NCBI GenBank assembly: GCA_029856125.1
Contig: JAHQWJ010000106.1
Coordinates: 1-25,468 of the forward strand
Direction: 5' to 3'
Length of the DNA: 25,468 bases
DNA from: Promethearchaeia archaeon
Lineage (GTDB): Archaea > Asgardarchaeota > Lokiarchaeia > Sigyniarchaeales > SOKP01
Below, one piece after another: positions 1 to 25,468 of the stretch. Every line of letters begins with the position of its first letter. Positions within the stretch are counted from its first letter, which is position 1. The notes beneath the pieces were generated by a model. It saw nothing but the letters and a program-made list of their open reading frames with translations. It was not told the origin of the DNA and made no database searches. The position numbers were made by a program, and so were the translations under genes.

Positions 1-2
1 TA

Positions 3-242
3 TACCAAATATTCACTAAGATTATGAATCTTTCAGATTCTCCATTGTCCCCACTAGAATTATCCACTGTCATATATGAAAGCGACAATAATTATATTAT
101 AGTAAAAGAAGTAAGTAATGGATCCGTATTGATGATTGTTACAAAAAATAAAAATTCTGAAACTTTTAAAACAGTGATTGACTCCTTGAATGGGGAAGAA
201 TACAAAAAATTGAAAGAATACCTTAATAAGAATGAGGTTTAA
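3..242 (+). CDS. 5'-truncated protein, C-terminal part resembles a roadblock/LC7 (or profilin-like) domain
   Basis: The frame is open from the window edge (YQIFTKI precedes the M at 24). The pattern helix, three short beta strands (TVIYES / YIIVKEV / VLMIVTK), C-terminal helix fits roadblock-type folds. Confidence 0.5.
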   Translation, partial: YQIFTKIMNLSDSPLSPLELSTVIYESDNNYIIVKEVSNGSVLMIVTKNKNSETFKTVIDSLNGEEYKKLKEYLNKNEV

Positions 243-1263
243 TTAATTCTAAATTAATTTTATTAGAAAATATTGTTCTATTAGAATGTTCTTCTATAAT
301 GGAAAATAAATAATTGGTTGTATTTTTAATTACAGGCGTTATAAACAATAATTCTTCTTCGGGAAGGCATTTTTCAACTTTTTCGTTCAAAACCTCTTTT
401 TCAAAAAATTCTTTAATGTAAGTAATTCGGATGATGAGATCGTTAAATTCCTTTTTAAGGTTATTCTTTACTAAAATTTCTATTTCTTGAAAATTGTTAA
501 TAATATTTATACTCGTTATTTTAAATTGTTCTTTAATTCCTAATTTTTGTTGAACAACTCTATCATAATCAAATAATCGAATTTTAGAAAACGATTCATT
601 TTGATTGTTTATGACAATGTGGTCAATGTCGATTCCTTTAAATGTTAAATAAGAAATTGCTTTTTGCAATTTGAAAGAGGTTGTATCAGTTTGTTTAATT
701 ACAGATGAAAAATATTCCTCACAAGTAAAGTTTATTATAGCTTTTATTTCTTCTTTTATTTGATCTCCTTTTTTTATCTTATTGATTAATTTCTGCGTTT
801 TAATAACTTCTAGTTTCGCAATTTCTGATTCGATTACGTGATAAAGCGTATTTTCAAATTTGGCGATTAATTTTTTCGATAATAAGTTTAATACTTCTCC
901 TCCAAAAACATCTAAATCTGTTGGCAACACAAGTATTAAAACAATTATTTCACCTAATTTTTGAAAAGACCCTGCTCTTCTTTTAACCCTCTTAGATTCA
1001 ATAATAAATTTCTTCGCAAAATACATTTGATTACAGTATTCTAAATCGATTCGGTTAATTGTAGTTTTATCTTTAAGTTCTAAAAACCAAATTGGATGGT
1101 ATCTTATAAGGCGCATTTTTCCCGAATCATCATCTAGCGCATTTTCTGGACAAATAAGAAGTGGTACATGGCCTATAGTCTCATCAAAATAAAACAAAAG
1201 AGTCTCACACAAGTCCCCAAATGGACACTCTGTATTGGCCTTATTTAAGAGATTATTTTTCAA
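223..1263 (-). CDS. Hypothetical protein with N-terminal longin/uDENN-like domain and C-terminal beta-sandwich-like region
   Basis: 346-aa ORF with TTG start. LLFYFDETIGHVPLLICP resembles the hydrophobic-FD-x3-G(P)-x5-P start of uDENN/longin domains, followed by YFAKKF..RRAG..IIVLILVL. The CDS is well supported; the fold call is pattern-based. Confidence 0.55.
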   Translation of the reverse strand: MKNNLLNKANTECPFGDLCETLLFYFDETIGHVPLLICPENALDDDSGKMRLIRYHPIWFLELKDKTTINRIDLEYCNQMYFAKKFIIESKRVKRRAGSFQKLGEIIVLILVLPTDLDVFGGEVLNLLSKKLIAKFENTLYHVIESEIAKLEVIKTQKLINKIKKGDQIKEEIKAIINFTCEEYFSSVIKQTDTTSFKLQKAISYLTFKGIDIDHIVINNQNESFSKIRLFDYDRVVQQKLGIKEQFKITSINIINNFQEIEILVKNNLKKEFNDLIIRITYIKEFFEKEVLNEKVEKCLPEEELLFITPVIKNTTNYLFSIIEEHSNRTIFSNKINLELIKPHSY

Positions 1264-1320
1264 TTCAAATCAATATTTCTTCATTAAATCAATTATGCTT
1301 AATTTCTATGATTTTTAATG

Positions 1321-2622
1321 TTAATGAGAAGCGCACGATATGCAAGGATCAAATGCTCTTATCATTATTTGAACTTTTTCTTTAACAGAATCAATATCTT
1401 CTTTTTCATATAGCTTTTTGGCATATTCAGTGATCATTTTGTTAAGAATAGGCAAATTTATTTCGGTTGCAATGAAAAGCTTCACTTGATCAACGATTTT
1501 AGCTTTATTTAAATGATAATGGTGCATTAATATGCCTCTTGGTGCTTCGATAACCCCTATTCCATTTGATTTTTTTATTGAGTTTAGTTGTTTAAGTTTT
1601 GTTTTACTTTTTAGTAAAGTAGTATCTAATATTTCAACACTTTTTTGAATTTCGTAATAAATTTCAATTAATTGTAAAAAGTTTAAAAATAATAAATTGC
1701 TTTTCCATTTTTTTCCAAAATTGCTTAAATATTCGGATATTTTATCTATCCCATAATTTTGAGCTAACTTATAGCGTGCTATTGGTCCTGTTAAAATTTT
1801 CTTTTTCGAATTTGACTTAAACACAATCCCATAAAGATTAGGGTCTTTATCAAAATATTTTGAATAATTTTTCACTTGAAAATCGTCGTAAGTTGTATCA
1901 TTTTGTTCAATTCTGAGGTCTCCTTCATACCTATCAAATCCCATATTATTCTTTAAGCCGAAATATATTGAATTAGAAAGATTAAATTCTGTAGGAGGAT
2001 CAAAAGCAGAAAATAGATCTATAAAATTTTCAATTATAGTTTCTATGTAATAAATTCCCTTTTTTAGATATTTCTCTATAGAAATTAAACTCTTTCCAGT
2101 CGGATTAAATATTAGTCCTCCAGGAATCGGAGTAATTGGATGTAGCGCCCTTCCTCCTATTAGCTTATTTATTTCTGAACCAATTTTTATTAAATTAAAA
2201 ACATTTGTCGTTAAATGAGGATTGTAATTAATTAAATTATAGGGATCTTTAATTAAAGGATTAATTTCAAATATTCTCAACAAATCTGGAAAGGACTGGA
2301 AAAAATAATGCATAATGTGCGATTTTATTAATTCTCCGGATAACAAAAGCCTTCTAAGCAAAATGGATTGTTGAGATGGTTCTATTCCGTATAAATTTTC
2401 TATTGCTTTGCAACTTGCAATTGTTTGAGATGCGTGGCATAGTCCACAAATTCTAGATACTATTTTTGGAATATCTAATAACTTTTTGCCTACTAAAATA
2501 TTTTCAAATCCTCTAAATACTGAAAAATTCAATTCAGTTTGATAAATTTCATCGTTTTTCAAATAAATGATTAAGTTTCCACATCCTTCAACCCTTGTGC
2601 ATGCTTCTACAACTTTATCCAT
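1321..2622 (-). CDS. mvhA: Group 3 (MvhA-like) [NiFe]-hydrogenase large subunit, atypical
   Basis: TRVEG, L1 RICGLC, EAPRG..HHY and L2 RAFDPCISCASH are present. The ATG at 2622 overlaps the upstream stop (TGATG) and follows a GGAGG RBS, so it is preferred to the TTG at 2625. Confidence 0.92.
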   Translation of the reverse strand: MDKVVEACTRVEGCGNLIIYLKNDEIYQTELNFSVFRGFENILVGKKLLDIPKIVSRICGLCHASQTIASCKAIENLYGIEPSQQSILLRRLLLSGELIKSHIMHYFFQSFPDLLRIFEINPLIKDPYNLINYNPHLTTNVFNLIKIGSEINKLIGGRALHPITPIPGGLIFNPTGKSLISIEKYLKKGIYYIETIIENFIDLFSAFDPPTEFNLSNSIYFGLKNNMGFDRYEGDLRIEQNDTTYDDFQVKNYSKYFDKDPNLYGIVFKSNSKKKILTGPIARYKLAQNYGIDKISEYLSNFGKKWKSNLLFLNFLQLIEIYYEIQKSVEILDTTLLKSKTKLKQLNSIKKSNGIGVIEAPRGILMHHYHLNKAKIVDQVKLFIATEINLPILNKMITEYAKKLYEKEDIDSVKEKVQIMIRAFDPCISCASH

Positions 2623-3386
2623 CAATCTTTCCCTCCTGCAAATAATTTTGAGAACCTATAATATATCCCTCTATAGTTTCTTAAATTTTTAGAAAGGTTA
2701 AAAAGGCTTAAGAAATTGATTAGATTCGATGTAAACCCCTTTGAGACCGGCCCTAAACATCCTTCACAGGGTAATCCTTGATGTATACAGAGATGATCGC
2801 AGCCGTCTCGAGTAATGGGCCCTAAACATAAAATCCCATTGTTCAAAAAACACGATACATTTTCTCCAGGAAACCGAATTTCATCGTTTCTTGGAACAAT
2901 CTTATCTATTGTTAATGGTAAATCTAATTTTGCGAGGTTGTTTAAAGGGCAAGTTGAACACATATTTTTTAAGCTTAGCTTGATTTCCTTGTTCTCTACT
3001 AACCTCAATAAACAATTTCCTAGAAGTATGGACGGAGGAGGACATCCTGGTATAATCCCATCAACGTCTACAAACTTTGAAATAGGATGCGAATCTTTAT
3101 TATTTGAGAGACTAAGAATCCCCCCAAATGCTGAGCATGTACCTAATGCATATAATTTTTTTGCATTTTTTCGTATTTCTTGAAGATATTCGATTTGATT
3201 TTTTTCGGATACGCAACCCTCTACTAGCGCTATATCGCATTCTTTGATTTCTATATTGTCAGATATAAATGGAAAATATTCGATTTTCGTTCTCTCAAGA
3301 AATTGTGGAAATACATCTAACGACATTAATGCCGATATACATCCAGTACAAGACGTTAAAGAGGTAATTAAAAATTTAAGCTTCAC
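2622..3386 (-). CDS. mvhG: Group 3 [NiFe]-hydrogenase small subunit (MvhG-like)
   Basis: SCTGC, VEGCV, GTCSAFGG, PGCPP, CSTCP and CFL..GILCLGPITRDGC...C....LPCEGCLGP motifs. GTG start preceded by AGGAGGAG; overlaps the upstream gene by 11 nt. Confidence 0.92.
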   Translation of the reverse strand: MKLKFLITSLTSCTGCISALMSLDVFPQFLERTKIEYFPFISDNIEIKECDIALVEGCVSEKNQIEYLQEIRKNAKKLYALGTCSAFGGILSLSNNKDSHPISKFVDVDGIIPGCPPPSILLGNCLLRLVENKEIKLSLKNMCSTCPLNNLAKLDLPLTIDKIVPRNDEIRFPGENVSCFLNNGILCLGPITRDGCDHLCIHQGLPCEGCLGPVSKGFTSNLINFLSLFNLSKNLRNYRGIYYRFSKLFAGGKD

Positions 3387-5922
3387 TTTTAATCTCCTCC
3401 TTTAATAAATTATAGAATTTATTAGAGATTTCAGCAAATTTCTGTCCTTCTACTCCATTTAAACCCATCACTATTATCCGTCTGCTTAACTTTGGCCCTA
3501 TAATCTTTTTTAAAAGCCCAACTCTTTTTTTTAATTTTTCAATCCCATCAATATATCTACAAGAATCCTTGCTACAGCCAATAATCATAACTCCATCAAA
3601 CCCCATTTCAAAAGATTTAACAATGAATTCAGTATCAATACGTCCAGTACAAGGAACAGATATTATAAAAACATTAGGTTGATATAACAATTTTTTTAAT
3701 CCTGCATTGTCAGCAGCAGCGTAACCGCACGATTGGCAACAAAAAGCGATGATTTTTGGTTTTTTATTGAATTTTGAGAAAATTTCGATCGTTTTTAAAA
3801 TCTTTTCTGACGTATTTATATTCATTTCGATGGCATTAGTAGGACAAACACTAGCACACATACCACAAGCTTTACATTTAAACTTATCAACAGTAATTTT
3901 TTCGGAGATTATGCTTATTGCATTGTAAGGACAAGAATTAACGCAGAGGTAACACAATCCACATTTGTCTTCATTAATCTCTATTCCAGTATATTCTGTT
4001 ATTAAATAATCATTTGAAAGAAGTGATATTACTTTCAAAGCTATGTTATTGGTGGTTGCAATAGTTGAGTGATAATTTAATGGCCCAAATATTGTTCCAA
4101 CACCATAAATACCAGAGGCTAAAGTTTCTTCACTCATAAAACCATAATCATTTAAAGTGAAGTCCATAATCTTTCTTAAAGATTTCAGATCCTTATTTGG
4201 AATTAATTTAATATTTAAAACAATCAAATCACTCTGAAACTCAATAGAATCAGCATTTATGTAATTAATATTCTCTCTTGTCTCGATTAATACTTTATTA
4301 GCGTAAAGAAATCTAGGGTGAGTAGATTTTAGTATTATCTTGTCTTTTTCTTTCAGTTTACCTAAATCGTAAAAAACATTAACTTCACAATTAGGGTTCT
4401 TTACTTTAATAACATCTATATACTTTAGGGTCAAAATATCTGAATATTCACATAGATAGTTTGAAGATCCTACTTCTTGAATAATTGATAATGTTTTCAC
4501 TGGTTTCCCATCAGACAATCTTACGATCTTTCCATCAGTTAAGCCATCTGAACATAAAATTCGTTCAAACTCTGCCGACGTTATAATATTATTCCGTGGA
4601 TCATAATTATATTCTTTTAAATTTGAATAAAGATCTGAACCGATAGCTATAACTTTTGCGCCTACTTTAATTCTTAATTCTTTGGGTTTTTCTATTAAAT
4701 TTATTGCATTATTTGCACAAGCACGTTCACACACTCCACATTCAAGACAATTTCTAATATCTTCATCTTCAATTAATGGTACATAAGGATAACAGTAGTG
4801 AAAAGGAAAGTAAATTATTTTTCTGTTTGTTAATCCAAATTCATACATATTAACTTTTTCTCGAGCACACACATCAATGCATTGCTTACAACCTGTACAT
4901 TTAGTCTCATCAATATAGCGAGGTTTTTTAATTAAACCTATAGTAAAATTGCCAACTTCTCCAGAGACACTTATTATTTCCGTGTTTGTCAAGATCTCGA
5001 TTTTTTTTTCTTTCACAATTTCCCCAATTAATTCAGAGATGAAACAAGCAGAGCAATCTCCCATATTAGAAACTTTTTGCCATCTTGCTACTTTTCCGCC
5101 TAAAGTAGGAGATTTTTCAATCAAATAACACTTGATACCTGCCCTTGATAAGTTTAACGCTATGTTCATACCCGCAATCCCACCTCCAACAATAGCGCAA
5201 CTTTTTTCAACTTCAACTCTTTTTATTTTAATTGGTTTTTGAAGACTTACTCTACTAACTGAGGCTTCTATAAGTAATTGCGCTTTTTTCAGCGTTAAAA
5301 GACTATCAACATGCTTTTTACTTGAATAATGTACCCAACAACATTGTTCTCTTATATTTGCAATCTCAATATTTGCATGATCAATTATATCTTGAAAAAG
5401 ACGTTCAAATATATGTTGATGTGTTTTAGGAGAACAAGCAGCGATAACAATTTTATTTACGAAGTTATCAGTAATCCAATTATTAATTTTATCTTGGTTT
5501 TTTTCTTGACATAAATTATCAAGAATTTTTACTGAAACAACATTATTTATTTTACTTGTATAGTTTTCTAAGGATTTAATGTTAAGTACATTTGAGATTT
5601 CTGTATTACAATTACAGATGATAACACCTATTCTGTTTATTTCGCTCCCTTTTGATTTTAAATATTCTATTTCCTCTCCAGATAAAATTCTTTTGCTTAA
5701 TCCTAATATCCTTAAAACTCTTTTACCGTCATCATTTAAATAATACGATTTTTTGTCTTTACTTACTAAATTATTAAGCTTTTTCAAATGAAAATTTAAT
5801 TGTCCTGTTTGTTCTATACCTAACTTCACCATTAAATCGGTATAGGGGATAAAACCCTCTTCTTCGAGAAGGTATAAGAGTTTTCTTCTTATCGGATGTG
5901 CTAAAATTGAATAAATATTCAT
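3376..5922 (-). CDS. hdrA: Fusion protein: ArsR-like winged HTH + HdrA-like flavoprotein + 2[4Fe-4S] ferredoxin + MvhD
   Basis: N-terminus LAHPIRRKLLYLL...GQLNFHLKKL..LV...YYL (ArsR/wHTH). HdrA motifs RIGVIICNC, AACSPKTH, NIREQCCWVH, VGGGIAG, DCSAC, EFER. Four CxxCxxCxxxC motifs. MvhD motifs AFCCQSCGYAAAD, VPCTGRID, GCSKDSCRY. Confidence 0.9.
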   Translation of the reverse strand: MNIYSILAHPIRRKLLYLLEEEGFIPYTDLMVKLGIEQTGQLNFHLKKLNNLVSKDKKSYYLNDDGKRVLRILGLSKRILSGEEIEYLKSKGSEINRIGVIICNCNTEISNVLNIKSLENYTSKINNVVSVKILDNLCQEKNQDKINNWITDNFVNKIVIAACSPKTHQHIFERLFQDIIDHANIEIANIREQCCWVHYSSKKHVDSLLTLKKAQLLIEASVSRVSLQKPIKIKRVEVEKSCAIVGGGIAGMNIALNLSRAGIKCYLIEKSPTLGGKVARWQKVSNMGDCSACFISELIGEIVKEKKIEILTNTEIISVSGEVGNFTIGLIKKPRYIDETKCTGCKQCIDVCAREKVNMYEFGLTNRKIIYFPFHYCYPYVPLIEDEDIRNCLECGVCERACANNAINLIEKPKELRIKVGAKVIAIGSDLYSNLKEYNYDPRNNIITSAEFERILCSDGLTDGKIVRLSDGKPVKTLSIIQEVGSSNYLCEYSDILTLKYIDVIKVKNPNCEVNVFYDLGKLKEKDKIILKSTHPRFLYANKVLIETRENINYINADSIEFQSDLIVLNIKLIPNKDLKSLRKIMDFTLNDYGFMSEETLASGIYGVGTIFGPLNYHSTIATTNNIALKVISLLSNDYLITEYTGIEINEDKCGLCYLCVNSCPYNAISIISEKITVDKFKCKACGMCASVCPTNAIEMNINTSEKILKTIEIFSKFNKKPKIIAFCCQSCGYAAADNAGLKKLLYQPNVFIISVPCTGRIDTEFIVKSFEMGFDGVMIIGCSKDSCRYIDGIEKLKKRVGLLKKIIGPKLSRRIIVMGLNGVEGQKFAEISNKFYNLLKEEIKSEA

Positions 5923-6244
5923 TTTTGAGCTTTCCCTTTAAATTTTTAGTCGAAATTTATTTTGTTAAAACCTTTTTTTTGACAAATTATTTTTTCTTCA
6001 TGACAATATATGTTGCAAAACTATATATGTGTGATCAAAAGTGATCATATAATCAACGAATTCCATCAATAAAAATGACGATTTCCAATTAACTAAAAAA
6101 ATTGTTTTAAAAACAATTTTGACAATATTCCTTATCAAGAAGCTAAAAAATTTTCTTGTCAAATTCTTTATATTTTAAGCTTATGACAATTCAATTAGGT
6201 AAACAACTTTTTAATAAGTTGAAATAAAAGAGGTGTATTATTAA
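5923..6244. promoter_or_regulatory. Divergent promoter region with repeated TGACAA boxes, palindromes, TATA-like elements and an RBS
   Basis: TGACAA at 5980, 6001, 6120 and 6184, and reversed (TTGTCA) at 6156. GTGATCA at 6031 and 6041. Inverted repeat at 6098-6120. TATA-like at 6022-6027 and 6167-6172. GAGGTG RBS at 6230-6235. Confidence 0.6.
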
Positions 6245-6862
6245 ATGGATGTTTTGGATTTGAAGCCAGTAAAAAATAAAAAAATAATAGCGTATATGTC
6301 CTCAAAAGAAAATGGCAGGTATTTTCAAAATAATAACACATCAAGATTAACCGAATTTCTTAAAAAGAAAGATGTTAATTTTGTTACCGTAGATTTTCAA
6401 GTAGTTATGAAGGAGTTTAAGAAAACACCTTTTGCACAAACATTAGATAAACTTGGAATACCATATATTCAAGTAGATATTCCAGATTATGCAATGGGTT
6501 ATCTTTACGAAGAGATTGTTGAAAAACAAGAACTTCTAAATGAATTATTTGAAGAATACGACAATATGAGTGATAAAGAATCTTTCAAAGGACAAAGTCT
6601 AAAAAACTGGATCGACATGTTAAGTGGAGAAATTCAAGAAAAAGAGATCTTTTTAAGCTTAAAGCTAAGACCACAGTGGATCGTAAAAAAAATGTTAGAT
6701 TTTGCAAATCATTTTGAAAATGAAGTTGTTTCTTTTGTACATTTTGTTCAAGAGGATATTTGCGAGGATATTTGCCCTCAAGTCGTTGCAAATTTAAGAG
6801 AATTGGGAGTAAAAGTAATTTCTTATACCAAAAAACATACAATTCAAAATATTATATTTTAA
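6245..6862 (+). CDS. Hypothetical protein, paralogue of the next gene
   Basis: 205-aa ORF with a GAGGTG RBS; aligns by eye with 6886..7617. Confidence 0.8.
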   Translation: MDVLDLKPVKNKKIIAYMSSKENGRYFQNNNTSRLTEFLKKKDVNFVTVDFQVVMKEFKKTPFAQTLDKLGIPYIQVDIPDYAMGYLYEEIVEKQELLNELFEEYDNMSDKESFKGQSLKNWIDMLSGEIQEKEIFLSLKLRPQWIVKKMLDFANHFENEVVSFVHFVQEDICEDICPQVVANLRELGVKVISYTKKHTIQNIIF

Positions 6863-6885
6863 TTACAAAAAAGGAGTGAGAAAAT

Positions 6886-7617
6886 ATGCCAGAAGTATTA
6901 GAATTAAAGCCATTAAAAGATAAGCATCTAAAGCTTATCATGATAGAAAGCGAGTTTCCAATAGATTGGTGGTTTGAAGTTCCTAAAGAAGAAAAGGATG
7001 ATTTGCTATGGTCTTTACATCTTATTAGCAAAGAATATCTTCAACTTATCGATAATTTAATAGACAAATATTCACCTGATTTTGCTTTGGAAGAAAAACC
7101 AAATTTTTGGAATGACCCGCTAAACCCTAACGATCCTCTAAAAACCTTATTCAAAAAGAAAGGAATTCGATTTAAACATGCTGATATCTCTGAAAATGCG
7201 GAATTTTATCTTTCTGCCGCATTGGATGAACACAGAGATATGCTACAAACACTTGAAGAGCGAATCGAAGAGATAATTAGAGAAAGAGGTGTTGTTCCTT
7301 CCGAGGATGAACTTTTCCAACAATTAATTTTATGGAAGGAATATCTCAAACAAGATTATAATTCACAAGAAGATGAAATTAGATATAAAGTTAGAGAGGC
7401 TTGGATGATGATGAATATTTTAAACCTTGCTAAGGAAATTGAGGGGAAAAAATTAAAAGGGTTATTTATTTGCGATTTAAGGCACTTTGAAGGTCTTGAT
7501 AAGTTAGCAAACGATTTAGGCATCGATACAGAACAGATTAAAATCAAAAGAACTTTTAAAACCGCAGAAATCGAAAAAGAGTATGAAGAAGAGGTAGAAG
7601 TTGAGATATCTAAATAA
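6886..7617 (+). CDS. Hypothetical protein, possibly TraB/EreA/ChaN-like alpha/beta fold with helical insertion
   Basis: 243-aa ORF with an AGGAGTGA RBS. PDFALEE, REAWMMMNI and LFICDLRHFEGL echo the 'PD.v.vE / R...M...I / vvG..H..Gl' motifs of that superfamily. Confidence 0.7.
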   Translation: MPEVLELKPLKDKHLKLIMIESEFPIDWWFEVPKEEKDDLLWSLHLISKEYLQLIDNLIDKYSPDFALEEKPNFWNDPLNPNDPLKTLFKKKGIRFKHADISENAEFYLSAALDEHRDMLQTLEERIEEIIRERGVVPSEDELFQQLILWKEYLKQDYNSQEDEIRYKVREAWMMMNILNLAKEIEGKKLKGLFICDLRHFEGLDKLANDLGIDTEQIKIKRTFKTAEIEKEYEEEVEVEISK

Positions 7618-7625
7618 TTTTTTTT
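7618..7625 (+). terminator. Possible archaeal oligo-T terminator
   Basis: T8 run immediately after the stop codon; weak evidence in AT-rich DNA. Confidence 0.3.
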
Positions 7626-7668
7626 GTTATAATTTCTTTAAATTTTATGATTTAATTAATGATGTGAG

Positions 7669-8682
7669 ATGAGAAAAATTACTCAAAATAATGAAATTGG
7701 AAATAAAATTGAAAGTATTCTTGGGAAAAAATCAATAATAGAATTGACGCCAATTAAAATAAAGAAAAAAGATTCGTCAGATAAGATTTGTTATTTTTTT
7801 GACACGGATGATAACGCTTCTCCGTTTGATATTAACATGGCTTACGACGCTGGTTTTGATATTGTTGTGCCAATAAGTAGAATGACGGCGGATCAAGTCC
7901 CTAAACTTGTCCAAGATGCTATATTTTCACGTAAACCTAAAGCACCTACAACGTTTTTTATTGGGGGATCCGATGTAAAGGAAGGGGAAAAAATTGCTAA
8001 GAAAGTTATTGAATCCTTAGTACCTCCATTTGAATGTCCTGTAATAATAGATCCAAGGGGTTCTCATACTACTGCTTCTGCAGTTGTAGCTAAGACATTA
8101 TACGACGCTAAAAATATACATAAAATTAGTGATTTAAAAGGAGAAAAAGTCGTAATCTATGGGGCAGGTCCAGTTGCCAGAATTGCTGCCATATTAGCCG
8201 CAAAAGAAGGGTTGAACATATTTTTAGTTGAAACTTGGGATAAATCTAACGAAGCTTTTATAAAAAATCTTGCTAAAGAAATAACCGAAGAAGCTGGGGA
8301 GGATGCAACCGAAGTTAAAGGAATTTTTGCGCCTGAGATAGAACAAAGATATAATGTTGCTAAAGATGCATTTATTATCTGGTCTCTAGCTGCTGCTGGT
8401 GTAGAAGTTTTACCAAGCGATCTAATGGAAAGGCTAGAAGGTAAGAAAATTGTCGTAGATATCAATTTAGTTCCCCCTTATGGAATTGAAGGAATAAGAC
8501 CAAAACACGATAATAAAGAAATTTATCCTGGAATTTTTGGAATTGGAGCATTAGCATTAGGTCGTTTAAAAGCAAATTCGGAGGGAGAAATATTAAAAGA
8601 AGCAACAAAAACTAAAGGTACAAAGGTATTTGATTACAAATATGCGTTCGAAGTTGCTAAAAATTTGTTATCTAAGATGTAA
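7669..8682 (+). CDS. NAD(P)-dependent methylene-H4MPT/H4F dehydrogenase, MtdA/MtdB family, with N-terminal extension
   Basis: FDTDDNASPFDINMAYDAGFD, VQDAIFSR, FIGGSD, VPPFE..VIIDPRGSHTTASAVVA, GAGPVA, AAAGVEVL, DINLVPPYGIEGI and GIGALALGRLK are characteristic of the MtdA/B/C family. Confidence 0.88.
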   Translation: MRKITQNNEIGNKIESILGKKSIIELTPIKIKKKDSSDKICYFFDTDDNASPFDINMAYDAGFDIVVPISRMTADQVPKLVQDAIFSRKPKAPTTFFIGGSDVKEGEKIAKKVIESLVPPFECPVIIDPRGSHTTASAVVAKTLYDAKNIHKISDLKGEKVVIYGAGPVARIAAILAAKEGLNIFLVETWDKSNEAFIKNLAKEITEEAGEDATEVKGIFAPEIEQRYNVAKDAFIIWSLAAAGVEVLPSDLMERLEGKKIVVDINLVPPYGIEGIRPKHDNKEIYPGIFGIGALALGRLKANSEGEILKEATKTKGTKVFDYKYAFEVAKNLLSKM

Positions 8683-8698
8683 ATTCTTAAATTTTCAA

Positions 8699-8707
8699 TT
8701 TTTTTTT
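8699..8707 (+). terminator. Possible oligo-T terminator
   Basis: T9 run 16 nt after the stop of the MtdA-like gene. Confidence 0.3.
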
Positions 8708-8740
8708 ATTGATTTGTTATTTAGTTTAGAGGGGAATAAA

Positions 8741-11014
8741 ATGGTTGAAAATATTGATGGGATTGTAAGTAAAGTAAGGATTAAAGACGCATTCAAAGAA
8801 GACGCAGGGAGAGGTATTGTAAGAATAGACCCCGAGATAGTTTCAAATTTAAATCTCAAGGTAGGTGATGTAATTAAAATCATCCATCCAGTAGTATATA
8901 AAAACACTGTTGCTTCTTTGTCAACAGGAAAAAATGAAGATAAAGGAAAAAAGATTATTCGTATGGATCCCTCTCTAAGACGGAATTTAGACGCCTCAAT
9001 TGATGATCTTGTTGAAATTAAAAAAATCAGTGTAGATATTGCCAATACGATAACCTTTACTGGATTAGAAAATTCATTAATCCCGCGAGATCCTCAAGCT
9101 TTAGCTAGAAAACTAGAAAATAGGGCAATAACAAAAGGAGATAGCTTAAGCTTCTACGCTATGGCACGCAGAATTGACATTGTAGTAGTTAATTACACTC
9201 CTGATTCTGAAGCGGTTAAAATTCGCCTTGACACAAAAATATTATTTAGTGAAAAATCAACTCAAGAAATTTACGAAATTAAAAAAGAAGAAATAACATA
9301 TGAAGGAATTAGTGATTTAGAACATAGATTAGAAGAAATTCAAGGAAAAATAACATACGAGGATATAGGGGGTTTAGAGGATGCGATTCAAAAGATTAGA
9401 GAAATGATTGAACTACCTATTAGACATCCAGAACTTTTTGAAAGAATTGGAATTGAACCTCCAAAAGGAGTTCTGCTCCATGGGGCTCCAGGTACAGGTA
9501 AAACTTTACTAGCAAAAGCAGTAGCTTATGAGACCGATGCATATTTTATAAATATCAGTGGACCTGAAATAATGAGCAAATTTTTTGGTCAAAGTGAAGA
9601 AAATCTTCGAAAAAAATTTGAAGATGCAAAAAATAACGCCCCCTCTATTATTTTTCTTGATGAATTAGATTCAATTGCTCATAAAAGGGAAGAAAATAAA
9701 GGCCAGGTTGAATCAAGAGTTGTGGCACAACTTTTATCTCTTATGGATGGTTTAGAAGGGAGAGGTGAAGTTATAGTTATTGGTGCAACGAATAAAGTAA
9801 ATAACATTGATATAGCACTAAGAAGACCAGGGCGTTTTGACAGAGAAATTGAAATTAAAGTTCCTGATACTAATGGTCGCTATGAAGTTTTGTTGATCCA
9901 TACTCGAGGAATGCCTCTAAATGAGGATATTGATCTAAATCTTATTGCTGAAAAAACGCATGGATTTGTCGGTGCGGATATAAAAGCATTATGCAAAGAG
10001 GCGGCTATGCTTGCGATAAGGGAGATAATACCTAATATTGACTTAGATAAACCTATACCGGAAGAAATTTTAAACAATTTAATAATCAAAATGACACATT
10101 TTATTACAGCATTAAACAGTATTGAACCATCTGCATTAAGAGAAGTATTCGTTACGCAACCAACTGAAACTTGGGAAGATATAGGCGGATTGGAAGACGC
10201 TAAACAGCAATTAAGAGAAATTGTTGAATGGCCATTTAAGTACGCAGGATTCTATAAGCATATGAAATCAAGACCTCCTAAGGGAATTTTAATATTTGGT
10301 CTTCCTGGGACCGGTAAGACGTTAATGGCTAAAGCTCTTGCCCATGAAACCGAAATAAATTTTATTTCAGTAAAGGGTCCTGAATTTTTATCAAAATGGG
10401 TTGGTGAAAGTGCTAAAGCGGTAAGAGAAATATTTCGAAAAGCAAGAGCAGCTGCCCCTTGTATTATATTTTTTGACGAAATTGATGCTATCGCAGCAAG
10501 AAGATCTATTTCTTCAAGTTCAAGGGTTATTGAACAAGTTGTAGCGCAACTTTTAACAGAAATGGATGGTTTAGAAGAATTAAATGATGTCATTTTAATA
10601 GCGGCTACAAATAGACCTGACATTCTCGATCCCGCTATTCTACGTTCAGGAAGATTCGGAAGGCATATAGAAGTTCCATTGCCAAATAAAACCTCTCGAA
10701 TTAAGATATTTAAAATACACATCGCTAATCGTCCGATAGATAATGATATTGATATTGAAAAACTAGCAGAAAAGTTAGAAGGAAATACAGGAGCGGATAT
10801 CAAAGCAATCTGCGAAGAAGCCACACTTTTAGCCATTCGTAGTGGTGTTTTTGACGATAATATAGATACTCAAGATCTAGATTCATATAAAAAGGTTAAA
10901 ATTTCTCAAGCTGATTTTGAACAAGCAATAGAAAAAGTACAATTAGGCGCAATTGAAGCTAAAAGGGCTTATAAAGAAACTATTAAAGAAACTGTTGAAG
11001 ATATTTACAGGTAA
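8741..11014 (+). CDS. cdc48: CDC48/VCP/VAT family AAA+ ATPase
   Basis: N domain ([10 protein letters not shown]), D1 [27 protein letters not shown]2 [22 protein letters not shown], and C-terminal IYR (HbYX). Start placed at ATG 8741 after GAGGGG; the ORF-track extension to 8630 overlaps the previous gene. Confidence 0.96.
9293..9379 (+). repeat. Degenerate tandem duplication with 57-nt (19-aa) period inside cdc48
   Basis: [10 protein letters not shown] (ataacatatgaaggaattagtgatttagaa, 9293) versus [10 protein letters not shown] (ataacatacgaggatatagggggtttagag, 9350). Confidence 0.8.
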
Positions 11015-11037
11015 ATAAAATTAATAAAAATTATAAG

Positions 11038-11298
11038 GTGTACAAATTGGTGATACGTTTGGTTAATGAAGTAAATAGTTTTAGAAATAAAAGCGTTTTA
11101 TCTTCTAAAAGTGAATTTATATCTGAATTTTCTCGAGGTTACTTTGAAGCGGAGATAATTGAAAAAGAAACACAACTAAATGAATATTTAAATGTGTATT
11201 ATGCTATTCGTGAGAAAGACTCATTTAATAGACAATATATAGAAACATTGATATATTTATTAAAATCTGGGATAAAGGGAATCCAAAAATTGTTTTAA
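11038..11298 (+). CDS. Small hypothetical helical protein; start uncertain (GTG 11038, TTG 11047, GTG 11050 or TTG 11059)
   Basis: 86-aa ORF 23 nt after cdc48 on the same strand, with RBS-like AAGGTG/GGTGA and a following T-run. Confidence 0.6.
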   Translation: MYKLVIRLVNEVNSFRNKSVLSSKSEFISEFSRGYFEAEIIEKETQLNEYLNVYYAIREKDSFNRQYIETLIYLLKSGIKGIQKLF

Positions 11299-11384
11299 AA
11301 GATTTTTTTAGTATTATTGCCTATTATAAGAAATTAAATTAAAAAAATAAGAATTTTATAAAAAATATATTTTAATAATAATAA

Positions 11385-12224
11385 TTAAGCTTCTTTTTCG
11401 CGGAATTTTCTCTTGGTTAAAAGATGTTGCTTAGCATGATGAGGCGTTCTCAATACTGTATCGTTAGATTTTTCTATTTCTCTAGCTTGTGTGCATAATT
11501 CAGCAGCAGTTTTCATCATTTCGTGAGCTGCAGCCAATAACGGCATATATTCCGCTCTATCTTTTAAAACAAAGCATGCTCTCCCCGTAATCTTAGAAAC
11601 TGAGGCTGCTAATTCGAAGGCGGCAATAGCCTTAGCTTGGGCGTAAGGGTTTGAAAAGTTTGCTGCCTCCGTAGCGTTAGTAGCATTAATTTCAATCTGA
11701 GGTAAAGTAGGCACCTTCCCTTCTAACATATCCATTATAACTTTATTTAATTCGTTAGTTATAATATTAAAAGCACCAGTAATCGTTAGAACTTTTAATA
11801 GATCTGAATTGAAACAACTCATCTCGATAGTGTCTAGAAATGGACGTCTTGCTCCTATCATAGAATCACAACCTACGATAATATAACCCATGTTTTTCTC
11901 CTTAAATTCTTCGATGGCTTTTTTTGCTGGAGCATCAGAGATTACAATCGTAGGAATACCCCCTGCTAATTCTCTTGCTGCTTTTGGTCCTTTTAATGCT
12001 GCGTTTGGGCTGGACATTAAGATTAAATCAGGTTCGAACTCCAACAATTTTCTCATAGTTTCTACGCATTCCTCTGGGGGGTTCATCTTCGCTCCCGAGG
12101 TAACTTCTCGCACTTTAATTCGAGTAGCTTCAGCCCTTTCATCCAGTAAAAAAGCAAGCAATAGCGAAGAACCAATTGTCCCATTTTTTAGAATTCCAAT
12201 CTTCAAAAATTTTTCTTCACTCAT
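11385..12224 (-). CDS. mtd: F420-dependent methylene-H4MPT dehydrogenase
   Basis: KIGILKNGTIGSS..LLDERAE, SGAKMNP, SPNAALKGP..ARE, ISDAP, DSMIGARRPFLD.IEM..FNSDLLKVL, FSNPYAQAKA, AAAHEM, AREIEKSNDTVLRTPH. ATG 12224 is preferred over TTG 12233. Confidence 0.95.
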   Translation of the reverse strand: MSEEKFLKIGILKNGTIGSSLLLAFLLDERAEATRIKVREVTSGAKMNPPEECVETMRKLLEFEPDLILMSSPNAALKGPKAARELAGGIPTIVISDAPAKKAIEEFKEKNMGYIIVGCDSMIGARRPFLDTIEMSCFNSDLLKVLTITGAFNIITNELNKVIMDMLEGKVPTLPQIEINATNATEAANFSNPYAQAKAIAAFELAASVSKITGRACFVLKDRAEYMPLLAAAHEMMKTAAELCTQAREIEKSNDTVLRTPHHAKQHLLTKRKFREKEA

Positions 12225-12377
12225 TTTTGACAACTTTAAATTTATTAAACAATATTTTGATAAATTCTATTAGTTCTTTTGATTGATAATTAATTAACGT
12301 TTTTAGTTTTTATTTTAAATTATTAAAAATTGTAATTATTATCAAATTTAGATATAATATAAAAAGTTGATTAGAAA

Positions 12378-13289
12378 ATGGAATTAAATGGAGTGGAGAT
12401 AGAAGATACTTTTTGCGAAGCCTTCGGAGCGGTTTTTACTAGAATTCTAGTTACTGCAATAAATGAGAAATGGGTAAAAATTGCCAGTCAAATCGCAACG
12501 GGCTACGGAACATCAACAATCCACTGTGATGCAGAAGCAGGAGTTGATGTGTATGTCCCAGCGGACAAAACTCCCGATAATCGTCCAGGAGTTGCCTTGA
12601 TGTTTTTTAAAACTAAAAAAGATAAGATGGATCAAGTGTTGCTAAACAGAGTAGGGCAATGTATATTAACTTGCCCAACTACAGCTTGTTTTGACGCTTT
12701 GAATACCTCTCTCGTTCCAGAAAAAGATTTTGAAATCAAGACTGGGTATAAATTAAAATTTTTTGGAGATAAATTTGAGGAAAAAATTGAGGGATCTTAT
12801 CCATTCGAAGCATGGAAAATTCCTGTTATGGATGGAGAATTTGAAGTACAGAGCGTTTTCAAAGTCGGAAAAGGAATCGCTGGAGGTAATTTCTTAATAT
12901 ATGGTGAAACACAGAAAGCCACATTAGAGGCTTCTGAAAAATCTATTGAAGCTATTAAAGATTTAGAGAATATCATAACCCCTTTTCCAGGTGGAATAGC
13001 GCGTTCAGGTTCTAAAGTTGGTTCAGCCTATAGTTTCTTAAACGCATCAACAAATGATCCCTTATGCCCAACTCTCCGACAGAAAATCGACAACTCCCTA
13101 TTAGGAGAAAAAGATAATTGTGTATACGAAATAATACTTGATGGTGCATCTGAGGAAATCATCAAAGAGGCAATGAAATTAGGTATACGCGCTGCCGTTC
13201 AAGTTCCGGGGATTAATAAAATTAGTGCGGGCAATTACGGAGGGAAACTAGGAAAGTTTCACTATCGACTTCACGATGTTTTAGCTTAA
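12378..13289 (+). CDS. ftr: Formylmethanofuran:tetrahydromethanopterin formyltransferase
   Basis: NGVEIEDTFCEAF, ATGYGTSTIHCDAEAG, TPDNRPG, RVGQCILTCPTTA, GIAGGNF, PFPGGIARSGSKVGS, ISAGNYGGKLG. Confidence 0.96.
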   Translation: MELNGVEIEDTFCEAFGAVFTRILVTAINEKWVKIASQIATGYGTSTIHCDAEAGVDVYVPADKTPDNRPGVALMFFKTKKDKMDQVLLNRVGQCILTCPTTACFDALNTSLVPEKDFEIKTGYKLKFFGDKFEEKIEGSYPFEAWKIPVMDGEFEVQSVFKVGKGIAGGNFLIYGETQKATLEASEKSIEAIKDLENIITPFPGGIARSGSKVGSAYSFLNASTNDPLCPTLRQKIDNSLLGEKDNCVYEIILDGASEEIIKEAMKLGIRAAVQVPGINKISAGNYGGKLGKFHYRLHDVLA

Positions 13290-13335
13290 ACACTAATTCA
13301 AAAAGAAATTTAAAGTTAAAATAAGAATTTTTTTC

Positions 13336-15075
13336 CTATTTTAACTTTCTTTTTATTTTTCTTTGTGGTTCTTTAGAGAGAGGTTCAACTTTTCCTACTT
13401 CATCTTCCTCAATTTCTTCTTCTTCTTCTTCTTTTCTTCTTGAAGGACTTGGCTTCACTTTTTTTGCAGGTTTTTGCTGAGCTGATTTTTTAGAAGGTGC
13501 TTTTTTCAACTCTACAGATTTAGGCTTAAATTTCTTGTATAATATACCCACTCCTACCAACACGCCAAGTATAATCCCTATGGAAAAACTAATCCAAGGC
13601 AGAATAGGTGTTAATAAATCAGGTAATATATTGATTTCTTGGGGTGCTAAGCCAAAATCTGAATTAAGGAATGTCGTATCACCATCAATATCGGTTACGG
13701 AGATGTAAGCATACCAAATGCCAGTTATTAATTCCTCTGTACGAATTGTTATCCTCATACCAGGCACATATTCTCTTGTGATATTATACCAATTGGCTTT
13801 TTCATCTAAAAGTGCTACAGTAATATAAGCAATTGTGTTTTCAACATCGGTTACATCAAAATTAAAAGTTAAATCTTCACCATAATTCACGGTAATACTT
13901 TGGTTATTGCTTAATCCGTTTACGAAATAGCCTAAAATTTCGGGAGGATTATTTTCAATAATTATAGATGTAATATTGGAGTTTATTCCACCGTACTGGT
14001 CTTCAACTTCGATAATTATTTGATATATGCCTACTGTTTTGTTAGTAGCTACAGAAAAAGTAGTTGAGAAAGTCCAGTTATTATGGTTTGTTAATTCAAT
14101 TGGAGCTAATAATTCCCCAGTGGATGTTTGGATTACCATAGAAACGGTTAGATTTTCGGGAAGTGTGTCTGGATCTTGGTCTGTTGCATTTAATGATATT
14201 ATACAATCTTCTTCTCTTTTTAAAGGATCTTTAGAAAATTTAATTGTAGGAACTGAAATTTCAGGTAAAGTATTCAAAACTCTAAAAGGTAGATACGCAG
14301 CTTCCTTAGTGCCACTTGAAACATCAGTCATGTTAAGTTTAATATAATAGATTTTATTTGAGAATTCAAATCGATCATCAATTAGAATAGAGGTATGGAA
14401 AATATCATTACCAACATTAAATAGAACATTATGTAAAGTCTCGTTATCACTGTCAACTATCGACACATTCCAGTTAAAATCATAGGGTTGAGGGAAATTA
14501 CTTACACCTAAATCAGCATCGAGGGTATCACCCCTATTATATTCTGTTTTATCAGGGGATATGAAATAATTTGTCGTAATTGTGAAATTTGTTATCGGGA
14601 TTGAGGAACTAAGAAGAGAATCTGACACATTATATATCAGAAAGCTAACGTTTTGAAACCCTAATGGAACGTTATACCCCGGTTGAAAAGTATATGTAAA
14701 ATTTTCTGTTCCTCCAACATTTATCATATTAAAATCTCCTACTCCTCCGTTTGAATAATGAATTTCCATGATAGTATAATTAGGGTTGGCGAATTTTGAA
14801 GCGTTTATGTTAAATTTTACAGATTCGAATAACTTATAAATTATTGACGCGTTCTGAGACATATCCGAGTAATCTAACGAGGGATTCCCGTTGCTAGCGG
14901 TTTTCACTTCAGGATCGGTTTTAAAATCTACTATGAATTTATTGTTATCGTTGTTTAATGTTGTTATGTTGTTTACATTAATTGAAATAGCCCAGATACT
15001 CAGGAATATTGAGAATAGAGTAAGAGCAAGTATTACATTTTTAATAAATCGCTTTCGTTTAATCATCAATCTCAT
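13336..15075 (-). CDS. Membrane-anchored surface (glyco)protein with Ig-like beta domains and a charged cytoplasmic tail
   Basis: Basic N-terminus plus hydrophobic signal/TM segment. Repeated N..P.I / .D.DG / G.Y.i.v.v.D..G beta-sandwich motifs. Many NxS/T sequons. C-terminal TM (WISFSIGIILGVLVGVGILY) followed by a K-rich/E-rich tail. Confidence 0.8.
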   Translation of the reverse strand: MRLMIKRKRFIKNVILALTLFSIFLSIWAISINVNNITTLNNDNNKFIVDFKTDPEVKTASNGNPSLDYSDMSQNASIIYKLFESVKFNINASKFANPNYTIMEIHYSNGGVGDFNMINVGGTENFTYTFQPGYNVPLGFQNVSFLIYNVSDSLLSSSIPITNFTITTNYFISPDKTEYNRGDTLDADLGVSNFPQPYDFNWNVSIVDSDNETLHNVLFNVGNDIFHTSILIDDRFEFSNKIYYIKLNMTDVSSGTKEAAYLPFRVLNTLPEISVPTIKFSKDPLKREEDCIISLNATDQDPDTLPENLTVSMVIQTSTGELLAPIELTNHNNWTFSTTFSVATNKTVGIYQIIIEVEDQYGGINSNITSIIIENNPPEILGYFVNGLSNNQSITVNYGEDLTFNFDVTDVENTIAYITVALLDEKANWYNITREYVPGMRITIRTEELITGIWYAYISVTDIDGDTTFLNSDFGLAPQEINILPDLLTPILPWISFSIGIILGVLVGVGILYKKFKPKSVELKKAPSKKSAQQKPAKKVKPSPSRRKEEEEEEIEEDEVGKVEPLSKEPQRKIKRKLK

Positions 15076-17840
15076 CTTCTTAACATTTTATTCTTTATCT
15101 CTTTGTTTTTATATATTAAAATAATGCCTATAGGAATTAACACAGGAAGAACATAAAATAGAACTAAATTGAATGATGACAGTTCCATCTGTACTTCAAA
15201 GTAGTATCTTACAATAGGTTCATCCAAACTATCTCTTATTTCAAAAGTATACGATTTTTTTCCAAAATCATAAGGATTTATGCTAGGAATTACTTCAACT
15301 ACGATTCTGTTGATGCCCGATCCTAAACCATTGAGATTAGCATCAACTTGAACTCCGTTTACATAAATTATAAACGGTTCAGAAGTATCGTGGTTATTCC
15401 GTATAATTAAAATAAACTGAGCTACACCACCTTGCAGTATTGTTTCTGGAAAAGTAGCGCTTATAATTTCGAATTTCTCTATTATCTCTACGTTAAATTG
15501 CTTACTATAAAAATCTGTATCTCCCTTTGAAATTTTCATAGTGACATTCACGATATGAGTTTCTGTGTCTGTATAGTTTAAATAGTAATGGACAGTTTTA
15601 ATTTCCTTTTCGTCCAAAACTGTTTCTTCCCTGAGAATTAAATTATCATCTTCGTAGAAACTAACATTCAATGTTTGGGAACTATTTTGAAGGAAATTAA
15701 TCAAAGTTAGCGAACTATAAGCGCTCACTCCATTAACTATCGTGTTTTGATAGATAAAATTAGTATAATCAAATGAATGTCCTATATTTATTACTTTAGA
15801 TATTTCTAAGTAGGTGATATTACCCTCCGAAAATATAAAACTTAAAGTATGTGGCCCTATAACTGCGCCGAGAGTAGCTGTAAGATTAAACGTAACATTA
15901 GTTAAGACAAGAGTATTAAACGTAATATTTTGAACTTCGTTAATTATGTCAATTCCCTCCATGGAAACTGTTAAATTTACATCTTGATGGCGGGTATTAT
16001 TGATTGGGATGGTAATGTTAATAACAGGTCCCTGAGATAGTACATCGGGTAAACCTAAAATTGGCGAGTCTACTAAACCAGAGATTACGTTAAATTGTTT
16101 TAATAAATGAGCCATTCCAAATTTTGTTGAGTTAACAAATATTTGAAGGGAATAATCCTGGCCTATTTCAAACGCATCAGTGATATCGTATAAAAAGGTC
16201 GTGGATGTACTCGTAACTTGCTGTGATAATGTATTTAAAATTTCGTTTTCTGGATTTTTAAATATATAGCTAATAGAAGCAGTATCAATTTGATATTCGA
16301 TTGTAAATGATTCATAAGTCCACGTAGTTGTATTATAATACGTATCAGTTTTACTATATGAGTAGATACTTGTAATATTTAAAACATCTTGATTAAATAT
16401 AAAATCAGGAATTTCACTCGTTACATTATACTCAGAATTTAGCTGAGTATTACTATAAATTTCGAGAGCATTTAAATAAGCTTCGCACAATCGTAAATTT
16501 GTGTATAAGTTTTTATTATCGTTAACAGGGGAATCTATCGATGATTTATAAGAATTTACAGCTCCATCGTAAAAAGAGTTTTCAAAAGTGGTAAACAGTT
16601 GCCAAGCTCTATTATAATATGTTATGTTTCCCGTGTATTCGAAAAGTTTTAAGCACGCTGACATCATTATAGAATTTGCTTCTAGGTCAATTGATCTATT
16701 AGCTCCGGAAAGCCCCCAGCCGGAATCACGGCTTTTTTCATATGCATTGAATCCCGAATCCCATAATGCATCCATTATATTAAATAGAATTGTAGCATTT
16801 TTAAAGTAAGTAGAGTCGTTTTGCATTCCTGATTCTTTCCAATATTCTAACAATGTTATAATTCCCAAAGCATTAGTTTGTAAATATTTATAAGTGCTTC
16901 CAAATTCAGAAGTCCAATCGTCTTTACCGTAAAACTCAAAACCTCCGTAAGTATTATCCCATAACTTATCTAAAAGTTTATTTATTGTAATATTAGCCAA
17001 TTCAAATGCCCTATTCTTTATGTCGATATTTATACCAAGTTGCTCGTAAATCCGATGAATTTCTAAGCAAGCCAAAACAGCATACAAATTACTTTCTGCG
17101 TATTTGTCTGTAGTTGAATTAGTATTGTAGAAACCGTCGTCAACATCGTCCCAGAATTGGGAAGAGTTAATTAAGAGGAAAATTTCGTCGATGGAATCCT
17201 TTGGGTAAACATTATCAATGTTTATGGTATTAATTTGATCTCCGATATTTTCTATTAGCAAAAAAATTGGCATAAGATTATCAATCAAATATCGATCGTT
17301 GTCAAATATCTCACCTGTTGTGTTATCAACAGCCCTAACGAACCCATAACTATCTTCATTAATACTATCTTGATACCATAACGGTGACTCTCGCAATTTT
17401 AAATAAGTATCTAAGGTTTCTATGCCATCCGTATCGTTTTTTAATAAAGTCTTGTATAAAAGCAAATTATCGACTGAATATACTTTATCAAAACTTACGG
17501 CTCCGAGACTATTTCCAAATCTATAGTAAGTATCTTTGTCCATATCCAGGTCAGACACATAATTTGTTCTAAAAAAATTCCAAATATTACTAAAATTAAC
17601 CGTAAACGGATCCAAAAAAATTTCTGGACCTGCTGCAATATTTAGGTTAACTTCATCCAAAATATCGAAATCTTGATAGAAATCATCTGTACTGCCACTA
17701 AAGGCTTGTTTTATATCATTATCTAAATAAAACGCATTAAATGTGAAGATAAAAATGAAAAAAATACATAAACCCAATTTAAAAAAACTATTTCCCTTTT
17801 TTCTTTTCAACTTGGAGGAATTAATGTTAACAAAAATCAT
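15072..17840 (-). CDS. Large membrane-anchored surface protein with an (alpha/alpha)6-barrel (GH76/AGE/YyaL-like) domain plus Ig-like domains
   Basis: Signal/TM at the N-terminus. Repeated FWDDVDDGFY, LWDNTYGGF, LWDSGFNAY, FYDGAVNSY and K(Y)..N helical-hairpin motifs, plus LFEYTGNITYYNRA. Beta-rich C-terminal half and C-terminal TM. ATGA overlap with the next gene. Confidence 0.75.
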   Translation of the reverse strand: MIFVNINSSKLKRKKGNSFFKLGLCIFFIFIFTFNAFYLDNDIKQAFSGSTDDFYQDFDILDEVNLNIAAGPEIFLDPFTVNFSNIWNFFRTNYVSDLDMDKDTYYRFGNSLGAVSFDKVYSVDNLLLYKTLLKNDTDGIETLDTYLKLRESPLWYQDSINEDSYGFVRAVDNTTGEIFDNDRYLIDNLMPIFLLIENIGDQINTINIDNVYPKDSIDEIFLLINSSQFWDDVDDGFYNTNSTTDKYAESNLYAVLACLEIHRIYEQLGINIDIKNRAFELANITINKLLDKLWDNTYGGFEFYGKDDWTSEFGSTYKYLQTNALGIITLLEYWKESGMQNDSTYFKNATILFNIMDALWDSGFNAYEKSRDSGWGLSGANRSIDLEANSIMMSACLKLFEYTGNITYYNRAWQLFTTFENSFYDGAVNSYKSSIDSPVNDNKNLYTNLRLCEAYLNALEIYSNTQLNSEYNVTSEIPDFIFNQDVLNITSIYSYSKTDTYYNTTTWTYESFTIEYQIDTASISYIFKNPENEILNTLSQQVTSTSTTFLYDITDAFEIGQDYSLQIFVNSTKFGMAHLLKQFNVISGLVDSPILGLPDVLSQGPVINITIPINNTRHQDVNLTVSMEGIDIINEVQNITFNTLVLTNVTFNLTATLGAVIGPHTLSFIFSEGNITYLEISKVINIGHSFDYTNFIYQNTIVNGVSAYSSLTLINFLQNSSQTLNVSFYEDDNLILREETVLDEKEIKTVHYYLNYTDTETHIVNVTMKISKGDTDFYSKQFNVEIIEKFEIISATFPETILQGGVAQFILIIRNNHDTSEPFIIYVNGVQVDANLNGLGSGINRIVVEVIPSINPYDFGKKSYTFEIRDSLDEPIVRYYFEVQMELSSFNLVLFYVLPVLIPIGIILIYKNKEIKNKMLRR

Positions 17841-17962
17841 AATAAATCTAATTTCACTTAAAATTATTTTTTTATATATATTTTTTAGAAAAATGTTCTT
17901 CTCTTTAAAATTTTTTTCTGAAAAACTCGGTTGTTTAAAGATATTTTAACTTTATTTTTTTG

Positions 17963-19447
17963 TTAATTTTTATGGATATATCCTACTATCTCTGATATTA
18001 GCACTCTCTTTTGTTCCATAGTGTCCCTATGTCTAATAGTTACTGTGTTATCATCTAATGACTCGTAATCTATTGTTATACAATATGGTGTTCCTAACTC
18101 ATCTTGCCTCCTATATCTCTTTCCAATTGATCCCGCAAAGTCAAAAAAAGAAGATACTCTATTGTCCAAGAGGAGGCGATGTACTTTTTTCGCAAGATTG
18201 AAGATCTTTTCCTTATTTTTCACAAGTGGAAACACAGCAACAAGATTTGGAGCAATATCTGGTTCAATTTTTAGAATAATCCTCTCGTCCTCTACACTAA
18301 AATTAGATTCAAGGAGAGTATAAATAATTCTATCTGGTCCAAAAGCAATTTCAAGAATTTGAGGAATTTCTTTTATATTTTGATCAGTACCCATTGGAAT
18401 ATTGAAGTTCTGTTTCGAGAATTGTCCATGTCTTTTTAAATCGTAATCAGTTCTATCATGTATTCCACATATTTCAACCCACCCAAATTGTTTAGTGTTA
18501 ATCTCTAAATCCCAAGCATCATCTGCATAATGAGCCATTTCTTGTGGGGCGTGTTGTCTTAACCGTATTACTTCGTCTGAAAATCCCAATTTTGATGTTA
18601 GATAGTAACCTAAATATAAACAATAAGCAAAAGCGGGTTTCTTAAGCACATTAGTTTTTATTGCTTGTTTTAGGGAAATCCGATTGGGAACTAATACATT
18701 TTTTTCTTGAGTTGGCCAATCCAGCAAGGGAAGTTCTTCTTGGTTAAATTCATCATACTCTTCGTAATTATATTCCTGCTCCTTTCCTATGAACAATTGA
18801 ATTTCAAATTGATCAAACGCTCTCATACGAAGTACCAATTGTCTTGGGGATATTTCATTTCTATAAGCTTTCCCATATTGAAACACTTTAATAGGGTATT
18901 GTCTCCGTGCGTCCTGATTTAAACGATTAAACAATAAATAGGTTGTTGTTGCCGTTTCCGGGCGTAAATATGCGATAGTTCCATTTCCAACTGAAGTTTT
19001 AAGCATTAAATTATATTCTTCAATTTTTCCTAAATGAGTGTCACATTTTGGACATCTCAATTTGTGACTTAAAGCAAGCGCCTCCATTTCCTCAAAAGTC
19101 AATCCATCTATAGCCGTATTGGGAAGTTGTTCTTGAAGGAATTTATCAGCTCTGAGCATTGTTTCGCACTCCTGACAACGAAAAACGGGATCAATAAATC
19201 GCTCCAAATGTCCCGAAGCTTCCCACACAATTTCGGGTAATATTTGTGGGCATTCAACTTCACTAAAGCCAAAAGCTCTGAGTTCTAATCTGAACTTTGA
19301 AAGAATGTTATTTTTCAACGCTTTACCAGCCGGTCCGTAGGAATAAAATCCCGCTAAACCGCCATATATTTCTGGAGAAGGACCCCAAATAAAACCACGG
19401 CGCCGCAATAATGAATTAAAAGTTTCTATATTATCCTCGATCTTCAT
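17963..19447 (-). CDS. glyS: Glycine--tRNA ligase (alpha2, archaeal/eukaryotic type)
   Basis: RRRGFIW..PEIYGG..GFYSYGP, VWEASGH, YLRPETA, GKAYRNEISPR, RLRQH...EMAHYA.DAWD.E, GWVEICGIHDRTDYDL..H, GSIGKRYRRQDELGTPYCITID. Confidence 0.98.
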   Translation of the reverse strand: MKIEDNIETFNSLLRRRGFIWGPSPEIYGGLAGFYSYGPAGKALKNNILSKFRLELRAFGFSEVECPQILPEIVWEASGHLERFIDPVFRCQECETMLRADKFLQEQLPNTAIDGLTFEEMEALALSHKLRCPKCDTHLGKIEEYNLMLKTSVGNGTIAYLRPETATTTYLLFNRLNQDARRQYPIKVFQYGKAYRNEISPRQLVLRMRAFDQFEIQLFIGKEQEYNYEEYDEFNQEELPLLDWPTQEKNVLVPNRISLKQAIKTNVLKKPAFAYCLYLGYYLTSKLGFSDEVIRLRQHAPQEMAHYADDAWDLEINTKQFGWVEICGIHDRTDYDLKRHGQFSKQNFNIPMGTDQNIKEIPQILEIAFGPDRIIYTLLESNFSVEDERIILKIEPDIAPNLVAVFPLVKNKEKIFNLAKKVHRLLLDNRVSSFFDFAGSIGKRYRRQDELGTPYCITIDYESLDDNTVTIRHRDTMEQKRVLISEIVGYIHKN

Positions 19448-19567
19448 TTTTAATCAAACCCGTATTCTAATAGATATTAGAATAATTGATAATATTTGTA
19501 TTTTAAGATTATTCCTCACATTAATGAATTTATTCAGTAATTAGTTTCAAATTTTATTAAAATAAAT

Positions 19568-19577
19568 TTTTATATAA
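19568..19577 (+). promoter_or_regulatory. Candidate TATA box for the 7TM gene
   Basis: TTTTATATAA in the divergent glyS/7TM intergenic region, about 80 nt before the ATG at 19655. Confidence 0.35.
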
Positions 19578-19654
19578 GCTATATGATAGTATTATTATAA
19601 TTTTAAGTTTTAAATTCAAATTTAATCGCATATAAAATTAATTTATGATTTATT

Positions 19655-20482
19655 ATGATTTTTCAAGATTTTGTATATTTTGACATATGGGATGCCGTTG
19701 AATCGGGTCTATACTACGCAATAGTGGGTTTTTATTTTCTTATATTTGCATATTTCCTATTAATGAGATTTAGAACCTCTAAGAAACTATATTGGTTTTA
19801 TTTTTCGTTATTATTCCTGTTCTTAGCGATTGGTAGAGTATTTTTTATTGTGTATAATTTTTATGCTCCTGAATTAGATGTAACGATGTCTAATTTAGAG
19901 TTATTAGGATTGATGATGATATTATATCGATTTGCTACATTTTTTACTTGGATGGGTATCTCGTGCTTGATGGGAGTTTTTGGAACGCTTATTCTATCGC
20001 CGATCGCTGAAAATGAAAATTCAGAAAAGGGAGTAAAGAGGTTTTTAAGACAGAAAAATGTTAAAATAACGCTCAAAATTTGCTTAATTGTGTTCCCAAT
20101 TATTGTTGGAATTCTGGCTTTAACATTATCAGACGCATTATTTATGGATCCCGATTTAAGGGACAAATATAATCCTTTATTTGAATTAGATTTGACATTT
20201 TTTGGCTATCCTACAGGTAGATTTGTTCTCAATTTCATTTTGCTGCCTTTAATGGTGTTAGTTATTCCATTTCTCTTTGTTTACTTAGCATTAAAAACAT
20301 TCGGTGTCTTGAGGCGATCTTACGCACTAAACGCGATAGGATTTTTCATATATTTTACGGGAAGAATTACTCAAGGACTACTCGGTGGATTTCCTCACGT
20401 TAGGGCAATTCTACCACCGCTCTTAATACTGTTGTCTCTTTTGATCATCGTGATCGCAAATAATTACGAGCAGTTGAGATAA
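19655..20482 (+). CDS. Integral membrane protein with about 7 TM helices (HisKA_7TM-like sensor type, no output domain)
   Basis: Seven hydrophobic stretches counted by eye, with basic loops after TM1, TM3 and TM5. Confidence 0.75.
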   Translation: MIFQDFVYFDIWDAVESGLYYAIVGFYFLIFAYFLLMRFRTSKKLYWFYFSLLFLFLAIGRVFFIVYNFYAPELDVTMSNLELLGLMMILYRFATFFTWMGISCLMGVFGTLILSPIAENENSEKGVKRFLRQKNVKITLKICLIVFPIIVGILALTLSDALFMDPDLRDKYNPLFELDLTFFGYPTGRFVLNFILLPLMVLVIPFLFVYLALKTFGVLRRSYALNAIGFFIYFTGRITQGLLGGFPHVRAILPPLLILLSLLIIVIANNYEQLR

Positions 20483-20605
20483 ACTTTAATTTTTCTTTTA
20501 AACCTTATTCTAAAAAATAATTTTAAATAAAAATTTTAGTAATAATTAATTAGATATCTTTAAACAGCAGTAAATAATTAAATTTAAATCAGAAGAGATT
20601 AATTT

Positions 20606-22243
20606 ATGTCAATCCATGGAAATCAATATATTTTACCGTTATTTTATACCCAAAGTTCTTTGCCTCCTATTAAAGATTATGACGAATTAGCGTTATCTTT
20701 TTATTTATTGACGAAGAATCTGAAACAAAACGAAAAAGTTTTATCTTTTTCAAGGTTACTCTGGCCATTTCTTTGCGTTCAAGGAGTAATTAGCACGCAT
20801 ATCATATTAGATGGATTGAATATTTTTTCGAAAAAAGGTAAACTTTCTAACCCTCCAAGACAACCCTTAATTGGACACCTTTTAAGAAATATAGAAAATC
20901 GAACGAAAACTGAGCAAATAAAAAAAATTCTAGAAGTTTTACAATATAAGGATAAGGATGCAGAATCAATAGGCGAAAGTGAAGAATCTGAATTTCAGAA
21001 ACTGAAAATTGATTCATTAACCAATCCGGAATTCCTTCAAACCTTAGTTAAGTTATTACCCCTTGCAGAATTTAAATCTGTTGCAGAATATATGCCTTTA
21101 GAAACTAATTTTACAACGGAACAGGCTTTGGAAATTGCAGATACTTATCGTAATACAATTAATTATATGAAAGGGAATGCTTTAAGATGGGACACTCAAA
21201 TTGAATTAATAGGGAAGGAAGTAGATAAACGGTTAATTGATATTAATGTTCAATTAAAAGATATTAGCTCACGTTTCTCATCCCAGATATCAAAAACATC
21301 ACAAACAATTGACTCGAGTCAAATAAAAGAAAAATTTGCACTGGAAAGGGATAAGATTGATCAATGGAAAGTTCATGAGAAAAGGAATGTAATAGAAAAT
21401 ATTTCAGTTTTATTTAAAACAGCTGAGAGAAATCTAGAAGAAATTATAAAAAAAAACAAAGCTTTCACTCATACTGACATACTGAAGGGTAGAGTATTTA
21501 ATGATGTAATTGCTCCCTTCGAAAATCATTTCAAGTATTTGATAGAAGAAGGAAATAATTTTGTACATTCAGTTACATCGCTCACAGAGAAATACATGGC
21601 GCTAAAAGAAAAAGCTCTAGAAATAGATGTTGAAGCAGAGAAAAATCTTAATGATTTTAGTTCCTCGTTAGATATGAAACTCCAGGATCGAGATAAAAAT
21701 CTTTCTGCTTTTGAAGAAGAGAAAGAAGTGAAGATTTCAGAAATAAAAGCTTTACAAAGCTCAATTGAAGACCTCTATTCGCAGGTAAAAAACATCATAA
21801 AAACTAAAAATGGAAATTGTTTACAGGAGGCAAAAGATTTAATATCTTGGTCGTTAGTTGATAACCAATCCGACCTATTTTCTCGTCCAATTGTCTGGAT
21901 ATATATGCCATTATATGTTATGTTCATTGAAAACGAAGAAATGCTGGAAGAAAAAATGATTGCTGTTTACCCAGGATTTATAACTAAAGACCCAGAGAAC
22001 ATGTATCAAGAAATTTCTGGGGCTATGCTTAATTTAAAAGAAGCAGTTAATGAACGAATTGAAGATGACATGGCGCTAAGATCAAATTTTGAGTTTTCAA
22101 GTGAAAACAGAAATTTACTTAACGATAAAAGCCTCGCAAAAAAAATCCAACAAGGAATTTCTATCCTAAGAAGAACTACGGTATTGAGCGAACAAATGGA
22201 AAACGAGTTAAGAAGTAAATTAGGTTTAATATTCACTCAATAG
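20606..22243 (+). CDS. Hypothetical long coiled-coil protein
   Basis: 545-aa ORF with a central E/K/Q/L-rich helical region flanked by globular segments containing LLWPFLCV and IYMPLYVM. Confidence 0.8.
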   Translation: MSIHGNQYILPLFYTQSSLPPIKDYDELALSFYLLTKNLKQNEKVLSFSRLLWPFLCVQGVISTHIILDGLNIFSKKGKLSNPPRQPLIGHLLRNIENRTKTEQIKKILEVLQYKDKDAESIGESEESEFQKLKIDSLTNPEFLQTLVKLLPLAEFKSVAEYMPLETNFTTEQALEIADTYRNTINYMKGNALRWDTQIELIGKEVDKRLIDINVQLKDISSRFSSQISKTSQTIDSSQIKEKFALERDKIDQWKVHEKRNVIENISVLFKTAERNLEEIIKKNKAFTHTDILKGRVFNDVIAPFENHFKYLIEEGNNFVHSVTSLTEKYMALKEKALEIDVEAEKNLNDFSSSLDMKLQDRDKNLSAFEEEKEVKISEIKALQSSIEDLYSQVKNIIKTKNGNCLQEAKDLISWSLVDNQSDLFSRPIVWIYMPLYVMFIENEEMLEEKMIAVYPGFITKDPENMYQEISGAMLNLKEAVNERIEDDMALRSNFEFSSENRNLLNDKSLAKKIQQGISILRRTTVLSEQMENELRSKLGLIFTQ

Positions 22244-22372
22244 CATTCCTCTCATAAAATGCTTGGAAAAAAAAGATAAAGAATATTTTGAATTAGATTA
22301 AAATACGTATTATTTACTTTATCATAATATCTTACTATTTACTTTATTACAAAAAGTTAGTTGAACTACTCA

Positions 22373-23002
22373 ATGTCAAGCTCAAGATTAAACTTAAAAA
22401 AAAAAAAAATTCGAAGTTATTTCCTTAGTGTTGACAAGAAGGATAAAAAAGAGGAAGAAGTCGAATCGCTAGAATATATCCAAATGAAATTACCAGTTTC
22501 AGATATAACTCCAGAATTTGAGGAAAGCCTTACAAAAAAAGTAAAAAGTAATATTCTTAGAGCGAAAATTAGAGAAGCAAGTGAAGAAGACCTCCCAAGT
22601 GTAAAGTATCTCTATGATAGATCTTGGTTAACTTCCAATACTCCTTTCAGACCAATTGAAAGAGAGACGTTGAAATCTATTTGGGAATATCCCGAAACTA
22701 TAATATTAATCGCAAAAGTTTATGGCTCCGATGCTGGGTTCGCCATACTCGATTGTGAGGGTGAAAATCAAGAGATTGGTGTAATAGCAGGCATGGGAAT
22801 AATACCACGTTTTCAAAGAAAGGGTCTTGGAACTGTTATAGGTATGGCAGCATGGACCTATTTTAAAAACAAAGGAGTCCAGGAATTACGATGTGAAGTA
22901 TTTACAGGAAATACAGTATCGTATCAGTTCATTAAATCTATTGGTTTTAAAGAATTTGATAAAAAAACATATAAGCGTGAAGATTTTTTCTCAGAATCAT
23001 AA
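22373..23002 (+). CDS. GNAT family N-acetyltransferase
   Basis: IREASEEDL, GFAIL, IAGMGIIPRFQRKGLGT (acetyl-CoA motif A), LRCEVFTGNTVSYQFIKSIGFKE. Start uncertain (TTG 22361 or ATG 22373). Confidence 0.9.
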   Translation: MSSSRLNLKKKKIRSYFLSVDKKDKKEEEVESLEYIQMKLPVSDITPEFEESLTKKVKSNILRAKIREASEEDLPSVKYLYDRSWLTSNTPFRPIERETLKSIWEYPETIILIAKVYGSDAGFAILDCEGENQEIGVIAGMGIIPRFQRKGLGTVIGMAAWTYFKNKGVQELRCEVFTGNTVSYQFIKSIGFKEFDKKTYKREDFFSES

Positions 23003-23064
23003 AAAACTAAATGAATCTAAAATAAAAAAAACAGCTTAAAATATTTTGAATTGGTGGGACTGTT

Positions 23065-24219
23065 ACGCTAAAACTTAAAAGTACAGAACTGGTTAAAGGA
23101 CTTTCCATTCTGATAATACTGATCTCCAATGCACTTAATTACTGGTTAGTGTTTGATGTTGAATCTATCTATAGTATCACCTTTTTGCTTACCAGCTTGA
23201 GCTTATTTGGTCCTACATTATACATATTTACCATTTCATTCTCTATTTCATCCACTCTCAATAAGAAAATGGGAAAGATTCCTGAAAGATCTGACAGAAA
23301 TATAGTATTTCTTCAAGGTTTTTTCATGATTTCATTAGGATTTGTGTTGAATTTAATAATAAATACAAATTCCCCTTTTCCTCAGAATCTTTGGGGTTGG
23401 AATATTTTAGTTTTTTTAGGCTTCTCACAATTTATTAGTTATTACATCTTCAAATTAGTCAGATGGGCTAGATTTGTTGTTGGCTTGAGCATTATATTTT
23501 TTACACCAGGGATTAGAGAAATACTATTCATAGGAAAAGACATGAACCCGATAATTAACATTTTATATTTCGTCGTTGTATCACCTTTACCGAATTTCTC
23601 TTTATTACCGTATGCCTCGATTTCTGTTTTCTCTACTGTGTTTGGAGAATTCATATATGAATCTATCGCTTTAAATTCAGATACGGCTAATCTACATTCT
23701 ACGAATTCAATACTTAAATACGGGACAATTTTACTAATTTTTGGACTTCTGCTTCCATTCATTGATGTAGGATTCATTATTACGCTGGAGAATTTTGATC
23801 CGTTAAAGTATCCGTTTATTGACGCTATTCCCATTTTAAAAGCGTTCCCTACTACATTTGTCTCGGGAATACCAATATTTCTATATGCAGGAACTCCGTC
23901 TAACCTTTTTATATCAATGGGAGTTGCGTTGCTTGTTATTGGTAGAAAGTATTACAGAAAGGATGTCTTACAAATAAAAAAATTAAAATTGAATATAATT
24001 TCTCTATTTGGGAAAAATTCGATAACTTTATTCTTTCTCCAATTCATATTCTTACCTCTTTTTTATCAAAAATTACCTTTGCTAATGTTTATTCCATTTT
24101 TAATAGCTTACATTGTATTATTAGGATTTTCAATGCATTTATGGCAAAGATATGCAAACTCTATACCTTCATTTGATTGGATGCTTAATAAAATAGATGA
24201 GCGTCTTAAAAAAATTTAA
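23065..24219 (+). CDS. Multi-pass membrane protein, DUF1624/HGSNAT-like acyltransferase family, degenerate; start uncertain
   Basis: The frame is open from 23050. KLKSTELVKGLSILIILISN upstream of the GTG at 23149 matches the family N-terminal R..s.D..RG.ai..Mi..H motif. WGWNILVFLG, FSLLPY, and LFGKNSITLFFLQ also fit the family. Confidence 0.65.
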   Translation, partial: TLKLKSTELVKGLSILIILISNALNYWLVFDVESIYSITFLLTSLSLFGPTLYIFTISFSISSTLNKKMGKIPERSDRNIVFLQGFFMISLGFVLNLIINTNSPFPQNLWGWNILVFLGFSQFISYYIFKLVRWARFVVGLSIIFFTPGIREILFIGKDMNPIINILYFVVVSPLPNFSLLPYASISVFSTVFGEFIYESIALNSDTANLHSTNSILKYGTILLIFGLLLPFIDVGFIITLENFDPLKYPFIDAIPILKAFPTTFVSGIPIFLYAGTPSNLFISMGVALLVIGRKYYRKDVLQIKKLKLNIISLFGKNSITLFFLQFIFLPLFYQKLPLLMFIPFLIAYIVLLGFSMHLWQRYANSIPSFDWMLNKIDERLKKI

Positions 24220-25466
24220 TTTTGATTTTCTGTATCTTTCAATGAGTTAATTTTTCCATCTATTATGGCCTTATTATATTCATCTTCTAACTCAGCGTAA
24301 AGTTTTTTTGCACTTTCAAAATTAATTAGCGCAAGATCGTATAACTGTTTGGAAACATAAATATCTCCTAGCTTGTTATGAATATCTGCTGCAATCTTGG
24401 ATTTATTTATATTCTCATAAATTTCTAAAGCTTCTTCATATAACTGAATAGCTTTTTGATCGTTTTGTAAATATTCTTGAAAAATTTTAGCAGCTTGATA
24501 CTGCATTTCAGCACTTTTTAGTTTATCTCCAAATTTCTTGTAGATGTCTTCAGAATAACTAAAATAATCTATAGCTTTCTTATCTTCGCCTTTTAGAGAA
24601 TAAAACTTAGCAATTGTTTCCAAAACAATTCCTTCTTTAATATTTTCTTGAACTTCGAATGTTCTTACAGCTTCTAAACTTTTTAATAGGTAATCCTCAG
24701 CCTCTAAATCATTGTCCCATAAAGAATGTAAGTTACCTAAGTAAAGATAACACTCCCATTCCAATTTTTTCTTCGTGAAAAGAGAAATTTGATTTTTTAT
24801 CCCTTCGACAAGCTCTAATGCACTTCTTAAGTAGTTAAATGATTGATCGTAGTATTCTTCTCCCAGATGATAATACATTTTCCCATACTTAGTACGTGTT
24901 TGGATTACTCCATATATATCATCAGTCTGAATAAAAAAGTCGAGATTCCGCTTCAAGATTCTCTTTATGCGATCGTAGTCTTCTAAGGAAAGCAATATCT
25001 CTACCAAATTACTAGCCGTTTTTATCGCTTCTAATTCAGAATTTTCCTTTTCAGCTAAAGTTAAAGCCTTTTGATAATATTTATTAGCGTTCTCTAAATC
25101 ATTTAATAAGTGATAAACATTTCCTAAGTTATTCAAAACATGGATTTCTTTCTTATAATCGTCAATTTCTTCTAAAAAACTTAGAGCCCTATCAAAATGA
25201 TAAATTGCTTGGTCAAAAAATCCAGTTTCTTCATGAATAATCCCAATTTCGTTATGAACTATGATAAGATTCATAATATTTTCCTCTTCTGTGAAATTCT
25301 CTAATGCTAATTCTAAATTTTTCAATGCGTTTGAGAAATCTCTTTTTTTATAAAAAAGGCTTGCTTTCTTGAGAAGTAAATTACCAATGTTTTTTCCTAA
25401 TCTCTCGCTATCAGTAAGTTGAGTTTCGAGTTGAGATAACTCGTGTTCAATAGTTTCATCATCGAT
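24216..25466 (-). CDS. Tetratricopeptide repeat protein, 5' end beyond the window
   Basis: Repeated TPR units (NEIGIIH..AIYHFDRAL; NNLGNVY..ANKYYQKAL; NKLGDIY..ALINFESA). The frame stays open from 25325 to the window edge (IDDETIEHELSQLETQ...). Confidence 0.9.
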   Translation of the reverse strand: MDDETIEHELSQLETQLTDSERLGKNIGNLLLKKASLFYKKRDFSNALKNLELALENFTEEENIMNLIIVHNEIGIIHEETGFFDQAIYHFDRALSFLEEIDDYKKEIHVLNNLGNVYHLLNDLENANKYYQKALTLAEKENSELEAIKTASNLVEILLSLEDYDRIKRILKRNLDFFIQTDDIYGVIQTRTKYGKMYYHLGEEYYDQSFNYLRSALELVEGIKNQISLFTKKKLEWECYLYLGNLHSLWDNDLEAEDYLLKSLEAVRTFEVQENIKEGIVLETIAKFYSLKGEDKKAIDYFSYSEDIYKKFGDKLKSAEMQYQAAKIFQEYLQNDQKAIQLYEEALEIYENINKSKIAADIHNKLGDIYVSKQLYDLALINFESAKKLYAELEDEYNKAIIDGKINSLKDTENQN

Positions 25467-25468
25467 TA

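Follow-up and report, generated by a model that had tools for sequence, protein, structure and literature searches.

Why does an HdrA-type flavoprotein of an Asgard archaeon begin with a winged helix-turn-helix (wHTH) domain? The question is raised by one gene in the window, i. e. the whole stretch of 25,468 nucleotides that was analysed. Its 848-aa product consists, in this order, of a wHTH, a linker, an HdrA-like flavoprotein and MvhD. The earlier note had regarded a DNA-binding domain on HdrA as uncharacterised, and our search of the searchable literature likewise found no description of a DNA-binding HdrA. We favour, with a probability of roughly 0.55, the interpretation that the fusion is a bifunctional trigger enzyme, predicted from its sequence to regulate its own genes and genes of C1 metabolism. 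Hydrogen metabolism is central to Asgard syntrophy and to hydrogen-based models of eukaryote origin. An HdrA-type flavoprotein with a predicted DNA-binding domain, together with a candidate operator that is nearly unique in the genome, makes up a concrete and testable regulatory circuit, of which the protein, the site and the small regulon, including H4MPT/C1 genes, are defined.

The fusion was at first a reading of one ORF. This ORF has no internal stop and matches PF24038, HdrA2 and FlpD/MvhD, which bears out the in-frame junction that the earlier note had described; the wHTH placed there at 5690-5922 corresponds to residues 1-78 of the 848-aa fusion, and the linker (SGEEIEYLKSKGSEIN) and the HdrA start RIGVIICNC were read correctly. 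Relatives do not have separate ORFs: tblastn found a single continuous frame in the genomes of relatives, at 80 loci on the species level, where one segment spans query residues 1-198 of 200, and a search for the domain architecture showed that over 250 protein clusters (840-855 aa) combine PF24038, HdrA and FlpD. Because the continuous frame is kept in these loci and clusters, misassembly or a frameshift as the source of the fusion is excluded. In several orthologues the conserved first codon is GTG, TTG, ATA or ACG, each with a GGAGG-like ribosome-binding site 5' of it; this shows that translation of the protein includes the wHTH. Frames of 1160-1190 aa in family f9, which matched query residues 20-199, were considered as a second wHTH architecture and rejected, as they are tandem HdrA-HdrA-MvhD proteins with no DUF7347 (L097). 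A crude count of synonymous versus non-synonymous codon differences was saturated and uninformative.

The N-terminal domain has the fold of an ArsR-like wHTH, as had been proposed. The AF2 model of the domain (pLDDT 88.5) is composed of the elements H3-7, H10-22, H27-34, H39-48, E53-56, E59-62 and H64-80. Its best Foldseek matches include NolR (4OMY, on DNA), CadC, SmtB, ArsR and HlyU (probability 1.0, TM 0.55-0.67) as well as YodB, and the top matches span ArsR/SmtB, HxlR and MarR regulators. In a profile search the wHTH matched the ArsR-like protein 1Y0U of A. fulgidus (E 3.7e-4). The Pfam family DUF7347 (PF24038) covers residues 3-72 with 38.1 bits (E 1.9e-9), above its cut-off of 27.6, and scores 43-50 bits in distant fused forms; the ArsR/SmtB family model NF033788 gives 28.7 bits (E 8.4e-7), below its cut-off of 55. 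With a value of 0.857 in 73 orthologues, the wHTH is the most conserved segment of the protein; no variation is seen in its recognition helix TGQLNFHL, and with a mean net charge of +5.4 the domain is basic. The fusion, its fold and its strong conservation are established. The suggestion of the earlier note that the HdrA homodimer would supply the dimer geometry is to be qualified, since AF2 models the linker with low confidence and ArsR-type domains usually dimerise on their own. With the ArsR/SmtB repressors (NolR 4OMY, CadC 1U2W, SmtB 1R22, 1Y0U; TM 0.57-0.67) the domain shares the fold, and a palindromic candidate site lies at the own promoter. Unlike these repressors, it is attached to a 750-residue redox enzyme and has no metal- or thiol-sensing residues: the first 96 aa contain no Cys in 72 of the 73 orthologues, and neither a metal motif nor Cys/His/Asp ligands of an inducer site were found for the wHTH in the orthologue alignment.

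The linker that joins the wHTH to the flavoprotein is conserved to the same degree as the catalytic domains. In the full-length AF2 model the pLDDT of linker residues 82-93 is below 50; because of this, nothing supports allosteric coupling to the flavoprotein. Judging from the model, the linker is probably flexible. Of 301 sampled Asgard genomes, 74 have the fusion, each as a single copy; they belong to seven families with identities down to 35%. The fusion also occurs in Bathyarchaeia on contigs of up to 1.07 Mb. The wHTH orthologue is found in other forms as well. In genome G218 it is fused to the u243-Mtd protein, and in G275 and the P0126 cluster a free-standing form of 90-93 aa lies directly upstream of the u243-Mtd gene, with cACAA-N6-TTGTC upstream of the free-standing gene. 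Hence the wHTH does not need HdrA, and by its gene contexts it behaves as a transcription-factor module. The latter speaks for our main interpretation, whereas the independence of HdrA, the lack of own Cys or metal ligands and the linker model count against it. Weak wHTH matches (38-46 bits) in genomes without an orthologue were rejected as orthologues; they are paralogues with a different recognition helix, e. g. STGTIYHHL in G099.

A possible interpretation is that the wHTH is an autoregulator which senses nothing. It would bind the palindrome described below, feedback would scale with the amount of protein irrespective of redox state and H2, and the fusion would only secure co-expression and stoichiometry. 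Residues that could bind a ligand are missing from the wHTH, the linker is predicted to be flexible, and the module also occurs free-standing or on another protein of the regulon, all of which agree with such a role. However, one would not expect a passive tether to reach the sequence conservation of the catalytic domains, as the linker does, and the fusion to HdrA has been retained over the seven Asgard families and Bathyarchaeia. We consider this interpretation rather unlikely.

Features of the locus (window coordinates; a dot in the strand column marks elements listed without a strand)
Feature	Position	Strand	Basis
mvhA-like [NiFe]-hydrogenase large subunit; L1 motif RICGLCHASQ, end DPCISCASH	1321..2625	-	PF00374, ShyA/VhuA models, alignment to 7T2R/5ODC_F
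mvhG-like [NiFe]-hydrogenase small subunit, overlapping the end of the fusion gene	2622..3386	-	PF01058, NF045875 VhuG
Whole fusion gene, wHTH-linker-HdrA-like-MvhD, 848 aa	3376..5922	-	ORF, Pfam and NCBIfam matches, full length in 73 orthologues
MvhD (FlpD) domain, residues 724-841	3400..3753	-	PF02662, E 5.1e-33; own-genome scan
HdrA-like body, residues 97-715: N-terminal cluster domain, FAD/thioredoxin-reductase domain, inserted and C-terminal ferredoxin domains	3778..5634	-	alignment to 8RVU/5ODC HdrA, structure match, Cys census
Linker, residues 81-96, SGEEIEYLKSKGSEIN	5635..5682	-	sequence conserved 0.83; G82 invariant
wHTH domain, residues 1-80; recognition helix TGQLNFHLKK, beta-hairpin wing 53-62, C-terminal helix 64-80	5683..5922	-	PF24038, AF2, Foldseek
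Extra half-site TTGTCA; the proximal TTGTCA lies 21 bp further upstream	5980..5985	-	TT(G/A)TCAAAA kept in many relatives
Proximal operator-like site, imperfect; gene strand TGCAAcatataTTGTC, + strand GACAAtatatgTTGCA	6002..6017	.	register shared with relatives' sites
TATA-like box of the fusion-gene promoter, gene strand ACATATATAG; relatives TTTATATA/TTTAAATA	6021..6030	-	relatives keep it at about -107 relative to the start codon
Pair of TGATCA boxes 5' of the TATA box	6032..6047	.	many relatives keep ATGATCA about 13 nt 5' of their TATA box
Distal strict palindrome GACAAtattccTTATC, divergent-operon side	6121..6136	.	strict genome match, kept in relatives
Half-sites TTGTCA and TGACAA on either side of the divergent promoter's TATA-like box	6156..6189	.	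sequence
Divergent partner operon: two Asgard-specific unknown proteins (205, 243 aa) and MtdA/B-like methylene-H4MPT dehydrogenase homologue	6245..8682	+	Pfam Mpt_N, synteny

The body of the protein is HdrA-like. The best named model is NCBIfam HdrA2 (NF040770), which covers residues 97-842 with E 6e-166 at 553.7 bits, against a cut-off of 1100; hdrA_Methbact (396 against 1300) and HdrA (346.9 against 1400) also stay below their cut-offs. Residues 94-717 of the model superpose on 5ODC_A with Z 44.4 and rmsd 3.5 over 605 aligned residues, and in the alignment to 5ODC the wHTH sits N-terminal to residue 2 of the solved HdrA. The PF02662 domain reaches 114.1 bits (cut-off 22.3), and Cys 728-788 are conserved to 97-100%. 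With the methanogen MvhAGD-HdrABC complex (5ODC, 8RVU, 7BKB) the system thus shares the HdrA fold, and also the FAD motif, the Cys of the N-terminal, inserted and C-terminal ferredoxin clusters, MvhD, MvhG and MvhA. It differs in the additional 96 N-terminal residues (wHTH and linker), the fusion of MvhD, the absence of hdrBC from the operon and, in this clade, the missing ligands of the cluster in the thioredoxin-reductase domain. HdrA2 from Methanosarcina has the same HdrA-MvhD fusion order, but the modelled HdrA2 has no wHTH; position 1 of the profile aligns to residue 97 of the fusion.

In the 73 orthologues the FAD site is present and the FAD motif and all cofactor ligands outside the thioredoxin-reductase domain cluster are conserved to about 100%, the Cys ligands of the three ferredoxin-type cluster regions to 97-100%. 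The four Cys ligands of the [4Fe-4S] cluster in the thioredoxin-reductase domain are missing in this clade. In the protein of the window the region reads IIQEVGSSNYLCEYSD, compared to C..C..CC in canonical HdrA, and its sole Cys, C491, is present in 22% of the orthologues.

Downstream of the fusion gene, mvhG and then mvhA follow on the same strand, and mvhG is always the next gene in related loci. By the best models and structures (ShyA, VhuA, MvhA) the hydrogenase belongs to group 3 and not to group 2b. The large subunit encoded in the window has a Gln at the end of L1 and lacks the C-terminal extension; a motif census found CxxCxxxQ and no extension in 65 of 71 loci. Both features may be marks of sensory hydrogenases. 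On the system level the earlier note had suggested a dedicated H2/redox sensor. According to this idea, the complex in the Lokiarchaeial clade of the window would no longer be a metabolic enzyme; instead, wHTH-HdrA-MvhD, MvhG and MvhA would form a self-contained one-component sensor, in which H2 oxidation at the [NiFe] site leads to reduction of the iron-sulfur clusters and the flavin and thereby acts on the DNA binding of the own wHTH as the sole output. If true, neither a kinase nor a second messenger would be needed for the complex to switch the operon of the hydrogenase and genes of the H4MPT pathway; no histidine kinase is found among the annotated ORFs of the window. Besides the large subunit, the lack of hdrBC in both the operon and the window fits a sensor, as does a second [NiFe] large subunit on contig C18 of the same genome, which adjoins CCG-domain (HdrB-like) genes; many CCG-domain genes exist elsewhere in this genome. 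Furthermore, the cluster whose Cys the clade's HdrA has lost is described as the electron exit towards HdrBC (PMC9012536).

The fusion, however, predates these changes. The four Cys of the thioredoxin-reductase domain cluster are still present in families f9, f14 and f18 and in the form from Bathyarchaeia, and f9, f14 and f21 keep CxxCxxxH and the C-terminal extension in MvhA; hence the wHTH arose on an apparently ordinary enzyme. The nearly complete conservation of the other cofactor ligands and the FAD motif also speaks against a complex that is a sensor only. That the Lokiarchaeial complex is a self-contained hydrogen sensor therefore appears to us distinctly improbable. The stepwise changes may nevertheless record an enzyme becoming a sensor, with the fusion first, then the loss of the HdrBC-facing cluster and then the changes in the large subunit. 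A known case for comparison is HoxBC of Ralstonia eutropha with HoxJ/HoxA (PMC6978683), in which a [NiFe] hydrogenase is linked to transcription control, as is proposed here, and which the large subunit of the window resembles in the Gln at the end of L1 and the missing C-terminal extension. Unlike in that system, there is no kinase or response regulator here, the putative DNA-binding domain is on the electron-transfer subunit, and the hydrogenase is of group 3, not 2b.

The promoters of the locus contain a candidate site for the wHTH, a 16-bp palindrome with the pattern GA(C/T)AA-N6-TT(A/G)TC. The own genome (3.69 Mb) has four intergenic strict matches, one of which is the distal site of the window. 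The strict palindrome is not enriched across the intergenic DNA of this genome (Markov shuffles give 2-7 sites, the genome has 2 that are fully intergenic); it is thus local and not a feature of promoters in general. Both perfect sites in the genome of G047 and two of the four in G028 are upstream of the fusion gene; G179 and G230 each have one site there and a second one upstream of the gene for the Mtd fusion. Away from these promoters the palindrome is nearly missing from the genomes. Within 300 nt upstream the palindrome is found in 16 of 24 dereplicated loci, with a density of 2.5/kb compared to 0.06/kb in the rest of the loci, and the distance from the start of the TATA box to that of the palindrome is 11-12 nt in 23 of 25 cases. 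In this register, close relatives have NACAA-N6-TTRTC and distant ones GACAA-N6-TTGTC. One half of the proximal site of the window is TGCAA, which counts against our main interpretation. The distal palindrome is conserved at -202 to -261 in relatives, and locus L102 has an everted half-site pair similar to that at the divergent promoter of the window. In about 20 loci a frhB-like gene is now first in the operon, and there a pair of sites is upstream of the frhB-like gene instead; the palindrome moves with the promoter when the gene order changes. Rarity, position and co-migration of the palindrome are established, and a rare conserved palindrome in the operon promoters lends support to the palindrome binding envisaged in the earlier note. 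Near the u243-Mtd gene of three genomes without the wHTH orthologue (G012, G006, G017) no palindrome was found. G099:C16 has a strict palindrome with the same sequence as the distal site in close relatives; it is located within an ORF of 589 aa and was taken as chance. A known 5'-UTR RNA element as the cause of the conserved sequences was rejected, as Rfam has no family at window positions 5850-6300.

Since a conserved repressor-type domain coincides with a rare palindrome in the promoters of the cluster, the enzyme probably also controls the genes of its own cluster. As a trigger enzyme, the fusion would act with its body as the HdrA-MvhD electron-transfer flavoprotein of the group-3 [NiFe] hydrogenase (MvhG/MvhA) and with its N-terminal ArsR-like winged helix as a DNA-binding module, which would bind the palindrome as a dimer. 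A position directly after the TATA box is classic for an archaeal repressor. Binding to the site at this position in the own operon promoter would thus repress transcription, and with the site in the promoter region of the C1 (H4MPT) partner operon the complex could set the expression of both operons. We infer binding and repression from the domain and its candidate site. The least certain part of the mechanism is that binding may respond to the state of the attached hydrogenase complex (redox, H2 or assembly), comparable to the control of PutA by FAD reduction. PutA is a flavoenzyme with an N-terminal DNA-binding domain, which has a ribbon-helix-helix fold. Like the trigger enzymes BirA and PutA, the latter both a proline dehydrogenase and the repressor of put (PMC6978683), the fusion combines an enzyme and a predicted DNA-binding domain in one polypeptide and has a candidate operator at its own promoter. 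Unlike PutA, it carries a winged helix, and it is an archaeal, hydrogenase-linked iron-sulfur flavoprotein known here from sequence and models. If our interpretation is correct, the trigger-enzyme principle extends to archaeal iron-sulfur flavoenzymes.

The synteny with the partner operon holds across families, and the partner module (u243/Mtd) co-occurs with the wHTH in 68 of 74 genomes. Such tight co-occurrence would also be expected if the winged helix did not bind DNA at all and served for protein docking or complex assembly, e. g. by recruiting the Mtd-like module, while an unlinked transcription factor read the palindrome. Winged helices are often protein-interaction modules, and the palindrome also occurs without the wHTH. 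In G099, a genome of 99% completeness, neither the wHTH orthologue nor its mvhG is present, yet a perfect GACAAAAAATTTTGTC occurs in the interval that separates a frhB-like gene from a canonical Sec-HdrA-u205-u243Mtd operon; in two f15 genomes that lack the orthologue, strict palindromes reach about three times the level of the control pattern. Both findings count against the trigger-enzyme interpretation. In G099 another factor may read the site, or the wHTH gene may be unassembled. On the other hand, all of the closest structures belong to regulators that bind DNA, and one was solved in complex with it, the domain is basic and its recognition helix invariant, and one source annotates the free-standing 90-93-aa form as an ArsR family regulator. 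It is also hard to rationalise why a docking domain should hop between its supposed partners (mostly HdrA, Mtd in the fusion of G218). Docking without DNA binding is therefore very unlikely in our view. For the 205-aa and 243-aa partner proteins ESM Atlas and NCBIfam returned no function; the search with these proteins gave TraB/GumN as a weak lead (0.82).

A winged helix-turn-helix domain (wHTH; residues 1-80), a short linker (SGEEIEYLKSKGSEIN), an HdrA-like body starting with RIGVIICNC and an MvhD domain are encoded by one gene, and these sequence details of the earlier note agree with the window. Pfam assigns residues 3-72 of the fusion protein to the winged-helix family DUF7347 (38.1 bits; cut-off 27.6) and residues 724-841 to FlpD/MvhD, and the NCBIfam model HdrA2 aligns to residues 97-842 (E 6e-166). 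The earlier note had called for a domain-architecture search and considered that relatives might carry separate ORFs. Residues 1-200 as the query matched at least 256 protein clusters, almost all of 840-855 aa and labelled Lokiarchaeota/Promethearchaeota or with further Asgard names; PF24038, HdrA and FlpD domains co-occur in nearly all of them. At 80 species-level genome loci the junction lies in one unbroken tblastn segment. At the level of sequence, an artefact is ruled out as the origin of the fusion. The conserved first codon, which in several orthologues is GTG, TTG, ATA or ACG, is preceded by a GGAGG-like site; therefore translation begins at the wHTH. ATA stands there in loci L028, L029 and L072 and ACG in L070 and L032; orthologues with either codon behind a good ribosome-binding site appear to start at it.

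Features of the window and of the fusion protein (nucleotide positions unless residues are stated)
Feature	Position	Strand	Remarks
wHTH-HdrA-MvhD fusion gene	3376..5922	minus	single 848-aa ORF, no internal stop
MvhG-like [NiFe] hydrogenase small subunit	2622..3386	minus	next gene after fusion; Pfam, NCBIfam
MvhA-like [NiFe] hydrogenase large subunit	1321..2625	minus	Pfam, NCBIfam
MtdA/B-like (Mpt_N) dehydrogenase homologue	7669-8682	plus	
F420-dependent Mtd	11385-12233	minus	PF01993
Ftr	12378-13289	plus	
Proximal candidate site	6002-6017	gene strand	imperfect, TGCAA-N6-TTGTC
Distal candidate site	6121-6136		strict match
Two TGATCA boxes	6032-6047		one helical turn apart, upstream of TATA box
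TTGTCA and TGACAA			either side of divergent TATA-like box; window sequence
wHTH helices	residues 3-7, 10-22, 27-34, 39-48, 64-80		39-48 recognition helix; AlphaFold2
wHTH beta hairpin	residues 53-62		AlphaFold2

The AlphaFold2 model of the wHTH (71-sequence alignment) has a pLDDT of 88.5. Its top Foldseek matches in the PDB are the DNA-binding regulators NolR (DNA-bound), YodB, CadC, SmtB, ArsR and HlyU, with TM-scores of 0.55-0.67 and E values of about 2e-3 or weaker. A profile of the orthologues matched 1Y0U, an ArsR-like protein of A. fulgidus, at E 3.7e-4, and an ArsR/SmtB NCBIfam model gave E 8.4e-7, which falls under the cut-off of that model. By these matches the fold is ArsR-like; in the strict sense the domain belongs to DUF7347 alone. 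The wHTH has the highest mean majority-residue frequency of any segment in 73 full-length orthologues (0.857 vs. 0.77-0.83 for the catalytic domains), and T39-G-Q-L-N-F-H-L46 is invariant in the alignment. The full-length AlphaFold2 model has a pLDDT of 85.9. Its HdrA part can be superposed on solved HdrA (Z 44.4), with the match starting at residue 2 of the solved chain, and linker residues 82-93 have a pLDDT below 50. Thus the wHTH is a true N-terminal add-on, on a tether that AlphaFold2 predicts to be flexible; the linker sequence is conserved nonetheless (0.83 in the 73 orthologues).

The gene order wHTH-hdrA-mvhG-mvhA is unchanged in every locus examined. The partner genes, divergent or downstream, encode two Asgard-specific unknown proteins (u205 and u243, of 205 and 243 aa in the window) and an MtdA/B-like dehydrogenase homologue, often as one fusion of 560-600 aa. 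Of 301 genomes sampled from the phylum, 68 have both the wHTH and u243, 6 only the wHTH (four of them in family f18), 15 only u243 and 212 neither. Genes for the MtdA/B-like homologue, F420-dependent Mtd and Ftr are found within 6 kb of one another, which places the hydrogenase operon in an H4MPT C1-pathway neighbourhood. The genome of the window encodes one more [NiFe] large subunit, adjoining CCG-domain genes, and 16 MvhD domains.

The wHTH orthologue is single-copy in 74 of the 301 genomes, with identities down to 35-40%. These belong to families f1 (50/68), f3, f4, f9 (7/76), f14 (6/19), f18 (4/5) and f21 (3/6), and with one exception their frames of 840-900 aa cover query residues 1-198. 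Bathyarchaeia have an annotated 825-aa fused form, on contigs of up to 1.07 Mb. In genome G218 the wHTH is joined to a u243-like and MtdA/B-like protein (658-aa product; L109:4501-6477, plus strand). It is 86% identical to the type found in protein cluster P0126, whose five members have the wHTH as a free-standing protein. In genome G275 such a gene (90 aa; L110:7475-7747, minus strand) lies four bases upstream of the gene for the u243-like/MtdA/B-like protein, and the P0126 members, 90-93 aa together with that of G275, occupy the same place. The existence of HdrA-fused, Mtd-fused and free-standing forms therefore indicates that the wHTH acts as an autonomous module confined to one gene set. 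In G218 the linker is followed by the peptide LKTLELEPLNEKK, similar to an N-terminal motif common to the 205-aa, 243-aa and Mtd-like proteins of the window.

Many loci share a layout upstream of the fusion gene: ATGATCA, about 13 nt further a TATA box (about 107 nt ahead of the start codon), an inverted repeat (G)A(C/T)AA-N6-TT(A/G)TC, and 21 bp past it an extra TT(G/A)TCA. The TGATCA boxes may be a second regulatory site. Dereplication at 80% identity left 24 loci, and 16 of these have the strict palindrome GAYAA-N6-TTRTC within 300 nt upstream of the fusion gene (2.5 per kb upstream vs. 0.06 per kb elsewhere in the same loci). Its first base is 11-12 nt past the start of the TATA box in 23 of 25 cases. 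The nominal P of 1e-22 is too optimistic because the relatives are not independent. The genome of the window contains 37 strict matches, four of them intergenic, among these the distal site. In distant, more GC-rich genomes the perfect form GACAA-N6-TTGTC is no commoner than a control pattern; even there, the region upstream of the fusion gene contains both perfect sites of G047 and two of the four of G028. G179 and G230 have one site upstream of the fusion gene and another upstream of the Mtd-fusion gene, which in these genomes lies downstream of mvhA and is not divergent. About 20 loci without a site within 300 nt have a frhB/fdhB-family gene as the first operon gene, and there a pair of strict palindromes lies upstream of this gene, at about -1300 to -1520. 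The candidate site moves with the promoter when the first operon gene changes. In G012, G006 and G017, which have the u243-Mtd gene and no wHTH orthologue, no site was found near this gene. The FrhB/FdhB-family gene, encoding an F420-binding beta subunit, is co-oriented with wHTH-hdrA (a subset of L030-L082, e.g. L043:4759-5850, plus strand). There are hints that F420-linked chemistry is part of the same regulon.

Our preferred interpretation, to which we assign a probability of roughly 0.55, is that the wHTH-HdrA-MvhD complex is a trigger enzyme. Its winged-helix dimer would bind the candidate palindrome at its own promoter, just past the TATA box, as well as sites at the partner operon, and so would regulate both operons. 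From the position of the site we infer repression at its own promoter. That H2 or the redox state controls DNA binding is a plausible conjecture, drawn from the analogy with the trigger enzyme PutA (PMC6978683). Cysteine is absent from the wHTH in 72 of 73 orthologues, hence there is no obvious sensing site within the domain. An alternative reading, a tethered autoregulator without any sensing, seems rather unlikely to us.

Two observations count against the trigger-enzyme model. G099, the 99% complete genome of a congener, lacks the wHTH orthologue and an orthologous mvhG but keeps the palindrome, as a perfect GACAAAAAATTTTGTC in the divergent region between a frhB-like gene and an HdrA-u205-u243Mtd operon (contig C120, L116:1281-6607). 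Likewise, two f15 genomes without an HdrA-type wHTH orthologue have an excess of strict palindromes over the control pattern genome-wide (G012, 24 vs. 7; G023, 20 vs. 6), where another factor of similar specificity may be at work. It could also be that the palindrome is read by another factor and the wHTH has a docking role not involving DNA. We regard this as very unlikely; the domain is basic, with a mean net charge of +5.4. The canonical HdrA of G099 has in-frame TGA codons at CxC and DCxxC positions, which probably encode selenocysteine.

Alternatively, the complex of the Loki clade could be dedicated to H2 sensing. HdrA proteins of f1 and f21, the clade to which the window belongs, have lost all four Cys of the [4Fe-4S] cluster in the thioredoxin-reductase domain (window 4420-4490, minus strand), a cluster that according to a figure legend lies on the route to HdrBC (PMC9012536); all remaining cluster ligands are conserved. 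MvhA of the window has Gln in place of the canonical His in its L1 motif RICGLCHASQ (2425-2448, minus strand) and ends in DPCISCASH with no C-terminal extension (1321-1350, minus strand), both in 65 of 71 related loci. The cluster cysteines are kept in f9, f14, f18 and the Bathyarchaeia form, and MvhA of f9, f14 and f21 has CxxCxxxH and an extension of 7-11 residues. The fusion therefore predates the sensor-like changes of the Loki-clade complex, and we consider the dedicated sensor unlikely.

Among known enzymes, MvhAGD-HdrABC of methanogens comes closest, together with HdrA2; the nearest parallel in principle is the trigger enzyme (PutA, BirA), and among H2-sensing systems it is HoxBC-HoxJ-HoxA. 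Full-text literature searches turned up neither a DNA-binding HdrA nor any account of DUF7347, which bears out, for the searchable texts, the view of the earlier note that a DNA-binding domain on HdrA is not characterised. In these texts a protein-contact motif in BamF was the sole winged helix to come up near HdrA systems. In databases DUF7347 is already tagged automatically, and some partial proteins carry the name 'DUF7347 domain-containing protein'. The genome of the window encodes another enzyme with an N-terminal DUF7347 winged helix (contig C138, L002:1462-3225, plus strand). There the wHTH (residues 14-87) is followed by an ATP-cone and the anaerobic ribonucleotide reductase NrdD, in a frame that extends beyond the end of the locus; the arrangement resembles an NrdR-type regulator incorporated into the enzyme itself.
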